The notes under the pieces: generated by a model
What the model was told of the DNA's origin: nothing
Database searches by the model: none
What the model saw: the letters and a program-made list of their open reading frames with translations, nothing else
Shown: positions 1 through 64,000 of the stretch, piece by piece
Layout: every line of letters starts with the position of its first letter
Position numbering within the stretch: the stretch's first letter is position 1
Made by a program: the position numbers and the translations under genes
IMG/VR virus record: IMGVR_UViG_3300003962_000013
Location: 32,001 to 96,000 of that record
Reading direction: 5' to 3' (one strand)
Length of the DNA: 64,000 bases
From: a virus
Lineage: Duplodnaviria > Caudoviricetes

Positions 1-1234
1 TTAATTTATACTTAGTGAATACTGAATTAATTTTGGGTAAAATTTGATCTTCTTCACTATAATCAATTAATATAGAATCATATGTGTATAAAACTATTTT
101 TGATTGTTTTTTACTTAATAATTTAATTATATCCCATAATATGAGAGTATTTGTAGATGTCTCTAAATTTTGTAAATAATAATTAAATAATTTGGTTGGA
201 TTAATATCTTTTAAATTTTTATCAAATTTGTGTCCTGAAATAGAACATGATATATATCCATTTGTATTAAATTCTTCCCATAATTTATTTATATATTGTT
301 GAATTAATTTAAAGAATTCTATATGTTGATATTCTTTATATATTCCACCATATAATTGTTTGAACATTAATATTTTAGCTTCTTCAGTACTAATATTTGC
401 TTCTTTAGCAAAATAACTGTATGGAGTTTCATCATTAAAATCATACCCTATTAATTGTGAAGCCAATACAGGATGATATGAATTAATATCTATTTCTATT
501 AAATAATCATTCTCAGGAATAAATGCTTCTCTACATCCATTATCTTTTACAAGTGCTGCAAAATTAATCCCATTAAAACTATTAGAAGGCCGTCCGGTTG
601 TAGTATGTAAGTTATACTTGGAATATATTTTGTTATCAAATATAGAATATAATTCATTTTGAGGGGTAAAATATTGGTTAAAAATAGTTTTATCAATTTT
701 AATACCATTTTTTTCTATGGCAAAGAATATACTGGATAATTTAATATGGAATTTTGAATTATCAAGTTTAAGGCAATAAGGTTTTATTTTTTCAAAAATT
801 AATTCACATTTTTCATAATGTTTAACTAGAGGTATAATAGTATTAATATTAGATAAATTATCAAATTTTTGGTAAAAAAAGTTATAAACATTCAATTCAG
901 GTTCATCAATTTTAGGTGAACCAAATGATATATCTATTGTATTTTTAATAGGAAAATCATATATAAATGATTTTCTGTCCCTTACATAAATTTCCTCGAA
1001 TGAAAGAAGAAAATCGGTTATATCAATTTTATTAATTGAAAGAGCTTCAGTATGATTAATACATAATATATATCCTTTATCATTATTTAGTGGTTTCAAA
1101 TAAAGAAGAGATACATCATTAAGGGCAGGGTGTACATTATCATTAAAATATATTGGTTCTACAAATACTTTTTTATAGTTTTTACCCAATAATAAATTTA
1201 ATTGATCATATGTTTCAACAATAAAAAATAACAT
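1..1234 (-). CDS. Family A DNA polymerase-like protein, compact; runs off the left edge
   Basis: Not in the ORF track. Manual translation from ATG at 1234 (MLFFIVETYDQ...) stays open to base 1. It contains IEKNGIKID, YNLHTTTGRPS, motif A IEIDINSYHP, motif B AKILMFKQLYGG and motif C LYTYDSILID. Confidence 0.8.
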   Translation of the reverse strand, partial: MLFFIVETYDQLNLLLGKNYKKVFVEPIYFNDNVHPALNDVSLLYLKPLNNDKGYILCINHTEALSINKIDITDFLLSFEEIYVRDRKSFIYDFPIKNTIDISFGSPKIDEPELNVYNFFYQKFDNLSNINTIIPLVKHYEKCELIFEKIKPYCLKLDNSKFHIKLSSIFFAIEKNGIKIDKTIFNQYFTPQNELYSIFDNKIYSKYNLHTTTGRPSNSFNGINFAALVKDNGCREAFIPENDYLIEIDINSYHPVLASQLIGYDFNDETPYSYFAKEANISTEEAKILMFKQLYGGIYKEYQHIEFFKLIQQYINKLWEEFNTNGYISCSISGHKFDKNLKDINPTKLFNYYLQNLETSTNTLILWDIIKLLSKKQSKIVLYTYDSILIDYSEEDQILPKINSVFTKYKL

Positions 1235-1291
1235 AACCTTTTTAATTTAAATTAATATAATAATAAATTTTTAAATTCTCAATCTTAAATT

Positions 1292-1370
1292 CAAAAAAGA
1301 AAACACCCAGATAGCGAGTCTTGAGTGTTTTCAGATAGCCGAAGCTATAACGGTCCTAATCCGTATGTCT
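1292..1370 (-). ncRNA. Candidate structured small RNA with segments antisense to 23S rRNA helix 69 and the following nucleotides
   Basis: Minus strand reads TTAGGACCGTT, then ATAGC-TTCG-GCTAT (UUCG tetraloop hairpin), then hairpin GAAAACACTCAAGA-CTCGCTA-TCTGGGTGTTTTC and a U tract. Plus strand 1338-1359 matches 23S GCCGTAACTATAACGGTCCTAA at 20/22. Confidence 0.5.
1293..1332 (-). terminator. Rho-independent terminator ending the tail/baseplate operon
   Basis: 13-bp stem (one bulge, one G:U) followed by a run of T on the minus strand. Confidence 0.75.
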
Positions 1371-1976
1371 TTATTTATAGTATTTTACAAAATCATTTTT
1401 TAAATATTCTACTAACATTGGGAAATTACCTTGAGTAGATACTAATTGAGTAATATTTTTGTTAGTTTTATATACTTGTTCTTTATCTCCTGTTAATTGC
1501 CAAGGTATATTAAAAGGTCTATATAATTGGTAAAGTATAGTAGAATCTTTTGCTACTAATTTATCATAGGTTTCTTTATTTATTTCAATATATATAATTT
1601 CATTAGATTTTTTACAAAAATATCTTCTGTATTCTCCATTTGTGTAATCTTGTTCTGTTGGGATATTTGGAGAATATAAAGGTAAATATGTAACTTTAAG
1701 TGAATCTATATTTTTAATTTCATCATATTTACTGAAATAATTAACTTTATTAACTGGAGAAGGATTGTTAGGGTTATTAAAAGTATCATTTATAGGATCT
1801 TTAAATTCTACAATTTCTTGAGTAGGTGTATCTTGGGGAGTTTTACCAGTAAAAAATTGTCCTTTGGAAGTTTTCCAATAATATCCTTTATATGGGTTAA
1901 AAGTATTTAAATATACAAATGTTTCACCATTAGTATATAAATTAGTTGTTATCTGGGATAAAGGATAATACGCCAT
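1371..1976 (-). CDS. Hypothetical protein, probably baseplate-associated
   Basis: ORF track gives 1371..2021; the ATG of MAYYP at 1976 is the likelier start because it avoids overlap with the hub gene. Confidence 0.6.
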   Translation of the reverse strand: MAYYPLSQITTNLYTNGETFVYLNTFNPYKGYYWKTSKGQFFTGKTPQDTPTQEIVEFKDPINDTFNNPNNPSPVNKVNYFSKYDEIKNIDSLKVTYLPLYSPNIPTEQDYTNGEYRRYFCKKSNEIIYIEINKETYDKLVAKDSTILYQLYRPFNIPWQLTGDKEQVYKTNKNITQLVSTQGNFPMLVEYLKNDFVKYYK

Positions 1977-1987
1977 ATTAATAAATA

Positions 1988-4900
1988 TTAGATAGACCCC
2001 CAATATTCCCAATGCCAACATTCATCAACACCATTTCCATCAGATAATCTATATGGATTATACCATCCAAATTTTGGACCATTTTCACTCATCCATTTAT
2101 ACAGTGGATTATTTTGTCTTACTAATGAATTAACATATGGTGCACCAGATCCTCCAACTGCTTGATATAATTCAGATACATCAAATGCCCCCGCCCATCC
2201 ATGTGGAGATGAACCAGGAGATGATACTGTATTACCTGATCCTAGATTTGATTGGTGTTGTCTACTTCTATATGCTGAACCTAATGTCCAATTAAATCCT
2301 GCTGCTTTAGCGGAATTGTAAAAAGATATATATGATTTGGCTGCTATTGGGTGTAATCTCCAATACCCATCAGGGTAATATATTTTATTAGCTGATGGAG
2401 GGAGGAAAGTTAATTTTTGTAACACAGATGAATCATTAATATTTAATAATCCGTTTTGTTTTCCTAAGGATTTAATATATTTAGCTAAATCAGAATTATC
2501 ATATGGTAATGCTCCTACTTTGTTATTAGAAGGAATAATAATAGGTTGAGATGTTACATCACTATTTTGACCGGTTGAAGTTAAATTTGGAGAGGTATTT
2601 TCATCTAATACTCCTGAAGCTATACAATATGATTCTAACTTAGTATACCATTTATTATTAGATACTTCATGAGAGATATTTTTAATTAAAAATTTAACTA
2701 CATTAGGATAATTCGATGGTAAATAAGAAGTATCAATAGTAAATTGCTGATTAATTTTCATTCCTGAGATACCATCCATTGTTAAAGATAAATTAAAGGG
2801 GATAAATCCTGTACTTGGGGATGCAGTGTTTGATTGTTGAGGATTATTTAAATTATTTATTCGTTCTTTAACTTTAACTATTTGTTGTTTTAATTGAATA
2901 ATGTTTGTTAATGTATCTTTATAAGTATCTATTTCTTCAACATTAAGTTCTTGGAGAGTATCATAATTTGAAGATTTTGTAGGACTTAATGTTTTTAAAA
3001 AGGTAGTATATTCAAAATAAATTTTACCTAACTTATTAGATAATTCTTCATATTCCTTAGAAGAAGAAATAGAAGTTGATATATTAGATATATTATTTGA
3101 TTCTGAGAAACTACCGTTGGTTACTGTGTTTTTATATCTATCTTCTAATCCTTTATTTAATTTAGATAATGCTGTGTCATTTTCTCCTACAACAGTCCCA
3201 TTTGCTGCAGCTCCAACTGTTATTATTGTAGAAAATTCTGGGGTTAATTCTGTTGTGAATGAAAAATCTTTTATAAATCCAGCGGTTCCATTATTTCCAT
3301 TATATCCATATAATTCAAAATATGCTGGTTCTGTTGATAAGCTACTATTTTCTATTGATTTATATTGGATTCCTTTATCTTTATAATAATTAATTACCTT
3401 ATCCAAATTAGGAAGAGGATTTTTATCTATTATTTTAACAGTATTAGTAGTTTCATCTATAAACACATCTAAATCATTTATTCCCCCCAATGCTGTGTTT
3501 ACACCTTGTAATATTCCTTGTAAAAAATCAATTAATGAAACTTTATTTTTATCATCTTTTAATTCATCTATTTTATTTAAGATAAAAGTGAAATTAAGAT
3601 ATATATTCATTATATCTCCATAATCTGTATTTGGAATAGATGATTTTATATCTTGAAATATAAATGGTTCACATCCAGGTGCATATACAAAATTAGCATT
3701 ATCAATTTTAGATTCAATTGAAAATAAATTATATGTAGTAGACGAGTCTAACATTTGTAATGTTTTATTAACAACACATATCCTTGGATCTACACTGATT
3801 TGAAGAGGATCTACATACATAAGATTAGTTCCTGATTCAAAATCAAATTTTAATCCGGGGATGAAGTTATTGTTATCATTAGATACTTGAATCATTATTA
3901 CATTTTGAATAAATTGTAAAAGTGTTCCTAGTCTTACATAATACTGCCATTCATCTTTATAATTATCCCATTTGATGGAAACAGCATCTCTATGTCCTTT
4001 ATCAAATAATGTGGAAGATATCTTAAGATTTTGGTTATTATATTCTTCTATAAATTTATTCTGGTTTTTTTGGATTTGAGAATTTATTATAGGAATAGAT
4101 GTATAATAAGAATTTGCTTTTTCTGGGACTGTTACTTTAAATCTAACTCCTGCAGATAAATTTTCTGGTAATGGTGATAACAAATTTGATATATCAAAAG
4201 CGACATCTGGAATCCATGAAGATTTTGGGTTTGTTTCTTCTTTAACATCAGCTAATTGAAATTTTAAGAAATAGAGAAAACTTCCTATAGTGTGTTTAGA
4301 AGCATATAAATCTATTAAATCTACAGTTGATAATTCTTCTGTTGATGCTGATTTTTCTTGCTCATCTTTAATAGAAATAAAAGTTCCATCTGTTTCTAGT
4401 AAAGTATTTATTTTTAAACTTTCAATAATATCTCCAATACTAGATAAACTAATAGTTATATCATAGCTTCCATCAGGTATAAATGACCAATGAAAATTAG
4501 TAACTTTAGCAAACATCGCATCATAGTTACCATTTGTTAATAATCTTTGGTCATGGATTTGTTTTAATAAAACATCATAATTACCAGCTCCATTTAAAAA
4601 AACATTATCTAAACTATTATTTGAATTTTTTTGTAAAATTCCTTTATTATCAAAATACATTGTATTTCCCCATTCTAATAGAACTGAGAATCCTAAACGT
4701 AAATAAAGTATATCGATTATTTCAAATTGGGTTTTATTAAATGCTTTTAGTTTAACTTCTGCTCTTCTTAATGAACCTCTATTTTCATGGCTAACAGATA
4801 TAGATTGAATACCCATCATTGGGCGTAAACCAAATTCTGTACCTCCAATACCATAAGCTGAATCTCCTCCTGATAATAAATTTGACTCAGTTATTCCACT

Positions 4901-5206
4901 TCTAGAAAACATGTTTCCACCATTATATTCACTGGTTCCATTAAATAAAACATATTTCTGAGCTAATCCATTTCCAACTAAACCATTTTCAAGGGTGAGT
5001 TGTTTTACATTTTGACTATTTATTAGTTTAGGGTCTCTTATAAAAACAGATGACATTAATTTACACCAAGATGTATTTGCATTTAAAAATGATATTTCAT
5101 CAGGTGTTCTGGAAGTACCTTTAGCATATCCTGATCCGTAAGCTTTTTGTCTTACTGAGATTTGATCTGTAATTTCTTTAGGGAATCCTTCTCCAAAAAT
5201 ATTCAT
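1988..5206 (-). CDS. Baseplate hub / tail-associated lysin with C-terminal M15 (VanY-like) Zn peptidase
   Basis: 1072 aa; C-terminal SAYRS...SSPHGWAGAFD...ECWHWEY motifs; lies downstream of the tape measure gene. Confidence 0.7.
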   Translation of the reverse strand: MNIFGEGFPKEITDQISVRQKAYGSGYAKGTSRTPDEISFLNANTSWCKLMSSVFIRDPKLINSQNVKQLTLENGLVGNGLAQKYVLFNGTSEYNGGNMFSRSGITESNLLSGGDSAYGIGGTEFGLRPMMGIQSISVSHENRGSLRRAEVKLKAFNKTQFEIIDILYLRLGFSVLLEWGNTMYFDNKGILQKNSNNSLDNVFLNGAGNYDVLLKQIHDQRLLTNGNYDAMFAKVTNFHWSFIPDGSYDITISLSSIGDIIESLKINTLLETDGTFISIKDEQEKSASTEELSTVDLIDLYASKHTIGSFLYFLKFQLADVKEETNPKSSWIPDVAFDISNLLSPLPENLSAGVRFKVTVPEKANSYYTSIPIINSQIQKNQNKFIEEYNNQNLKISSTLFDKGHRDAVSIKWDNYKDEWQYYVRLGTLLQFIQNVIMIQVSNDNNNFIPGLKFDFESGTNLMYVDPLQISVDPRICVVNKTLQMLDSSTTYNLFSIESKIDNANFVYAPGCEPFIFQDIKSSIPNTDYGDIMNIYLNFTFILNKIDELKDDKNKVSLIDFLQGILQGVNTALGGINDLDVFIDETTNTVKIIDKNPLPNLDKVINYYKDKGIQYKSIENSSLSTEPAYFELYGYNGNNGTAGFIKDFSFTTELTPEFSTIITVGAAANGTVVGENDTALSKLNKGLEDRYKNTVTNGSFSESNNISNISTSISSSKEYEELSNKLGKIYFEYTTFLKTLSPTKSSNYDTLQELNVEEIDTYKDTLTNIIQLKQQIVKVKERINNLNNPQQSNTASPSTGFIPFNLSLTMDGISGMKINQQFTIDTSYLPSNYPNVVKFLIKNISHEVSNNKWYTKLESYCIASGVLDENTSPNLTSTGQNSDVTSQPIIIPSNNKVGALPYDNSDLAKYIKSLGKQNGLLNINDSSVLQKLTFLPPSANKIYYPDGYWRLHPIAAKSYISFYNSAKAAGFNWTLGSAYRSRQHQSNLGSGNTVSSPGSSPHGWAGAFDVSELYQAVGGSGAPYVNSLVRQNNPLYKWMSENGPKFGWYNPYRLSDGNGVDECWHWEYWGSI

Positions 5207-5533
5207 CTATAAATTATTTAAATTTTTAAAACTATTTAAAACACTAACATAATTTGCAGGAATACGGATTTGAATTCCTTCAGGTATTATTAATGAATCT
5301 TGTGATAAATCAGAGGGTAATGATGTTCCAGCTGTAGCTGTGTTAGCAATAGATATTATCCACCAAAGTGATTGGTCACCATAGTATTGATTTGCTAATA
5401 TATCAAATCTATCTCCTTGAGTAGCATAAACATAAATATCTTCATCCGAAAGGGGAATTTCAGGATATTTAGTTGTTTGATATGCTAATTTATTATCAAT
5501 TTTTATATTAGGTATGGATTGATATCTATTCAT
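5207..5533 (-). CDS. LysM-like baseplate protein (gp53 / tail X-like)
   Basis: GDRFDILANQYYGDQSLWWIISIAN...IPEGIQIRIP signature. Confidence 0.75.
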   Translation of the reverse strand: MNRYQSIPNIKIDNKLAYQTTKYPEIPLSDEDIYVYATQGDRFDILANQYYGDQSLWWIISIANTATAGTSLPSDLSQDSLIIPEGIQIRIPANYVSVLNSFKNLNNL

Positions 5534-5535
5534 TT

Positions 5536-7218
5536 TTAAGAATCATAGTTATTAGAGTTTATTCCTTTTCCATTGGATAAAGCTATATAACGCTCAGGAC
5601 CATAATTTGTTAAGATTCCATTTTTATCAAAAATATTTTGTTGAGATCTTGGAACAAAATTGTGAATTGGGATGAAATTAAATCCAGTTACTTTAATCAA
5701 ATGAGGAAGTTCCTTAACAGATTCATCGTAATTCCCTTCATCATTTATTCCTATTTCCCATGTTGCGTTATCATCATTCATTTCATAATTAAACCCAGTT
5801 ATAATACCCGGTTGTTCATAAAGATACCCACCAATGGTTAAAGTAATTATATTTCCTCTCATATAACCACTATTACTATAATCTGGAGCACAAACTGAAG
5901 CTAAATAGTTTAATTTTTTATACATTGGAATTAATTCTATCTTTGATTGAGCTGCTACAGTCCAAGATAATGAAATTTTTCTATCAAAACCAGCATAAGT
6001 ATAAAATTTTTCTCCTCTTCCTATATATTGAGTTGAATTCCAATCAGATGAATACCCATCAGATATATTGTTAAGGAAAGCTCTAAAATGAATATAATTT
6101 TTAGGTATATTTTCATTTCCTGTCAAATCATAAACTCCTATTCTAAATTTTATTAGGTCATTTACGGGTTTATCAGTAGTTATAGCAGCTGTTTCACTTT
6201 GGTAAATAGGTAATACATTTATTTTATCATACGAATTTTCACTTGCTGCTCCTTTAAAACTTCCACTAGTATATGATGATATGTTTTTACCAAAATCATT
6301 TCCTGGGTCTCCTAAATTTACTCTTTGTTCTATATTTTTTTTAGTATAATTAGGGGCAGCCGTTATTAATTCATTTCTTTTTCTCAATAATGATCTAAAA
6401 TCTCCTGGAGTTGTTGTGGCTCCATATTTACCATTTTGAATTAAAAATGATTCACCATCTGATTGTGGAGTTGTGGAAATAGTAGATAATTCATTTTGAG
6501 TATATGTAGTGGTTCTATTACTATTAGGAAATACCCCAGCAACAGTTGCATTAGATATAATTCTTTGATCTGCAAATCTTATATTTGTGTTTCCTATACC
6601 TAATAATGAGTTGGGACCTCCAATATATGTTAAAATATTAGTAGATAAAGGTGAAATGCCTGTTGTTATAGGATTGTATGATAATTCATCTGTTATTTTC
6701 GATCTAGTTAATCTAACTAATCTATTAGTAGATGTTTCTTCAATTAGTAAATCTGATGGGATTGAGCTTCCTACTTTTACAATATCAGAATATGTTCTAA
6801 TAGAACCTGGTGTGTCAGGAATTGGATTAAAACCTTGTTTATTAAAATGTAATCCAAAAGCACTAACACTCGCTTGAGCTAATGTAGATAATGGGGTATA
6901 TATACCTTCGTTTAATATTCCAGTACTAGATTGAGTACGAACAGCAGTTCTTGATAATAAGTTTTGTTTGGCTACAAATAATAAACCACTAGGACTTTTT
7001 AAATCATTGAAATATTTAGTTAATCTTAATACATCTTCTGTAGTATTCTTAACAGAATATAATCCACCTCTAAGAATAAAATCTTGATTTGGAATTAAAG
7101 AAGTATCCCCATCTGGAATTGGTGATATGATATATGGTTGGTTACTACTTCCTCCATGTATTCTATCATTACCAAATTTAAGAGATTTAAGATTGGTTTG
7201 TAGGTTTATTAATCCCAT
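5536..7218 (-). CDS. Baseplate / tube-initiator protein
   Basis: FRAFLNNISDGYSSDW...YIGRGEKFYTYAGFDRKISL, typical of contractile-tail tube initiators; gene position. Confidence 0.55.
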   Translation of the reverse strand: MGLINLQTNLKSLKFGNDRIHGGSSNQPYIISPIPDGDTSLIPNQDFILRGGLYSVKNTTEDVLRLTKYFNDLKSPSGLLFVAKQNLLSRTAVRTQSSTGILNEGIYTPLSTLAQASVSAFGLHFNKQGFNPIPDTPGSIRTYSDIVKVGSSIPSDLLIEETSTNRLVRLTRSKITDELSYNPITTGISPLSTNILTYIGGPNSLLGIGNTNIRFADQRIISNATVAGVFPNSNRTTTYTQNELSTISTTPQSDGESFLIQNGKYGATTTPGDFRSLLRKRNELITAAPNYTKKNIEQRVNLGDPGNDFGKNISSYTSGSFKGAASENSYDKINVLPIYQSETAAITTDKPVNDLIKFRIGVYDLTGNENIPKNYIHFRAFLNNISDGYSSDWNSTQYIGRGEKFYTYAGFDRKISLSWTVAAQSKIELIPMYKKLNYLASVCAPDYSNSGYMRGNIITLTIGGYLYEQPGIITGFNYEMNDDNATWEIGINDEGNYDESVKELPHLIKVTGFNFIPIHNFVPRSQQNIFDKNGILTNYGPERYIALSNGKGINSNNYDS

Positions 7219-7221
7219 CTA

Positions 7222-7497
7222 TTATTGGGGTAGATTATTAATATATTGTGTTGGAGTTGCTCCGTTTAAATCTAATTGAGATGGTTGAGGTAATACATTA
7301 TTAACTCCATCATTGTATTGTTGGAAAGCAGTATTTACATCTGTAAAATTTGATCCATTGATGGAATAACCTGGTTGATTACCATCAGTATGTAATTTTG
7401 ATAATTGAGTTGCTCCAGGATTTACTGATGGAGTTGAACCATTACCATATGAAAGTGGTGATCCACCTTGAGTTGTTAATTTGTCTAAAAGTCCCAT
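7222..7497 (-). CDS. Small virion structural protein
   Basis: 91 aa ORF with the late promoter motif upstream. Confidence 0.55.
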   Translation of the reverse strand: MGLLDKLTTQGGSPLSYGNGSTPSVNPGATQLSKLHTDGNQPGYSINGSNFTDVNTAFQQYNDGVNNVLPQPSQLDLNGATPTQYINNLPQ

Positions 7498-7510
7498 GTT
7501 ATTTTTTATT

Positions 7511-7518
7511 TATAAATA
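7511..7518 (-). promoter_or_regulatory. Putative late promoter TATTTATA (representative of about 20 intergenic copies)
   Basis: Exact copies in the same orientation at 10819, 12203, 14017, 17487, 23823, 24613, 26081, 30790, 34396, 39963, 45086, 45596, 47422, 50162, 53804, 56506, 59270; one-mismatch copy at 9735; TATGTATA variants at 30150, 41266, 43391. Confidence 0.65.
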
Positions 7519-7525
7519 TTATTAA

Positions 7526-9709
7526 TTATTGAGTTTTATAAGTATTCATAGCAACTGAAGTACCAAATTTAGTACCATTCATACTATTTTCTACTACGGT
7601 TGGTTTAGAATTGGATTTTACTTGTTCTTGACGTAAAGCTTTTAACTCATTAAGTAAAGGAGAAAGATCTTGTTGTGGTTGTTGATTTGGGGAAGATTTT
7701 TTTCCTCCACCTAAATTAGTTCCAGCTATCACTGTATCTTCATTATTTAATGCTATTGAACCTTTAGGTGTAAGTAATGTTCTATCACCATATCCTGGAG
7801 ATATAACGTCATCACCTTTAAACATAGAATATGCTGCAGCACCCACAGAAGCAATGGCTCCAAGTGCTGTAATCCACCCAACAACTGGAACTGCGGCTGC
7901 ACTTTGACCCGCAGCTGCTGAAGCTCCTGCTATTTGTGCTATTGCTGCTTCGCGGGCTTTTTTTCCAAATAGACCCATAGAGGTAATATTTAAAGCTAAA
8001 GATCTAGCTAATTTTCCTCCAGCAATACCTGCAATTGCTGTGAATAATATTTTAATTGATGTAGTGTGGCTTAAAAGTGAAGCTACTAATTCTAATGGGC
8101 CTGCTAATGCTTCACCCATTTTTTCAATAGATTTATTTATACTATCTTGAACAGATAAACGCTTCATATCTTCTAAAGCTACTCCTGATGCTGCAGCTGC
8201 TGCTTCTTCTGTTAAACCATTTTGAAGTTGTTGAGTAAAAATCATTTTTGATAATTCATCTTTACTTAATCCTATGGCATCAGCTATAGCTTGTTGTTGT
8301 ATTCTATTCCCTTTAGAGAAACCACTTATTACAGCTTCATTATTACCTATTTCTTTAGTTAATCCTGCTAAATCATTATTTAATGCTAATAAACGAGCTT
8401 TTTCTAGGTTTAATTGTTGACCCGTCATAAGTTCAGCTGATATTTCTGAATTTATTGAGGATTCAAAATTAAGTAAAGATTCGGCTGTTTTATCTATTTG
8501 TTCTAAGGTTAAACCTAATTTTCTGGCTTCAGTAGCAGCTGCTGCTAGTTTTTCAGGATTACCTCCAAATGTAATAGCAATTGCATTGGATATATTAGTT
8601 ATATCTTTTAATATTTGTTTTTGAGATATAGCTGTTTTATTAGCCTTATTAAAATTACTAACTTGATTTATTATAGTTTTATCAATAGATTTTAATTCTT
8701 TACCATTTATCTTAGAAAACATAGATAAACGACCTGCTTCATTAGCACTAAGACCCATCAATTCAACCAATTCAGTAGCTTCTTGAAGAGTTTCGGGAGT
8801 AAAAATCAAATCTGCTGCTAAACCTAATTCCTTAGTCATAGCAGTAGCTTGTTTAATATAATCTGAAGATGTAATTAGGCTAGTATTGAGAGTATCAATA
8901 TGTGAAATAGATCTTCCTGTTTCTCTAGTAAAATCAGTTTGAGCTTTATTTAATGAGTTAAATCCTCTTACAATAGATGTAACTAAAAATAACATCATAT
9001 TTGATGGATTTAAAATGCCATCTTTAAATTGTATTCCTAAATTTTTAACTCCAGCTCTTAATCCTTGAATTCCACTTTGAGTTTTAATAGTTTCTTCTCG
9101 TGCGGACTTTAATGCTTTTTCTGTGTCTATTAAATCACCTATTATTGGGATCTTACCCATACCTTTTAGTATACCTGAAAATACTCCTAATTCTTTATCA
9201 GCACCTTTAATAGAATTTTCTATAGATTCAAGTGTTGATTTTTGTTGTTTTAAAGGTTCAATAGATTCGTATGCTAATTCATTAAAATTCTTTTGAAGTT
9301 GGATTATAAGTTTTTCCTTCTCAATTCTTTCGTTTTCACTTATAGTAATATCTTCATTTAATTGTTTTTGAATACTTCCTATTCTAGTAGTTAATACTTG
9401 TTGTTCAGCTATTTTTTTATTTATCTGAGATTGGATATCTTTAGAAGTAATCGAATTGTTATTTATTTTAACCTGATTCTTAACTAAATCTTCAGTAATT
9501 TTGCTTAAAGATTTTACAGATCGATTTATATCTTTATATGTTAAATCAAATGATTTAGCGCTTGATGTTCCTTCTCGTATTTCATCAACTACGTCTGATA
9601 ATCTACTAGTAAGTTCTCTGAATCCTTCTTCTAAGACTCCAGTAAGTTCACTCATATTCTTAAGTGAATTATTCATTTCTTCAGCTTTATCGTTTGGATT
9701 TTCAGCCAT
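7526..9709 (-). CDS. Tape measure protein
   Basis: 727 aa, helical and Ala/Leu/Lys-rich with hydrophobic segments; follows the tail tube and chaperone genes. Confidence 0.7.
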   Translation of the reverse strand: MAENPNDKAEEMNNSLKNMSELTGVLEEGFRELTSRLSDVVDEIREGTSSAKSFDLTYKDINRSVKSLSKITEDLVKNQVKINNNSITSKDIQSQINKKIAEQQVLTTRIGSIQKQLNEDITISENERIEKEKLIIQLQKNFNELAYESIEPLKQQKSTLESIENSIKGADKELGVFSGILKGMGKIPIIGDLIDTEKALKSAREETIKTQSGIQGLRAGVKNLGIQFKDGILNPSNMMLFLVTSIVRGFNSLNKAQTDFTRETGRSISHIDTLNTSLITSSDYIKQATAMTKELGLAADLIFTPETLQEATELVELMGLSANEAGRLSMFSKINGKELKSIDKTIINQVSNFNKANKTAISQKQILKDITNISNAIAITFGGNPEKLAAAATEARKLGLTLEQIDKTAESLLNFESSINSEISAELMTGQQLNLEKARLLALNNDLAGLTKEIGNNEAVISGFSKGNRIQQQAIADAIGLSKDELSKMIFTQQLQNGLTEEAAAAASGVALEDMKRLSVQDSINKSIEKMGEALAGPLELVASLLSHTTSIKILFTAIAGIAGGKLARSLALNITSMGLFGKKAREAAIAQIAGASAAAGQSAAAVPVVGWITALGAIASVGAAAYSMFKGDDVISPGYGDRTLLTPKGSIALNNEDTVIAGTNLGGGKKSSPNQQPQQDLSPLLNELKALRQEQVKSNSKPTVVENSMNGTKFGTSVAMNTYKTQ

Positions 9710-9758
9710 GGTATTATAAGTAGTATTTATCCATCATAAATATTAAAAATTTATAATC

Positions 9759-10097
9759 TTATTTATAATCGGAAATTTTTCGTTTGAGTGGATGGGGATT
9801 TTTATTTTGGGGAATACTCTTCCAATTTTCTTTATTTATTGTTCCATCAGGATTTATCAATGTAGATTTGTTTGGAGAGTTTATTGATAATGAATTTTCA
9901 ATAGCTTCGTTTTCTTTATCGTAAAATTCTTTTATTTTATTGAAAGTAAATTGGCGCAACCATCTAGGCATATTATAGACAGTTGGCCAATCAAAACCAC
10001 CCTTTCCATGAAAACAGATTTCATGAATTTGGGAAAATAAATTAGCTCGAGCAATTGAAGCTGTATCAGAAGTCAGGCCAAAAAAACTTAACCCCAA
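9759..10097 (-). CDS. Tail assembly chaperone, downstream (T-like) part; probably reached by frameshift
   Basis: No ATG at the start (TTG); overlaps the upstream gene across a T7 run; directly precedes the tape measure gene. Confidence 0.6.
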   Translation of the reverse strand: MGLSFFGLTSDTASIARANLFSQIHEICFHGKGGFDWPTVYNMPRWLRQFTFNKIKEFYDKENEAIENSLSINSPNKSTLINPDGTINKENWKSIPQNKNPHPLKRKISDYK

Positions 10098-10785
10098 TTG
10101 GTATATCGACTCTATTTGAACTTCCTTCGGGAAAAAAAGTTAAATCGACATCTGGTTGATTTTCTTTTATGTGTTTTCTTAGCTCTCTTGAATCTCGGGC
10201 TAAGAGATGTTTATCTACAAATTCTCGAATTGTCTTAGATTCCCTGTCTCCATTAACTGAAGTGATTAGGAATTTTAAACGCGTGGAAAGTTCTGGAGAT
10301 GCATTTTTATTAATTTTTTTAAGACCTTCCAATTCTGCTTGAATTTTTTGTTCATCTCCATGAGTTAAAATTTTATAAGTAATAAGAGTATTTGTTGATG
10401 GTAATGTATAATTAAATTCATTTATTCCTTTATTTGAATGTTCAAATGGTTTATTATCAATTTTAGTTAAATCAACTGTGTATTCTTGTCCACTATATTC
10501 AAATATATAATCTTTACCATACCCTAATACCCTGGCTGCTACCATTATTGCATTTTTATCTCCAGTAACCAAATCATCATAATTAATTTTAGATACAATA
10601 AGGGCTTGTAATAATTTATCTAATACGATTCCTTTTTGAATATAGGATTGATTGGTAAGAATATCTTCGTGTTTAGCAGTCATATAACACATTTCTACTT
10701 TTCCACTTGATAAAGGGTTTTCGGAAGGATATAATAATCCTTTTGATGGTAATTCAATAATTTCTGTAGGGATATCTTTTTCCAT
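10066..10785 (-). CDS. Tail / baseplate hub assembly chaperone (gp26-like)
   Basis: ELPSKGLLYP...MTAKHEDIL...GDKNAIMVAAR...FFWP; lies between tube and tape measure. Confidence 0.65.
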   Translation of the reverse strand: MEKDIPTEIIELPSKGLLYPSENPLSSGKVEMCYMTAKHEDILTNQSYIQKGIVLDKLLQALIVSKINYDDLVTGDKNAIMVAARVLGYGKDYIFEYSGQEYTVDLTKIDNKPFEHSNKGINEFNYTLPSTNTLITYKILTHGDEQKIQAELEGLKKINKNASPELSTRLKFLITSVNGDRESKTIREFVDKHLLARDSRELRKHIKENQPDVDLTFFPEGSSNRVDIPIGVKFFWPDF

Positions 10786-10853
10786 AGCTTTTATTTAATG
10801 TAACTTATTATTATCGAATATAAATATAATGAAGATAAAGGGGTTCACCAAGT

Positions 10854-11618
10854 TTAAGTGAGTTCTTTTTTAAGTATTTCTATAATCTGTTGAGGGTTGT
10901 TTTTTATATCATACTCCCAAAATCTAAGTAATTTAAAGCCATTATCTTTTGCCCATTGATTTTTCTTTTGGTCATTAAGCATATTTATATCTTGGGTTTT
11001 ACATTCTGGTAGGGCATATTTAGTATCGGGATTACAATGCCAAAAATCACCATCTACTTCAATTAAACATTTATGCTTTGGGAGATAAAAATCATATATA
11101 AAATGATTTTCTTTAGTATTAATATAGTAAGAATGTTGAAATTCTATATTAAGTAATTGAAAAAACAGCTCAAATCTTATTTCTAATAAAGATCGTTTTA
11201 CTTTTCCTGTTTTGATTATTCTTTGAACAGCAGAATCACTCATTTTCTCTTTGGTCTTTTTTGAGTGTTTTCTACCTACTCCAAATCCTTCTGGTTTAGG
11301 TTTAGGTATTCCTTTAGCACTTTTAGATATTTTTTCTCCTAATTTAGGATCCTTTCTATTTTGTTTTACAGCATTTTTTATATGATTATACTCACCAGAA
11401 GCAAATTTTTGTTTACGAGTTGATATAATTTTTTCTACTCGTTTTGGATTTTTAGGATCTCCAAAATAGTTTGGATTTACTCGGGTTTGATGTCCGCGTT
11501 TAAATTTTCCAAAGTCTTTTGAATTATAATCATAAATTGTTTTTTCTCCACATCCACACCCACAAATTGGGTGAGTACCATTATATTTTTCTTGAATTAA
11601 TTTTTCAGCATTAGTCAT
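10854..11618 (-). CDS. Free-standing homing endonuclease (CGCGCG N-terminus, NUMOD3-like repeat, DUF559/Vsr-like nuclease)
   Basis: ICGCGCGE; GRKHSKKTKEKMS; YDFYLP...IEVDGDFWH. Start moved to ATG 11618, downstream of the promoter hairpin. Confidence 0.7.
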   Translation of the reverse strand: MTNAEKLIQEKYNGTHPICGCGCGEKTIYDYNSKDFGKFKRGHQTRVNPNYFGDPKNPKRVEKIISTRKQKFASGEYNHIKNAVKQNRKDPKLGEKISKSAKGIPKPKPEGFGVGRKHSKKTKEKMSDSAVQRIIKTGKVKRSLLEIRFELFFQLLNIEFQHSYYINTKENHFIYDFYLPKHKCLIEVDGDFWHCNPDTKYALPECKTQDINMLNDQKKNQWAKDNGFKLLRFWEYDIKNNPQQIIEILKKELT

Positions 11619-11631
11619 AATATAAAATAAA

Positions 11632-11658
11632 AATGTCCGATAATAAATATCGGACATT
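11632..11658 (-). promoter_or_regulatory. Hairpin/terminator containing a late promoter motif, upstream of the endonuclease gene
   Basis: Perfect 11-bp inverted repeat AATGTCCGATA / TATCGGACATT; includes ATATTTATTA on the minus strand; followed by a T-rich stretch. Confidence 0.55.
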
Positions 11659-11690
11659 CTTGTAAAATCGCGGAGTGGATGGTAGTACTT

Positions 11691-12179
11691 TCAGAAATTG
11701 AGGATACAATAATCCATTCCTAAATTAACTGTTAATTCTTGAGCTGCATTTTCATCATCCCAACTATAATCACCCATACTAAAATCTTTAATAAATGCAC
11801 TTTTAATAATCCATTCAGATACTATATCTCCTACTGGTCCTAATACATTAACAGTTACATCTTTTTTATAGAAATCAGAATAACCATCACGACCAGTAAC
11901 TGATTCATGATGTAAACGAACCCATTCCATTACAGATTGAGCACCTGAAGGTGTAATAGGATCAAATAAAGTCATTTCAATATCTTTCCATTCTACTTTA
12001 CCTTTAATTTTACGATAAACATTAATGTGGTTTAATTTAATTTCACCTATTGAAGCTCCAATAGCTCCTACTTTTTTAATAGTATAAGATGGAATGCCAT
12101 CTACATACATTATAAAGCGGTTTTTTACCTTTGGTTCAAATGCTGTGAAAAATATTTCGTTTGGATCTAATATTGCCAT
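11691..12179 (-). CDS. gp19: Tail tube protein (T4 gp19-like)
   Basis: 162 aa; FEPK..NRF...W..I.MTLFDPI...EW...AF; follows the sheath gene. Confidence 0.85.
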   Translation of the reverse strand: MAILDPNEIFFTAFEPKVKNRFIMYVDGIPSYTIKKVGAIGASIGEIKLNHINVYRKIKGKVEWKDIEMTLFDPITPSGAQSVMEWVRLHHESVTGRDGYSDFYKKDVTVNVLGPVGDIVSEWIIKSAFIKDFSMGDYSWDDENAAQELTVNLGMDYCILNF

Positions 12180-12220
12180 TGTTATTTGTTATTTTGTTTT
12201 ATTATAAATATCTAAGATTT

Positions 12221-12252
12221 AAAAAATCTTCCCCCCTTTTTGGAGGGGAAGA
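12221..12252 (-). terminator. Rho-independent terminator after the sheath gene
   Basis: TCTTCCCC / GGGGAAGA stem plus T6 on the minus strand. Confidence 0.75.
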
Positions 12253-12261
12253 AATATTTTA

Positions 12262-13992
12262 TTATGCTGGGAATGTTGCACCAGTTGGAGTAATGTTGAA
12301 GTCTAAGTATATAAATTCAGCTGTTTTTGTCGGTTGAATATATATTTGACCAATTAATTCATTACGATCAATTATATCTGGAGTATTATTAGTATCATCC
12401 ATAATTACTTTAAATGCATACAATCCTTGTCTTTGTTGAACACTAGTTAAATATGGGTTAACTTGAGATAAGAATTGGTTTCTTGTAGCAATTGTATTTT
12501 GTTCAAATACTAAATTAAGAGATACTTGAGAAATATATGATTTAAGAGCAATCAATAAACGTCTAACATTTACTCTATCAAGAGCTGAGGCTCTAGTTTG
12601 TAATGTTTTCTGACCATATACTACAATTCCTGTTCCTGGGAAAGTAGCAATTGGGTTTACTTTTCCATTATATAATGTATCTCTATTTGTTTGAGATAAT
12701 TTTTGTTCTGCTCTTACAACTGTTGATAAACCACCTCTGTTAATACCTGCTGGAGCAAACCAAGGTTCTGCTACAGAGTCATTATAAGCGTAAACTCCAC
12801 CAATCATTGTTGAAGCTGGAACCCAAACTAATTCACCTGAAGCTGGATCTACAACTTGTAACCATGGCCAATATTCTGCAGCGTATGAAGTATTTCTTGT
12901 TGCTGCTTTAGCAACAGCGTCTGCTACTGTTTTACCATATTCTACTGGATCTATGATATAAATATTATCACCACGATCTTGAGTATTAGATATTAAAGTT
13001 GAAATTGTACCAGTATGAGTTGAAAAATTATCAATTAATCCAGGAGTAGACAATACATTAAATTTATAATCATCTGTGTTTGCAAGTAAATTAACCATGT
13101 TTGTATAACATCCTGCTGTCAATCCTTGAGTATCAGTATCGCTAATCAATTCATAAAATTTAGCTCCTCCTCTTATTGCACCTGTAGCTCCACCAAATGA
13201 TCCACTTGCATTTATTGGAAGAGATCCTGTGAATTGATTTTTTGCTACTCCATTATTATCAAAGTAATTATATGTAGTGTAGTTAACAGCACTTACATAA
13301 ACATAATTTGATCTGTTAGCAAATGAACCAGTAATAGTAATTTGATTTGTAGTTGAATTATAATTTTGAACTTGATCTCCAATTACACGAGCTATATAAT
13401 TTCCAGAATTAGGATCTAAAGTAAGATTAGTCCATGTTTCTAATATAACTGGTTGAAGAGAAGTATCATCACCTCTACGAATTAATAAATCAAAAGTACC
13501 TGAGGATGTGTTTGAATTTACAATTTGCCATCTAACATTATCTGCTGAACCACTTGGTAAAGCATTGTTAGTAATTTCAGTAGAAGTACTGTTCATTATA
13601 GTACCTTGAGAAATAGTTTTCAATACAAATGGTGATAAACCGGTTGTAGGACCACCTGAACCTGTTTGCATCACAGAGCTAGAAGCAGCGGTATAAGAAC
13701 CTGTTACTACTCTTGCTACTAATAATGATTGGCCTCCATTTGCAAAATAGTTATAAGCAGCTATTGATGTGAAATACGTATACGTATCTGCATCATTTGC
13801 TCCTCCACTTACAAATGTGGTTCCAAATTTATTTACATATTCATTGTAAGTTGTAACAATTGTTGGAATTTCAACAGGACCTTTTACAGTTGGTCCTATA
13901 ATTGCTGCACCTATAGTAACTGGTCTTTTAGATACAAAAGATGAATCATTTTCTCTTGCTAAAACGCCTGGTGATATTAAAGTTTCTGCCAT
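12262..13992 (-). CDS. gp18: Tail sheath protein (T4 gp18-like)
   Basis: SPGV..RE.D N-terminus; YWPW, PWFAPAGINRG, VNPI, GQKTL, RVNVRRL motifs. Confidence 0.92.
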   Translation of the reverse strand: MAETLISPGVLARENDSSFVSKRPVTIGAAIIGPTVKGPVEIPTIVTTYNEYVNKFGTTFVSGGANDADTYTYFTSIAAYNYFANGGQSLLVARVVTGSYTAASSSVMQTGSGGPTTGLSPFVLKTISQGTIMNSTSTEITNNALPSGSADNVRWQIVNSNTSSGTFDLLIRRGDDTSLQPVILETWTNLTLDPNSGNYIARVIGDQVQNYNSTTNQITITGSFANRSNYVYVSAVNYTTYNYFDNNGVAKNQFTGSLPINASGSFGGATGAIRGGAKFYELISDTDTQGLTAGCYTNMVNLLANTDDYKFNVLSTPGLIDNFSTHTGTISTLISNTQDRGDNIYIIDPVEYGKTVADAVAKAATRNTSYAAEYWPWLQVVDPASGELVWVPASTMIGGVYAYNDSVAEPWFAPAGINRGGLSTVVRAEQKLSQTNRDTLYNGKVNPIATFPGTGIVVYGQKTLQTRASALDRVNVRRLLIALKSYISQVSLNLVFEQNTIATRNQFLSQVNPYLTSVQQRQGLYAFKVIMDDTNNTPDIIDRNELIGQIYIQPTKTAEFIYLDFNITPTGATFPA

Positions 13993-14045
13993 TGATGTTT
14001 ATTTATTTAATTTTGTTATAAATATGGCAGAACCTATTAAAGATA

Positions 14046-14297
14046 TTAGTCACCAATAAATTCTCCTTTTTCGAGATTTATAGTTCCATTACCATATTTT
14101 TGTTGGAGGGTTTCACCTATTTGAATTTCTTCTTGGCGAAAATTTTTTAATTCTTCCTTAAGTGTTGCTTTTTTTAATTCAAATTCTTGAATCCCTAATT
14201 CAATTATACCAAACTGTTCTGTTAAGTGGAGGCGTTTTTCTTGAATTGATTTTAATAATTGAATTTCTTCTTGGGTTAAAACTTTTATTTTTTCCAT
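14046..14297 (-). CDS. Small coiled-coil hypothetical protein
   Basis: 83 aa ORF ending KYGNGTINLEKGEF. Confidence 0.6.
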   Translation of the reverse strand: MEKIKVLTQEEIQLLKSIQEKRLHLTEQFGIIELGIQEFELKKATLKEELKNFRQEEIQIGETLQQKYGNGTINLEKGEFIGD

Positions 14298-14302
14298 TTT
14301 GT

Positions 14303-15163
14303 TTAACTATTTAAGTCATTTATATTTTTAACTACTTTTTCTTCTACTATTACTTTAACCACATCTGGAATTTTCTTAAGTGCAGTTAAATCTTTTTGTA
14401 TTACATCAGGTATTATATACCCATTTAATTTTATATTGAAAGTACTACTTACTATTCTTTCATCTTTTTCAGCTAATTCAGCCTTTATAGCAAACGAATC
14501 AATCATCGCTCTAAACTGAAATTTTGCAGGATCACCCCAATATGAATCTGAAGCATATTCAATTGCTTCAACAATTTTATTTAATTGATCCATATAATAA
14601 GTATTAATAGCACAACTGTATGTTATAGTAACATAATCAGGAACTACTACTGCATAATTTGTTTTTTCAGGTACTATTCCATTTAATACACTAAAATTAT
14701 CATATGCGTTTTTTGAACTATATTTTTTTCTATGAATTGAAACATTATTTGGATTATTTGCATCTAATTTGTTAGCAATTGATCTTACTTTTTCAATATT
14801 ATCTCTTTTTATCATTATAAGAGGTAACATTATTTTTCCTTGAGCATCTCTGTAATATCCATCTTTTTGAAACGATTTCCATTTTTCAGGAGAACCATAA
14901 ATTACTGGAACAGGTATTTTTTCTCCATTTTGAGTAACAGATGGTTTTATTATATTATTAAAATAATACATAACAGATTCATCTATATCTTGAATCCCTA
15001 TTGATAATGGTTTTACAGAATCTCCACTAAATGAAATTTGGTTTCCTCTATTAATGGTATTAGAAAAATTTGGGTTTCCTACTTCAGAATCAAAAGCTGT
15101 ATGTTGTTCGATACTGAGTTCTCTTTGAGATTTAGGGATTGGGGTTCTACTATTTTTATTCAT
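14303..15163 (-). CDS. Tail terminator / sheath stabiliser (gp15-like)
   Basis: IPVPVIYGSPEKW...LPLIMI motif; lies between neck and sheath genes. Confidence 0.65.
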   Translation of the reverse strand: MNKNSRTPIPKSQRELSIEQHTAFDSEVGNPNFSNTINRGNQISFSGDSVKPLSIGIQDIDESVMYYFNNIIKPSVTQNGEKIPVPVIYGSPEKWKSFQKDGYYRDAQGKIMLPLIMIKRDNIEKVRSIANKLDANNPNNVSIHRKKYSSKNAYDNFSVLNGIVPEKTNYAVVVPDYVTITYSCAINTYYMDQLNKIVEAIEYASDSYWGDPAKFQFRAMIDSFAIKAELAEKDERIVSSTFNIKLNGYIIPDVIQKDLTALKKIPDVVKVIVEEKVVKNINDLNS

Positions 15164-15675
15164 TACAATCTTGTTTTAATAATGTTAACTCTATCTGCTG
15201 GTATATAATGACACTCACAAATTACAGAAACATTATATCCGAAATTTTCTAATCCTGGGTTTAGTGGATTTACACTATATGGATAATCTGGGTCTTTACC
15301 TGCAAAGTATTGATTTATATTAGTATTATCTACTTCGAAATAACTTTCTTGATATAAAATAACATCACCTACTTCAGGATGTAAATTAGCATCTACTAAA
15401 TCATCTCTTAAAAATGCAAAACTAACAGGCCATTTAAAATCTACCCCTAAATCACTTACAGGACTTGAATTATCTCCAACTGTAATCAAAGCATTAATTA
15501 ATGTTGGACCATCAAAGAATTTTCCTCCTGATGCTTCACCATAGATGTTGGTTTTTGTTTCGTCTAATTTATATTTGTAAAAAGCACATTGTTGAGAGAT
15601 AATATTTCCCATCAGTTCACGACTGATTCTTCTAACAAATGATGCGTCTCTTGATGATCCAAATAATGCGCACAT
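15163..15675 (-). CDS. Neck / head closure protein (gp14-like)
   Basis: NIYGEA...PEVGDVI...FEV; gene position. Confidence 0.65.
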   Translation of the reverse strand: MCALFGSSRDASFVRRISRELMGNIISQQCAFYKYKLDETKTNIYGEASGGKFFDGPTLINALITVGDNSSPVSDLGVDFKWPVSFAFLRDDLVDANLHPEVGDVILYQESYFEVDNTNINQYFAGKDPDYPYSVNPLNPGLENFGYNVSVICECHYIPADRVNIIKTRL

Positions 15676-15678
15676 ATT

Positions 15679-16332
15679 TTATAAAGTTTTATATTTCCAA
15701 ATAAACTTACCACAAGTTTTTTTGAATCCATTAATTACATTCCATATTCCTGCTTGTTGTAAATTTAATTCTTTTGCAGCTTGTTTTGATGATTGCCATT
15801 CTCGTATATATTCTCCATCTAAATTATATTGAATTACAGGTATAGATTTTGCTTTAATAACAGCTTCAACATGATAGTTTCGAGAAACTCCTTTATCTTT
15901 TCTTGTTTTAGTTATATTATGTTTTTTACCTAATTTACTTATTTTAATTTTTTCTTTATGTTCTTTAGTCAATATTTTTCCTTTATTTCTACTCACTCCT
16001 TTATTTGATTCACTGTTTTTTCTTCTTGTTTCTTCACTATCAAAAGAACCAAAACCTCTTCCTAATCTATTGTTAAGATGTTTGTTATTTAAAACATTAT
16101 ATTTTAATCCCCAAAATATTTCTTGATTATCTAAATTTTTAACTTCACATTCTTCAATTATTTCAAATGTATGGTTTTCAAAACCATATTTTTTTAATGA
16201 TGAATACAAACTAGGTTGGTCTTTGCATGCTAATTGTTTGTATTTAAGCCATCTTCCTTCTATATTGGTAGATTGCCCAATATATATTCTTCCATTAGGG
16301 TTTGTTATTTTATAAATACCTATTTTAGCCAT
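15679..16332 (-). CDS. GIY-YIG homing endonuclease with NUMOD1-like C-terminus
   Basis: IGIYKITNPNGRIYIGQS; VIQYNLDGEYIREW. Confidence 0.85.
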   Translation of the reverse strand: MAKIGIYKITNPNGRIYIGQSTNIEGRWLKYKQLACKDQPSLYSSLKKYGFENHTFEIIEECEVKNLDNQEIFWGLKYNVLNNKHLNNRLGRGFGSFDSEETRRKNSESNKGVSRNKGKILTKEHKEKIKISKLGKKHNITKTRKDKGVSRNYHVEAVIKAKSIPVIQYNLDGEYIREWQSSKQAAKELNLQQAGIWNVINGFKKTCGKFIWKYKTL

Positions 16333-16333
16333 C

Positions 16334-17470
16334 TTATCCTATAAAAATTGTCATTGGTGATTTTCCTAACTCGTTCATAGTTGAATCACCTTCATCTTTT
16401 TTTCTTTCTAATAAAGCTTTACGAGAAGTTTCATCTAAATATGCTCTTAATCTTTCAATCAATGATTGTTTTTCACTAGTAGCTGCTGTTATCAAATCTG
16501 ATTGATTCATGGAAATTTCTCTTCCAGGAATTGGAATTGTTGATTGGTATTTACCTCTAACATATCCTAACATTTCTTTACATAAAGCTAAAGTATATTC
16601 AAATATCCATTGACGTCCAATTGAATTAATTTGGGAATAAACTGGATTTGTAAAGTTAACATTTGAAACATTAGTAACTAAACCTGCAGATTGAGATATA
16701 GCACTATTAATTCTTTCTTCAATATTAATATATTGGAACCAAACTCTATCTCCATCATCTGTAGGGATAGGGAATATTCTTAATTGATTATTTATTAATT
16801 CAAATGAATAACTAGCTAATGAAACATCGTTTTGCATTTCAACTGCTTGAGTTGTTTGAATCAATAAACTTGTAGGGAACATTAAAAATCCAGTTGAACC
16901 AAATAAACCATATGTTCCTACAGAAGGAACTCCACCTAATCCTGAGAATAGATTTAGTTGATATACTTGATTAATAGCAGGAATTGGTTGGTAGAATATT
17001 CTTTTTATTTCAATTCCACCAGTTATATTATTATTTGAAGCCCATTCATTTAAATTATAATCTTGAATTGATGAAGTAAGAAGAATTGATCCTGTATGCC
17101 AAGTTACATTTCCTCCAACACCAGCTTCTGAACCATATTGTTGAGAAATTTTAATTACTGTTGCCATGTTAGGAGTTACAGTAGCATGATTTAAATTTGA
17201 GGAAGTTGAAGCTCCCATCACATTTAACATGTTATCTCTTACTTGGAAAGCATATAATTCATTTCCATATGTTGTAATAGCTTCTTCAAAGGCAGCATAA
17301 AAATTTATGTCTTGAAGTTCAACATCCATAATTGGATATCCTAATCTTCTAGCACAAAATGTAGTAACTTTATCAGCATCTGTTTGAAATTGATAATCGT
17401 TATCATAAAACCCAAATGGAGTATTTCCTGGGAAGAATGAACTAGAGCCTGGATATATAGGGATATTCAT
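16334..17470 (-). CDS. Neck protein / head-tail adaptor (gp13-like)
   Basis: RRLGYPIMDVEL...WIFEYTLALCKEMLG.VRGKY. Confidence 0.75.
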   Translation of the reverse strand: MNIPIYPGSSSFFPGNTPFGFYDNDYQFQTDADKVTTFCARRLGYPIMDVELQDINFYAAFEEAITTYGNELYAFQVRDNMLNVMGASTSSNLNHATVTPNMATVIKISQQYGSEAGVGGNVTWHTGSILLTSSIQDYNLNEWASNNNITGGIEIKRIFYQPIPAINQVYQLNLFSGLGGVPSVGTYGLFGSTGFLMFPTSLLIQTTQAVEMQNDVSLASYSFELINNQLRIFPIPTDDGDRVWFQYINIEERINSAISQSAGLVTNVSNVNFTNPVYSQINSIGRQWIFEYTLALCKEMLGYVRGKYQSTIPIPGREISMNQSDLITAATSEKQSLIERLRAYLDETSRKALLERKKDEGDSTMNELGKSPMTIFIG

Positions 17471-17512
17471 GTAATTTATATTTTATTATAAATATTGAAT
17501 TGAGGAGAAAAA

Positions 17513-18712
17513 TTAATTAATAGAAATAGCATTTGATGTAGGAACATCACTTGTTACTGAGAGCCAATTAGTTGTGTTAGATAAGGTTCCATTAAATGTT
17601 TTACATAATCTTCCTCTAGAACTATCAACATCAGTTATATTTACAAATGCTGGGAAAGAGTTTGCTCCTTGAGTTAATGTTAATATGGTTTTAGTTCCTG
17701 GGGTGTCAGAGTTTATTATACATCTATTGCTCATACCGATAGAGAGAGTACGAAGTTCTCCTGTTATAATATATTCTATTCCGGCTTTTAAAGTTAGGGT
17801 TCTTCCATTAACGGCATTTGTACCTAAAATAAATAGTGGTACTTCAAACCCAAATGTTCCTGCAAATGTATAATTTTGTTGCATAAGAATATTACTGGAG
17901 ATAGTTAATTTACTAAGAAGAGTAAGAGTACCTCCGGCTCCAACAATACTTAATTGATATATATTCATACCAGCAAGATCAAAAGTAGCTCCACCTGCAC
18001 CTATACCAAAAGCAGTATTATTTGGATTCCATGTTCCTGTAATATATGTCCATGTCGCATTATTACCTATATTAATACTTCCTATTTGATTAATAGTATT
18101 GGTAGCATTAATTATGACATTATTATTTATTTGTCCAGTAATAGATATACTAAGGGTTGTAGTTGTTGTAACTAATCTTATAGTTGAGGTTCCGGAGATT
18201 GTTCTACTAGGAGATGCCACAAATGTTAGAGTATGACCTTTTAAATATAAATCACTCCCATTCAAATTTACAGTTCCAGCAATAACTGTATGTGCAAAAC
18301 TACCACATTTAAAATCTCCGTTTAAAGTAATTGTTCCACCATTTGGAAAGCCTGTATTGACAGTTATAGCTCCACTTATTTCTTTACCATTTGAATTAAT
18401 TGTTCCACTTGCTGCAAAAATCAAATTACCAGTATTTCCTATTGTCATACCAATACCATATGTAATATCTCCCCCGTATAATTGAATTGATTGGGAACCT
18501 CCCAAATTACCTCCGAAATTTGTAAAATCCGCACTTAAAACACTTAATGTAGCATTTACATTGACAGTACCTGTTCCACTATTAGCATCCCATATAGCAT
18601 CGTCGGTGGTACCTGGAACAGATGCACCTGATGACCCTCCACTAGTTGTACTCCAATTTGTCGTACTATTAGTAGCTCCAGTTCCTCCTGTTACCCAATA
18701 TCTAGCTGCCAT
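17513..18712 (-). CDS. Beta-helix fibre / adhesin-like virion protein
   Basis: G/T/N-rich; RYWVTGGTG..NSTTNWS N-terminus; paralogue of the next gene. Confidence 0.6.
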   Translation of the reverse strand: MAARYWVTGGTGATNSTTNWSTTSGGSSGASVPGTTDDAIWDANSGTGTVNVNATLSVLSADFTNFGGNLGGSQSIQLYGGDITYGIGMTIGNTGNLIFAASGTINSNGKEISGAITVNTGFPNGGTITLNGDFKCGSFAHTVIAGTVNLNGSDLYLKGHTLTFVASPSRTISGTSTIRLVTTTTTLSISITGQINNNVIINATNTINQIGSINIGNNATWTYITGTWNPNNTAFGIGAGGATFDLAGMNIYQLSIVGAGGTLTLLSKLTISSNILMQQNYTFAGTFGFEVPLFILGTNAVNGRTLTLKAGIEYIITGELRTLSIGMSNRCIINSDTPGTKTILTLTQGANSFPAFVNITDVDSSRGRLCKTFNGTLSNTTNWLSVTSDVPTSNAISIN

Positions 18713-20222
18713 TTCCTATTGTATATTCTTGATTAAGTCTTATCCAATTATCTGTGTTACTAAAAGATCCACTATATGATCTTAATGTTATTCCATTTAA
18801 TGAATTTACATCTGTTACGTCTACATATCCTATATTTTGAGTTGATCCTTGACGTACTGTTAATAATGTTTTTGTTCCTGGGGATGCTGATTTTATGGTT
18901 CCTACTCCTCCTTGTCTTGCCCCATAATGTCTTATATATCCTGTTACAATATATTCTTTTGAAGCTACTAATAATAAATCTATACTATTGGCTGCTGTTA
19001 TTTGTCCTATCATAAGTCCATAAGTTTCAAAAACATCCCCCGATATTGTAGTATCTCCTTGAAACCAAAGTTCTCCAGAAACTGTTAATTTATTAGTTAA
19101 GGTTAATGTAGTAAGACCTGTAGTTGTAGTTATATTATTCCAAATTATACCATCAGTAGCTAAAGTGCAATTAGATGATATACTCATAGTAGATCCAGTA
19201 GTAATTACTGTTCCTGCGGTATATGTAAAAGTATTTAAATTAAATCTTAAAGTAGTTCCTATAGTTATTGTTCCTAATGTGTTTATTTCAATATTAATTC
19301 TAAAATTACCCGTTGAACTTGTATTTTGAATTGTTCCAGTTCCGTTTAAAATTATATTTGTTGTTCCCGAAACCATTGTGTTTACCTTTGTATTTAAACC
19401 GCCTCCAACATATAAATTAAACCCATTTATTGCAAATGTAACAGCACTTCCATCACCCAACAAAGTCCCTGACATTGTTATATCATTTGACAATGTTAAA
19501 ACAGTATTGTTTAATGCAGTTATATTTCCGAAATTCAAACCCGTTCCCGTAAAAGTTACGTTTCCTGTTAATGCCGTAGTACTCCCAATTGAAGCCATTG
19601 TTCCCGAAATCCAAGTTACTATATTTCCGTTTAGATAAAAATTGTTTGACAATGTAAATGTTCCTACTGTATTAATTGTAATCGGGTTTGAAATATATGC
19701 CGCTCCAGCGGCCCATGAAGTTGTGCCTGTAATGTGTATCGCTGTTGTGCCGTTTACGGTACACCCATTTCCGTGACTTATTGATGTTCCACTAACGTAT
19801 AAAATAGAACCATTTAAAGTTACAGTTATAGCAGCGTTGACAAACGTTAAAATGCTTGAAACGTCCCAATTATCAGCAAGAGTTACTGTAATCGTATTTG
19901 AAAATTGTAATCTCGGAATATCTTTTCCATTACTTGTTAGAGTTGAAGTTGCATTGACTACTAAACTTGTTGTAAATGTACCCCAAACAACACTTGCTCC
20001 AAGTGTAACATTTCCACTAACAGTCAATCCGGCCGTGTTTACAAATGTTCCCGAATAAGTCCCGAAATTAATTGTTTTACAAACAGCTGCAGATGTAACA
20101 CTACAATTCACATTGGTACTAAATATTACATCATCGGCATTTGTAGGTACAAAACCCTCAGACCAATTAGTAGCAGTAGTCCAATTATTATTAGTTGCTC
20201 CTGTCCAAGTTCTTGTAGGCAT
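18702..20222 (-). CDS. Beta-helix fibre / adhesin-like virion protein
   Basis: TWTGATNNNWTTATNW N-terminus; shares the C-terminal PGTKT..T..QG...V.VTDV.S..G..NT.NW pattern with 17513..18712. Confidence 0.6.
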   Translation of the reverse strand: MPTRTWTGATNNNWTTATNWSEGFVPTNADDVIFSTNVNCSVTSAAVCKTINFGTYSGTFVNTAGLTVSGNVTLGASVVWGTFTTSLVVNATSTLTSNGKDIPRLQFSNTITVTLADNWDVSSILTFVNAAITVTLNGSILYVSGTSISHGNGCTVNGTTAIHITGTTSWAAGAAYISNPITINTVGTFTLSNNFYLNGNIVTWISGTMASIGSTTALTGNVTFTGTGLNFGNITALNNTVLTLSNDITMSGTLLGDGSAVTFAINGFNLYVGGGLNTKVNTMVSGTTNIILNGTGTIQNTSSTGNFRINIEINTLGTITIGTTLRFNLNTFTYTAGTVITTGSTMSISSNCTLATDGIIWNNITTTTGLTTLTLTNKLTVSGELWFQGDTTISGDVFETYGLMIGQITAANSIDLLLVASKEYIVTGYIRHYGARQGGVGTIKSASPGTKTLLTVRQGSTQNIGYVDVTDVNSLNGITLRSYSGSFSNTDNWIRLNQEYTIGNGS

Positions 20223-20416
20223 TATTCTTTAGGAACTATATTTAAATTATTATTTTCAGTTATTTCTCTGTTTTGAATACCTCTAATTATATCTGCTTCA
20301 TCTTTAGGCATAAAATGAGGTATATCAATTATTTTAGTTGAACCATCACTTAAAGTAAATTCTACAGTAGTGATAACTGTTATTTGATCTCTTCTATTTA
20401 CTATTGTATATGACAT
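20222..20416 (-). CDS. Small fibre-associated protein
   Basis: 64 aa ORF translationally coupled within the fibre cluster. Confidence 0.55.
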   Translation of the reverse strand: MSYTIVNRRDQITVITTVEFTLSDGSTKIIDIPHFMPKDEADIIRGIQNREITENNNLNIVPKE

Positions 20417-20422
20417 AATTTA

Positions 20423-22843
20423 TTATATTTTTTTATGTGTTATTAATTCTAATCTAGCCCATGTACACAATGATGATGTAAGCACATTAAATCCAATTAT
20501 ATATCCATTATCAAAAGATGATGTCCAATTAGTTAAATTAGTACTCGAAGTTATAAGACTAGCTGTTATAAAAGGTATTTGAGCATCTGTTATTGTATTC
20601 GAACCTATAGGAAATTCAGTTTGGGATGAAGTAACCCACACATCTATTTTTAATGCTCCTGTTGGACTACACATTAAATTCCATCCAACAAAGCTTCCTG
20701 AATATGATAATCTTGAATAATTTTTTTGTCCTGTAGTTATAACTCCCCCTTGACCATCTAAAATTAATACTACTGATCCTGTATTATTACTAATTGCTAC
20801 ATTTCCACCACCTGTTCCTCCATTCAAAGCATATGAAGCTGTTAGAGCATAAGATGCAGTTCCCAACAAACTTCCAGTAAATGAACCAGTGAATGAACCA
20901 GTTGTTGTTCCACCCGTTGAATTTAAAGCATATGAGGCTGTTAGAGCATAACTAGAACTTAATGCTTGAGATGAAGTTGCACTATATGAAGAACTTATTA
21001 CTGATCCACCATAATATGATGCTGTAGAGGCATATGAAGCACTCGCTACAGAACCTCCATAATAACTGGCTGTTTGAGCTGTTATAACATAAGATGCAGT
21101 ATTAGCATTAGATGCGGTTATAACATTAGTTGCCCAACTTGCAGTACCATTTAAATTTCCTATAAATGATCCAGTAAATGAACCGGTGTTATATGAGCCA
21201 GTAAATGCATTAAAACTTGAAGTGGTTACAAATGAACCAGTATCAATTGTAGTTCCGGCATTTAAGGAATAACTTGCTGTTATAGCATAACTTGAAGTAC
21301 CCTGTAATGAACCTGTAAATGAAGTGGCTTCTAAACTTCCTGTTAATCCATAAGATCCAGTTAATTGTTTTGAATTAATCCATACACTTCCACTTTTTAC
21401 TAATAAATCTCCATATGAACTAGTAGTAGAAGAATTTATTACATCATGTAATTCTCCTATCTCATATCCATTCATTATATCAACATATATTACCCCATCA
21501 ACTGCTTGAGTAATAGTTTTCCCTAATCTCACTTCATGCAGAGGAGATATTGGTAATGTTGATGTATAATCTCCACTTGATGAAAGATATAATTGAGTAC
21601 CAGGAGAATAAGCAGTAGTATCTATTCCTCTTATTAATCCATTAGTAATTACATAACCTGTTTGATTGTTAGAAATATTTTGTGCTACCCATCCTACTGT
21701 GGTTGAAGATTGAGCTTCATTAGAATAACTTGCTGTTACAACGGTAGGTCTATTTCCACTTTCACCATTAACATATACTATTTTTCCTTTAGCTAATACA
21801 TCCCCAGTTACATTTCTTACTCTAACAACATTTTGATGACCAACTTCAATCATAAAGTTGTTCACATCAGTATCTATTTGGATTGTTTTAACATCATCTT
21901 TCCAATGTATTCTTCCTTCTTGATGAGGATAACCATCTACTGTTACAAAATCTATGTAATCTACAGTTGATATATGAGATTGTGTTACGAGTAATGATCC
22001 AGTTAATATTACATTTTGATGTAATGGATTAACATATGAAGCAGTAGAAGCATTTGAAGCACTTAAAGCTTGTAAAGCATAAGATGCTGTACCTAATAAA
22101 CTTCCTGTGAATGAACCTGTAAATGAGCTTGTATTATATGAAGAACTAAAAGTTAAAAAACTACTTGATAATAAAACAATACTGGAGCTGTTGTTTAAAA
22201 TGCGAGTATTGAAAGAAGCACTATCTACATAATACGATGCAGTAAAATTGTTAAATGAGCTGCTTAATAATAGAGATCCAGTGTTATTACTTGTTAATAA
22301 ATCATATCCATTTAAGGTTCCTGATCCTGTTATATCTAAAGATCCTGTAAATTGAGCAGGACCTATGTTTTTAAATGTATTTGAACCACTAACTATTAAT
22401 GAACCAGTTACTACTGCATTACCTACAATTTGTAATCCATTACCATAAAAACTAGAAGCAGTAATTGGAAGTGTAGTTACATTTCCATTGTTTGTTATAT
22501 CTTGTAAATTAGCTGAGAATGAACCAGTAAACGAACCACTAAAAACTCCACCCCCATTTCCGTAAAATGAACCAGTAAAGTAGGGGGAGGAGATGGTATT
22601 AGCATTTATACTTCCTGAAACATTGATTGAACCTGTAAAATTAAAAGAACCAGATGTTGGAAATTCACCTTTGGCTCCCATAGGTCCTGTCAGTATTTGT
22701 ACTACAGAAGTTACTGGTTGAGTAACGGAAACTTCAGTACAACAATTATTATCAATTACAGTAATAGATTTATTATTATCTTGTAAAATGACTTGATTGT
22801 TGTTAGGAATAATATTTATTGGGCCTACACAATTATCTACCAT
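20423..22843 (-). CDS. Long fibre protein with TGSF and TASYA repeats
   Basis: 806 aa; repeated TGSFTGSFTGSL and (T/S)ASY(A/V/Y) units. Confidence 0.65.
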   Translation of the reverse strand: MVDNCVGPINIIPNNNQVILQDNNKSITVIDNNCCTEVSVTQPVTSVVQILTGPMGAKGEFPTSGSFNFTGSINVSGSINANTISSPYFTGSFYGNGGGVFSGSFTGSFSANLQDITNNGNVTTLPITASSFYGNGLQIVGNAVVTGSLIVSGSNTFKNIGPAQFTGSLDITGSGTLNGYDLLTSNNTGSLLLSSSFNNFTASYYVDSASFNTRILNNSSSIVLLSSSFLTFSSSYNTSSFTGSFTGSLLGTASYALQALSASNASTASYVNPLHQNVILTGSLLVTQSHISTVDYIDFVTVDGYPHQEGRIHWKDDVKTIQIDTDVNNFMIEVGHQNVVRVRNVTGDVLAKGKIVYVNGESGNRPTVVTASYSNEAQSSTTVGWVAQNISNNQTGYVITNGLIRGIDTTAYSPGTQLYLSSSGDYTSTLPISPLHEVRLGKTITQAVDGVIYVDIMNGYEIGELHDVINSSTTSSYGDLLVKSGSVWINSKQLTGSYGLTGSLEATSFTGSLQGTSSYAITASYSLNAGTTIDTGSFVTTSSFNAFTGSYNTGSFTGSFIGNLNGTASWATNVITASNANTASYVITAQTASYYGGSVASASYASTASYYGGSVISSSYSATSSQALSSSYALTASYALNSTGGTTTGSFTGSFTGSLLGTASYALTASYALNGGTGGGNVAISNNTGSVVLILDGQGGVITTGQKNYSRLSYSGSFVGWNLMCSPTGALKIDVWVTSSQTEFPIGSNTITDAQIPFITASLITSSTNLTNWTSSFDNGYIIGFNVLTSSLCTWARLELITHKKI

Positions 22844-23223
22844 TATCTAGTTATTTCTTTAGATAGTTTTACTTGTCCTTCTAAAATTCTAGTTACTATA
22901 CTCCCTGAGTGAATTTCTAAATCATATAATCCTGTGTCAAAATCTAATAATGAAGAAGAGATTGCAGAAATATATATACCTATAGAGCCGGAGGTTGGGG
23001 GTGTAGAATTGTTAGATCCACTAAAATTTAATCCTGTTCCATCCGCTTGAAGAGAACTACTTAAAGTAATATATACTGTAGATGAAGGTTGAGTAGGACG
23101 TATTTGCATTCTTCCTCCATAAGATGAAAGATCTATAGGATTCCCTGAGGAATCTTTGTATTGAAGTTCTAAATTTAAAGTTGAACCTTGTTCTATTAAA
23201 AATGAATATCTCCCTGCGCTCAT
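22843..23223 (-). CDS. BppU-like fibre attachment protein
   Basis: IEQGSTL...PIDLSSY..RMQIR...YDLEI...RILEG pattern. Confidence 0.55.
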   Translation of the reverse strand: MSAGRYSFLIEQGSTLNLELQYKDSSGNPIDLSSYGGRMQIRPTQPSSTVYITLSSSLQADGTGLNFSGSNNSTPPTSGSIGIYISAISSSLLDFDTGLYDLEIHSGSIVTRILEGQVKLSKEITR

Positions 23224-23225
23224 AA

Positions 23226-23810
23226 TTATTTTAATTGATTTGATTTATTTCTATTTCCTATTTGATTAGAACCATATTGTTCTGCTATTTCTGTTGTTTT
23301 AAAACGAGGCATTAAATTAGTATAGTGAAAACACTTTTGTTGTTCTTCTAATTTAGTTAAATCAAATTTTGAACAAGGTTTAATATGATCTATTTCCCAT
23401 ATTTTTCCATAATTATTCCAATCCATTTTATTGATGAATTGTTGTTCTAAATATAATTTAAATTCAATTACTGAGCATCCTAATAATGTTATAATAGATT
23501 TTGATTTTGAATTGGAATTAATTGCTTTAAAAAATCTAGATCTTAGATTATCAGAAATTCTAAATTGGATATTATTTTTTCTTTTATTGGATTTATAAAT
23601 ATTACTATATATAGTTTTTCTTTTTCTATTTATAATATTATATTTTTTAAAATATAATTTTTGTTGTTCTTTAATACTATTTTTATATTGTTTAGTACAT
23701 AATTTACATCTAGGTTCTTTCCCATCTGGAGAGTTTTTGTTATTTGAAAAATAATTATTCTCTTGTGGGATTTTACATTTATTACAAATTTTTGTATATA
23801 AATATTGCAT
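23226..23810 (-). CDS. HNH homing endonuclease with N-terminal Zn finger
   Basis: CNKC...CKLC; LLGCS; WEIDHIKPC...CFHYTN. Confidence 0.8.
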   Translation of the reverse strand: MQYLYTKICNKCKIPQENNYFSNNKNSPDGKEPRCKLCTKQYKNSIKEQQKLYFKKYNIINRKRKTIYSNIYKSNKRKNNIQFRISDNLRSRFFKAINSNSKSKSIITLLGCSVIEFKLYLEQQFINKMDWNNYGKIWEIDHIKPCSKFDLTKLEEQQKCFHYTNLMPRFKTTEIAEQYGSNQIGNRNKSNQLK

Positions 23811-23841
23811 TTTTTATTTTATTATAAATATTAAAAAGGTT

Positions 23842-23870
23842 AAAAAAGCTACCCATGTTAATGAGTAGCT
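23842..23870 (-). terminator. Terminator after phoH
   Basis: AGCTACTCAT-TAAC-ATGGGTAGCT plus T tract on the minus strand. Confidence 0.65.
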
Positions 23871-23918
23871 ATTATTATATTAACTTTGCAGAATTAATAT
23901 AATTAATTAAACCAATGT

Positions 23919-24602
23919 TTAATCTCGAAATTCATCATATACTTTTAAAATGTCTTCAACTATTTCATGTCGATGATTTTTCTTTAAAGTAACAATTCTA
24001 ACACCTTTGATTCTTTCTTCTAAACGTGGAAAAAAACCAATACCTGATTCTTTTTTGCTTTTTAAATCTACTTGAGCTAAATCACCACAAAATACTATTT
24101 TACCGCCTTTACCTAAACGACCTAACATCATTTCAGTTTGTGGTCCTGTAATATTTTGACATTCATCTACTATAACAAAACAATTAGGAAATGTTCTACC
24201 TCTCATAAATGCAAATGGTACAATTTCAATCTGATTTTCTTGAACCATTTTATCTATTTTTTCTTTATCATATAATAAATATAAATTAGAATATATTGGA
24301 GCTAGCCAAGGGTCCATTTTTTCTTTTAAATCACCTGGGAGGAAACCAATTTCTTCTTTTGATACAGTTGGACGCGTAATAACAATTTTATCCATTTCTT
24401 TTTTGAAAACCATATCTAAAGCAATTTGACATGCCACCAATGTTTTTCCTGAGCCAGCCATCCCTTTAAGTAATGTAACAGGATTTTCCAATATAATTTG
24501 TTTGGCTTCTTTTTGTTCTTCGTTAAGTGATAACTTGAACTTTATTTCTCCTTTTGGTTTTCGTTTTTCTTTGAAAACATCTTCATTATTGTTTTGAGAC
24601 AT
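23919..24602 (-). CDS. phoH: PhoH-family ATPase
   Basis: GMAGSGKT; IGFLPGDLKEKMDPW; FMRGRTF; DECQN; GDLAQVDL. Confidence 0.92.
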   Translation of the reverse strand: MSQNNNEDVFKEKRKPKGEIKFKLSLNEEQKEAKQIILENPVTLLKGMAGSGKTLVACQIALDMVFKKEMDKIVITRPTVSKEEIGFLPGDLKEKMDPWLAPIYSNLYLLYDKEKIDKMVQENQIEIVPFAFMRGRTFPNCFVIVDECQNITGPQTEMMLGRLGKGGKIVFCGDLAQVDLKSKKESGIGFFPRLEERIKGVRIVTLKKNHRHEIVEDILKVYDEFRD

Positions 24603-24620
24603 AATTTTTGTTTATAAATA

Positions 24621-25340
24621 TTAATTAAATTTTACTTTAACCAAAGGATCGATTCCTGCTTCGATATGCCATGTATTTTGTTGACATAAAGTAAAATCAT
24701 ATCTTTCGTCAAACGGAAGTATTAATTCTGCTTGGCTACCCCATCTTACTAAAGCAAATCGTTGGTTTTGAGAAAATAATTCATTTTGACCTAAAACAAA
24801 AGGACATATTACATTTACATCTTCATCTGCTATTAAAGTAATATAATAAGTGTAATCAAGTAGTGATGAATAAACTTCAACTAACATTCTTTCATTATAC
24901 TTCAGATAATCCATATTATCAGGATTAATAGCTTGATTCAATAAATCTTTTTCAACTGCGAGCATTGGTCTGTTTGTTGACTCAATAGGTTCTAGTTGTT
25001 TATAACGTACTACTCCTCCATAAGGAATACGAATTATATGAGGGTCATAAAATGATAAAAATACACCCACAACAAGTGAAGGTTTATTATATGTTTTATC
25101 ACCTATAACATCTTGTAAAGTGTAATTTATACCTTTTATCTCAACTACTTTATCTGATGGATTATTTATATGTTTTTGATACATTATAGTTCCATCACAA
25201 GGTGAGTAGAAATGTTCGTTATCAATATAATTAGGCCTCTGCGGATCGCGGAAAAAAAACTGTGTGCTAAGTTTGGTGAGATTCATTTTTTTACATTTGG
25301 AAATGTCTTCTTTAATCCACTGTTCTAACGATTTACTCAT
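24621..25340 (-). CDS. Phosphatidylserine decarboxylase-fold pyruvoyl enzyme
   Basis: FFFRDPQRP, SPCDG, FLSFYDPH, and VRWGSQ matching the (R)FGS self-cleavage motif; no N-terminal membrane anchor. Confidence 0.75.
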   Translation of the reverse strand: MSKSLEQWIKEDISKCKKMNLTKLSTQFFFRDPQRPNYIDNEHFYSPCDGTIMYQKHINNPSDKVVEIKGINYTLQDVIGDKTYNKPSLVVGVFLSFYDPHIIRIPYGGVVRYKQLEPIESTNRPMLAVEKDLLNQAINPDNMDYLKYNERMLVEVYSSLLDYTYYITLIADEDVNVICPFVLGQNELFSQNQRFALVRWGSQAELILPFDERYDFTLCQQNTWHIEAGIDPLVKVKFN

Positions 25341-25978
25341 AATATTTTATTTGATTTATTTCTATTTCCTATTTTATCTTTATAACCAAAAGATTGAGCA
25401 ATTTTAGTAGTCTTAAATATAGGTCTAGTATTCTTATAATTAAAACATTCTTTTTGTTGTTCTATATCTTCTAAATCAAATCTACTACAAGGTTTAATAT
25501 GATCTATTTCCCAAACTATCCCATGATTTTCCCAAGTAAATTCAGGGAGAAATTGTTGTTCTAAATATAATTTATAAAATATTATTGTACAACCTATAAA
25601 TTCTAAAGTATTATTTTGTTTAGTAATATTATTAGTATGTAAAACTTCTCTAATTCTATTACTTATATTTAATCTTAATTTAACTTGTTTATTAGAATGA
25701 TATTGTTTTACTCTATATTTATTTATCTTTTTTCTACTAATTAAATTATATTCTTTTTGGTAATTGTATTTTTCATAGTGAATTTTGTGATAATCATGTC
25801 TTGCTTTTTTATTTTCAGAATGATAATTACTACTATACCCTCTTTTACATCCCTTACATTGATTTTCTAAACCATCTTTAGTTCTATTATGTTTATAAAA
25901 ATTATTTAGTGTTTTAAATTCATTACAAACTCTACAATTCTTTTTTAGCTCTATCTCTTTGTCGTTGTTTTTCATCAC
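25337..25978 (-). CDS. HNH homing endonuclease with N-terminal Zn finger
   Basis: CRVC...CKGC; WEIDHIKPC...CFNYKN. Confidence 0.8.
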   Translation of the reverse strand: MMKNNDKEIELKKNCRVCNEFKTLNNFYKHNRTKDGLENQCKGCKRGYSSNYHSENKKARHDYHKIHYEKYNYQKEYNLISRKKINKYRVKQYHSNKQVKLRLNISNRIREVLHTNNITKQNNTLEFIGCTIIFYKLYLEQQFLPEFTWENHGIVWEIDHIKPCSRFDLEDIEQQKECFNYKNTRPIFKTTKIAQSFGYKDKIGNRNKSNKIL

Positions 25979-26072
25979 ATTTTTCTTTGTTTTTCCAATA
26001 ATATTTCTTGGATGCCTTAGCTCTAGAAGCTTGCTTCTCTTCAGGAGTATTGTATTTTTTTAGGCGGCCCAT
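25932..26072 (-). CDS. Small basic protein (46 aa) overlapping the HNH gene start
   Basis: Manual translation MGRLKKYNTPEEKQASRAKASKKYYWKNKEKCDEKQRQRDRAKKEL*; late promoter motif at 26081-26088. Confidence 0.6.
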   Translation of the reverse strand: MGRLKKYNTPEEKQASRAKASKKYYWKNKEKCDEKQRQRDRAKKEL

Positions 26073-26125
26073 TTATCGGATATAAATATGTTAAAAAGAA
26101 TAAAGATCAAAAGAAAGATGACAAG

Positions 26126-27040
26126 TTATACAACTGATTTTTTATAATCTACATAATTCAAGTTTAAGATACAGCAACTGAGAAGTGCACCTGATTTCAT
26201 ATATTCACTTAAATTAAATATAATAGGTTCTAAACCTTCTTCTCCACATATCTTAGTTAAATTATCTATTTTAGTTTTTTCTAATTGGTAATCTTCTGAT
26301 TTTTTATCTAATTCAGAAATATTTGAAGCACATAAAATCATATTACCCAATCTAGCTGAATTAGTTATTCCACCAAATGCATCATCCTCACTTACGTCTA
26401 TAACCTTAGTATAGCATTTTAACTCACTTATCTCATCTGGAGTATATAAGGATGTACAAATCATAGTTTTCTCATTTGTTAACGGGAAAACTGAACAATC
26501 TAAATGGTATAAATAAGGTTCAACCATATGTAATCTAATAATTTTCATATCAAAATTTTGTTCCATCCAATCATAAGCTTCTAAGGTTGAACGTTGTCCA
26601 TAACCTCCAACATATATGTTATCTTTTAGATATTTAAGATCTGCAACACCTTCCCATTTAAATGGACAAATAAATGTTTCATACCCCATCATATCAAAAA
26701 ATTCCTTACCAATCCATTCTTCACCACGTCTTGGTTCTGAAGTATAATTAGATAATAACATTACATTACGATCTTTGATATGAGGTAAATGTAAACCTAA
26801 ATTAGCTACATATACTTGGTCTTGAAAATCACCTTTACTAGGTAATAAATAAACTAATCCTTGACCAGCCATAAAGCTATATAAATCCATGAATTGTTTA
26901 TAGGCTTTAGGTCTATTAATTTCTAATTCTTCAGGTTTAAGTTCTTCCATCCAAATATTATTTGGTTCTTTTGCGGATAAGGTGAATGGAAAATTCATTA
27001 CATAACTAGGTATGTTTAATTGTGATGGAGTTTCTTTCAT
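26126..27040 (-). CDS. Amidinotransferase / arginine dihydrolase-like pentein enzyme
   Basis: NNIWM, DQVYVAN, RRGEE, WEGVAD, GYGQRS, YHLD and EYMKSGALLSC follow the ArgZ/DDAH-family motif order, including the catalytic His and Cys. Confidence 0.8.
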   Translation of the reverse strand: MKETPSQLNIPSYVMNFPFTLSAKEPNNIWMEELKPEELEINRPKAYKQFMDLYSFMAGQGLVYLLPSKGDFQDQVYVANLGLHLPHIKDRNVMLLSNYTSEPRRGEEWIGKEFFDMMGYETFICPFKWEGVADLKYLKDNIYVGGYGQRSTLEAYDWMEQNFDMKIIRLHMVEPYLYHLDCSVFPLTNEKTMICTSLYTPDEISELKCYTKVIDVSEDDAFGGITNSARLGNMILCASNISELDKKSEDYQLEKTKIDNLTKICGEEGLEPIIFNLSEYMKSGALLSCCILNLNYVDYKKSVV

Positions 27041-27115
27041 TTTTTAAATTTAATTTATTAATACTTAATATATAATAAGTATATTGTATCTCCAAGGAAT
27101 TTTTAGAAAGAAGTA

Positions 27116-27147
27116 AAGAAAAAGAAAAGCCGAGCTGAGCTCGGCCT
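27116..27147 (-). terminator. Terminator after the major capsid gene
   Basis: GCCGAGC-TCA-GCTCGGC plus TTTTCTTTTT on the minus strand. Confidence 0.8.
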
Positions 27148-27175
27148 TATCTTTTAACACTATTATGTTAATTTA

Positions 27176-28837
27176 TTATAGAGTTGTTAAACCACTAACA
27201 TAAATCTTACCATAGAATTCTGGTCTTAACATTTTCTTAGCGTAACGAGTCATTAAACCTTTACGTGGAGTGAAAGTTGATGGATCGTACACAAGTGGTG
27301 TCATGATCAATGGAATATATGGAGCGAAAACGGCACCTGATTCAAGGAATTGTTTACCTCTGAATCCCATCAATATTACGTTTTCAGTCATATAAGGGTT
27401 CTTATAAACTGTGTAACGGTTGTTGATAGCACCAACTTTTTGAACACCCATTGCAAATTCCATATTTGCAGCATCACCATTAGAGTTAGCAGCAAATCCT
27501 GGGATTGATTCTAAAACTGTTGCTACAGTTGGAGAACATACTAAGAAATTTGCACCACCTCTTAAAGTTAACTGGTGAATCTTGTTACTTACTTTTTGCA
27601 TTTTAGTACCAAGTGTTTGGAACCACTGACCTTGAGAGTTGTAGTAACCTAAACTTGCTGTGAAATCTGTACTACCTGCATTTAAAGTAGTGTTGTTAAC
27701 TACTGACCAATATTCAGTTGCTGCAGCAGCATCTTCAATTAACATATCTAAGATTTCCAAATCAATTTCCATTGAAATGTATTCACTCATGATGTTAGTT
27801 AATTCAGCTTCAGCATCAATGTTTTGGTAAGCATTTAAATCTTGAGCAAATTCAGGAGTCCATACTGCTTTTAATTTTTTAGTTTTAGCAGTGATAGCTT
27901 GAGATTGCATCTTGATATTGATTTCTGGAATTACAATTGTACTTGCACTTTGAGCATTCGGTACTGAGAATGAAGGAGCAGAAGTATCTTCGAAATCACC
28001 ACGGTTATTATCAACAGTAGCTTTATTGTAGTAAAGCGTACTTCCAGCAGAAGTACCAGAACCATTAGTTTCAGCTGTTGAAGCAGTGAAATAGAAAATA
28101 ATACTTGCAGCACCATCAAATGAAGTAAATGCTGGTAAAGATTTAGCTACTGTAGCAGCAGAACCAGAAGTTAATACGAATGCACGGATACCTTCGATAT
28201 CAAAGTTTGGAATACTACCTGTTGAAACTGTGAATGATTTAATTTCACCTCTAGCTGCAGAAGCTGATAAAGCTGAATCATACATTACACTAGCCCAAGA
28301 AGCTGTAGCTACTGTAGCACTAACTGTTGATGATGTTTGGTTTGTAGAATATGCGAAACGACCAGCTCCATAAAGACCACCTGTTGTATCAGTTGTTTGG
28401 AATGGGAAACGAGCGTTTGCGTTACGGTTACCATATAATGAGTTACCTGAAGAGAATGGGTTAACACTAGTTCCGTATTGGAAATCTAAGAAGAACACAA
28501 GACCTGAAGGTAAGTTCATTGGTTGAACTGAAACGAATTCTTTAGCTGCAATTTGACCAAATACTTTACGTACTAATGGTAATGCGATTCCAGCCCAGTT
28601 TTCAGATTGACCTACAGTAAATGTACCTGCAGATGTTCCAGCACCAGTTTGACTAGTTTCTACGACTAATTGTTTTGCTTGGTTTTCAAGAATAAGAGCC
28701 ATATTGTTACGCTCAACATCTGAACCAAATCCTTCCAAAAGACCTGTTTTAGACCATTTGGTAGCTAGTTTAGAAGCATCACTTTGAAGTGATTTCCATG
28801 GATTAGCTGATTCCAATAATGATTGAATTGAATTCAT
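27176..28837 (-). CDS. gp23: Major capsid protein (T4 gp23-like)
   Basis: LPLVRKVF, VQPMNLPSGLVFFL, KLKAVWTPEFAQDL, APYIPL, FTPRKGLMTRYA. Confidence 0.95.
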   Translation of the reverse strand: MNSIQSLLESANPWKSLQSDASKLATKWSKTGLLEGFGSDVERNNMALILENQAKQLVVETSQTGAGTSAGTFTVGQSENWAGIALPLVRKVFGQIAAKEFVSVQPMNLPSGLVFFLDFQYGTSVNPFSSGNSLYGNRNANARFPFQTTDTTGGLYGAGRFAYSTNQTSSTVSATVATASWASVMYDSALSASAARGEIKSFTVSTGSIPNFDIEGIRAFVLTSGSAATVAKSLPAFTSFDGAASIIFYFTASTAETNGSGTSAGSTLYYNKATVDNNRGDFEDTSAPSFSVPNAQSASTIVIPEINIKMQSQAITAKTKKLKAVWTPEFAQDLNAYQNIDAEAELTNIMSEYISMEIDLEILDMLIEDAAAATEYWSVVNNTTLNAGSTDFTASLGYYNSQGQWFQTLGTKMQKVSNKIHQLTLRGGANFLVCSPTVATVLESIPGFAANSNGDAANMEFAMGVQKVGAINNRYTVYKNPYMTENVILMGFRGKQFLESGAVFAPYIPLIMTPLVYDPSTFTPRKGLMTRYAKKMLRPEFYGKIYVSGLTTL

Positions 28838-28876
28838 GTTTGTTTTTAATTGTTTTTTAGTTATTTTTTAGTTTAA

Positions 28877-30043
28877 TTATTTTTTACTACCGAATGCTAA
28901 TTCTCTCATACGTGAAAATGCTGCATTATCTTCGATAATAGGTTTTGATTGAGTACTACTTGCTATAGATTTAGAAGCTGATCCTAATGATTCTTTAATT
29001 GGGGCTTTTTGTAAAGTAGATACTTTAAAGCTTTCTTGTAAAGTTTCATAAACCAATTCTACTTCTTTTTTAGTAGTTGCTTTATCAAATGCTGTTAACA
29101 CTTTAACTTTTTGAGTTTCTGTTAACGTTTTGTTACGGAAAATTTTGTTAGTATAAAGAAGTTTAGCGTTTAACAAATTAACTTCATTAAGTTCTGATGT
29201 AAGAGTTTTAACTAACTTACGTGATTCTTCTAATTCTTTTTCTTTTTCATTAGTTTCCTCAAGTCGAGATTGTTTTTCTCCTGATCCACCACCACCAGTA
29301 AACGAACCAGCAGCACTAGAAACACCAGATACACTTTTTAAAAGTTTGTATTGAGCCATAAATTCTGCATCATCTTTAAGTTCAGGAGATTCTTTTAATT
29401 TTTTCTCCATTTCTTTAACAAATTCTGCTGGTTGTTTAAATGGATTGAACATATTTCCAATACCTTTTAAAATACCCATTCCTTTACCTTCTTCAATAGT
29501 TTCTTCTTCAGCTGTGATTTCTTCTGTTTCGGATAAAAGTTCTTCAATATTGATTTCTTCTTCATCTTCAACTTCGATTTCATCTTCTGTTTCTTCAGCT
29601 TCTTCTTCAACTTCCTCATTTTCCTCATCTTCATGGCTTGCTTCAAGTTCACCTGCTGCTACCATGTCTTGGATTACTCCTTCAATAAAAGATTTAAGAT
29701 CATCTTCAGACATATCTTCAACAGATATTTCTTCTTCTTCTTCTTTTTCTTCCTTTTCTTCCTTTTCAGCTTCGTTGATTTCGGTTTCACCTTCTTCAAG
29801 TTCAGCTAAAAGTTCATCTAAAGAAATTTCTTCCATTGATTCTGCTTCTTCATTTACAATTTCTTCCTTTACTTCTTCTTTTTCTTCAGCTTCTTCCATT
29901 TCTGCAAGTTTAGCGAATAATTTTTCTTTTAAGTAAGGGGTAAATTGTTCTTCCAAAGCAAGTTTTGCATTAGCTAAAGCTGTTTCTTTTACAGTTTGAG
30001 CATCTGCGATTGATTCGCTTAGCAAATCTCTGTTTGTTTTCAT
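28877..30043 (-). CDS. Prohead scaffold / core protein (gp22-like)
   Basis: Very Glu-rich coiled coil between the protease and capsid genes. Confidence 0.75.
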   Translation of the reverse strand: MKTNRDLLSESIADAQTVKETALANAKLALEEQFTPYLKEKLFAKLAEMEEAEEKEEVKEEIVNEEAESMEEISLDELLAELEEGETEINEAEKEEKEEKEEEEEISVEDMSEDDLKSFIEGVIQDMVAAGELEASHEDEENEEVEEEAEETEDEIEVEDEEEINIEELLSETEEITAEEETIEEGKGMGILKGIGNMFNPFKQPAEFVKEMEKKLKESPELKDDAEFMAQYKLLKSVSGVSSAAGSFTGGGGSGEKQSRLEETNEKEKELEESRKLVKTLTSELNEVNLLNAKLLYTNKIFRNKTLTETQKVKVLTAFDKATTKKEVELVYETLQESFKVSTLQKAPIKESLGSASKSIASSTQSKPIIEDNAAFSRMRELAFGSKK

Positions 30044-30157
30044 TTTTTCCTTAATTTTTTAATTGGAAATACACTTAATACGAAAAGAATTTTTCAAAGT
30101 GTAATAAATTTATTGCGGTAGGATGCCTCATATTTTGGGCACATTCCGATATACATA
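30044..30157 (-). promoter_or_regulatory. Late promoter variant (TATGTATA) and structured 5' leader of the scaffold/capsid transcript
   Basis: TATGTATA at 30150-30157; TGCC/GGCA and TACACTT/AAGTGTA stems; AAGGA before the ATG. Confidence 0.45.
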
Positions 30158-30185
30158 TATAAAAAATATTCAAAAATTGAAAAAT

Positions 30186-30782
30186 TTAAAAAAACTTTTT
30201 TCCTTTTGATATATTATCCGAAGCCCACAATGGTTGTAAATTAGTATAATGACACAATTTAATTAATTCTTCTTTATTTTTGGCACTTGATAATGGAATT
30301 ATGTGATCAATATGCCATTTACCATAATTTTCCCAATTCATACCTTCAGTAAATAAATTTTCAATATGTTTAACCCCAAATTTAAAATTACATCCCAATA
30401 ATTTCTCTGTTTTACCTTCTTTTTTCCATTTTGTTCTTCTAAAAGCATGATTAATTCTTACTCTAAGATTTGTTGAAAAATTATACAATGGATCTATTAA
30501 TTTTTTGTTTTTTTGATAATTTTTAATATATTCTCGTTTTTGAGATTGTGTTTTAGGGATGAATTTAGGTTGGGTGTTTTTATAAATTAAATATTTTTCT
30601 TTGTAATAATTAGGATTTAACTTATACCAATTTTTATGGTATTCGGAATTAGATTTTACCCAAATATTATTATTACCATATAAACATTCTTTACACCAAT
30701 ATGTATAACCATCTTTACTTTTTTTATCTTTATTAAAGTATTTTATATCTTTTTCTATTTTACATTTACTACAAATTTTCAT
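30186..30782 (-). CDS. HNH homing endonuclease
   Basis: CSKC...CKEC; WHIDHIIPLS...CHYTNLQPLWASDN. Confidence 0.82.
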   Translation of the reverse strand: MKICSKCKIEKDIKYFNKDKKSKDGYTYWCKECLYGNNNIWVKSNSEYHKNWYKLNPNYYKEKYLIYKNTQPKFIPKTQSQKREYIKNYQKNKKLIDPLYNFSTNLRVRINHAFRRTKWKKEGKTEKLLGCNFKFGVKHIENLFTEGMNWENYGKWHIDHIIPLSSAKNKEELIKLCHYTNLQPLWASDNISKGKKFF

Positions 30783-30816
30783 TTTTTATTATAAATATTC
30801 AAAGTCGCAAAATGCG

Positions 30817-30847
30817 AAAAAGAAAAGCACTTCTTTTTGAAGTGCTT
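30817..30847 (-). terminator. Terminator after the prohead protease gene
   Basis: AAGCACTTC / GAAGTGCTT stem plus T tract. Confidence 0.7.
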
Positions 30848-30877
30848 CGATTTTAATATTCTATATTAAAAGGGGTA

Positions 30878-31480
30878 CTATACTATTGGGCAAGATCCAT
30901 TAGCACAAAGTATTTCTGTTACTAAACTATTTAATTTTAGATATGGATCTACATTATGGTTTAATCCTTCATGAATTGGAGACATATATGAACCAGGATT
31001 TGAAGGAGTACTAACGAAATCCCAACATAATAATTCAAAATCATCCTGAACTTCTAATACTTCACCCACTTGCTTTAAACTACCCATCCCACGAGATGAT
31101 ACACCTACTCTAATATTATTTTCTATAAGTGATTTTAATATATTTCCTGATGGGGTTGGGAGGATTTCAATTGCCCCCATAACTTTATCTCCATCCCACC
31201 ATAATTTTTTAATATTGTGAGATACATTTTTTAAGTTAATAATTTGAGAATCGGGGTGATCTAATTCGCCTAATGCTCTATTTTCGTTAACTAAGGTTAG
31301 ATATTTATCGATTTCTCTTTCCCATAATTCTTTAGAATAATATCTACCATTTCCATTCTTAACTTCACAAGTAGCTAATATACCTTCAACTAATGGATTA
31401 CCAGATATACTATCACGAGATTCAGTTAACATTTTTGGAGAAATGTTAAATGGAGTTGTTTCTATAAGTAGTGGTTTCAT
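30878..31480 (-). CDS. gp21: Prohead protease (T4 gp21-like)
   Basis: NGNGRYY, ALGELDHP, VSH, GVSSRGMGS, DFVSTPS. Confidence 0.92.
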   Translation of the reverse strand: MKPLLIETTPFNISPKMLTESRDSISGNPLVEGILATCEVKNGNGRYYSKELWEREIDKYLTLVNENRALGELDHPDSQIINLKNVSHNIKKLWWDGDKVMGAIEILPTPSGNILKSLIENNIRVGVSSRGMGSLKQVGEVLEVQDDFELLCWDFVSTPSNPGSYMSPIHEGLNHNVDPYLKLNSLVTEILCANGSCPIV

Positions 31481-31481
31481 A

Positions 31482-32732
31482 TTATTTTTTATCTAATTCT
31501 TCTTTTATAATTTCTCTTATTAAAATGCGAAGTTTTTCTTCTTGTAATCCTGATTGAAGTTCTTTAATTTTCAATTCAATTTCTGCTTTACGATCAGGAT
31601 CAGTTGTACTCATTAATTCTTGTTCTAAATCTGCTATTTGTGCTGAAATAGGGTCCAAAGTTTTAATTTGGGCTTTTTTATATTCTATTTCTTCATCAGG
31701 ATTACCTGCTACACCATGAATATCAGTTTCATCTACTTTATCAGATTTATATGAATACCAATTTTTTATATCAAATGGGTCTATTCCTTTTTTAATTAAA
31801 GCATTTTTACTATAAATTATAAAGTCAGATGGTTTACTATCAGGGAATATATCTTTCAAATCCATCTTAGCATAATATTTTAAGCTTTCAACATCTGAAA
31901 CTGTTTCCCAACCTTCTACTACTTTATTATCTGATTTACGAATAGCGAAATGGGTATATTTTTTATTGATATTTTCTTCTATTTGTTCAATATTTTCTTT
32001 TAATTTAATTTTTTTCTCAGCACCAGGCATTTTCATTTTTTTAACACCAGGAGAATTTTGAGGAGCTACTTCCATTTCTTTTACTTTAGATGGATTAGAA
32101 GTTTTAGCTTCTTTATCACCTAATGAATCTTGAACATTAGCTTTTACTTTCTCAACTTTTTTATCAGTATCTAAATCACCATATCCACTTGATTTATGTG
32201 GACCTTTAGCAGGTTTTGGTTCACCCAAACCAGGAGCATCAACTGTGTACCCTACACCCTTAGTTCCAAATTCACCATCTTTAGTATAATATAGAGGATC
32301 TTTAGCTAGATTTTTAACAACCATAGCTTTGATTTCTTCTGCTGTTTTATCATGATTTTTTTCATCTTTTAATTCAGCATAAAAACCTTTCATTATTTCA
32401 TTGAAATTAATGTTATCAACATTTTTAGTATCTGATGGTTGAAAAGCATTTTTATTAGCGTCTTTAACTTCTTTAGATGGTTCTTTTTCTTCAGCTTTAA
32501 CTTCTTCAGCTAAAATTTTCTTCCAATCAAAAATATCAAATCCTTTAGAAACCACACCCCCAGCATTTGCTTCGCTGATGACTTGTTTAGATTTTAATAC
32601 ACGTGTTGCAGTATCAAAATCAGAGTATTGGTTAATATATTGAGGAAATAATTGACGAGCTTGTTTTAAAAATTGAATTTTATTTCCTTTACCATTTTGA
32701 ATGGCATTATAGTGTTCCTGTAGGGTTTTCAT
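31482..32732 (-). CDS. Putative internal head / core protein
   Basis: K/E-rich; NLAKDPLYYT; ends LRILIREIIKEEL. Confidence 0.55.
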   Translation of the reverse strand: MKTLQEHYNAIQNGKGNKIQFLKQARQLFPQYINQYSDFDTATRVLKSKQVISEANAGGVVSKGFDIFDWKKILAEEVKAEEKEPSKEVKDANKNAFQPSDTKNVDNINFNEIMKGFYAELKDEKNHDKTAEEIKAMVVKNLAKDPLYYTKDGEFGTKGVGYTVDAPGLGEPKPAKGPHKSSGYGDLDTDKKVEKVKANVQDSLGDKEAKTSNPSKVKEMEVAPQNSPGVKKMKMPGAEKKIKLKENIEQIEENINKKYTHFAIRKSDNKVVEGWETVSDVESLKYYAKMDLKDIFPDSKPSDFIIYSKNALIKKGIDPFDIKNWYSYKSDKVDETDIHGVAGNPDEEIEYKKAQIKTLDPISAQIADLEQELMSTTDPDRKAEIELKIKELQSGLQEEKLRILIREIIKEELDKK

Positions 32733-33531
32733 TTATTGATTTGTCTTTAAATAATGTTATTAAATCGTCTAAGTAATCTGAAGCTAAATCAGTTCCGTAC
32801 TTTACATCAAAGTTTGGATTATTTTTATAATATTCCATTGTTTCGGTTTTTGCTTTTTTCAACAATGGTAATAATGTATTTAATTTATCTTCAATTTTGT
32901 CAAAATCTGTTATTCTAGTGCTAACAAATTGTTTTAAAGCAGGATCTTGTAAATTCAATGAATCTACATATGATTGAGAATCTTGGTTTTCAGTCCAAAG
33001 ATTTTTTACTTCAATTCCTTTAGCTGCTTTTCTTAATTTATTTTTATTAACTGCTTTCCAGCCTAATTTATAGTAATAAATATCCTGCGCTCCATCAGCT
33101 TTTTTATCAGGATTAAAAGCGTTAGGAGTTGCGTATTGCTCTCCTTCACCTGGTTCAAAATGACCTGCTGAATCACCACCTCCAGTGGAGCTTTCTTCTT
33201 TTAAATAATTTTTAATGAATTCTTTGATTTCATTTTCATTCATTAATTGAAGTTGCTTATACTGTTTTGGATAATTTGCACGCAAATGGGATTTGAATTG
33301 ATTCCATAAGTATTTAAATCCTTCATATATTTCTTTAAATTTTGGGTCTTTTTTTATTTCATCATCTAAAATAAAATCTTTAAATATCTTGTTAAGATTT
33401 TTGAAATTTTTATATAATAATGAATAATTAGCTTTATATGAAACATCCCAAGTGATACCCCCAGTTTCAGGATTCACATCAGATTGTTTAGTAACAAATC
33501 CTTCTGGATTAGAATCTTTATTTTCCATCAT
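32707..33531 (-). CDS. Putative internal head protein
   Basis: IKNYLKEESSTGG...YATPNAF; lies in the head module. Confidence 0.5.
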   Translation of the reverse strand: MMENKDSNPEGFVTKQSDVNPETGGITWDVSYKANYSLLYKNFKNLNKIFKDFILDDEIKKDPKFKEIYEGFKYLWNQFKSHLRANYPKQYKQLQLMNENEIKEFIKNYLKEESSTGGGDSAGHFEPGEGEQYATPNAFNPDKKADGAQDIYYYKLGWKAVNKNKLRKAAKGIEVKNLWTENQDSQSYVDSLNLQDPALKQFVSTRITDFDKIEDKLNTLLPLLKKAKTETMEYYKNNPNFDVKYGTDLASDYLDDLITLFKDKSINENPTGTL

Positions 33532-34378
33532 TTGTTTTAGTTAATTCTTCTACTAAATCACAATATTGAAGTAAATTTATTATGTGTTCGTTTGTTATTT
33601 TTTCATTCTTATTTAATTCAACTAAGAAATTTAAAATTTCGTTTATTTTTATTTTGATAACTGGGTTTTTAGTTGATTCATTTAATAATGAAATTTGAGA
33701 TTTAAATTCTACAATTTTATTATTATAAAATTCTTTTAACTTCAATGTGTTATCTGAAATGTTTATATATTCTTTAAGAATTGATTTTTTGTTAGAACTA
33801 AATTCAGCGTATTTTTTATTGAATTTTTCTAATAATATTTTATAGGCTAAGAAACGAGTATCTCTATCATGTTTAGCAAATTCATCTACAGGTGTTATAT
33901 TAGGAGTAGATTTGTTTGATGAAGAAGTTAAGTGTTCTAGAAGAACTAATTTATTATTTATGATTTGTTCATGAATAATATTTTTTTCATTATGAGAAGC
34001 TTCTATTAATGTATATATGGAAGCTTGTGCTTTATAATGAGGAAGTTTAGTTTTAAAAAATTCTTCTAAATTATAATGAGTTTTTATTTCATTAATTAAA
34101 TTATATTTTTGTCTTTTAAGTAAAGATCTGTTTAGTTGTTTAGCACTTTCTAATACCGTATTGATTACAATTTCTGCTTTACCTTCAGTTAGATTAGTTC
34201 GTTTAAGTAAACTATCATATAGTTTATATTCTCTTCCCAATTCTGTTTTACTAAAATATTTTTTTAGTATATTAGTGGCTTCCGAATTTTTTCCTGATAG
34301 AGTATCTGTGGTGATTTGTCTAACTAAAAGTTCAAACAAAATACCTGTGTTTTTAAATTTTGAATGTTTAATCAACAT
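33518..34378 (-). CDS. Head-module hypothetical protein
   Basis: KHSKFKNTGILFELL N-terminus; directly downstream of the portal gene. Confidence 0.55.
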   Translation of the reverse strand: MLIKHSKFKNTGILFELLVRQITTDTLSGKNSEATNILKKYFSKTELGREYKLYDSLLKRTNLTEGKAEIVINTVLESAKQLNRSLLKRQKYNLINEIKTHYNLEEFFKTKLPHYKAQASIYTLIEASHNEKNIIHEQIINNKLVLLEHLTSSSNKSTPNITPVDEFAKHDRDTRFLAYKILLEKFNKKYAEFSSNKKSILKEYINISDNTLKLKEFYNNKIVEFKSQISLLNESTKNPVIKIKINEILNFLVELNKNEKITNEHIINLLQYCDLVEELTKTNDGK

Positions 34379-34415
34379 CTAGGTTTAATTTTTATTATAA
34401 ATATATAAGAAATTT

Positions 34416-36287
34416 TTAATCTCGCAATTTAGATTCATCAAGTAATGATTCTTTTGACTTATCGGTTTGAAAAACAAGTTTTTTATCTAGTTCAGTAAGA
34501 AACTGTTTGTTTTTTAAATATGTTGTTTGAATATTTTCATTAAGTGATTTTGAATTATATCCAGGTTGATCATCTGTTTTCATATCTTTTTTACCTAATC
34601 TATCTCTACCAAAAGCATTACCTTGGGTATTTATATCTGAGGCTTTTTCAGTTGGGCGTCCTAATTCTGTATTTCCATATCCTACAGGTACATTATCAGG
34701 ATCTGAAATAGTTCTTCCTTTACCATATAAAGCTGCTAAATCATGAGGTGTTCCATATGAACGTCCTGTTTCTAATGGATCGTTTCCTTCTTCAGTAACT
34801 TGAGCTAATCTAAATTTACGTTTAGCATCTTGTAAAATAAGATCTCTATATTCATCAAATTGATCTTCACTAAAGTGAAATATGTGGTGGTAAATCCAAT
34901 CAGTAGGTAATAATTGAGCTTCCATAATAGTTTTAGCCAATTCTACTTTTTCCTTCATTAAATTGATTCTTTCTTGATCATATATAATTGATGGAGTAGT
35001 TAATGATATTTCAAAATTAGTTAATGATTCACCTTTGTACCCTTGAGAATATAAGTGAACTAATGCTATTTTATATAATTCTGATAGTATAATTCTTTGG
35101 ATTCTATCTATTGTACGAGCAAATCTAATATCTTCTGCTGCTAATGTAGCTTTACCAGTTAAGTCTTTTTCATAACCCATAAATGCTTTAGGTACTTTAA
35201 GAGCAGCAAACAATTTATCTCTTAAGTATTCAACGTCTTTAATTCCATCATATTCTAAACCTTTAGTAGTATCGATTTTAGTTGTTGTATCATTACCACG
35301 AACAGGAATATAAAAATCTTCTAACATGTTTTGCATGTTGTATTTTAAGTTATATTCACCTGTAGTTTGATCAATATATGGAGTTTTCTTCATAGTATTG
35401 ATTGTTTTTTTCATGAAGTTTTCTACTTCATTTGGAGGAATAGCACCAACATTTATATAAAATACACGTTTTTCAGGAGCACGAGATATTCTATGAATTA
35501 ACATAGCATCTTCCATCAATGTGTATTGTTTAAATAATTTACGAGCTGGTTCTATATATGAACGTCCATATGGTAAATAATTAACATCAGTTAATAATCT
35601 AAAGTGGGCCATTTCATAATTTTCAAAAAATATCCCTGATCCATCTCCATTACCATATTGGTTTGGAACAACATATCCTGTTCCTCCACCTGTAAATCCA
35701 TCTGGACTGAATTGAAATCTAACTGCTGTTGGGTTTTCTCGACTATAATTTTCTTGACGAGTTATATGATATGCAGTATAAGGAATTACGTTATATACTC
35801 CAAATTTATCAGCTATTTCTAGTTTTAGGAAAAAATCTCCATATTTACACATTTGTCTAATCCATGACCAAAGATTAAATTCAATATTTAAAACATCATA
35901 GAATAAATTGTATAATATTTTTTGTACATCTTCATCTGAACTTCTAATTTGAAGTACTTCCCCCATTTCATTTTTTAAAGTACACTCATCTGAAACTATA
36001 TCTAATACTGATGCAACTATAGCATCTGTATCCATTACATCATAGTCAGAGTATAATTGAGGTCTTAAATATTGATAGTTAGCATTTAGTTGCTGACCAT
36101 AAAGAGAGGTGGCATTAGTTGAATAGATTCTATTATATCTATCTATCAATGAATTAGTTTCGTATTTACCACTTCTTTGAATGGAATCGACATCCATTAC
36201 TTTAATTTGATTTCCTCCTTGATTACGAATAATTACATCTGTAGAAAATAATCTTTGTAGTCTAGTAAATAAACTTTTATCTGCCAT
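34416..36287 (-). CDS. gp20: Portal protein (T4 gp20-like)
   Basis: LMEDAMLIHRISRAPEKRVFYINVG, MLEDFYIPVRG, KLFAALKVP. Confidence 0.93.
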   Translation of the reverse strand: MADKSLFTRLQRLFSTDVIIRNQGGNQIKVMDVDSIQRSGKYETNSLIDRYNRIYSTNATSLYGQQLNANYQYLRPQLYSDYDVMDTDAIVASVLDIVSDECTLKNEMGEVLQIRSSDEDVQKILYNLFYDVLNIEFNLWSWIRQMCKYGDFFLKLEIADKFGVYNVIPYTAYHITRQENYSRENPTAVRFQFSPDGFTGGGTGYVVPNQYGNGDGSGIFFENYEMAHFRLLTDVNYLPYGRSYIEPARKLFKQYTLMEDAMLIHRISRAPEKRVFYINVGAIPPNEVENFMKKTINTMKKTPYIDQTTGEYNLKYNMQNMLEDFYIPVRGNDTTTKIDTTKGLEYDGIKDVEYLRDKLFAALKVPKAFMGYEKDLTGKATLAAEDIRFARTIDRIQRIILSELYKIALVHLYSQGYKGESLTNFEISLTTPSIIYDQERINLMKEKVELAKTIMEAQLLPTDWIYHHIFHFSEDQFDEYRDLILQDAKRKFRLAQVTEEGNDPLETGRSYGTPHDLAALYGKGRTISDPDNVPVGYGNTELGRPTEKASDINTQGNAFGRDRLGKKDMKTDDQPGYNSKSLNENIQTTYLKNKQFLTELDKKLVFQTDKSKESLLDESKLRD

Positions 36288-36298
36288 TAGTTATTGTT

Positions 36299-37879
36299 TT
36301 ATTTTTCAAATAACCATCTGAAATCCTCAGAATTGTTATTTGTAATGTTCATAGAATATGGGTTATCCATTCCCGAAGCAAAATATGCTCCTTGATATGG
36401 AGATGGTTTTGTTATATTATTAAGAGTTGCTCTAGTCATCTCTAATCCTTGTTGTTTGTTTTTTAAGGCTGTATCTCTTACGTACATTGCTGTATTATAA
36501 GACATTACCAAGTCATCATTATATCCAGATTGGGCTTCTGCTCTACCATTTTTCCAAACAAATACTTTCATTTCTTCTACTAAACGTTTTGAGCGTAATA
36601 TTACACTATGATCTCCTAAGTATTCTCTTCCTTTATTTATTACTAAAGGGCGAGTTCTTAAAGACATAGTAAATCCTGGGGTCATTTTAGATATATCTTC
36701 ATATTGATTAAAGTACGAATCTGATGTTAAATTATCACCCTTAGATGAATAATATAAATTTCTATATCCTCTTTCTATAATTGAATCAATTGCTGACCAT
36801 CCTATAGTTGCATTCTCAACTACTAGTAGTGCTTCATTATATTCTGTGGCTATACCACATAATAAATAACCAAATTCTTTAGGGGGAATTTGACCTTTAT
36901 ATTCTGCTACTTGAGCATTAGTTTCTAAATCAAATACATGAAATGCAGAATAATCTTTTCCATCTCCTCTAGCAACGTCTGCTACTACCATATAATTTTT
37001 TGAATAATCAGCAGATTCCCATATCCATAAATTTTTATCAACACCTCTTCTTTCAAAAGGATCTACAACATATGAGGTTAAATAATATTCCAGATGTTCA
37101 GGATAATATACTACTTCCCCGGATGTTGTAAAATCACAATCACATTCTTGTGATGCTAGTCTAGGATCTCCTAATAATTCATCTTGTCGTTTTCTCCAAG
37201 CTTCATCTCGTTCAGGATGAACATACCAAGGTAATTTAATTGGTAAAAAGTCGTTTTCTTTGGCTTCAGCCTTAACCCATGTTTGATGAAACCAATTACC
37301 AGTACCAAATGGAGTTGATAATACAATTGCACCCCCACCAGTAGCTAAGGTTTGTTGAGCAGAAGCCCATATTTCACCTATATTTTCAATAAATGCAGCC
37401 TCATCGACTATTAACAAAGATACTGCTTCTGAACGACCTGCATCACCTGCTGCTGAAACTGCTTTGATTTGAGAACCATTAGTTAATCTAAGGGTTAATT
37501 TATTATTTTCTTCTGCTGGTACTTTTAACCATGAAGGTAAATTTTCATACATGAATTTTACCTTGGTTACCATATTTTTGGCAGTTTCTTGTTTAGTAGC
37601 TAAACAAAGAACATTTTTATCTTTATGAAAGATCATCAACCATAGGGAATATCCTGCAGCTAATGTTGATATACCTAACTGGCGAGATTTAAGTACAATA
37701 GAATATGGGTTTTCTTTCCATAGATTTAATACTGTACCTTGAAATGGGTATAGATTAAATATTACTCTACCTCTTTGTGGATGTTGGATATGACAGTATT
37801 TACGCATGAAATGACTGGGGTCCTTTGCACAGGCAATATATTCATCACGTATTATTTGTTTTAAATCCGGGTTATTCAT
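36299..37879 (-). CDS. gp17: Terminase large subunit (T4 gp17-like)
   Basis: KSRQLGIST (Walker A), LIVDEAAF (Walker B), STPFG, ADVARG.G.DYS, NDDLVM. Confidence 0.93.
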   Translation of the reverse strand: MNNPDLKQIIRDEYIACAKDPSHFMRKYCHIQHPQRGRVIFNLYPFQGTVLNLWKENPYSIVLKSRQLGISTLAAGYSLWLMIFHKDKNVLCLATKQETAKNMVTKVKFMYENLPSWLKVPAEENNKLTLRLTNGSQIKAVSAAGDAGRSEAVSLLIVDEAAFIENIGEIWASAQQTLATGGGAIVLSTPFGTGNWFHQTWVKAEAKENDFLPIKLPWYVHPERDEAWRKRQDELLGDPRLASQECDCDFTTSGEVVYYPEHLEYYLTSYVVDPFERRGVDKNLWIWESADYSKNYMVVADVARGDGKDYSAFHVFDLETNAQVAEYKGQIPPKEFGYLLCGIATEYNEALLVVENATIGWSAIDSIIERGYRNLYYSSKGDNLTSDSYFNQYEDISKMTPGFTMSLRTRPLVINKGREYLGDHSVILRSKRLVEEMKVFVWKNGRAEAQSGYNDDLVMSYNTAMYVRDTALKNKQQGLEMTRATLNNITKPSPYQGAYFASGMDNPYSMNITNNNSEDFRWLFEK

Positions 37880-38492
37880 GATATGAAAAATTCCACTTTG
37901 ATGTTTTATATTTCTTTTGTAAAGAATTAGTAATCAATGAAGGAGAGATATTTATGGATTTACTAGCTTCACTACAACTATTATATACTTTACCAGTATT
38001 ATTATCTATGATTTTTTTACACATTCTATTAATATATTCTTTAGAATGCTTTTTTTTATCTTTTTGTTTTAATCCAACATTTTTTCTCCAACTTTGAGAT
38101 TTCGCTATTTTGGATTGTTTATTTTTGGTATCTTGAGTTCTTTTTTTACCTAAATTATATGTATTTCCAATTTTAGATTTTCTGATTTTTTCTTTTACCT
38201 CTTCACTTCTAGGCCCAATTCCATTATCGTTTAATTCACAATTTAATCCTTCATTTATTGAATTAAAATATATTTTATAATATTTTTCTCTTTCGTTTAG
38301 TTGATCTAAAGAACATTCTTCAATTATTTCAAATATATGATTTTCAGGACCATATTTTTTAAGTGAGTTATATATTTTAGGTTGTTGAGAACAATTCATC
38401 CTTTTATATTCTTTAAATCTTCTAATTATGTCAATACTTTGACCTATATAAATTTTATTCTTTGGATTAATTATTTTATAAATTCCTACCAT
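37872..38492 (-). CDS. GIY-YIG homing endonuclease
   Basis: VGIYKIINPKNKIYIGQS. Confidence 0.85.
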   Translation of the reverse strand: MVGIYKIINPKNKIYIGQSIDIIRRFKEYKRMNCSQQPKIYNSLKKYGPENHIFEIIEECSLDQLNEREKYYKIYFNSINEGLNCELNDNGIGPRSEEVKEKIRKSKIGNTYNLGKKRTQDTKNKQSKIAKSQSWRKNVGLKQKDKKKHSKEYINRMCKKIIDNNTGKVYNSCSEASKSINISPSLITNSLQKKYKTSKWNFSYHE

Positions 38493-38493
38493 A

Positions 38494-39078
38494 TTATTTT
38501 TTACCTATTTTCCAATAGGTTCTTAAGCTTAGATTTGGTTGAAGGTTTCCATCTATTCCTATTCCTAATCCATAAGCTTGTTTCTTTTTAGTTCTCAACA
38601 ATAATTCAGGTCCGAAATAATTAATTCCACTTTTACCCCCTACTAATCCTAATCCTACATAAAGTTCTACTTTATCTTTTACCACAGTATGTGTTACATT
38701 CAATGTTGGGAGAATAAATTGATATTTTACTGAGCGAGATTTAATTTTATTTTCAGATACTGAATCATTAATATATAGTTTTAATGAGTCTCCTTTTATA
38801 GAATCTTCATAATAATATGTTGAGTAATAATCTCCAACAACATATGCTGTATCTATAATTGTAGTAGTATCATGAATATATTCTTTTTTGGTTTTCCATT
38901 TAGGAATATATTCAGGAACTATTTGAGTAAATGTATCATGAGTTATTGTAGTGGTTGTAACAGTATCAGTAGAAGAAGATATTGAAGGTCCTCCTCCACA
39001 TCTTTGTAAAAGAATTACAATTATCAAGACTATGATAATTATAAAATAAAATTTGGTTTTATTTTCGTTCCAATTCAT
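38494..39078 (-). CDS. Membrane-anchored protein with C-terminal beta strands; possible spanin
   Basis: Hydrophobic N-terminus followed by LLQRC (possible lipoprotein Cys); amphipathic beta C-terminus. Confidence 0.45.
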   Translation of the reverse strand: MNWNENKTKFYFIIIIVLIIVILLQRCGGGPSISSSTDTVTTTTITHDTFTQIVPEYIPKWKTKKEYIHDTTTIIDTAYVVGDYYSTYYYEDSIKGDSLKLYINDSVSENKIKSRSVKYQFILPTLNVTHTVVKDKVELYVGLGLVGGKSGINYFGPELLLRTKKKQAYGLGIGIDGNLQPNLSLRTYWKIGKK

Positions 39079-39082
39079 ATTA

Positions 39083-39949
39083 TTACCCCATTACATCTGA
39101 AACCATATCTGCTAAATCAACACCTTTGGCTTTAAATAATTTTTTAACATCATCTCTATTGATTAATGTTTTTAAAATTTTAAAATCATCAGATTCTAAT
39201 CGTTTTGCTTTACTGATATCTTGTAATTTATTTACTTTAGATTCAATTCCTTTTTTTAATTTAGAATATTTTTCTTCATCTTCTGGGGATAATTTTTGAG
39301 CATATTCTTTTCCTCCAGTTGATTTTTCAACAGCTTTAATATCGGCAGCTTTTGGTTCATCTGGTATTGTTTCTTCTTCTTCTTCCTTTTCCCAATCATC
39401 TTTTACTTCAATATCTTCTTCATCATCATCTTTAGTAGCAGCTACTGTTGGTTCTTCAATATCGGTTTCTGGTTCTTCAATTGGAGTTTCTTCTTTATCA
39501 ACTGCTTTAGGAGTTGTAGTTTTAGTTAGTGCAAATGCTCCTATTTTTAAGAATTCATTAACGGATGGATTTATTGCAGGTTGACTAGATTTTCCTACTG
39601 CTTTAGCTAATTCTAATTGAGATATACCTTCTTCACCAGCTTTTTCTACTACATCTAAAAGGTCTCCTTTCCATGTTCCACCATATAATTTTTTAGCAAT
39701 AGCCATTTTTGCTGGGTCTCCAACTTTGACATTATTTGGAGTACGAGCCATTTCATTAACTTTATCTTCTTCTAATGAAGGAGAGGTTTTAGATACTTCG
39801 GTTTTTTTCTTTTGTAGGGCTACAATTTCTTTATCTATAGCTACTTTTTTAGCATCTTGGGCTGCTTTATCTGCAGCAGCATCTTCGGATAAAGTTAGTG
39901 TATTAACAATTTCTTCTTTAATAAAATTATAAAATTCTTTACGTTTCAT
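39083..39949 (-). CDS. Putative internal head protein with a winged-helix-like domain
   Basis: FIKEEI N-terminus; GISQLELAKAVGKSSQPAINP; paralogue of 40577..41242. Confidence 0.5.
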   Translation of the reverse strand: MKRKEFYNFIKEEIVNTLTLSEDAAADKAAQDAKKVAIDKEIVALQKKKTEVSKTSPSLEEDKVNEMARTPNNVKVGDPAKMAIAKKLYGGTWKGDLLDVVEKAGEEGISQLELAKAVGKSSQPAINPSVNEFLKIGAFALTKTTTPKAVDKEETPIEEPETDIEEPTVAATKDDDEEDIEVKDDWEKEEEEETIPDEPKAADIKAVEKSTGGKEYAQKLSPEDEEKYSKLKKGIESKVNKLQDISKAKRLESDDFKILKTLINRDDVKKLFKAKGVDLADMVSDVMG

Positions 39950-39970
39950 TGGGAGATTTTATTATAAATA

Positions 39971-40501
39971 TTAATAATTTAAATAAGATTTTATTTGTTT
40001 TATTCTATCCTCATTATTTCCTGATAATATTCCAAAGTTTCTTATTTTATCTAAATGAGAACTACATAAATGTTTAATAGTTTGATCTATTTGATATCTA
40101 TATATTGAATCAGTAGTTCTAACGGAATTATCTTCTATCGGAACACCCGAAGGAGTAACATAAAATATCCAATCATATTCTTCAATAAATCTAGAAGCAA
40201 AATGTTCAAAAGCTATTTTATCTGGTTTTTCAATTGATTCAGCATTTAAAGTGAATGCTATAACATCTATAACAGTTCTATCAGTTATAACGTTTGTTTG
40301 AATTAATTCTGAGCATCTTTCTGCTAAGAATATGGCTTGACCTTTTAATGTACTATCTGTATTTAGAGGAATACCTAAATCACGTAAGTATTTACTTCTT
40401 TCAGTAGCAAAATTGTAATGTGAGAATTCAGGGAGTTCTTTTAGTGAATTTACTAATGTAGTTTTCCCAACACTCATAGTACCACAAAAACCTATTTTCA
40501 T
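39971..40501 (-). CDS. AAA_28 / NadR-type P-loop kinase
   Basis: GTMSVGKTT; ITDRTVID; EDNSVR. Confidence 0.75.
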   Translation of the reverse strand: MKIGFCGTMSVGKTTLVNSLKELPEFSHYNFATERSKYLRDLGIPLNTDSTLKGQAIFLAERCSELIQTNVITDRTVIDVIAFTLNAESIEKPDKIAFEHFASRFIEEYDWIFYVTPSGVPIEDNSVRTTDSIYRYQIDQTIKHLCSSHLDKIRNFGILSGNNEDRIKQIKSYLNY

Positions 40502-40526
40502 ATTATATTGTTTGTTTATTTATAAA

Positions 40527-40557
40527 ATAAAAAGAAAGCCTGACTATGTCAAGCTTT
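40527..40557 (-). terminator. Terminator
   Basis: AAAGCTTGAC-ATA-GTCAGGCTTT plus T tract on the minus strand. Confidence 0.7.
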
Positions 40558-40576
40558 CCTTGTAAATTTGTTATAA

Positions 40577-41242
40577 TTAAAGTCCTGCAAGTTTTTTCAT
40601 GCGGGTAAATGATTCACTCAATTGAATTGATTCAGCTACTTTTTTATCTAAATCTTCATCATCAACATCTCCATCTCCGTCTTCATCTTCAATATCTAAT
40701 GATGCAGTCATTGCTGCTTTCATTCCATCTTTTGCTTGTGATGGAGCTGCTTTACGACCACGTTTTAATAATCCTTTAACTCTAAGTCTTAATTTTTCAA
40801 TAAAATCTGGACCTAACATTTCTAATTCATCTTCTGTTGGTTCATAGTTAGCATCTGCTTCTAATTTACTGTTAACAGCTTTCGCCATTATTGTTTTTTC
40901 AGAAGTAGGACGACCTTTAACACCACTAGTTTCTGGTTTTTCTTTTTTAGGTACTGATAATTCACCTTTAGAGAATATATTAGCTTCTAAAAAATCTCTA
41001 ACTTTTGGATTAATAGCTTGCTGACCAGATTTACCTAATAGTCTAGCTAGTTCAGGTTGAGGAATACCACCAGAATCTGCTTTTAATACATAATCAATCA
41101 TATCTGCTATCCATGTACCAGCATATAATTCTTTAGCTGCTTCAGCTTTTTCTTGGTCTCCTATTTTGATATTAGTTGAAATACGAGCTAGTTCATCAAG
41201 TTCTTGATTAACCATTTCGCGAATAATGTTTTTTAATTTCAT
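40577..41242 (-). CDS. Putative internal head protein with a winged-helix-like domain
   Basis: MKLKNIIREM; GIPQPELARLLGKSGQQAINP; ends ESFTRMKKLAGL. Confidence 0.5.
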   Translation of the reverse strand: MKLKNIIREMVNQELDELARISTNIKIGDQEKAEAAKELYAGTWIADMIDYVLKADSGGIPQPELARLLGKSGQQAINPKVRDFLEANIFSKGELSVPKKEKPETSGVKGRPTSEKTIMAKAVNSKLEADANYEPTEDELEMLGPDFIEKLRLRVKGLLKRGRKAAPSQAKDGMKAAMTASLDIEDEDGDGDVDDEDLDKKVAESIQLSESFTRMKKLAGL

Positions 41243-41351
41243 TATAGTATAAGTTTATGTTTTATTATACATATTGTAACTTTCGTAAAATTAAAAATTT
41301 TCGATAAATTCAGGGAATTCTTCATGTTCCATAACATAATAAATGATTTGA

Positions 41352-42674
41352 TTATGATAATAAATATTCAGCAGAATAAATCCCTTGTGCTCCTGAAACA
41401 GTAATTCCACGAGCTGATAAAGCATCTCCTACGAAATGGATATTTGGGTAATCAACCAATGCTAAATTTTTATAATCTACTAATGGTTCAGGACTTAAAT
41501 ATTTTACTTCAGGAATATACATTCCCCAATCATCACCAAATTCAAATATTTTATTCATTTGATCAATAAAGTTAAGAATATAATCCGCATATTCACCAAA
41601 AGCACCTTTAAAGATATCTAAATTTGTAATTGAAATGCTTTTAACCATATTTCCTTCTGAGGTATGTGATGGTTCACGTGATGGTGAATAATATACTCCT
41701 GATTTCCATTCTTTATTTATTGCTATTGTTTCAAATTGACAATTTTGTACTACATTTCTACACCATTCAAATGGATTATCAATACCCTTAATTTCCATCA
41801 AAATACCAAAATTAGTCATATCATTACGATATTGTTCTCCTTTTTTAGCATGGCCATTGTAACTAATATCTCCATAAGTTTCTTCAACTGCTACATAAGC
41901 AGCATTATTATTAGTACAGAATGAACGTAATGAAACATTATCAAATTTTTGATATAGTTTAAAATCATAACTAACATCAATTAGTTTTTGAAAGTATTTT
42001 TGTGGTGCTTCGAAGCGAACACCTATTTGAACTGATTTAGGTTCTGTTGGTAATTTATAATCGTTTGATAGTTTTTGAGCAAAGTCAATACCTGATTTAC
42101 CTACTGCAAAGATGAGTTTATCATAATTTGAAGTAAGATTATGTAATTTATTTCCTATATGATAGGATAAATAATTTCCTTCAAAAGCAATATCATGTAC
42201 CTCAGTTTCCCATAAAAATTCTACTCCTTTATCAACTAAATAATCATACCATCTTTTTCCTATTTCATGTAAATATTCTGTTCCAATATGGTAAACAGGA
42301 AATAAACGAAGACCAAAATAAGGCTTTATAAAATCTGGTTCTTCTTGAGGGTCTGATTTCATAATTACTGATGGATTAGGGTGGAATCTAGTTACCATTT
42401 GAATAACTTGATCCATTAAATCATAAGCTTTTTCTTCACCACAATATTTTGAGAGTTGACCACCAATGGAGGTGTGGAAGGTTAATTTGCCATCTGAGAA
42501 GAGTCCCGCTCCAAATCCTCCACACATTACTTCTTCTGGGAGTCTAGTGTGAGGGTCTTTTCCTTTATCTATAACTGTAATTAATTCTCCAGGATAACCA
42601 TTATCTACTAGTTTAGTAACAAAGCACATTCCTGCAACTCCACCACCAACTATAACTATTTTTTCTTTTTTCAT
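41352..42674 (-). CDS. FAD-dependent oxidoreductase
   Basis: IVIVGGGVAG Rossmann motif; GAGLFSDGKL; GVRFE; RSFCTN; FVGD. Start moved to MKKEK (42674). Confidence 0.8.
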   Translation of the reverse strand: MKKEKIVIVGGGVAGMCFVTKLVDNGYPGELITVIDKGKDPHTRLPEEVMCGGFGAGLFSDGKLTFHTSIGGQLSKYCGEEKAYDLMDQVIQMVTRFHPNPSVIMKSDPQEEPDFIKPYFGLRLFPVYHIGTEYLHEIGKRWYDYLVDKGVEFLWETEVHDIAFEGNYLSYHIGNKLHNLTSNYDKLIFAVGKSGIDFAQKLSNDYKLPTEPKSVQIGVRFEAPQKYFQKLIDVSYDFKLYQKFDNVSLRSFCTNNNAAYVAVEETYGDISYNGHAKKGEQYRNDMTNFGILMEIKGIDNPFEWCRNVVQNCQFETIAINKEWKSGVYYSPSREPSHTSEGNMVKSISITNLDIFKGAFGEYADYILNFIDQMNKIFEFGDDWGMYIPEVKYLSPEPLVDYKNLALVDYPNIHFVGDALSARGITVSGAQGIYSAEYLLS

Positions 42675-42675
42675 A

Positions 42676-43389
42676 CTATTTTTTATATTTAAATTTGTAC
42701 CCATGACAGGTTTTTTGTCTACCATTACAACAATCTTTTATTTGCTTATCAACATTTTTAGAAATTAGTGAATTTTTTTCTAAAAGCCAATTTTTAGCTT
42801 CTCTTAAACAAGGAAAATCTTTAATAAATTTATTATTTAAATCATAACATTCAACAATTTTTCCTTTAGATTCTAAATTTGCTTTAGATATATTCTCGAT
42901 ATGTTCTTTAGTAAAAGGTTTAGCTTTACCCTTATTTCCTTTACTTATTTTATCTTTAACTTCATTAGTATAATATTTTGAATGGTTATTTTTATTTAAA
43001 GCTTTTTTTATTTTCATTTTCCATTCATCATTAAAACAACTATGTCCTTTTTTAGATTTAGATATTTTCTTTCTTGTTTCTTCACTTAAAGGACCTCCAC
43101 CTTCATCTAAGATATTACAAAATAAAGCCATTTCCCAACCAAATTCATTTATAAATTGTTGTTTATAAAATATTTCCCTTTCGATAAGTAACTCTTTAGA
43201 ACACTCTTCAATTATTTCTAATTTATGAGCTTCCCAACCATATTTTAATAAAGATCTATAAATTTTAGGTTGTTCTTCACAAAATAAATTTCTATAGTGA
43301 CTTTTTCTTCTAACTATATTAAAAGTTTTTCCCATGTAAACTCTACCTTTTGGATTAGTTATTTTATAAATACAAATTTTTACCATCAA
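42676..43389 (-). CDS. GIY-YIG homing endonuclease (CIY...YMG variant) with NUMOD3/NUMOD1-like parts
   Basis: ICIYKITNPKGRVYMG; LSEETRKKIS. Confidence 0.8.
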   Translation of the reverse strand: MMVKICIYKITNPKGRVYMGKTFNIVRRKSHYRNLFCEEQPKIYRSLLKYGWEAHKLEIIEECSKELLIEREIFYKQQFINEFGWEMALFCNILDEGGGPLSEETRKKISKSKKGHSCFNDEWKMKIKKALNKNNHSKYYTNEVKDKISKGNKGKAKPFTKEHIENISKANLESKGKIVECYDLNNKFIKDFPCLREAKNWLLEKNSLISKNVDKQIKDCCNGRQKTCHGYKFKYKK

Positions 43390-43427
43390 TTATACATATG
43401 GTGAAATTCCGTCAGACCAACATCCTA

Positions 43428-43580
43428 TTAACAATTCCAATATCTTGATTTACTAATATCTTTAGCAATAATTATACTCTCACCATTATATTTTTGATGA
43501 AAAGCTCTTCTAGCTTCACCTTCAGTATTACAATGAATTATTGAACCATGAAAGGTTCCTGTTATAGCGTAGACTTTCAT
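43428..43580 (-). CDS. Small hypothetical protein (50 aa)
   Basis: Manual translation MKVYAITGTFHGSIIHCNTEGEARRAFHQKYNGESIIIAKDISKSRYWNC*; fills the gap between genes. Confidence 0.55.
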   Translation of the reverse strand: MKVYAITGTFHGSIIHCNTEGEARRAFHQKYNGESIIIAKDISKSRYWNC

Positions 43581-43581
43581 T

Positions 43582-43728
43582 TCAATATTTTTTAAACCAA
43601 ATTTCAAAGAAAATTAAACCAATAATTAATGCTTTAAAATCTCCATCCTCATCTCCACCTTCTAAAGTATATATTCCTAATGAAAATTCACCTTCTAAAA
43701 AATTATTTAATTGACCTTCTATTTGCAT
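43582..43728 (-). CDS. Small hypothetical protein (48 aa) with a hydrophobic C-terminus
   Basis: Manual translation MQIEGQLNNFLEGEFSLGIYTLEGGDEDGDFKALIIGLIFFEIWFKKY*. Confidence 0.5.
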   Translation of the reverse strand: MQIEGQLNNFLEGEFSLGIYTLEGGDEDGDFKALIIGLIFFEIWFKKY

Positions 43729-44083
43729 TTTCTAATTTCTCTTTAATTCGTTGTCTAATTATTTCTTCATCTCTTTTGGTAGGAATATAATCATTCATAA
43801 GTTCTTTAGGAAGATTATCCCACGCGTTTCCATAATAAGATACATTAAAATTTCTAGATTTACACTCTTTATATAAATCTTCATATCTTTTTCTTAAATA
43901 TTCTAATTTATCATAAAAAAATGATACGTGTCCTTTACCTAAAGTAAATTCTTTAGGAATATTTTTTAAATTATATCTACCACGAGATATACAATTCGGA
44001 ATACGTTTGATTTCGCGATGTTCTGCTATTAAATGGCGAGTAGTTAATTCAGCGGGGGGGATTACAACATTAATTCTTGTCAT
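43703..44083 (-). CDS. denV: Pyrimidine dimer DNA glycosylase (T4 endonuclease V-like)
   Basis: MTRINV..P.EL...HLIAEHREIKRI; FTLGKGHVSFFYDKL. Confidence 0.9.
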   Translation of the reverse strand: MTRINVVIPPAELTTRHLIAEHREIKRIPNCISRGRYNLKNIPKEFTLGKGHVSFFYDKLEYLRKRYEDLYKECKSRNFNVSYYGNAWDNLPKELMNDYIPTKRDEEIIRQRIKEKLENANRRSIK

Positions 44084-44121
44084 AACTTTATTTTTAATAT
44101 ATGTTAAAAGATTTTGTAAAC

Positions 44122-45084
44122 CTAATTTTTAGGATGATATTTGAAATCACCTCTTTTTAATCTTTGTAATAAATCATATTGTCTAGGAGTAGCTAGATTG
44201 TTTTGTTTTATAACAGAATTGATTATATCTTGAAAATATTTTCTACTTGAAATAGATATTCCATTACTGTTATTTAATATTTGTTGGAAATATTTAGGAT
44301 TTACAGATTTATTTTCTTCATTTATAGCTTCTACCCCAAAATATGTTTTAGCATATATATTGGGGATTTTTCTTGTTTTTTGAAGTTTTCCTCCTGATAG
44401 GAATGGTTTACCAAAATCTACTTCTATCCAATCTAACATTCCTCTTTGATCTGATTTACCTGTATTCCCTGATGAAGTAGCAACAATTGTTCCTTTACCA
44501 TAAACATCGTGTTCAAAAGGAGTATTAATTCTATAATCAGTTCTAACTTTATATGGAAGATCCTTTTCAGATATTTTTTCTTCTTTTGATTCTACTCCCA
44601 TTAATTTGTTCAAATTTATAGGAGATGGAGCTGACTGGATAATTTTGATTGGAGTATCAATTTGTTTTCTATCTAAATGACTAGATATTTTTTTATTTAA
44701 ATCTTCAGCATCTGTTAATACTAATGTAAGTATTTTTTCTTTATAAATTGTAAGATAATAATATGTTCCTTTAAGATCAGAAGACTGGATATTAATAGGG
44801 TATTGTTTTCCGTTTGTTTCTATTACTGGAGTGTAAAATTTGTATCCAACATAATAATTTTGGGATGATGGAATATCTTGGGATTCTATAGATTTTAATT
44901 TAGTTAATATAGAATCTTGAATATATTTTATTAATGGTTGTTGGATTTGGTTTAATGTAAAGTTACCTAGGGCTTCTTTAGGAACAGTTATATTTTTTAT
45001 ATCAATAACTCTATCTTGCTTTCTATCAATATAGTGAGCCGTTTGGATTAGTTCTTGAAGAATTTCTAGTAATTTTATCATCAT
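44122..45084 (-). CDS. Putative internal head protein
   Basis: (M)MIKLLEILQE start directly after the late promoter motif; the track start at 45117 lies inside a terminator. Confidence 0.55.
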   Translation of the reverse strand: MMIKLLEILQELIQTAHYIDRKQDRVIDIKNITVPKEALGNFTLNQIQQPLIKYIQDSILTKLKSIESQDIPSSQNYYVGYKFYTPVIETNGKQYPINIQSSDLKGTYYYLTIYKEKILTLVLTDAEDLNKKISSHLDRKQIDTPIKIIQSAPSPINLNKLMGVESKEEKISEKDLPYKVRTDYRINTPFEHDVYGKGTIVATSSGNTGKSDQRGMLDWIEVDFGKPFLSGGKLQKTRKIPNIYAKTYFGVEAINEENKSVNPKYFQQILNNSNGISISSRKYFQDIINSVIKQNNLATPRQYDLLQRLKRGDFKYHPKN

Positions 45085-45096
45085 ATATAAATATGT

Positions 45097-45126
45097 AAAA
45101 AAGCCGTGATTTACCACAGCTTTTTC
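45097..45126 (-). terminator. Terminator
   Basis: AAAAAGCTGTG-GTAAAT-CACGGCTTTTTT on the minus strand. Confidence 0.7.
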
Positions 45127-45147
45127 TACAATAATTGGAAAAAATAT

Positions 45148-45579
45148 TTATTTAATAATTCCTGCTAGTTTTTGCATTTTTATAAATGATTCGTTTAATG
45201 GTTCAGATTCTTCCTCAGACATATCCAATTTAGCATCCATATCCATTTCATCAACAGGTTCTTCAGTAACTACTTCTTTCTTTTCTTCTTTTGGTTGGTT
45301 TTTACCATCCATTTTATCTAGTTGTTTCTTGTATTTGTTTAAACTTTTTTCTAAAACTTTAATTTCAGCTCTTAAAGATTTAATTTTTACAGGATCAACC
45401 ATGTCTTTCATTTCTTCTAATGATTCAGACATTTCAATCTTTTTATTTCTTGAAGCAATAGCTTCTTCACATTTATTCATTTTAGCTTCTAAAGCAGCTC
45501 TATCACCAGCATCATCTATTTCACGAATATAATCTTGAATAGATTCTCTGATAAGTTGTCTAAGTTCTGTTGGTTTCAT
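45148..45579 (-). CDS. Putative internal head protein
   Basis: MKPTELRQLIRESI...LNESFIKMQKLAGII. Confidence 0.55.
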   Translation of the reverse strand: MKPTELRQLIRESIQDYIREIDDAGDRAALEAKMNKCEEAIASRNKKIEMSESLEEMKDMVDPVKIKSLRAEIKVLEKSLNKYKKQLDKMDGKNQPKEEKKEVVTEEPVDEMDMDAKLDMSEEESEPLNESFIKMQKLAGIIK

Positions 45580-45615
45580 TGTTTTTTTTATTTATTATAA
45601 ATATTGTACTATTTA

Positions 45616-45873
45616 TTAAGATTGATTGTTTTGTTGATTATCGTTAGGAGCTTTAAAGAAATTGGTTAGAAATTTACCCACAATAGCAAAGGCAATTGAA
45701 CCCCCTATCATAAGTTTAATTTCTGCAACTGTAAATATTTCTTTTAATGTGTCAAATTGCCACATACCCCCAACAGCAACTACTGCTGCTATTGCTAAAA
45801 GTGAATCTCCAACTTTTCTCCAAAATGCTGGTGTTGGTGATTTGTAATACGAATGTTTAAGTTTAAATCCCAT
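45616..45873 (-). CDS. Holin-like membrane protein (two TM segments)
   Basis: Two hydrophobic helices; immediately downstream of the putative endolysin. Confidence 0.5.
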   Translation of the reverse strand: MGFKLKHSYYKSPTPAFWRKVGDSLLAIAAVVAVGGMWQFDTLKEIFTVAEIKLMIGGSIAFAIVGKFLTNFFKAPNDNQQNNQS

Positions 45874-45874
45874 G

Positions 45875-46420
45875 TTAAAATTCTTTTAAAAGTGTGTAAG
45901 TAAATTGTTTTTTTCCAGATAACTTGGCCTGGTGAAGCAATTCTTTAAAATCATCAGGGTTATTTAATACTTGACATCCGGCTGACCATTTGTCTATTAA
46001 TTTAGAAACTAATTTATCATTAGCTCTATGTATGTTAATTCCAAAATATCCAGTTTCTGTTATTTTGGTTTCTTCAGCTATATCATCTTTATCACCATCT
46101 CTATATACAGTAATAGGTTTGGCTTGAACAAATGCTTCATATTTATTTTGGTGTAAACCTAATTTATATGAATCTATATATTGTCCAGGTTTTAGAAGGG
46201 CTGTTCCTTTAGGGTTTAGTAAATTTTTTAACCAATGTGTTCCAGGATTAGTTGTTCCTGTAAACCAGGTAATTTTATCATTATTTACTACTCCTATCAA
46301 ATCATCAAATTGATTAGGTTTATTTTCTTTAGATCTAATTCCAACTATGTGGAAATTAAACCAACTATATGAATTTTTTGTAAATTCTGATTTTAATTCA
46401 TTTATTGAGTAAAATTTCAT
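45875..46420 (-). CDS. Putative endolysin (His/Cys peptidase, L,D-transpeptidase-like motif)
   Basis: GINIHRA...WSAGCQV. Confidence 0.6.
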   Translation of the reverse strand: MKFYSINELKSEFTKNSYSWFNFHIVGIRSKENKPNQFDDLIGVVNNDKITWFTGTTNPGTHWLKNLLNPKGTALLKPGQYIDSYKLGLHQNKYEAFVQAKPITVYRDGDKDDIAEETKITETGYFGINIHRANDKLVSKLIDKWSAGCQVLNNPDDFKELLHQAKLSGKKQFTYTLLKEF

Positions 46421-46422
46421 AA

Positions 46423-47418
46423 TTATATCCCTATGTTTATTAATTGAGGTTCGGATTTAAATTTCACTATACCCCTTATATTATTTATATTATTAATTAT
46501 TTGTTTTATTGTTTCAATATCAAATTTTCCATTTTTTATATATGGATATGGATCTATTTTAACTGTTAATTTATCATATGAATGGCCTTTTTTAGATAAT
46601 CTAGGATTATATTCTTCAGTATCAACAGTAGTAATTCCTGTAATAGATCTAATATCTGAAAGTATTTGGGTTTGAGTTTTTATTTTGTTATTGGTAACTA
46701 ATAATCCTTCAATTTTATATAATTTGGAAGCTGAATCTTCATTTATTAATGGGATTCTTTTAGTTAAACGATTAAAAGAATCATATTTGTAAATATATTT
46801 ATTTTCATTAAGATTTAATAAAGATAAATATTGTTTATCTACTTCATAATTTTTTAATATTTTGGTTAATTCTTTAAAATTACCATCAAATATAGCTTGT
46901 TCTACTTCATAATATAAATCACTTTTTCCATAATCAGTTTCTATTTGATTTAAGAGTTCTTCATATGGTAACATAAATACTCCACTAGTAAAATCAGAAT
47001 CTAATTTGGTACCAAGATTGTTTTCAACTAAACTAGTATTATTTAAATAAATTAGATCTAATGGAACTTTTATTCCCTCAAATAAACCGTATTCTCCTAA
47101 ATTTGTTTTAGCTATGATTTTTTTATCTATTTCATTAACATGTATTATATTACGAGAATAAAGATATCTAGCTTCAGCCCATAAATCTAAATATTCAGTT
47201 AATGATTTAACTTTAGTTTTATATAATGGTAACTTATTATCAATATGGTATTTCATATTCTCAGTCACCTTAATTTTTGCTTTAATATCTTTATTTAATA
47301 CAGGACCATAATTTCCCACATTCTCACAAGAATGGCAACCGCAATTACACGTATCTTTCTTTTTGGGAGGAGACGCTAATACTTCTTTGATTAACTGTTT
47401 TATTTTTGAATGTTCCAT
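46423..47418 (-). CDS. Putative internal head protein, modular
   Basis: IKQLIKEVL; CNCGCHSC; several [LIV]xE sites. Confidence 0.5.
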   Translation of the reverse strand: MEHSKIKQLIKEVLASPPKKKDTCNCGCHSCENVGNYGPVLNKDIKAKIKVTENMKYHIDNKLPLYKTKVKSLTEYLDLWAEARYLYSRNIIHVNEIDKKIIAKTNLGEYGLFEGIKVPLDLIYLNNTSLVENNLGTKLDSDFTSGVFMLPYEELLNQIETDYGKSDLYYEVEQAIFDGNFKELTKILKNYEVDKQYLSLLNLNENKYIYKYDSFNRLTKRIPLINEDSASKLYKIEGLLVTNNKIKTQTQILSDIRSITGITTVDTEEYNPRLSKKGHSYDKLTVKIDPYPYIKNGKFDIETIKQIINNINNIRGIVKFKSEPQLINIGI

Positions 47419-47431
47419 GATTATAAATATA

Positions 47432-48259
47432 TCAAGATATCAATTCACATCTGGGGATTAAATCAGAAGCTAGATTAAATTTAATTTTAGCATTTAAAAG
47501 AGATTTAAATTCATCATAATTTTCCACACAAATATATTTATTGTTTTTATCAATAATTAATAGTATTTTATCATCTAAATATGTTTTAGCTAAAGCTAAT
47601 CCTATTGAATTATTCAAATCATTTAATGAAGTAAAATTATATTCTATATCTAATCCCGGATATAATGTTTGAAGTAAAGAGATGAAATCTTCTTTGGTTG
47701 GGTTACAATTAAAAATAGATTTTATCCAAGTGGTTTTTTGAGATAAATTAGGATTATATTTAGTTATAAAAGGTTTTAATTTTTCATTATCAAATATATC
47801 CAATTTAGATGTTCTTTTTGAATATTTAGATTCTGAGATTTGGGATTTGCTGTGTTTAATTTCAAAAACAATATTATTTATTAATAAATCTCCTTTCTTA
47901 TTAGGTTTAACAGCATCAGATAATAACACTGATAATGCCATTTCTCCTTTTCCAAATGTAATAGTTTTAGATGTACCAGAAATGTTTATTAATGAATGAA
48001 TAAATGATGGTTTTAAATTTGATTTGCTAAATAATTTAATTAAATCTGTTTCATTAAGTAAGTCTTGATGTGTTATAGTGGGATTATTTAAATATAAATT
48101 TAATTCATATAAATTATTATATTTAATTGCTTTATATATGATAAAATCTATAATATTTAATGGAATATTTTTGTGAAATAAATTTTCCCTAATATTAGTT
48201 TCTATAGAATTAAAAACAATATTAAAACATTTATTAAGAATATTTATTATAAATTTCAT
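47432..48259 (-). CDS. PD-(D/E)xK nuclease-like protein
   Basis: GKGEMALS...GDLL...FEIK; extremely AT-rich. Confidence 0.45.
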   Translation of the reverse strand: MKFIINILNKCFNIVFNSIETNIRENLFHKNIPLNIIDFIIYKAIKYNNLYELNLYLNNPTITHQDLLNETDLIKLFSKSNLKPSFIHSLINISGTSKTITFGKGEMALSVLLSDAVKPNKKGDLLINNIVFEIKHSKSQISESKYSKRTSKLDIFDNEKLKPFITKYNPNLSQKTTWIKSIFNCNPTKEDFISLLQTLYPGLDIEYNFTSLNDLNNSIGLALAKTYLDDKILLIIDKNNKYICVENYDEFKSLLNAKIKFNLASDLIPRCELIS

Positions 48260-48816
48260 TAAGGAGTAACTTCTGGTGTTTCTTCTGGAGGTTCAGTAGT
48301 TGGTTCTTCTGGTTCTTCAATAGGGGTTTCAGGAGCTATAGAAGTATCATCAGTTGATGGAGGAGTTGGTTCTTTATATATAGGTTCTGGGGTTGTAGGT
48401 TGTTGAGGAGTTATTTTAGCTCCATATGATAATATTCTAGCTATTGATTCAACACAATTTTGTTCTTCACTAATATTTAATAGATAATATTTTTTACCTT
48501 CAACTTTCCCAATCCATGTTCTTTCAGTGTAAATCAAATAAAATACTTGATCATTTGCTAATACAACACGAAAAGTAGTAGGACGGGGTGCTACCCATTC
48601 TATATCACTTAAAAATAAATCGTATTGATTAGTAAGTAATTTAACTATAGTAGATTTAAGTGTAGGAAATTTACTCAGTACTGGAAAACGAGTGTCGTCT
48701 AAAGATACTAAGGAAGCATCATCTAAATCTATTTGTTTAGAAGAATCTTCTTGTGATTTAGAGTATTTTTGTTTAACTAAGAATCTAATTTTATCTTTTA
48801 ATTGAGCTTTATTCAT
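48259..48816 (-). CDS. Hypothetical protein with a Pro/Glu/Thr-rich tail
   Basis: 185 aa ORF. Confidence 0.55.
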   Translation of the reverse strand: MNKAQLKDKIRFLVKQKYSKSQEDSSKQIDLDDASLVSLDDTRFPVLSKFPTLKSTIVKLLTNQYDLFLSDIEWVAPRPTTFRVVLANDQVFYLIYTERTWIGKVEGKKYYLLNISEEQNCVESIARILSYGAKITPQQPTTPEPIYKEPTPPSTDDTSIAPETPIEEPEEPTTEPPEETPEVTP

Positions 48817-48828
48817 TGAAGATTAAAT

Positions 48829-49323
48829 TTATTTAGAATCAATTTTTGAATAAGGAGAAACTATACTTTCATAATCTTCCATAGTTAATACTCTTTCTGC
48901 TTTTGATAATTCAATCATATTTTCAGCTACAAAATGTAAATCCATATCTGTTTTAGCATCTTCTCTAGCATATTCCAACATACGAATTAAAAGGGGAATA
49001 TCAAGTTTAATTACATCCTCAGGATTTTTTTCTTTTGGAATAAGAGGTGTAATAGGTGATTTATCTGGTACTGGTTTTCTATTTTTTACAAATATATTAG
49101 AATCAATTTCATCAACCGGTCCTTTAAGGACCTGGGTGATGATTTCTTTGATTTTTAATTTATTTTCTTTTTCAGCCATACGTTTAGCTAAGGTAATAGC
49201 TCTACCAGTCATAACTTTTTCGGCATTTTCTCCATAATCTTTAACAAATTTAGATTTGTTTTGTTTATATTGATTATAGAGTTGGTTTTTCAATTCTAAT
49301 TCTCTTGGAGATAATGCGGGCAT
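48829..49323 (-). CDS. Hypothetical protein, putative internal head protein
   Basis: KIKEIITQVL; DIPLLIRMLEYARED. Confidence 0.55.
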   Translation of the reverse strand: MPALSPRELELKNQLYNQYKQNKSKFVKDYGENAEKVMTGRAITLAKRMAEKENKLKIKEIITQVLKGPVDEIDSNIFVKNRKPVPDKSPITPLIPKEKNPEDVIKLDIPLLIRMLEYAREDAKTDMDLHFVAENMIELSKAERVLTMEDYESIVSPYSKIDSK

Positions 49324-49325
49324 AG

Positions 49326-49499
49326 TTATTTAGTTTTAACTTCAGCAACAGATGCCTTGTTATAGGCTTGAATTACTTTTTTCAATTCTGAAAGAGCTTT
49401 TCTTGCTGCTTGTTTTGATTTTTTAGTTGTTCCTTCGTGATTAGTTTTTGCTGTTTCATACAACCCACTAATTTGTTCAAATAGTTTTTGAGTGTTCAT
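49326..49499 (-). CDS. Histone H1-like (Hc1-type) small DNA-binding protein
   Basis: Manual translation MNTQKLFEQISGLYETAKTNHEGTTKKSKQAARKALSELKKVIQAYNKASVAEVKTK*; matches the K....ARK...E..K.....K.S pattern of Bacteroidota Hc1-like proteins. Confidence 0.65.
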   Translation of the reverse strand: MNTQKLFEQISGLYETAKTNHEGTTKKSKQAARKALSELKKVIQAYNKASVAEVKTK

Positions 49500-49594
49500 A
49501 GTTTTTATTTTTATTTTTATTAATTACAATTTTTTAATAATTACCAGTTCCTGGAAATTCATCTTCGCTTTCATCTCCCATCCCCCACATTTCA

Positions 49595-50149
49595 TCATTT
49601 TTCCTCATCTTTAGGATCATTGTTTATATTAATTTCACTTAATTTTTTATCATCTTTCATATCTTTTTCTAAAGCTTCGATATGCTCAGCATCATCGGCT
49701 TCAGCATCTTTATAATATTTTTTATCTGATTCAGCTACGTTTTGTGTACCTAATACTTGTGTTCTAACAAGCATAGTAATAGTATTACCTATCTGAGCTA
49801 CTAATTTTTCATCACCTAATGCTTTAGCATTTGCTAATGCTTTTTGTAATGAATCTTGGATTGATTTTACTTTTGGATCAATATCAACAGCTGCTGTAGT
49901 ATCTGGTGTAATAGTATCAGTAGGAGTTTCTTCTGTATTTATATCAATATCTACATCTTCTTGTGGGGCTACATCTTCTGCTTTTTTCTTTTTTCTTTTT
50001 GCTTCATCTAATGAATTTATTACTAATTCACGGATTTTATCTTTAATAGAAGAGCTTTCAGATATTATGTCTTTCTTAGTAGTATCATTAACTACTTTAC
50101 CGAAAGCCAATTTCTGCATTTTATTAAACTGTTCGTTATTATTTATCAT
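49595..50149 (-). CDS. Putative internal head protein
   Basis: EQFNKMQKLAFG; IKDKIRELV. Confidence 0.55.
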   Translation of the reverse strand: MINNNEQFNKMQKLAFGKVVNDTTKKDIISESSSIKDKIRELVINSLDEAKRKKKKAEDVAPQEDVDIDINTEETPTDTITPDTTAAVDIDPKVKSIQDSLQKALANAKALGDEKLVAQIGNTITMLVRTQVLGTQNVAESDKKYYKDAEADDAEHIEALEKDMKDDKKLSEININNDPKDEEK

Positions 50150-50187
50150 TGTATTTTTTATTATAAATATTGAAAAATTTAGTAAAT

Positions 50188-50808
50188 TTATTTTTTATCA
50201 TGTAGGTAATCAGTAAGTATTGTACCTATTGCACCTACCTTTTGTCTCAACATTATCCATTCATCTAAAGAAAATTTATGTTCATTTTCATAAAATGAAA
50301 TAATTAATGTACCTATAAAATTATTGTTTAAATCTTTTATTGCTATAACATAAAATGATTTAGTTTTATATTTTTTTCCCACAACTTGAAATAAACCACA
50401 GTCTACAGCATTGTTGGAACATTTAGGAATAGCAATTTCACCTTCTTTATATAAAATAGAAAACATTTTTGGAAACAGGGATACTGGGATATTTTGGAAG
50501 GTAGATTTTATTGATTGAGTATGTTCGGTTGTTTTTTCATAAAATATACTAAATTTTTTAATAGATTTTCCTGTTGGGTAAAAATTACCACCATTATGGA
50601 ATTGGACTATACTAATTCTATCACATTTTAATTCTTCCATTATTAATTCTAATTGGTGATCTACTTTTTCATCTGAAAAAATTGATTCTCCTAATACATC
50701 TTTATTTTTCTTGATAAATTTATTCTTAGCCCATTCAACTGCTAATGGGCCAAGTAGTGCAGTTATTAATGCAACAAAGATAGTGATAAATCCTTGTATC
50801 AATTCCAT
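50188..50808 (-). CDS. T4 gp t-like holin (one TM plus GAF-like domain)
   Basis: N-terminal TM; CDRISIVQFHNGG...KFSIFYE. Confidence 0.55.
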   Translation of the reverse strand: MELIQGFITIFVALITALLGPLAVEWAKNKFIKKNKDVLGESIFSDEKVDHQLELIMEELKCDRISIVQFHNGGNFYPTGKSIKKFSIFYEKTTEHTQSIKSTFQNIPVSLFPKMFSILYKEGEIAIPKCSNNAVDCGLFQVVGKKYKTKSFYVIAIKDLNNNFIGTLIISFYENEHKFSLDEWIMLRQKVGAIGTILTDYLHDKK

Positions 50809-50810
50809 AA

Positions 50811-51380
50811 TTATTTTTTTAAGCTTTGTAAATATTTAATTGTTTCCTCTTTATTCTCTAATAATCTATTTTTTCCTGATCCTAACCATGTTTCTATGTC
50901 TCCAGCTTCTGTGATGAAACTTTCATTTGAATCTAATGATAATTCATCCATCCAAGTACTGTAATCTTTTATTAGTGAATCTATATCTGAGTTAATTATA
51001 TGTTTTTCATATTCTTCCCAAAGTCCTAATTTACGAATATCGGTTTCAAAATCTATCTGACAATTAAAACATCTATTGTATTGAATGTAAAATAATTTAT
51101 CATGTTTATTTTTCATTAAATTGGAGCAACAAGGGCAAAATAAAGGCATCAAAACAGAGTCTTTGGCTTTATCTAGTTTAGTAATATTTTGTTTTATACC
51201 ATTTTCAATAGTCCATGTACGATCGTTTTCTTCCCAAACATCTCCTTCCTCATGAAATTCTTGTTTTTTACTATACCCAATACCTGTCGTAGTTTTTTCT
51301 TGGGTATTACCCTTAACTAAATTACGAAGACGTTGAATATCTTTTTGTTTAAAGTCTTTTTTTAATACGTTTTCAGACAT
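50811..51380 (-). CDS. Hypothetical protein with a Zn ribbon
   Basis: CPCC...CFNC. Confidence 0.6.
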   Translation of the reverse strand: MSENVLKKDFKQKDIQRLRNLVKGNTQEKTTTGIGYSKKQEFHEEGDVWEENDRTWTIENGIKQNITKLDKAKDSVLMPLFCPCCSNLMKNKHDKLFYIQYNRCFNCQIDFETDIRKLGLWEEYEKHIINSDIDSLIKDYSTWMDELSLDSNESFITEAGDIETWLGSGKNRLLENKEETIKYLQSLKK

Positions 51381-51383
51381 ATA

Positions 51384-52142
51384 TTATTTTAATTTATCAT
51401 TTATGAAATGAAAGAATGATGATTTAGTATGATCATTTCCTATTTGTGGGTATTCAGTTTTTAGAATATCATATATTTTAAAAGCTAAATCAGGTTTTAA
51501 AGTAAATAATGAATTTTCATTAAGTAATTCTTTAACTATATTACGTAATTCATTTTCATCAACCAACTTTTTTCCTAAAGAATAATCTTTTCCTGATGTT
51601 AATCCTGCATTTGATAAAATAGATTCTAATTTAGATGTGGTAATAGATATATTGTCTGTAAAAAATTTTATGGCTTCTCTATCTTCTAATTTTTCCCATT
51701 TTAAATCTAATTTGGTTAGTGGTTTATCTATTGTTGAAGAAGCGTATTTTTTTACTATTTCATCATTTGATTTACTTTTTGGTGGAAAACCACTACTTTG
51801 AATTCCGGTGAATTTATCTCCAGTTTCTTTTTCTAATTGTTTATAAAATGGTTCACCGTATTTTTCTTTTTGAGCATCCAAAAGAGCTCTATTTTTCTTA
51901 TTATTTGCAGGTATATTTTTATATCCGTATATATCTAATTCAATGTTTTCTAATTCAGATGATTTTTTAGTAAATACTTTAGTATAGTTTTTAGGATCAT
52001 TTAATATATCTATAATATCATTAATAGAATATTCACCTTTAGCTATTAAAACTAAATCTTTTTTTTCTCTAACATTACCTACACCTGTTTCATCTTCAGA
52101 TGAAGATTCTTGTTCTTTTAATTTATATTTAAATTTTGTCAT
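51384..52142 (-). CDS. Putative internal head protein
   Basis: YKLKEQE; ELRNIVKELLNE. Confidence 0.5.
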   Translation of the reverse strand: MTKFKYKLKEQESSSEDETGVGNVREKKDLVLIAKGEYSINDIIDILNDPKNYTKVFTKKSSELENIELDIYGYKNIPANNKKNRALLDAQKEKYGEPFYKQLEKETGDKFTGIQSSGFPPKSKSNDEIVKKYASSTIDKPLTKLDLKWEKLEDREAIKFFTDNISITTSKLESILSNAGLTSGKDYSLGKKLVDENELRNIVKELLNENSLFTLKPDLAFKIYDILKTEYPQIGNDHTKSSFFHFINDKLK

Positions 52143-52669
52143 AATCCAAGTTTTTTTAATTCATTTATTGTTTGTGTTGTGGATGTAAATAAAATTCCTA
52201 TTCCTCCTCTTCTATTCCATTCTTCAATAGTATCAATTCTATCGTCAATTAATATTTTATTTTTCCCAGCATAGTTTTGTTTTTTTTCTCTATTAGCTAA
52301 GTGGAGAATTGTTCCTGGTATATTTTCTGAAACCCATAATCTTTTTCCATATCTAGAAGATGCTTGTTTAGATGGAGCAGAAAGTAAAGATGGTTTGTAT
52401 TTACTTATATATGACCAAAGTTGTTTACCTTCAGGCATCCATGGAATTTCAGACCAAAATTTATATCCTGCTTTATCTATTAATTCCCAAAATTTATCCA
52501 CTCCATATTTTATTTCATATGCTCGAGGACTCATTCCACCAAATTGTTCAAATCTTTTATCAAAATCACAAATTACACCATCCATATCACAAAATATTAT
52601 ATATTTAGATAGTTGGGAAGCTTTTTCTTCTTCTTTAATTTGTTTGTATATAGTAGTTAATTTATACAT
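52139..52669 (-). CDS. HAD-family 5'(3')-deoxyribonucleotidase
   Basis: IFCDMDGVICDF; LSAP; LIDD. Confidence 0.8.
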   Translation of the reverse strand: MYKLTTIYKQIKEEEKASQLSKYIIFCDMDGVICDFDKRFEQFGGMSPRAYEIKYGVDKFWELIDKAGYKFWSEIPWMPEGKQLWSYISKYKPSLLSAPSKQASSRYGKRLWVSENIPGTILHLANREKKQNYAGKNKILIDDRIDTIEEWNRRGGIGILFTSTTQTINELKKLGL

Positions 52670-53778
52670 TATTTAGAAAACTGGGCTGATGGGTAATTTT
52701 TCTTAGTATAATCAGTCCATACAGCTATTATTTTATCAAATTGTTTTTGGGTTATCACTTCTGATTCTAAAAAATATTGAAGATATTCTTTAAATACTAA
52801 ATCTAATGGTCTTTTTTCTGTTTTAGCCTGTCTATATAAACCACCAACCATTGCTGGGATTTCATCTTTTAAAGTAAAATATCTATGAACTTTACTTGGG
52901 TCATGTTGAATTTCTCCTCTATAATGTGGAGATGTTGGTTTAGCTTTACCAGGAGTATAATTTGTACTAGTAGGATCTTGTAGTGTATGTTCTAATTCAT
53001 GTCTAATAACATCCTGCAATTTGGAATTTAATTTAGTATACGATTCAGGTTCGTATAATGGGTTTAAATTTATTAAAACTTGAATTTCATTAGATTTCTG
53101 ATTAGCATCTACAGCCAATTGAAAATTATATTTAGGGTTTCTTTTTATAAATGTAGTTAGATAGAAAGTATATTTATCTAAATTAATTGTAGTTTTATAT
53201 ACATTTGATGGAGATTTTAGATCTTTAGATTTTTTAATATATTGCCAAATTTTATCTACAATTAATCCAGTAATTCTATCATATTTACCTTCATTTATAG
53301 GTTGGGTTGAAGTGTTTTTAATTGAATCTTCCCAATTTCTAAAAATTATATTTCCTTTTAAATATGCTTCTTCTTCTAATTGTTGTAAATTACCATCCTC
53401 ATTAGTATTATTGGTATTTATATTAGTTAATCTTCCTTCATTATCTTGAATTCTATGAATCATTTCATGAGAAAATGAACGTAATATATCTTTAGGGTGT
53501 CTATTTAATGTATATAAAGTTATAGAACAATTATTTGGATCATAATGAGCAGTTTTACCTAAAATTTTATTAGCGTTTTCTAAATCGTTGTTTTTAATTA
53601 TTAATTTAGGTAAAGGAAATACATTAAGATTTTCATTAGCCATATATTGAACTAATGAAGCTAATGCTTTTTTGAAATCCATAGATTTACCATCATCATT
53701 TGATAAATTTTCGTATAAAGAAATTACATCTTGATCAGAAAGAAGGCTTTCAGTCAATGAATTAATTAGGTGTTCCAT
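52669..53778 (-). CDS. Protein with two HExxH metallopeptidase-like domains
   Basis: SHEMIH and RHELEH, separated by QPINE. Confidence 0.55.
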   Translation of the reverse strand: MEHLINSLTESLLSDQDVISLYENLSNDDGKSMDFKKALASLVQYMANENLNVFPLPKLIIKNNDLENANKILGKTAHYDPNNCSITLYTLNRHPKDILRSFSHEMIHRIQDNEGRLTNINTNNTNEDGNLQQLEEEAYLKGNIIFRNWEDSIKNTSTQPINEGKYDRITGLIVDKIWQYIKKSKDLKSPSNVYKTTINLDKYTFYLTTFIKRNPKYNFQLAVDANQKSNEIQVLINLNPLYEPESYTKLNSKLQDVIRHELEHTLQDPTSTNYTPGKAKPTSPHYRGEIQHDPSKVHRYFTLKDEIPAMVGGLYRQAKTEKRPLDLVFKEYLQYFLESEVITQKQFDKIIAVWTDYTKKNYPSAQFSK

Positions 53779-53829
53779 GGAATTATATATAATCTTAATC
53801 CTTTATAAATATTAGAAAATAATAAAAAA

Positions 53830-54621
53830 TTAATGAGATTTTAATTTAACAGATACAGGGAATTTATTAAATAATGGTTCATCAACAGTATGTTCTAATT
53901 TATATAAATCATATATTTTATTAAATAAATCCCAATTTTCTTCAATACTACGAGGAGAAACATATATCTCCCAACCTTTTCCCTGAATACAAGATGGATC
54001 ATTTGATGGTTTTTTCTTGTGAGATTTTAACCAAATTATCCCAGTATTGGTAATTTTTTCATCAAATGTCTCATTCCAACATATAGCATATGCTGCTAAT
54101 TGTAAATCATAAGATGTATGTAAATTGTTAGAAGTTTTAATATCTAATAACCATAATTTGCCTCTTAATCTAACCACCAAGTCACAAGTTCCTGCTATCT
54201 TATGTTGATCTGAGAATAAATGAATTTCACTTTCTATTAATTCGGGTTTTTCTGTTTCCCAAAATTCAACAAATTTAAGAAACATCTGCCAAACATTTAA
54301 AGAACAAGTAGCATTCCCGTATTCATCTAACCAATCAATTTGGTCACCTGTTAAGTATTTTTCGATTAAACTATGGGTTTGGGTACCTTCATCTGCTGAT
54401 TTTTTTGCTATATATTCGGCATTGTGACCTACATCTTTTAACCAATCTTCAAAAAATTTTCCTTTAGGGAAATATTGAAGGATACTTGTTACTGATGGGT
54501 AATAAGATTCATTTCTTTTATAAAATCTATTATCTAAAAAATTAATTTGTTTCCCATCAGGATCTAATGCTAATATTCTAGTAATATTTTTTTTGTGGAT
54601 TGAGTGTCCTTTTTCTATCAT
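53830..54621 (-). CDS. PD-(D/E)xK exonuclease (Cas4/RecB-like)
   Basis: PSVTSIL; GTQTH; AGTCDL...LDIKTS; QLAAYA. Confidence 0.8.
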   Translation of the reverse strand: MIEKGHSIHKKNITRILALDPDGKQINFLDNRFYKRNESYYPSVTSILQYFPKGKFFEDWLKDVGHNAEYIAKKSADEGTQTHSLIEKYLTGDQIDWLDEYGNATCSLNVWQMFLKFVEFWETEKPELIESEIHLFSDQHKIAGTCDLVVRLRGKLWLLDIKTSNNLHTSYDLQLAAYAICWNETFDEKITNTGIIWLKSHKKKPSNDPSCIQGKGWEIYVSPRSIEENWDLFNKIYDLYKLEHTVDEPLFNKFPVSVKLKSH

Positions 54622-55559
54622 GTTGTTTGAAATTTTTTCTCAAGTAATTTTGAGAATGTTAATGGTAAAGTATTTTGAATTAAATTAGTAAAATTAACAA
54701 ATCCCATATCACTAGGATCTTTTTCATTTAAATCAACTAAATAAACTTCTTTACCTTCGTTCATTAGTTGTTCACAAAAATTTAATGCTTGTTTAATTGC
54801 ATCTTTATCTAATGCTATATATATTTTTTTAACTGATGATGCTATGAGTTTTTTCATTAAACTAGGTTGAATCAATTTACCCAAAAGTGGAATAACATTG
54901 CGTTTAATTGCTATTGCGTCAAACATACCTTCACAAAGTGTAATAGGAGTATTCCAATTTATTAATAATTCTAATCCTATAATATCTTTAGATATTGGAG
55001 GGTTTTTATATTTTAAAGAAGAATTTTTATTAAAATTTCTTGAAATAAAATAATTAAGATTTCCTTCACTATTATATGAAGGAATTATAATCATATTAGA
55101 ATATTCTCCAAATTCACAATATCCTATATTATATTTAATAATATCTTCCTTAGTAATATTTCTGGTTTTTAAATAATATAAAGCATGTTTAGCTGTAAGA
55201 TTATTTGTAGGAGGGTTTATTAATGAAGTAAATTCTTTTGGTAAAGATACTACTGAATTAATATATGATAATTCTGGGGAATCAGTTATTGAATTGGATT
55301 TTAATAATAATTTTAACTGATTTAATTTATCTGAGGATACTTCTAATTTTTTAAATAAAGGGAGTAATTTTTTACCTTTAAATCCACACACCCAACATTG
55401 ATAAGGATTTTCTCCTTTATTATTAGTTGTTAATTGAATTTCTAGTTTTAATTTATGATGTTTACATTTAGGACAATGATAAGCTCTATTACCTCTAGAG
55501 GTAGACTTACCTGTTCCCAAAACTGAATCCATCAAATATATTAAGGCATTGTTATCCAT
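54618..55559 (-). CDS. DnaG-type DNA primase
   Basis: CPKC...CWVC Zn finger; TOPRIM CEGMFDA...ALDKD...KDP. Confidence 0.88.
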   Translation of the reverse strand: MDNNALIYLMDSVLGTGKSTSRGNRAYHCPKCKHHKLKLEIQLTTNNKGENPYQCWVCGFKGKKLLPLFKKLEVSSDKLNQLKLLLKSNSITDSPELSYINSVVSLPKEFTSLINPPTNNLTAKHALYYLKTRNITKEDIIKYNIGYCEFGEYSNMIIIPSYNSEGNLNYFISRNFNKNSSLKYKNPPISKDIIGLELLINWNTPITLCEGMFDAIAIKRNVIPLLGKLIQPSLMKKLIASSVKKIYIALDKDAIKQALNFCEQLMNEGKEVYLVDLNEKDPSDMGFVNFTNLIQNTLPLTFSKLLEKKFQTT

Positions 55560-55594
55560 ATATTATGGATGATAATAAAAAAATTAATAATCTC

Positions 55595-56491
55595 CTAATT
55601 TATATAACAAAAAGTATATCCTTTGTATGTTATATTATTTTTTAAAGATTTATTTATTAAAGTTTTAGATATTTTTAATAATTCATATGCTTCTTGAACT
55701 CCTCTTTCAAAAACTTGATTTGTTTCTTTTAGAATTATTGGTTTGGAAGTTAAACCTTTTGATCTTTGTGTTCTTAAATCCCTATGAGAGGTATCTATTT
55801 TTAATTTCTTATTCAAAATATATTTTACAGTAGCATGATCTAATCCTACTTGCTCTCCTATTTTTTGATGTGAAATATTTTCTTCAAAAAGTTTTTTTAT
55901 AATATCTAAGGTTTCTCCATTCCATTTTTTACCTCTTAATTTATTAGAACCTCTTAATTTTTTAGGAATGATTTCATTTAGGATTTCATAACCTATTTTA
56001 TATTTTGAACATAATTGATCTAAATTAAGTCCACTATTATAATCTTCTAGAATAATTTTATCATCTATTTCTCTAATTTTTATCTTTTCATCAATTAAAA
56101 CTTTTTCATTTAAAATATTTTTAGCATAAACATGCCCTATATGTTTGTTGTAACATAAAGGATTCAATAAATTGTGATTTTCATATATAAAATAATTTTC
56201 GTAATATGTTTGTTCAGATTTAGTTTTACATAATTGAATTATTGTCCTTTTAAAATTTTCTTTTCCATATTTTTTTATATCATCTAATAATATTTTAGAA
56301 CTTCCCCAATATTCTTCCCAATCAGATTTTACTATTTTAATTTTGGAATTTTTTCTTGATTTTAATTTATGTCTTTTTTTAAAAGAAAATTGCTTTTTTC
56401 CAAAATAAAACATCCCATTAATTAAATTTTCAATTTTATATACAAAACCAAAATATTGGCTCTCATCAAATTCTTCTTTATATTCCCACAT
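55595..56491 (-). CDS. Seg-like GIY-YIG homing endonuclease
   Basis: FGFVYKI...YFGKK...YWGSS...GKENFKR. Confidence 0.75.
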   Translation of the reverse strand: MWEYKEEFDESQYFGFVYKIENLINGMFYFGKKQFSFKKRHKLKSRKNSKIKIVKSDWEEYWGSSKILLDDIKKYGKENFKRTIIQLCKTKSEQTYYENYFIYENHNLLNPLCYNKHIGHVYAKNILNEKVLIDEKIKIREIDDKIILEDYNSGLNLDQLCSKYKIGYEILNEIIPKKLRGSNKLRGKKWNGETLDIIKKLFEENISHQKIGEQVGLDHATVKYILNKKLKIDTSHRDLRTQRSKGLTSKPIILKETNQVFERGVQEAYELLKISKTLINKSLKNNITYKGYTFCYIN

Positions 56492-56573
56492 AATTATTAT
56501 TTTATTATAAATATTGGAAGAGGGAATTTTCTATAAAAAGACTTCTATAACTTTATTTTCGTATAACCACATT

Positions 56574-57575
56574 TTATCTATCTATATTGATTAATATTGT
56601 TGTATCTGTTGTTGGAGAACAAGGTAATGGTTGTGCTAATTTACCTACAGCTAACAAATTTTGATTTTCATCGTATAAACCAATTGTAGTGATATAAGGA
56701 GAAAAATATGATTCGGTTACGAAACCATATGGAATCCCATTTTTTTCTCCCGTACTTGTGCTTCCAGATATAGCTGTTGGATTTAATGTTAAATTAAATT
56801 CGTTTTCTCTTATAGTACATTTATATTGAGTTTCATAAATGGTATATGAACTAGAAAATGAACATGTAACATTAGATGAAGTGATAAAATTTAATAATTC
56901 ATCTGCGAATGTTGCACCCCCACCATATACTGCGTCTCCATATAATGCGGTTCCATAAATAGAACCACTAATACTATATGATTGAGAATTACCTGTTATA
57001 ACAACTAATCCATGGGGGTAAAATATATTTCCTACTATAGTACTATTATACAAAATATTTCCTTCACCATCATCAGTTAAGCTTCCACTTTCTGTGGTTA
57101 GTTGAAATGAAGTAGGTTGAATATAATCACCAAATAATCTAACAGGTATTGATATTACACCTATTGTATTATTAGAACCAGTTGGAAAAAATTTTGGGTA
57201 TGATAATGTAGTTTGAGGGTAATTATAATATGCTTGATTTGAAGCAGATCCTACTAATGTATTTCCTTCACTATTTGCTCCAGGAATAAGAATTGGTCTG
57301 CTGACTGGATCACCATAACTAGAGCTAAGATAATTAGAATAATATAATTCTTTAATTGAATTATAAACTAGTCTTTGATATTGGGTTCCTAATTGTCCTG
57401 TAGTTGGATCTGAGTTAGGGTCAAATAATGACGTAGTTACATTCTTACCTAATAATCTATCAATTCCTACATTAGAGCTAGTTAAAGCGCTTTCCCCATA
57501 AAAGGTAAATCCTTTATTTACCTCAAATGGAGTAACTATTATATCTGATGTGAGAAGTTGCTTGTAAGCGCTCAT
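56574..57575 (-). CDS. Virion structural protein (baseplate / tail)
   Basis: PYITTIGLYD...LAVGKL C-terminal domain shared with the next gene. Confidence 0.6.
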   Translation of the reverse strand: MSAYKQLLTSDIIVTPFEVNKGFTFYGESALTSSNVGIDRLLGKNVTTSLFDPNSDPTTGQLGTQYQRLVYNSIKELYYSNYLSSSYGDPVSRPILIPGANSEGNTLVGSASNQAYYNYPQTTLSYPKFFPTGSNNTIGVISIPVRLFGDYIQPTSFQLTTESGSLTDDGEGNILYNSTIVGNIFYPHGLVVITGNSQSYSISGSIYGTALYGDAVYGGGATFADELLNFITSSNVTCSFSSSYTIYETQYKCTIRENEFNLTLNPTAISGSTSTGEKNGIPYGFVTESYFSPYITTIGLYDENQNLLAVGKLAQPLPCSPTTDTTILINIDR

Positions 57576-57580
57576 CCATT

Positions 57581-58588
57581 TTAGAAATCTAATTTAACTC
57601 TTACTAAAGCTTCTTTTGTAAAATCTTTTAATAATGGTCTTGAAAGTTTAGCTACTGCTAATAATTCATTTGTATCGTTATATAAACCAATAGTTGTTAT
57701 ATATGTTTGTGGAGAGTTAATAAATGAATTATATAATACTTCTCCAGTACTTCCCGAGATGAAACTTGGGTTTTCAGAATAATTAAATTCAGCATTTCTA
57801 GCTCTTACAAATATGTAATCTGAAGATATAGTTTCTTGGCTATTTAAATAAAATGATTTGGCAGAAGCTCCATTTAATGCATCATACAATTTTCTATAAT
57901 TTAAACCATCTGAATTTGATGATTGACTTGGAGTTAAAGCAATTGAAGCACTTAATGCTTTTGGATTTAAAATAATAGTTCCTATATCTGGAAGTAACCA
58001 ACCATATGAACCTGATGGGCTATATCCTGTTGAATATAATCCAGTATATACTGTTCCTTGAGAACCACTAACTAATTGATATACTCTACCAGCATCATTA
58101 AATATTACTGAAGAAGCTACTTGGCTATCATCAGTTAAAGTAAGGGTTCCTGTACTTCCTGATATCCTTAATGCTAATGAACCTGGAAATAAACTTTCTT
58201 TGTAACGAGTTCTATCAACTGAAATAACCCAGAAATCTGATGAGGTGTATTCTCCAAAAACAAAATCTGTATTTTCATCTCCTATTACTAGGTTTTGATA
58301 TTGACCATATGTTGTTTTAGTTGGAGAAGCTCCATTAACTGAACTATTATAAAGAGAACTTCCACTACCATATTTGTTACCATATGCTATTGCAAATTGA
58401 ATAGCTGCTGCTGGTAAAGTAGAAGCTGTTTGGTAAATATTTAAGTAAAAATCTCCAGAAGAACCTGCTTCTTGAGTTGATGAAGTATATATAGTATTTA
58501 ATGCTACTGCTCCTCCTGACCATAGAGTTGAGGTGATTGAGTCAGAGCTTACTACGAAATCTTCGGGTGAAAAACGGTTAAAAGACAT
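57581..58588 (-). CDS. Virion structural protein (baseplate / tail)
   Basis: TYITTIGLYN...LAVAKLS. Confidence 0.6.
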   Translation of the reverse strand: MSFNRFSPEDFVVSSDSITSTLWSGGAVALNTIYTSSTQEAGSSGDFYLNIYQTASTLPAAAIQFAIAYGNKYGSGSSLYNSSVNGASPTKTTYGQYQNLVIGDENTDFVFGEYTSSDFWVISVDRTRYKESLFPGSLALRISGSTGTLTLTDDSQVASSVIFNDAGRVYQLVSGSQGTVYTGLYSTGYSPSGSYGWLLPDIGTIILNPKALSASIALTPSQSSNSDGLNYRKLYDALNGASAKSFYLNSQETISSDYIFVRARNAEFNYSENPSFISGSTGEVLYNSFINSPQTYITTIGLYNDTNELLAVAKLSRPLLKDFTKEALVRVKLDF

Positions 58589-58597
58589 GTTCTATAT

Positions 58598-59251
58598 TTA
58601 AGATATTTTTGTTACTGTTACTGGGATTGTTAAACGAGCACCACTGTCTCTACCTTCTACAGTTAATGTAGCTTGTAATTGAGTATTTGCACCAAATAAA
58701 GTATTTATTGTAGTTGCTCTTATGTTGATTGTAGTTCCAACAACTGTTTTAGAAACATTTGTTCCTAATGTAGTTGTAGTATTTAATGCTTGAGCAGCAG
58801 GTGTATTTACACCTACCCCTTCAAATGTACTAAATAATCTAACATCTGAAATAGTTGCTGTGTATCCACTAGATTCGAAAGTATTTCCTCCAAAATAATT
58901 TAATGTTTGAGGAGTAATAGCTAATGAAGCACCTTGTTTAATTACTATTGCTGAGTAACCTAAATCTAAAATTGGTAATTTAGCTGTACCTCTAGGGAGA
59001 GTAACTAATTTAGATTTCATGATTTGGGTTTCTTGAGGAAAAGCTTCTAACAATGGCATATTTTGAATAGCTTCACCATAATAAGCAGAACCAGATGGGT
59101 GATTTGGATTATATAATGTATAATTTATTTCATCATCTGATAAGGCAAATTGAGTGATTTTGAATGAACCATCATTTTTTGCTAATAATTGTCTTCCTTT
59201 TGTAGTTAGAATTGCATCTACTGTTACGACAGTATTATTTAAATATCCCAT
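58598..59251 (-). CDS. Virion structural protein (baseplate / tail)
   Basis: DAILTTKGRQLLA...ITQFALSDDEINY; late promoter motif upstream. Confidence 0.6.
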   Translation of the reverse strand: MGYLNNTVVTVDAILTTKGRQLLAKNDGSFKITQFALSDDEINYTLYNPNHPSGSAYYGEAIQNMPLLEAFPQETQIMKSKLVTLPRGTAKLPILDLGYSAIVIKQGASLAITPQTLNYFGGNTFESSGYTATISDVRLFSTFEGVGVNTPAAQALNTTTTLGTNVSKTVVGTTINIRATTINTLFGANTQLQATLTVEGRDSGARLTIPVTVTKIS

Positions 59252-59295
59252 TATTTTATTTTATTTATTTATAAATATTATTAAATTATATTTTT

Positions 59296-61614
59296 TTAAA
59301 CTGGAATTAGACCTCTTTCTTTCAAATCCTGTATTATGGTATTGAAATTTCGTTGAACATCCAAAGTAACGTGTTCAGGAAAAATAAAACCTGTTCCTCC
59401 ACCTTGAGATGGAATATCTAATAATATATATCCAGGATCTGGAGTATATCTTCTTATTAAAAATGAATCTAAATCTGTTCCATCAGCTATATCTCTATTT
59501 AGAGTTAAATATAAAGATCCACTTACTTCAGTTCCTTCTACAGAAGTAATGGTATAAGTTTGTGTTTCATCTCCTTCGAATCTAATTTCATCATTTGTTT
59601 GTAATGTAAATGGCAAAACAGATTCATATGTAGAAGATGTAGGAAATGTTTGATATAATGGAGATGCTGGAGTGTATGATCCTGTAAAGGCAGAACCAGT
59701 AAGAATATTTTTTGATAAAGATCCAGTAGTCCAATATGGAGGATTTATTTGTATATTTGATGGAGATGGAGTTTGTGATAAAGTAAATGTTCCCGGACCC
59801 ACAATTATACTTCCATTTGCGTTTTCAGAATTAAGTAGTGTAACTCTATATTTATCTCCATCTACTAATATCTGGGGATCAGAAGATAAAGTTACATTAT
59901 ATAAAGGAGCCCCGTTTGTTGGTACATTAAAATATCCATATTTTATTTCTTGCCATGAAGATCCTCCTGATGGTAGTTTTAGAATTCTTAATAATATAGG
60001 AGTAGTTCCAAATGGAGGTAAAGATGCATTATTTTTAGAATAACCAACATATGATAAGTTTATTGAAATAATACCTTGAGCTTTATTGGTAGTAACATCT
60101 ACTTCTATATTTCTATCAGCATAAGCTCCTATATTAGTTGTTGTGTTTGATGAATTTATTATTTCTGTTACTGATTGACCTTGATTATCTATTATATTAA
60201 AATATTCAGTTGAAGTAGTATAAGTTGAAAATGCTACTGATGTTATATAATTAGGTACATTAGATAATTCATATATATTATCAAATACCATATTTGAGGA
60301 AGAGTTTGCATTACTTCCAGTTTGGGAATACATAACTGGCTTTGGGTAAACTCCTGATCTTACAATAGGTTTAATACCTTGAATATTAGCAGCATTACCT
60401 GTAGAAGTTTCAAATGATATATTTGCATTTTCTCCTGAAAGGAAACTTTGTAATAGATTAGGGTAGTAAGGACTGTTAAGAGATGGTGTTTGTACTTTTC
60501 CATCCTTATCTATTAAATATAACACATGGGCTGCTTTTTTATTGGTTAAAACATAATTAGTACCATCCATGTAATCAAAATATACAAAATATGTTCCTAA
60601 ATTTTGAACAGATGGTTCTTTTCCAAAACTAGTATCTCCTTCAGTCCATATATTTTTATTTTGTTGGATTAATTTAACACCGTTATATCTTGGTAATGTT
60701 TGAGCTTTTAAAGCATAGTTATATGGTTTTACAGGAGCTCTTTCTGCTGTATTAGATAATATTTCTGCTTGATTTGATGGAATTGTAGAACCATTATCAT
60801 ATAATATTTTCATATAATCTACATCATATTCTAATCCATCGGCATTACCATATAATGCATTACAATCACTATAAAAGAAATTTTTAGTTAAATATGGTTC
60901 TAAAACTGTTAAATTAGAAGAAGATTGAGCGGGGACGGATTGTGATATAGACCATCTAATGTTAGAAGCAGAAATTGGTGCTCCAGATATATTAACAAAG
61001 GCAGCAATATATTTACTGTTTTCCATTGAAGTAAACAATGTATTCATTTGGAAGGTTTGATTTGAACCTGTCACCACAAACGAACTACCTGTGATAGCTG
61101 TACCAGTAGAAGGATCATTATCTCCTAAAAGAAAAAATATTGTTTGGCTTCCAGAAGTATTACTTAAAGTAAATGAGGAAGAAAAAGTCAACAATATATT
61201 TGAAGTATTACTATTATTATATAAACCAGAAGATGTATCAAAATTACCCAACGAGTCTGAGAATATATTATATGAAGATGTTACTAGTGCTAGACTTGTT
61301 CCCGGAACTATTAGTGCTGATGATGTATATGCAGAAGCACTAAATTCGGTAAGGATTATGTTATTATCAACTGAAGAAGAAATCTCATTATTAAATGTTC
61401 TATATAAATAATATGTGGGAAATTCTGTTATTGAATAAATTGGGAGATCAACTATACCATGATCACTAAGTTGGATTCTTAGATTAGTTAATTCTTGTAA
61501 CGATAAAGTATTATCATTACCCTGTTCATCAAATCTATTAATTTTAATATATTTGATCCCATTAGTAATAATGGTTGGGGAATATCTATTTATATTTATT
61601 GATGGTGATGACAT
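59296..61614 (-). CDS. Large virion structural protein (baseplate / fibre)
   Basis: 772 aa, Ser/Thr-rich beta-type composition. Confidence 0.55.
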   Translation of the reverse strand: MSSPSININRYSPTIITNGIKYIKINRFDEQGNDNTLSLQELTNLRIQLSDHGIVDLPIYSITEFPTYYLYRTFNNEISSSVDNNIILTEFSASAYTSSALIVPGTSLALVTSSYNIFSDSLGNFDTSSGLYNNSNTSNILLTFSSSFTLSNTSGSQTIFFLLGDNDPSTGTAITGSSFVVTGSNQTFQMNTLFTSMENSKYIAAFVNISGAPISASNIRWSISQSVPAQSSSNLTVLEPYLTKNFFYSDCNALYGNADGLEYDVDYMKILYDNGSTIPSNQAEILSNTAERAPVKPYNYALKAQTLPRYNGVKLIQQNKNIWTEGDTSFGKEPSVQNLGTYFVYFDYMDGTNYVLTNKKAAHVLYLIDKDGKVQTPSLNSPYYPNLLQSFLSGENANISFETSTGNAANIQGIKPIVRSGVYPKPVMYSQTGSNANSSSNMVFDNIYELSNVPNYITSVAFSTYTTSTEYFNIIDNQGQSVTEIINSSNTTTNIGAYADRNIEVDVTTNKAQGIISINLSYVGYSKNNASLPPFGTTPILLRILKLPSGGSSWQEIKYGYFNVPTNGAPLYNVTLSSDPQILVDGDKYRVTLLNSENANGSIIVGPGTFTLSQTPSPSNIQINPPYWTTGSLSKNILTGSAFTGSYTPASPLYQTFPTSSTYESVLPFTLQTNDEIRFEGDETQTYTITSVEGTEVSGSLYLTLNRDIADGTDLDSFLIRRYTPDPGYILLDIPSQGGGTGFIFPEHVTLDVQRNFNTIIQDLKERGLIPV

Positions 61615-61620
61615 ATTATT

Positions 61621-62100
61621 TTAGAGTGAAGATGAATCATATAATAAATATATTTCTCCTGAATTTGGTGAAGTAGAACTGTTTAAAAAATAACTTGATG
61701 GAGTTACACTAGAACTATAAAAATATATTTTATAATTTACCAATGTTGGATTTAAGTTTAATAAATTTATACAATCCTCATCAACTAATCTTTGGTCTTG
61801 TACTTGTAAAGTAGAACCACTAAATTCTCCATTTATAAATTCATCTTGAGTATTATGGGTAGATGTAACTAAACCTACTGGAGTATTTAAAGTAACATCC
61901 CATGATTGGGTAATATTAACAAATAAATTAGATGAAGAAATATTTCCATTTAATTCAGGCATTGAACCCCCATTACTTCCAGTAATGTGTTCTATAGGAA
62001 TAGATTGATTATCATTAGAAGATATATAGGTTTTTTGTCCATATGATTGAGATGGAGTACTACCTATAGATCCTGTTATGAGAATATTTTTTAATGACAT
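61621..62100 (-). CDS. Virion structural protein
   Basis: 159 aa, coupled to the upstream gene via TAATG. Confidence 0.5.
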   Translation of the reverse strand: MSLKNILITGSIGSTPSQSYGQKTYISSNDNQSIPIEHITGSNGGSMPELNGNISSSNLFVNITQSWDVTLNTPVGLVTSTHNTQDEFINGEFSGSTLQVQDQRLVDEDCINLLNLNPTLVNYKIYFYSSSVTPSSYFLNSSTSPNSGEIYLLYDSSSL

Positions 62101-64000
62101 TAGTAAGGTATATTAAATGTTCTTGATGTTGGGCTTCCTACAAAAGTTATTTCACTATTTGTTGTTGCTTGTGGTAATGGATATTTATTTCTTTCTAAAA
62201 AGGTTTGTTTTATCACTATACCCGTAGCTAATCCTGATTTTGCAGGAGTAAAATCTTTAATCATTTTAAATAATGAATTATCATAAAATTTAATTAATCT
62301 TATGTAATCCCACAAATTATAGTTATTAATATATTTAGAAAAATATTCATCTCTCAATTTGTTAAAATCAGGATAATATGTTAATGATGAAGATACTTGT
62401 CTAGGATCTCCAATATATTCACCAATATTAAATGAACCTAATTGAGCTATAATATCATCATTAATTTCATCTTGGGGAGAAAAAGCTACTTCAACGTAAT
62501 TAATATCTCTAGTAAATCTTTCATTTATTAATGGTTGTTGTTGAATAGAAATATATTGAGATAATGTGCTTCCTGAAGGTAAATTTTCGTTTATGATTCT
62601 AATTTTATTAGTTATTTGGTTTTTAACTCCAACATTAAATTGATTTTGATAATTTGTTTCATAGTTAGGTTCAAAAGTAAATAACCCTGATAAATAATAT
62701 AAACTATCTCCTGTAATAAAAGATTGAGTTACAGGATATAAAGATATTGCTGGGTGGATTGAGGTTCTAGTTGTTTGAGTTATATCATTATCTAACACAG
62801 TACCTAAAGGGGCTCTAAACATCAAAGTTTGTGTTGATGATTGAGAACCAGTAATTAGATTTCCTTCAATTGAATATGGATTCATCACATAATCATTGAA
62901 TTTACTTTCACTAAGAGTAGTGGTATATATTCTCAATTCTTGGAATGAACCTGAAAATGGGTAATATGTAGTACCAAACATATTAATACTACTAGAATAA
63001 GATAAATATAAAGATCCACTTGCTGTTAATGGGGTAAAAGTAGCTGAGAATGATGATGAAGCTTGAAATCCTATAGTATTCCCATCATATCCTGAATATA
63101 TGGAATTTTTTGCATATAAATTATTGGTAGAAGCATTTCTTCTACTATATAATATAGACCACCATTCTTGATTATAAAAAGGAAGATATAAACTAGAAGA
63201 GGTTCCATCTACTAGATTTATAAATTTTAAGGTACCATATTCGTTATATTCATTAACTGTTGAACCTGAAAATGAACTACTAGTATTTCCAGATCCAGTA
63301 TATGATAATGTTATAGAAAAAATAGGATCTACATATGATAATATCTGATTATTAGAAGATGAAGGGATACCTTTAGTTTTAAATCTAAATTCATATGAAA
63401 GAGGGTTTCCTAAAATCGAACTGGTTAAAGATGTTTTTAAATGTCCTGTTCCTTCAGAATGAAATTCATAATTAAATTGATCCTGGAAGTTATCATAATT
63501 TACTAAATTTGATGATTGGCCTCCAAATTCATTTATTCTAACAATTGTATCAGGGATACCATAAATATTTATAAGAGTTCTTAATCCTTCAGGAGTACCT
63601 TTCTTTTTAAGTAAATAAGGTAAATTATGATAAATTCTTTTATATATTTCTTTATTAATATCATCTAATGGTTGTAAATTATTTAGATTTGAAGATGTTA
63701 TATATGAATTTATATATTCATACCCATATGGAGAAGGTAATGATCCTGTAGAATAAGGTATATTAAGATTACTTCCTGATGGAGTAACCCCTAATAATAC
63801 TGAGTAAATATCTGCTGAGGAGAAATTATTCTGATAGATTTTAACTCCCAAATCTCTAATAGCTTGTGCGACTAAATCTTTAGATATACCATAATTTAAT
63901 CTATTATCTGCATCAAATTTATTAGTAATATCTTTTAAATATACCCAAACATTGTCAAAATTTTGTCCAATCATTTGAACAAAAAGAAAATATTCATTGT
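62100..64000 (-). CDS. Baseplate wedge-like protein, 5' end beyond the window
   Basis: Frame stays open past 63974 to the edge (NEYFLFVQM...); NLPYLLKKKGT..GLR.LI..YGIP motif. Confidence 0.6.
   Translation of the reverse strand, partial: NEYFLFVQMIGQNFDNVWVYLKDITNKFDADNRLNYGISKDLVAQAIRDLGVKIYQNNFSSADIYSVLLGVTPSGSNLNIPYSTGSLPSPYGYEYINSYITSSNLNNLQPLDDINKEIYKRIYHNLPYLLKKKGTPEGLRTLINIYGIPDTIVRINEFGGQSSNLVNYDNFQDQFNYEFHSEGTGHLKTSLTSSILGNPLSYEFRFKTKGIPSSSNNQILSYVDPIFSITLSYTGSGNTSSSFSGSTVNEYNEYGTLKFINLVDGTSSSLYLPFYNQEWWSILYSRRNASTNNLYAKNSIYSGYDGNTIGFQASSSFSATFTPLTASGSLYLSYSSSINMFGTTYYPFSGSFQELRIYTTTLSESKFNDYVMNPYSIEGNLITGSQSSTQTLMFRAPLGTVLDNDITQTTRTSIHPAISLYPVTQSFITGDSLYYLSGLFTFEPNYETNYQNQFNVGVKNQITNKIRIINENLPSGSTLSQYISIQQQPLINERFTRDINYVEVAFSPQDEINDDIIAQLGSFNIGEYIGDPRQVSSSLTYYPDFNKLRDEYFSKYINNYNLWDYIRLIKFYDNSLFKMIKDFTPAKSGLATGIVIKQTFLERNKYPLPQATTNSEITFVGSPTSRTFNIPY

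Follow-up and report, generated by a model that had tools for sequence, protein, structure and literature searches.

Plasmids carry antisense RNAs that present their pairing bases in loops (CopA/CopT of R1, RNA I/RNA II of ColE1, Sok/hok), and in group II introns the EBS2 and EBS1 sequences pair with IBS2 and IBS1, respectively. We know of no sRNA of the CpxQ/SroC type that targets rRNA or has a bipartite, loop-borne seed, and, to our knowledge, no box C/D or H/ACA guide system is known in bacteria or phages. Known phage routes to host translation run through tRNAs, ribosomal proteins and initiation factors. Within the large ribosomal subunit, the helix 69 region forms intersubunit bridge B2a and is a contact region for recycling and release factors. 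According to the citation of Kulik et al. (2017) in PMC7038079, a synthetic PNA directed against helix 69 inhibits E. coli growth, so that, as far as that account goes, antisense access to the helix 69 region is possible in cells. In the literature searched, the seed sequences of the phage RNA described below were found only as I-CeuI sites or primers, and no phage RNA antisense to 23S rRNA was found.

A three-hairpin RNA behind a phage structural module

The window (the whole stretch of DNA that was analysed, 64,000 nucleotides) comprises bases 32001-96000 of a 114.8-kb IMG/VR virus record that is ~71% complete and has a G+C content of ~28%. Its minus strand encodes a myovirus structural module (terminase, portal, major head protein, tail sheath and a 1072-aa VanY-domain protein), and the capsid protein places Flavobacterium phage immuto (59% identity) closest among cultured phages. 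The 1072-aa protein (1988-5206, minus strand) closes the tail module, carries a VanY (D-Ala-D-Ala carboxypeptidase) domain at its C-terminus (residues 950-1070) and is probably a tail-associated cell-wall hydrolase. Outside the window, the record contains 20 tRNA genes in a minus-strand array (109856-114700), to one of which (110389-110462) ARAGORN assigns a four-base anticodon, gcaa.

The RNA occupies a 136-nt spacer (1235-1370) between the gene for a 216-aa protein and the next minus-strand gene (start 1234), and its parts are listed in Table 1. It is single-copy in the 114.8-kb record, scores 88.2 bits (E 6e-20) against R1, the covariance model of its family, and has a predicted fold energy of -20.5 kcal/mol (z -2.6). 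A preliminary description of the locus, made from the sequence alone, had read UUAGGACCGUU as a free single strand followed by a cUUCGg hairpin and a terminator hairpin with a second complementary segment in its loop. Both hairpins are present in the predicted fold, whereas the supposed single strand is in fact partly helical: its ACGG pairs with CCGU as P1 in the MFE and centroid folds and by family covariation, with compensatory changes at two of the four pairs (ACAG/CUGU in locus L095, ACGA/UCGU in L285). All nine modelled pairs of P3 covary, the stem sequences are unrelated in other members, and the loop carries UCGCUAUC. In this copy P3 is a stable hairpin with the U tract directly behind it, as in an intrinsic terminator; the consensus terminator scan did not call it because the 12-nt loop exceeds that scan's 8-nt limit.

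The seed block UUAGGACCGU consists of loop 1 and the 3' strand of P1, and the block UCGCUAYC sits in loop 3. Other roles for the loops were considered and rejected. Loop 1 and loop 3 have no complementarity to each other; pairing of the loop 3 GCUAY with the 5' strand of P2 is possible in the AUAGC-stem subfamily only and cannot explain conservation across the family; and mimicry of a tRNA-Leu(UAG) anticodon arm by the loop AUUAGGA conflicts with a loop length of 6-9 nt across members.

Table 1. Features of the RNA, its surroundings and sequences elsewhere that bear the same 23S stretch. Plain coordinates are window positions; entries with an L prefix refer to other viral contigs.
Feature	Position	Strand	Description
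Whole RNA element	1292..1371	-	~75 nt, three hairpins and U tract; end-to-end match to family covariance model
Hairpin P1	1350..1364	-	ACGG (1364-1361) with CCGU (1353-1350), 7-nt loop AUUAGGA (1360-1354); MFE and centroid fold
Hairpin P2	1335..1348	-	AUAGC / UUCG tetraloop / GCUAU; compensatory changes at 5/5 pairs in family
Hairpin P3	1299..1332	-	GAAAACACUCA (1332-1322) with UGGGUGUUUUC (1309-1299), 11 pairs, 12-nt loop (1321-1310)
U tract UUUUUU	1293..1298	-	3' of P3; read from sequence
Seed A, UUAGGACCGUUAUAG	1345..1359	-	Complementary to 23S 1928-1914; family-invariant part 1359-1350 (UUAGGACCGU) faces 1928-1919
Seed B, UCGCUAUCU	1309..1317	-	In P3 loop; complementary to 23S 1936-1928, U opposite G1930; family invariant UCGCUAYC
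Upstream ORF	1371..2021	-	216 aa, without family; final gene of structural module; UAA stop (1373-1371) abuts RNA
Promoter-like site TTGAGA-17-TATATT	1254..1282	-	Between RNA and next gene; consensus match only
Linear antisense with terminator	L054:654-670; L290, L291, L292, L294, L304, L309, L310, L312, L322, L328		Linear-antisense scan
Linear antisense with terminator, further	L293/L321/L326, L302, L303, L307		Linear-antisense scan
23S-sense (AUA)ACGGUCCUAAGGUAGCGA in very large tRNA arrays	L287:1525-1541, L297:240-256, L299:436-452, L327:2972-2988, L330:2984-3000		Same strand as tRNAs, 5/5

Family conservation and complementarity to 23S rRNA

The preliminary description had aligned plus-strand 1338-1359 (GCCGAAGCTATAACGGTCCTAA) with E. 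coli 23S rRNA 1907-1928 and plus-strand 1309-1317 (AGATAGCGA) with 1928-1936. These alignments were reproduced at 20/22 and 8/9 identities, respectively; the 15 contiguous identities of the first correspond exactly to window 1345-1359 and 23S 1914-1928 (numbering checked on rrlH), and the sole difference in the second places a U opposite G1930. All flanking ORFs lie on the minus strand, so the transcript is antisense to 23S, as had been proposed. The warning that a bare 15-mer can arise by chance was well founded: 34 of 200 composition-matched shuffles of the window (17%) contained an exact match of at least 15 nt to E. coli 16S or 23S. The significance of the match derives from its conservation across the family and not from the 15-mer alone.

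An exact scan of 2.9 million viral contigs with the 16-mer TTAGGACCGTTATAGC returned 47 loci. Two more scans, each leaving one seed free, added many members, including some with unrelated P2 helix sequences, and covariance model R1 aligned 75 distinct members, which puts the family size at at least 75. The preliminary description had suggested looking for the element in related phages, in a covariance model and in Rfam. In ~44 of the 47 loci the complete architecture recurs on P3 stems that differ widely in sequence; the stems covary around unchanging complementary bases, which is the support that the description had asked for; and the element belongs to no Rfam 15 family. At gathering thresholds Rfam 15 gave no match in the whole window, and in E-value mode on 1200-1450 the sole match was STnc150 (9.8 bits, E 6.4).

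In the 75-member alignment, standard pairs fill 98% of pair cells (74% in shuffles) and compensatory changes occur at 16 of 18 pairs (P1 2/4, P2 5/5, P3 9/9). None of 500 shuffles reaches any covariation measure, and sliding the partners by one to three columns lowers pairing to 32-50%. G-U cells number 40 vs 3 A-C cells, and a U-rich tail follows P3 on its 3' side in 52 of 75 members, the U tract being lacking in the other 23; together, the G-U excess and the U-rich tails establish the strand antisense to 23S as the one that is read. The upstream gene or the flanking tRNAs always run in the same direction as the element. The RNA family is real, widespread, undescribed, structured and phage-borne.

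At positions outside the helices, at least 90% of members share (A)UACGG, UUAGGA, CC-GU and UCGCUA, the last followed by Y and then usually by C. The block UCGCUAYC faces 23S 1936-1929, and at each seed position 68-75 of the 75 members have a base that pairs with its 23S counterpart. UUAGGA is found in 75/75 members, including 21 from searches that left seed A free, among which the only changes to CCG are two C-to-U substitutions. With seed B unconstrained, UCGCU(A/G/C)Y is present in 26/26 members from the 16-mer scan and in 5/5 found by protein synteny; the P1/L1 scan, likewise with seed B unconstrained (n=26), gave 20 with UCGCU(A/G/C)Y, three with CCGCUAUC and three with UCGCAACC. The seeds are thus fixed also where the search left them free and are no artefact of the search patterns.

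Opposite G1930 there is a C in 50 members and a U in 25, and opposite G1929 a C in 45 and a U in 23. In the 3' strand of P1 only two changes occur, both from C to U and facing G1921 and G1922, and each has its compensating change within P1; A is replaced by G opposite U1931 in two members. This seed variation is of the type permitted by RNA-RNA pairing to a fixed target (wobble). Seed B contains an internal mismatch in some members (UCGCAACC, UCGCUCC). The P1-P2 junction is variable (none, U, A, G, UC or UA), and with these indels pairing does not in general run on unbroken past 1919. One subfamily (L187, L192, L210, L213, L227, L263, L277, L278) has a P3 without U's and, next to it, a separate hairpin AAAGCUUGC...GCAGGCUUUU as terminator; the only non-wobble variants of seed B, CCGCUAUC and UCGCAACC, also belong to this subfamily.

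The conserved blocks jointly complement a contiguous stretch, 23S 1919-1936, made up of the helix 69 3' strand and the formally unpaired linker that leads to helix 70. The Rfam bacterial LSU consensus places helix 69 at 1906-1924, leaves positions 1930-1934 unpaired and, within 1925-1929, draws only the closing pair C1925-G1929; the 18-nt target is upper case (highly conserved) in the same consensus. The 18-mer is identical in nearly all 23S-bearing genomes among 151 sampled from one phylum, and Flavobacterium johnsoniae 23S likewise has the identical 1919-1936. The idea that the U opposite G1930 tracks variant hosts was rejected, as nearly every copy in the sampled phylum carries G1930; with host G1930 and the 18-mer nearly always unchanged, that U is a wobble and not a host adaptation. 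Complementarity to the helix 69 loop (1914-1918, facing the 5' strand of P2), part of the match as originally reported, is not conserved in the family: P2 covaries freely, and the loop match is therefore limited to the subfamily of this copy.

In E. coli 23S a single perfect site exists for each invariant block (at 1919 and at 1931), 16S has none, and the joint chance of both hitting adjacent perfect sites is 0.8-2.3e-5. No site complementary to both seeds was found elsewhere in the 114.8-kb record. Cofolding with 23S 1900-1950 gave a net -15.6 kcal/mol after unfolding of P1, P2 and helix 69, against -5.1 +/- 2.6 for shuffled RNAs, an energy that is nested and reflects seed A alone, seed B being unable to enter the calculation. 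When the cofold scan was run along 23S, the true site came first only narrowly (-17.5 vs -15.0 kcal/mol elsewhere), and little weight is given to it.

The two segments had been described as permuted relative to a plain antisense copy, and this bipartite layout is real and kept across the family. It bears on a DNA-level origin, which the preliminary description had offered as an alternative: a decoy or target for rDNA-specific homing endonucleases, since the matched sequence overlaps what we take to be the I-CeuI site, or a scar of recombination with rDNA. With the halves permuted and ~30 nt apart there is no contiguous DNA site, what is under selection are RNA helices whose G-U pairs fall on a single strand, the element keeps one orientation with respect to transcription, and the flanks have no similarity to rDNA; the permuted halves and the selection on helices contradict such an origin, which we consider extremely improbable. 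The family, its fold, the strand that is read and the conserved complementarity to 23S 1919-1936 are established by computation.

Distribution and other sequences bearing the same 23S stretch

The RNA had at first been tied to the late operon, a link that is not general: most relatives that share this order of genes have no copy, and only 4 of 38 fetched loci encoding a relative of the 216-aa protein carry it. Elsewhere it is located after a tail tube gene, among replication genes, or in a tRNA-sized slot (69-74 nt) between co-oriented tRNAs. Clustering of flanking ORFs found no shared neighbour protein family across at least four unrelated gene contexts plus tRNA arrays, and the element is therefore a self-contained, mobile module and not a property of this operon. 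Two relatives (L014, L015) that lack the element at its usual place have a weak model match at 2276-2344 (17 bits, E 0.1; GGAUUAGGACC-UAUAGC...GCUAU) upstream of the 216-aa homologue, which may be a decayed or divergent copy.

A pattern scan of ~185,000 bacterial and archaeal species genomes gave two matches, both on MAG contigs. One is a 163-kb phage-like contig (G001:C1, L346) with the element at 127795-127873 between two tRNA genes. On the same strand of that contig, near a tRNA-like 3' end, lies a non-coding 18-mer, ACGATCCTAAGGTAGCTA (145283-145300), which equals the 23S sense sequence with two mismatches and may be due to chance. BLAST with four family variants returned only a metagenomic 735-kb phage (LR756501) and no cultured phage, and neither the covariance model nor the pattern found a copy in Flavobacterium phage immuto. 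Among the public RNA runs listed for window 1-8000, none contained this sequence. The element is dispensable, being missing from most relatives with the same gene order and from the nearest cultured phage.

Besides true rRNA fragments, a scan of viral contigs for linear antisense TCGCTAYCTTAGGACCG revealed several unrelated designs (Table 1), each combining a linear stretch of 19-31 nt, complementary to 23S 1911-1941, with an intrinsic terminator behind it, the terminator sequences being unrelated between groups. The largest of these groups also has a U opposite G1930, as does loop 3 in the window, and the region common to all designs is ~1920-1936. This convergence of unrelated designs is the strongest argument that pairing with 23S may be the selected function.

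The convergence also weighs on the proposal that the RNA is a structured 3'-end element (a terminator, stabiliser or processing signal) whose loops bind a protein and whose complementarity to 23S is coincidental. That proposal would suit the location at gene ends, the U's that usually follow P3, and a 15-mer that alone is within chance. It is unlikely nonetheless, given the chance of ~1e-5 that both blocks perfectly complement adjacent rRNA sites, the wobble type of the seed variation, the existence of unrelated RNAs antisense to the same stretch, and the tRNA-array copies and L187 subfamily in which no U tract directly follows P3. The tRNA-array copies without a U tract further indicate that termination is not the defining role of the family.

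Five viral contigs carry sense-strand copies of AUAACGGUCCUAAGGUAGCGA in the orientation of their tRNAs. The copies are flanked by a conserved GGGAUUAC and, after a hairpin, by a second UAGCGA, and one of the contigs (L287) also has a tmRNA gene. They may represent a sense-strand mimic of the same rRNA site. In three other viral contigs (L288, L296, L298) the rRNA match runs up to ~1920 and is followed by unrelated sequence, a break that could mark the insertion point of an intron or intervening sequence, or a chimeric assembly.

The tRNA-co-oriented sense copies of AUAACGGUCCUAAGGUAGCGA in five contigs raise the possibility that the three-hairpin RNA is a sponge or antidote for an RNA with 23S-sense sequence, either the tRNA-array segments of giant phages or fragments of host 23S. 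We regard this as very unlikely, as no other RNA with this sequence comes close to host 23S in abundance; in addition, no three-hairpin element was present in the fetched stretches, which are parts of contigs only, around the linear-antisense hits.

Proposed action and comparison with known RNA classes

From the conserved complementarity, binding of host 23S rRNA appears the most likely function of the RNA, and on balance we favour it. The RNA would be made as the 3' end of the late structural transcript and act in trans; in other phages the same RNA would be cut out of tRNA arrays. Both loops would nucleate on the single-stranded linker 1925-1936 of a free 50S subunit or of nascent 23S, and the CCGU strand of P1 would then invade helix 69. 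The invariant UUAG of loop 1 is a YUNR motif, and P1 (ACGG/CCGU) shares its four pairs with the inner helix 69 stem (C1908-G1922 through U1911-A1919), so the strand swap would be cheap, with CCGU taking the 3' strand and ACGG the 5' strand. In the subfamily of this copy, P2 would open and the duplex would extend to position 1914. Occlusion or unfolding of the bridge B2a element would alter subunit joining, recycling or 50S assembly, and the phage might gain a block to one of these steps or a timing device for late infection.

In the mature 50S subunit, 1920-1924 are paired in helix 69 and 1925-1936 are packed in tertiary structure at the interface, so access may be limited to nascent rRNA. The model fold also speaks against 23S pairing in that the seeds would be partly sequestered in P1 and the loop, and the permuted order would need a pseudoknot-like complex. 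The main weakness of the model is that a stoichiometric ribosome inhibitor would also harm translation of the phage itself. As a wider and tentative picture, doubtful as a whole, large uncultured phages may use a dedicated RNA to unzip helix 69: its loops would dock on 1925-1936, the strand-swapped P1 would exchange strands, and the central bridge would be lost, withdrawing 50S subunits or nascent 23S. Taken with the unrelated antisense designs and the sense copies of giant phages, this would make the segment a contested target between phages or between phage and host.

The stoichiometry problem would disappear if the RNA were used catalytically, as a guide and not a blocker, its pairing with 23S or rrl bringing in a phage or host protein (a nuclease, RNase III or a modification enzyme). 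The complementarity evidence for such a guide is the same as for a blocker, and PMC6582327 describes an antisense RNA of Helicobacter through which an rRNA precursor acquires a site for RNase III. A guide role nevertheless seems rather unlikely: no partner gene is conserved beside the RNA across at least four gene contexts plus tRNA arrays, the 75-member alignment contains no C/D or H/ACA boxes, and the order of the halves is reversed relative to H/ACA guides and RNase P external guide sequences.

Assignment to known RNA classes was considered and rejected in several cases. For a tRNA or tRNA-like RNA, ARAGORN finds none in the window, the ends of the element are unpaired, and loop 1 has 6-9 nt across members. 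A box C/D guide is contradicted by the lack of conserved C (RUGAUGA) and D (CUGA) boxes in the 75 members, the CUGA after P2 in this copy not being conserved, and a box H/ACA guide by seeds that sit in terminal loops and in the opposite order, with no ACA. An IS110-type bridge RNA would be ~180 nt rather than ~75 nt, with two internal guide loops, and would lie next to a recombinase gene; the neighbours here are tail, replication or exonuclease genes or tRNAs, none of them shared across contexts. As in trans-acting base-pairing sRNAs, the seeds are invariant independently of the covarying P2/P3 scaffold.

If 23S rRNA is the true target, this would be the first natural phage or bacterial RNA known to base-pair with mature or nascent rRNA, and its site is among those parts of the ribosome that are best conserved and most central to function. 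Phage takeover of translation would gain a route by which an RNA acts directly on the ribosome, and the 50S subunit may prove to have a site that is naturally open to antisense pairing. Since nearly all bacteria have the identical target, the idea is directly testable in laboratory strains. Even with a different target, the family of structured phage RNAs is new, large and well supported.

Several described systems share parts of this design. The anti-helix 69 PNA is aimed at the same 23S region, where its binding inhibits bacterial growth, and as far as PMC7038079 describes it differs from the phage RNA in being man-made, linear and directed at the helix 69 hairpin, not at 1919-1936. Archaeal and eukaryotic box C/D and H/ACA guides are likewise small RNAs that pair with rRNA, and those of the H/ACA type are also bipartite; unlike them, the phage RNA has no boxes, k-turn, pseudouridylation pocket or nearby gene for a partner protein. 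Like the 3' UTR sRNAs CpxQ and SroC and the tRNA-spacer RNA 3'ETS-leuZ, it lies between tRNAs or at an operon 3' end, uses one terminator together with the gene upstream of it, and combines an invariant seed with a variable scaffold, whereas RNAs of that type have a single-stranded seed, target mRNAs or sRNAs and usually employ Hfq.

The EBS/IBS pairings of group II introns likewise place separate loops on adjacent target segments, with the same 5'-to-3' order in guide and target, but the EBS loops belong to a ribozyme of several hundred nt that targets its own exons, whereas the phage RNA is ~75 nt and has no ribozyme domains. With CopA-type RNAs it shares hairpin loops that present the recognition bases, the UUAG fitting the YUNR U-turn of fast-pairing antisense loops, and, as proposed here, a route from loop contact to stem invasion. 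CopA-type RNAs are encoded opposite their target, a single mRNA or primer; the phage RNA is encoded in trans, would have an rRNA as its target, and would put two permuted loops on one contiguous site.

What the first reader, a model, noticed from the sequence alone, without database searches (positions are those of the whole stretch)
24621..27040. Arginine dihydrolase-like enzyme plus soluble PSD-fold decarboxylase next to the capsid gene: candidate polyamine pathway
Seen: directly after the major capsid gene are a pentein enzyme (NxWM, DxVxxAN, RxGEE, EGxxD, GYGxRS, YHLD, ExxKxGxxxxC) and a pyruvoyl decarboxylase-like protein (FFRDPxR, SPxDG, RWGS) with no membrane anchor. Only an HNH insertion separates them. 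Known: ArgZ/AgrE-type dihydrolases convert arginine to ornithine; the PSD fold has been repurposed for a free amino acid (fungal PsiD); polyamines neutralise packaged phage DNA and putrescine modifies thymine in phiW-14. Inference: a two-step Arg to ornithine to putrescine route (or one via agmatine) using a non-canonical decarboxylase, for DNA packaging or for DNA/virion modification. The alternative is true phosphatidylserine decarboxylation unrelated to the neighbouring gene.
Basis: partly seen in the sequence, partly recalled or inferred. Interest (0 to 1): 0.75.

Follow-up and report, generated by a model that had tools for sequence, protein, structure and literature searches.

The report
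Phage arginine-to-putrescine enzyme pair
Behind its capsid gene this T4-like phage carries an arginine-dihydrolase-like enzyme and a soluble relative of the lipid enzyme phosphatidylserine decarboxylase; the two are gained and lost together in phages and sit beside an exporter in bacteria of many phyla, and they most likely turn arginine into the polyamine putrescine by a route I found in no paper.

Summary
On the minus strand lie the gp23-type capsid gene, a 304-aa pentein (26126-27040), an HNH-type nuclease gene (25337-25978), a 239-aa anchorless PSD-fold protein (24621-25340) and PhoH. The pentein keeps every ArgZ/AgrE landmark I could map. The PSD-like protein keeps the Asp-His-Ser self-cleavage set and folds as a PSD (pLDDT 93; Z 13).

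The two genes behave as a unit:
- They are adjacent in 78 of 80 IMG/VR loci.
- Among 59 close capsid relatives, 17 have both, 42 have neither and none has one.
- They co-occur in Campylobacter Fletchervirus and Bacteroides DAC phages.
- Their divergences correlate (r = 0.92).
- In about 70 bacterial genomes of many phyla they form an operon, PSD-like then pentein, usually followed by a MATE or ABC exporter.

This argues for a free, cationic small-molecule product. It argues against lipid decarboxylation and against DNA or virion modification.

The best reading is arginine to ornithine to putrescine (confidence about 0.5). No chemistry has been shown. The pair is an accessory cassette, not a core gene set. 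This scan found the same pair earlier on other DNA and read it the same way. I found no paper describing it.

The parts
27176..28837 (-). Major capsid protein gene (gp23 type). This is context: the upstream border of the cassette's insertion site.
   Evidence: Pfam Gp23 6.7e-76. In 42 of 59 close relatives this gene is followed directly by PhoH.
27126..27148 (-). Intrinsic-terminator-like hairpin with a T run, between the capsid gene and the pentein gene.
   Evidence: 10-bp stem, 6 G-C pairs; sequence read.
26126..27040 (-). Pentein (guanidino-group-modifying) enzyme, 304 aa, arginine-dihydrolase-like. Mapped residues, with AgrE numbering in brackets: D74 (D65), N80 (N71), R104 (R90), E130 (E118), R150 (R139), H179 (H168), D181 (D170), C289.
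   Evidence: (AgrE 6lrf 1.9e-15; ArgZ 6jv0 1.3e-12).
25979..26125 (-). Spacer holding the HNH gene's own upstream region, with an ATATTTAT motif at 26082-26089. Another note of this scan describes a promoter and leader cassette here.
25337..25978 (-). HNH-type homing endonuclease gene inserted at the junction, which is normally tight. Its TGA stop overlaps the ATG of the PSD-like gene (ATGA).
   Evidence: PHROG 1035, endonuclease VII, 4.2e-15; junction read. In 76 of the 78 IMG/VR loci holding both genes there is no insert at this junction.
24621..25340 (-). Soluble PSD-fold pyruvoyl-type decarboxylase, 239 aa. Predicted self-cleavage lies between G201 and S202, giving a beta chain of about 23.6 kDa and an alpha chain of about 4.5 kDa. 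D49 and H101 complete the processing set.
   Evidence: pLDDT 93.4; E. coli PSD Z 12.3-13.2; the aligned beta chain ends at model residue 200.
23919..24602 (-). PhoH-like ATPase gene, the constant downstream border of the cassette. An ATATTTAT motif at 24614-24621 lies just upstream of it.
   Evidence: Pfam PhoH 3.4e-62.
23847..23870 (-). Terminator-like hairpin after PhoH, which closes the pentein-HNH-PSD-PhoH unit.

Best explanation
The pair is an accessory two-enzyme metabolic cassette that makes a free diamine from arginine during late infection. In step 1 the pentein acts on free L-arginine as an ArgZ/AgrE-type dihydrolase and gives L-ornithine, two ammonia and CO2. In step 2 the PSD-fold protein cleaves itself at G201/S202 to create a pyruvoyl group and decarboxylates ornithine to putrescine. 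Shown here: the folds; conservation of the catalytic and self-cleavage residues; all-or-none inheritance; co-evolution of the two genes; and the operon with an exporter in bacteria. Inferred: the substrates, the order of the steps, the product, and the use of the product (charge neutralisation of packaged DNA, or general polyamine supply for replication and translation).
For: (1) Coupling in phages. The pentein lies directly upstream of the PSD-like gene in 78 of 80 IMG/VR loci. Among capsid relatives 17 have both genes, 0 have one and 42 have neither, with at least 7 gains or losses on the capsid tree. Both genes are present in about 39-40 Campylobacter Fletchervirus records, where they are not adjacent, and in 6 Bacteroides DAC/SJC phages, where they are adjacent. 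Pairwise identities of the two proteins correlate at r = 0.92.
(2) Coupling in bacteria. Of the 78 loci on cellular contigs, 73 also hold the pentein, nearly always directly downstream of the PSD-like gene. A MATE exporter follows in 38 loci and an MsbA-type ABC exporter in 5 others. A PotD/PotF-like binding protein (2e-53) lies nearby in Verrucomicrobiales.
(3) The pentein's closest solved relatives are the arginine dihydrolases AgrE and ArgZ. All mapped catalytic and carboxylate-binding residues are kept.
(4) The PSD-like protein has the PSD fold and the G-S cleavage site but no membrane segment. Four of five bacterial genomes with the cassette also have a separate canonical PSD.
(5) PSD-fold enzymes that decarboxylate free amino acids are solved: PsiD, and Ao-ADC1 with bound agmatine.
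(6) Five relatives that are at least 90% complete carry no N-carbamoylputrescine amidohydrolase, AdoMetDC or spermidine synthase, so the pathway must be complete in two steps or be finished by the host.
Against: No enzymology exists for either protein family. The pentein scores far below the NCBIfam arginine-dihydrolase cut-off (76 bits against 450), and a dimethylargininase model scores equally well. The meaning of Asn80 (ArgZ Asn71) rests on my memory of the ArgZ paper, which I could not read. The fold search does not tell ornithine from arginine or any other amino acid as the decarboxylase substrate. The only solved PSD-fold enzyme acting on a basic amino acid is an arginine decarboxylase. 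SpeA is also present in 2 of 5 cassette-bearing bacteria, so the cassette is not a simple replacement for the usual route. An exporter in the operon could equally mean a secreted special metabolite. One bacterial variant pairs the PSD-like gene with a tandem GNAT instead of the pentein.
Confidence: 0.5

Rival explanations
1. Agmatine route. The PSD-fold enzyme is an arginine decarboxylase, as Ao-ADC1 is. The pentein then hydrolyses agmatine to N-carbamoylputrescine, which the host's amidohydrolase finishes, or straight to putrescine.
For: Ao-ADC1 shows that a PSD-fold enzyme can decarboxylate arginine, and it gives the lowest rmsd to the model (2.8 A, Z 9.9). From memory, Campylobacter and Bacteroides hosts make putrescine through agmatine and own the downstream enzymes.
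Against: The pentein keeps R104 (100%) and R150 (98%), which align with the alpha-carboxylate-binding arginines of AgrE; agmatine has no carboxylate. There is no match to the agmatine deiminase family at E <= 0.01. A profile of the PSD-like family finds bacterial PSD (8e-12) but not Ao-ADC1, so any resemblance would be convergent. No N-carbamoylputrescine amidohydrolase is found in complete relatives.
Confidence: 0.15
2. Another small cationic product. Examples: citrulline decarboxylated to N-carbamoylputrescine (the pentein acting only as a deiminase), or an amidino transfer from arginine onto the amine made by the decarboxylase (arcaine- or homoagmatine-like guanidino amines). The product would be made for export in bacteria and for an unknown use in phages.
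For: The bacterial operons carry MATE or ABC exporters, as biosynthetic clusters for secreted cationic compounds do. The cassette is rare and patchy in cells (1 of 201 Campylobacteria genomes), like an accessory natural-product module. The pentein superfamily includes amidinotransferases, and Fletchervirus records annotate this gene as one.
Against: The closest characterised relatives are hydrolases (ArgZ/AgrE, DDAH). Asn80 replaces the Asp that, from memory, amidinotransferases and deiminases have at this position. No third biosynthetic enzyme is conserved next to the pair.
Confidence: 0.2
3. DNA or virion modification. The enzymes make or trim an amino-acid-derived group on phage DNA or on capsid protein, for example a phiW-14-like putrescinyl base.
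For: The genes lie in the late structural region beside the capsid gene. According to another note of this scan, the same genome carries a 7-deazaguanine operon.
Against: Bacteria carry the same pair with only an exporter, in housekeeping surroundings: beside primase in Sulfurimonas and beside glutamate dehydrogenase in Streptoalloteichus. Close relatives with the same capsid lack the pair. The carboxylate-binding arginines point to a free amino acid.
Confidence: 0.05
4. Genuine phosphatidylserine decarboxylation for host membrane lipid synthesis, unrelated to the neighbouring pentein.
For: The Pfam PSD family match is above its gathering score, and E. coli PSD is the best structural match. 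Database records name the gene this way.
Against: There is no hydrophobic segment and no counterpart of the N-terminal part of E. coli PSD. Scores lie far below every NCBIfam PSD cut-off (55 against 183 or more). The gene is strictly co-inherited with the pentein. A canonical PSD is present as well in 4 of 5 cassette-bearing bacteria. The family motif reads D-x-H-x-N-R-x-P where PSD has D-Y-H-R-x-H-x-P.
Confidence: 0.03

Closest known systems
ArgZ (Synechocystis Sll1336) and AgrE (Anabaena Alr4995) arginine dihydrolases, N-terminal pentein domain (PDB 6juy-6jv1, 6lrf-6lrh)
   Same: These are the best solved sequence relatives (1.9e-15 and 1.3e-12, about one third identical over 200 residues). 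The motifs DxVxxAN, RxGEE, EGxxD, GYGxRS and YHLD are shared, and so is the C-terminal Cys.
   Different: The phage and bacterial proteins are stand-alone, at about 300 aa, with no ornithine cyclodeaminase-like C-terminal domain. They score far below the family cut-off. They are partnered with a decarboxylase instead. Their activity is untested.
Bacterial phosphatidylserine decarboxylase (E. coli Psd, PDB 6l06, 7cnw)
   Same: Same Pfam family and fold (Z 12.3-13.2). Same Asp-His-Ser self-processing set. The G-S cleavage site lies at the matching position.
   Different: The phage protein has no membrane-binding N-terminal region. It has Arg in place of the second His of the DYHRxH motif. It is always paired with a pentein, and it is an extra paralogue beside the housekeeping PSD.
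Ao-ADC1, the PSD-family pyruvoyl arginine decarboxylase of Aspergillus oryzae (PDB 9JER, 9JF5, 9JFN), and PsiD, the tryptophan decarboxylase of Psilocybe (8x4q, 8zia)
   Same: Both are soluble PSD-fold enzymes that decarboxylate free amino acids. Structural similarity to the model is Z 9.9 (rmsd 2.8 A) and Z 10.4.
   Different: Both are fungal and much larger (Ao-ADC1 is 483 aa; PsiD about 440 aa), with extra N-terminal domains. Ao-ADC1 shows no detectable sequence similarity to the family profile (E > 10) and PsiD only marginal similarity (E 0.67). Any shared function would be an independent invention.
Virus-encoded polyamine enzymes surveyed by Li et al., PNAS 2023 (PMC9992855): PLP ODC, AdoMetDC-derived pyruvoyl ODC/ADC, arginase, and AIH/NCPAH of chloroviruses
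   Same: The proposed purpose is the same: raising putrescine or polyamine supply in infected cells. The use of a pyruvoyl decarboxylase is also shared.
   Different: The folds are unrelated. That survey reports no arginase in phages and no AIH or NCPAH outside chloroviruses. Its text does not contain the words dihydrolase, Campylobacter, Bacteroides or Flavobacterium.

Membership tests
Pentein / guanidino-group-modifying enzyme superfamily | Catalytic Cys-His-acid set on the pentein scaffold | tested here: met
   C289, H179 and E130 (with D181) align with the AgrE/ArgZ residues and with the family models. They are kept in 98-100% of 249 homologues.
ArgZ/AgrE-type arginine dihydrolase | Two arginines that bind the substrate's alpha-carboxylate (AgrE R90 and R139) | tested here: met
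   R104 (100%) and R150 (98%) align with them. Their role is taken from knowledge of DDAH and ArgZ structures.
ArgZ/AgrE-type arginine dihydrolase | Asn at the position of ArgZ/AgrE Asn71, where (from memory) DDAH, deiminases and amidinotransferases have Asp | tested here: met
   N80 aligns with AgrE N71 and is kept in 98% of homologues. The functional meaning is recalled, not read: the papers are not held.
ArgZ/AgrE-type arginine dihydrolase | Score above the curated NCBIfam cut-off (NF052232 or NF052231) | tested here: not met
   76 bits against 450, and 73 against 1025. A dimethylargininase model scores 78 against 300. This is a separate subfamily.
ArgZ/AgrE-type arginine dihydrolase | Makes ornithine plus two ammonia from arginine | not testable with these tools
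   Needs an enzyme assay.
Agmatine deiminase (AIH, PF04371) | Match to the family model | tested here: not met
   The pentein has no Pfam family at E <= 0.01.
PSD family (PF02666), pyruvoyl enzymes | Family model above the gathering score, and the PSD fold | tested here: met
   73 bits against 22. Model pLDDT 93.4, with E. coli PSD at Z 12.3-13.2.
PSD family (PF02666), pyruvoyl enzymes | Asp-His-Ser self-processing set with a Gly-Ser cleavage site | tested here: met
   D49, H101 and G201-S202 are kept in 97-99.7% of 340 homologues. The aligned beta chain of E. coli PSD ends at model residue 200. Cleavage itself is untested.
True phosphatidylserine decarboxylase (lipid enzyme) | Membrane-binding N-terminal helices or anchor | tested here: not met
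   The highest 19-residue hydropathy mean is 1.2. The alignment to E. coli PSD starts at its residue 39-40.
True phosphatidylserine decarboxylase (lipid enzyme) | Score above any NCBIfam PSD or archaetidylserine decarboxylase equivalog cut-off | tested here: not met
   The best score is 55.5 bits against a cut-off of 183.
Ao-ADC1-type PSD-fold arginine decarboxylase | Sequence relationship to Ao-ADC1 | tested here: not met
   A profile of 73 family members finds E. coli PSD (8e-12) and PsiD (0.67) but not Ao-ADC1 at E <= 10. Only the fold is shared (Z 9.9).

The most novel reading that the evidence does not exclude
The cassette does not make plain putrescine. Instead it makes a so far undescribed exported cationic metabolite from arginine, for example a carbamoyl- or guanidino-amine. 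Bacteria would secrete it through the linked MATE or ABC pump. Phages would produce it inside the cell for a purpose other than polyamine supply, such as condensing modified DNA or interfering with a host process.
Probability: 0.2. Interest if true: 0.8.

Novelty: new variant of a known kind. Interest (0 to 1): 0.65.

Why it matters
Polyamines are needed for phage DNA packaging and for translation, and viral polyamine genes are an active field. If the reading is right, three things follow:
- This would be a new two-step route from arginine to putrescine.
- It would add a new activity to the PSD fold, an enzyme that databases annotate wholesale as a lipid enzyme.
- It would be the first arginine-to-ornithine step known in phages.

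The cassette is common. The PSD-like protein has 515 homologous 90%-identity protein clusters and the pentein 1513. At least 209 IMG/VR loci and at least 130 bacterial species carry it. One pair of assays would therefore correct many annotations.

Natural phage pairs that differ only by the cassette, and cultured Fletchervirus and Bacteroides phages, make the question directly testable.

Tried and rejected
- A single-sequence AlphaFold run of the PSD-like protein failed (pLDDT 35). The run with 73 aligned sequences succeeded.
- The fold searches confirm the PSD fold but cannot name the substrate.
- The ArgZ and AgrE structure papers are not held, so residue roles rest on alignment plus memory.
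- Literature searches for the pair found nothing.
- No riboswitch or other Rfam element precedes the bacterial operons.
- I tested whether the cassette replaces the normal arginine decarboxylase in bacteria. SpeA is present in 2 of 5 cassette genomes, so the result is inconclusive.
- I looked for a link to bleomycin-type gene clusters, suggested by an old annotation note on phage NCTC12673. The Streptoalloteichus locus I examined lies among housekeeping genes, not NRPS genes.
- Long 'fusion' proteins in the representative library are inteins or neighbouring genes (Acb1, ADP-ribosyltransferase), not pathway partners.
- The Xanthomonas phage phiXF1 hit is a distant DDAH-like protein (24% identity) with no PSD partner, and is not this cassette.
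- The ESM Atlas only repeats the PSD family name.
- The window's own genome record is only 71% complete, so I drew no conclusion from genes missing in it.
Full report
WHAT IS THERE. The window belongs to a 114,784-bp IMG/VR virus record that is 28% G+C and 71% complete. It is a T4-like phage, with nearly all genes on the minus strand. The order downstream of the prohead protease and scaffold genes is as follows:
- major capsid protein, 27176-28837 (Pfam Gp23, 6.7e-76);
- a terminator-like hairpin, 27148-27126;
- a 304-aa pentein, 26126-27040;
- a 147-bp spacer;
- an HNH-type nuclease gene, 25337-25978;
- a 239-aa PSD-family protein, 24621-25340;
- PhoH, 23919-24602;
- a second terminator-like hairpin, 23870-23847.

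The HNH stop codon and the PSD-like start codon overlap as ATGA. The downstream gene therefore stays translationally coupled in spite of the insertion.

THE TWO PROTEINS. The pentein has no Pfam hit. It matches NCBIfam dimethylargininase and arginine dihydrolase at about 1e-21, far below their cut-offs, and PHROG 12759 at 1e-58.

Its closest solved relatives are the cyanobacterial arginine dihydrolases AgrE (6lrf, 1.9e-15) and ArgZ (6jv0, 1.3e-12). Counting along that alignment gives D74 = AgrE D65, N80 = N71, R104 = R90, E130 = E118, R150 = R139, H179 = H168 and D181 = D170. The nucleophile Cys is C289. These residues are kept in 98-100% of 249 unique homologues.

In DDAH and ArgZ the two arginines hold the alpha-carboxylate of the substrate. 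From memory, Asn71 is the ArgZ-specific replacement of an Asp that is otherwise conserved in the superfamily. I could not read the ArgZ and AgrE papers.

The PSD-like protein passes the Pfam PSD gathering score (73 bits against 22) but fails every NCBIfam PSD cut-off. With 73 aligned homologues AlphaFold gives pLDDT 93.4. The best structural matches are:
- E. coli PSD: Z 12.3-13.2;
- the tryptophan decarboxylase PsiD: Z 10.4;
- the Aspergillus arginine decarboxylase Ao-ADC1: Z 9.9, rmsd 2.8 A.

The beta chains of these enzymes end at model residue 200. This places the self-cleavage site at G201/S202. D49, H101 and G201-S202 are kept in 97-99.7% of 340 homologues. The protein has no hydrophobic segment, and the alignment to E. 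coli PSD starts only at its residue 39-40.

THE PAIR IS A UNIT IN PHAGES. An IMG/VR scan with a PSD-like alignment confirmed 209 loci. In 78 of the 80 loci kept, the pentein lies directly upstream, usually two bases away, in the order capsid, pentein, PSD-like, PhoH. In the other two loci the contig starts at the PSD-like gene.

I then anchored the sample on the capsid gene instead. Among 59 close relatives with enough downstream DNA, 17 carry both genes, none carries only one, and 42 carry neither and run straight from capsid to PhoH. On the capsid tree this pattern needs at least seven gains or losses, including sister phages that differ only by the cassette. The window's nearest capsid relatives lack it. 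The pair is therefore an accessory module inherited all-or-none, not a core gene set.

Among cultured phages, both genes occur in about 39-40 Campylobacter Fletchervirus genomes, where they lie tens of kilobases apart. They also occur in six Bacteroides DAC/SJC phages, where they are adjacent. Divergent metagenomic representatives on phage-like contigs keep the pairing too. Pairwise identities of the two proteins correlate at r = 0.92 over 128 loci.

THE PAIR IS ALSO A BACTERIAL OPERON. A scan of one genome per prokaryotic species found 130 genomes with full-length homologues, 41-49% identical. Two of the 80 loci kept are phage contigs binned into MAGs. Of the other 78 loci, 73 also hold the pentein homologue (35-56% identical). 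It nearly always lies directly downstream, so the gene order is the reverse of the phage order. In the five loci without it, at least one contig ends just after the PSD-like gene.

The carriers are Actinomycetota (Allokutzneria, Amycolatopsis, Streptoalloteichus, Saccharopolyspora, Saccharothrix, Streptomyces, Nocardia, Kutzneria), Verrucomicrobiales, Campylobacterota, Gammaproteobacteria, Acidobacteriota, Planctomycetota, Gemmatimonadales, Latescibacterota and Candidatus Glomeribacter.

Exporters are the only neighbours conserved beyond a single phylum. A MATE pump is present in 38 of 78 loci, often on the same strand and a few bases away. Five other loci carry an MsbA-type ABC exporter instead. 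Verrucomicrobiales add a PotD/PotF-like binding protein (2e-53) and a hybrid sensor kinase. Beyond that the surroundings are housekeeping genes, and no riboswitch precedes the operon.

The cassette is rare in cells: 1 of 201 sampled Campylobacteria genomes has it. On the PSD-like tree the bacterial copies form one well-supported, shallow clade that ignores phylum boundaries. The phage and metagenome copies are much more diverse around it. The root is unknown, so I do not claim a direction of transfer. Four of five cassette-bearing bacteria also hold a separate, higher-scoring canonical PSD.

WHAT IT MOST LIKELY DOES. An operon of two enzymes plus an efflux pump, in unrelated bacteria and in housekeeping surroundings, points to a free, probably cationic small molecule made in two steps from a common metabolite. 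That argues against lipid decarboxylation and against DNA or virion modification.

The conserved carboxylate-binding arginines say that the pentein works on an alpha-amino acid. It therefore acts before, not after, the decarboxylation. Its ArgZ-like signature favours full hydrolysis of arginine to ornithine. The pyruvoyl enzyme would then turn ornithine into putrescine.

Five relatives that are at least 90% complete carry no N-carbamoylputrescine amidohydrolase, AdoMetDC or spermidine synthase. This fits a route that is complete in two steps.

One inference rests on memory. Bacteroidota make arginine through succinylated intermediates, without free ornithine, and make putrescine through agmatine. 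An ornithine decarboxylase would then be useless in such hosts without its own ornithine supply, which would explain the strict pairing.

The position in a late, terminator-flanked unit beside the capsid gene fits a need at the time of DNA packaging, but this is inference only. I give this reading 0.5. The rivals are the agmatine route (0.15), another cationic product such as N-carbamoylputrescine or a guanidino amine (0.2), a DNA or virion modification (0.05) and true PSD activity (0.03).

COMPARISON WITH WHAT IS KNOWN. The pentein works like ArgZ/AgrE but is not a member by the curated score, and it lacks their second domain. The decarboxylase is a member of the PSD Pfam family but fails the tests for a lipid PSD. 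It resembles Ao-ADC1 and PsiD in being soluble. By sequence it shows no detectable relation to Ao-ADC1 and only a marginal one to PsiD (E 0.67).

The 2023 survey of viral polyamine enzymes reports neither fold. It states that no arginase was found in phages and no AIH or NCPAH outside chloroviruses. Seven literature searches found no description of the pair. The library lacks most subscription journals, so a published characterisation cannot be excluded.

EARLIER NOTES OF THIS SCAN. The same cassette was found on other DNA several times, and follow-up agents read it as an arginine-to-putrescine pair. I reached the same reading independently from my own searches. This report adds:
- the all-or-none count on capsid-anchored relatives;
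- the exporter as the conserved third gene in bacteria;
- the conservation statistics;
- the Ao-ADC1 precedent;
- the junction between the two genes as a recurrent target of homing nucleases.

One earlier statement says the bacterial pairs lie next to polyamine genes. In my sample this holds only for the PotD/PotF-like protein of Verrucomicrobiales.

VERDICT. The functional coupling is well supported. The chemistry is a reasoned prediction that two enzyme assays would settle. I class it as a new variant of a known kind, with interest 0.65.

Noticed in passing
window 25337-26125; L011:8934-9999; L033:1919-2668: The tight pentein/PSD-like junction has been hit at least three times by different homing-nuclease genes: the HNH-type gene here, a NUMOD1/NUMOD3 gene in L011 and a NUMOD-like gene in L033. 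In L011 the insert also carries a 128-aa fragment similar to the prohead protease (Peptidase_S77, 4.6e-6).
   Followed up: partly
proteins P0244 and P0384 (metagenome representatives): Some PSD-like genes are interrupted by an intein with a LAGLIDADG nuclease domain. In P0384 the insertion lies after about residue 100-130 of the host protein, near the catalytic His region.
   Followed up: no
proteins P0251 and P0246 (metagenome representatives): One PSD-like protein is fused to, or read through into, an anti-CBASS Acb1 domain (3e-34). A 1114-aa protein joins a PSD-like domain to a VapB-like region and an ADP-ribosyltransferase exoenzyme domain (8e-26). I did not check whether these are true fusions or gene-calling artefacts.
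   Followed up: no
window 23226-23810, 25337-25978, 30186-30782: Three paralogous HNH-type nuclease genes (194-213 aa, with similar Cys-rich N-termini and C-terminal H-N-H motifs) are scattered through the head gene block. Pfam recognises none of them.
   Followed up: no
L100:3452-6402: In one Actinomycetota MAG the PSD-like gene is followed by a tandem-GNAT acetyltransferase and an ABC membrane component instead of the pentein, next to an IS4 transposase. This may be a variant pathway that acetylates the amine product.
   Followed up: no
L093 and L102: Two bacterial loci hold the PSD-like gene without a pentein nearby: a Latescibacterota chromosome, and a Solirubrobacterales contig where a fatty-acid desaturase lies downstream. 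I did not check whether the pentein lies elsewhere in these genomes.
   Followed up: partly
window 24614-24621 and 26082-26089, and 47 sites window-wide: The octamer ATATTTAT is over-represented: 47 sites against 30.4 expected, and no shuffle reaches 47. It often lies just upstream of minus-strand genes, including PhoH and the HNH gene, as a phage promoter motif would. No exact copy precedes the pentein gene.
   Followed up: partly
(protein database): The pentein has about three times as many homologous 90%-identity clusters as the PSD-like protein (1513 against 515). This may reflect search sensitivity, or penteins that occur without the partner. I did not resolve it.
   Followed up: no
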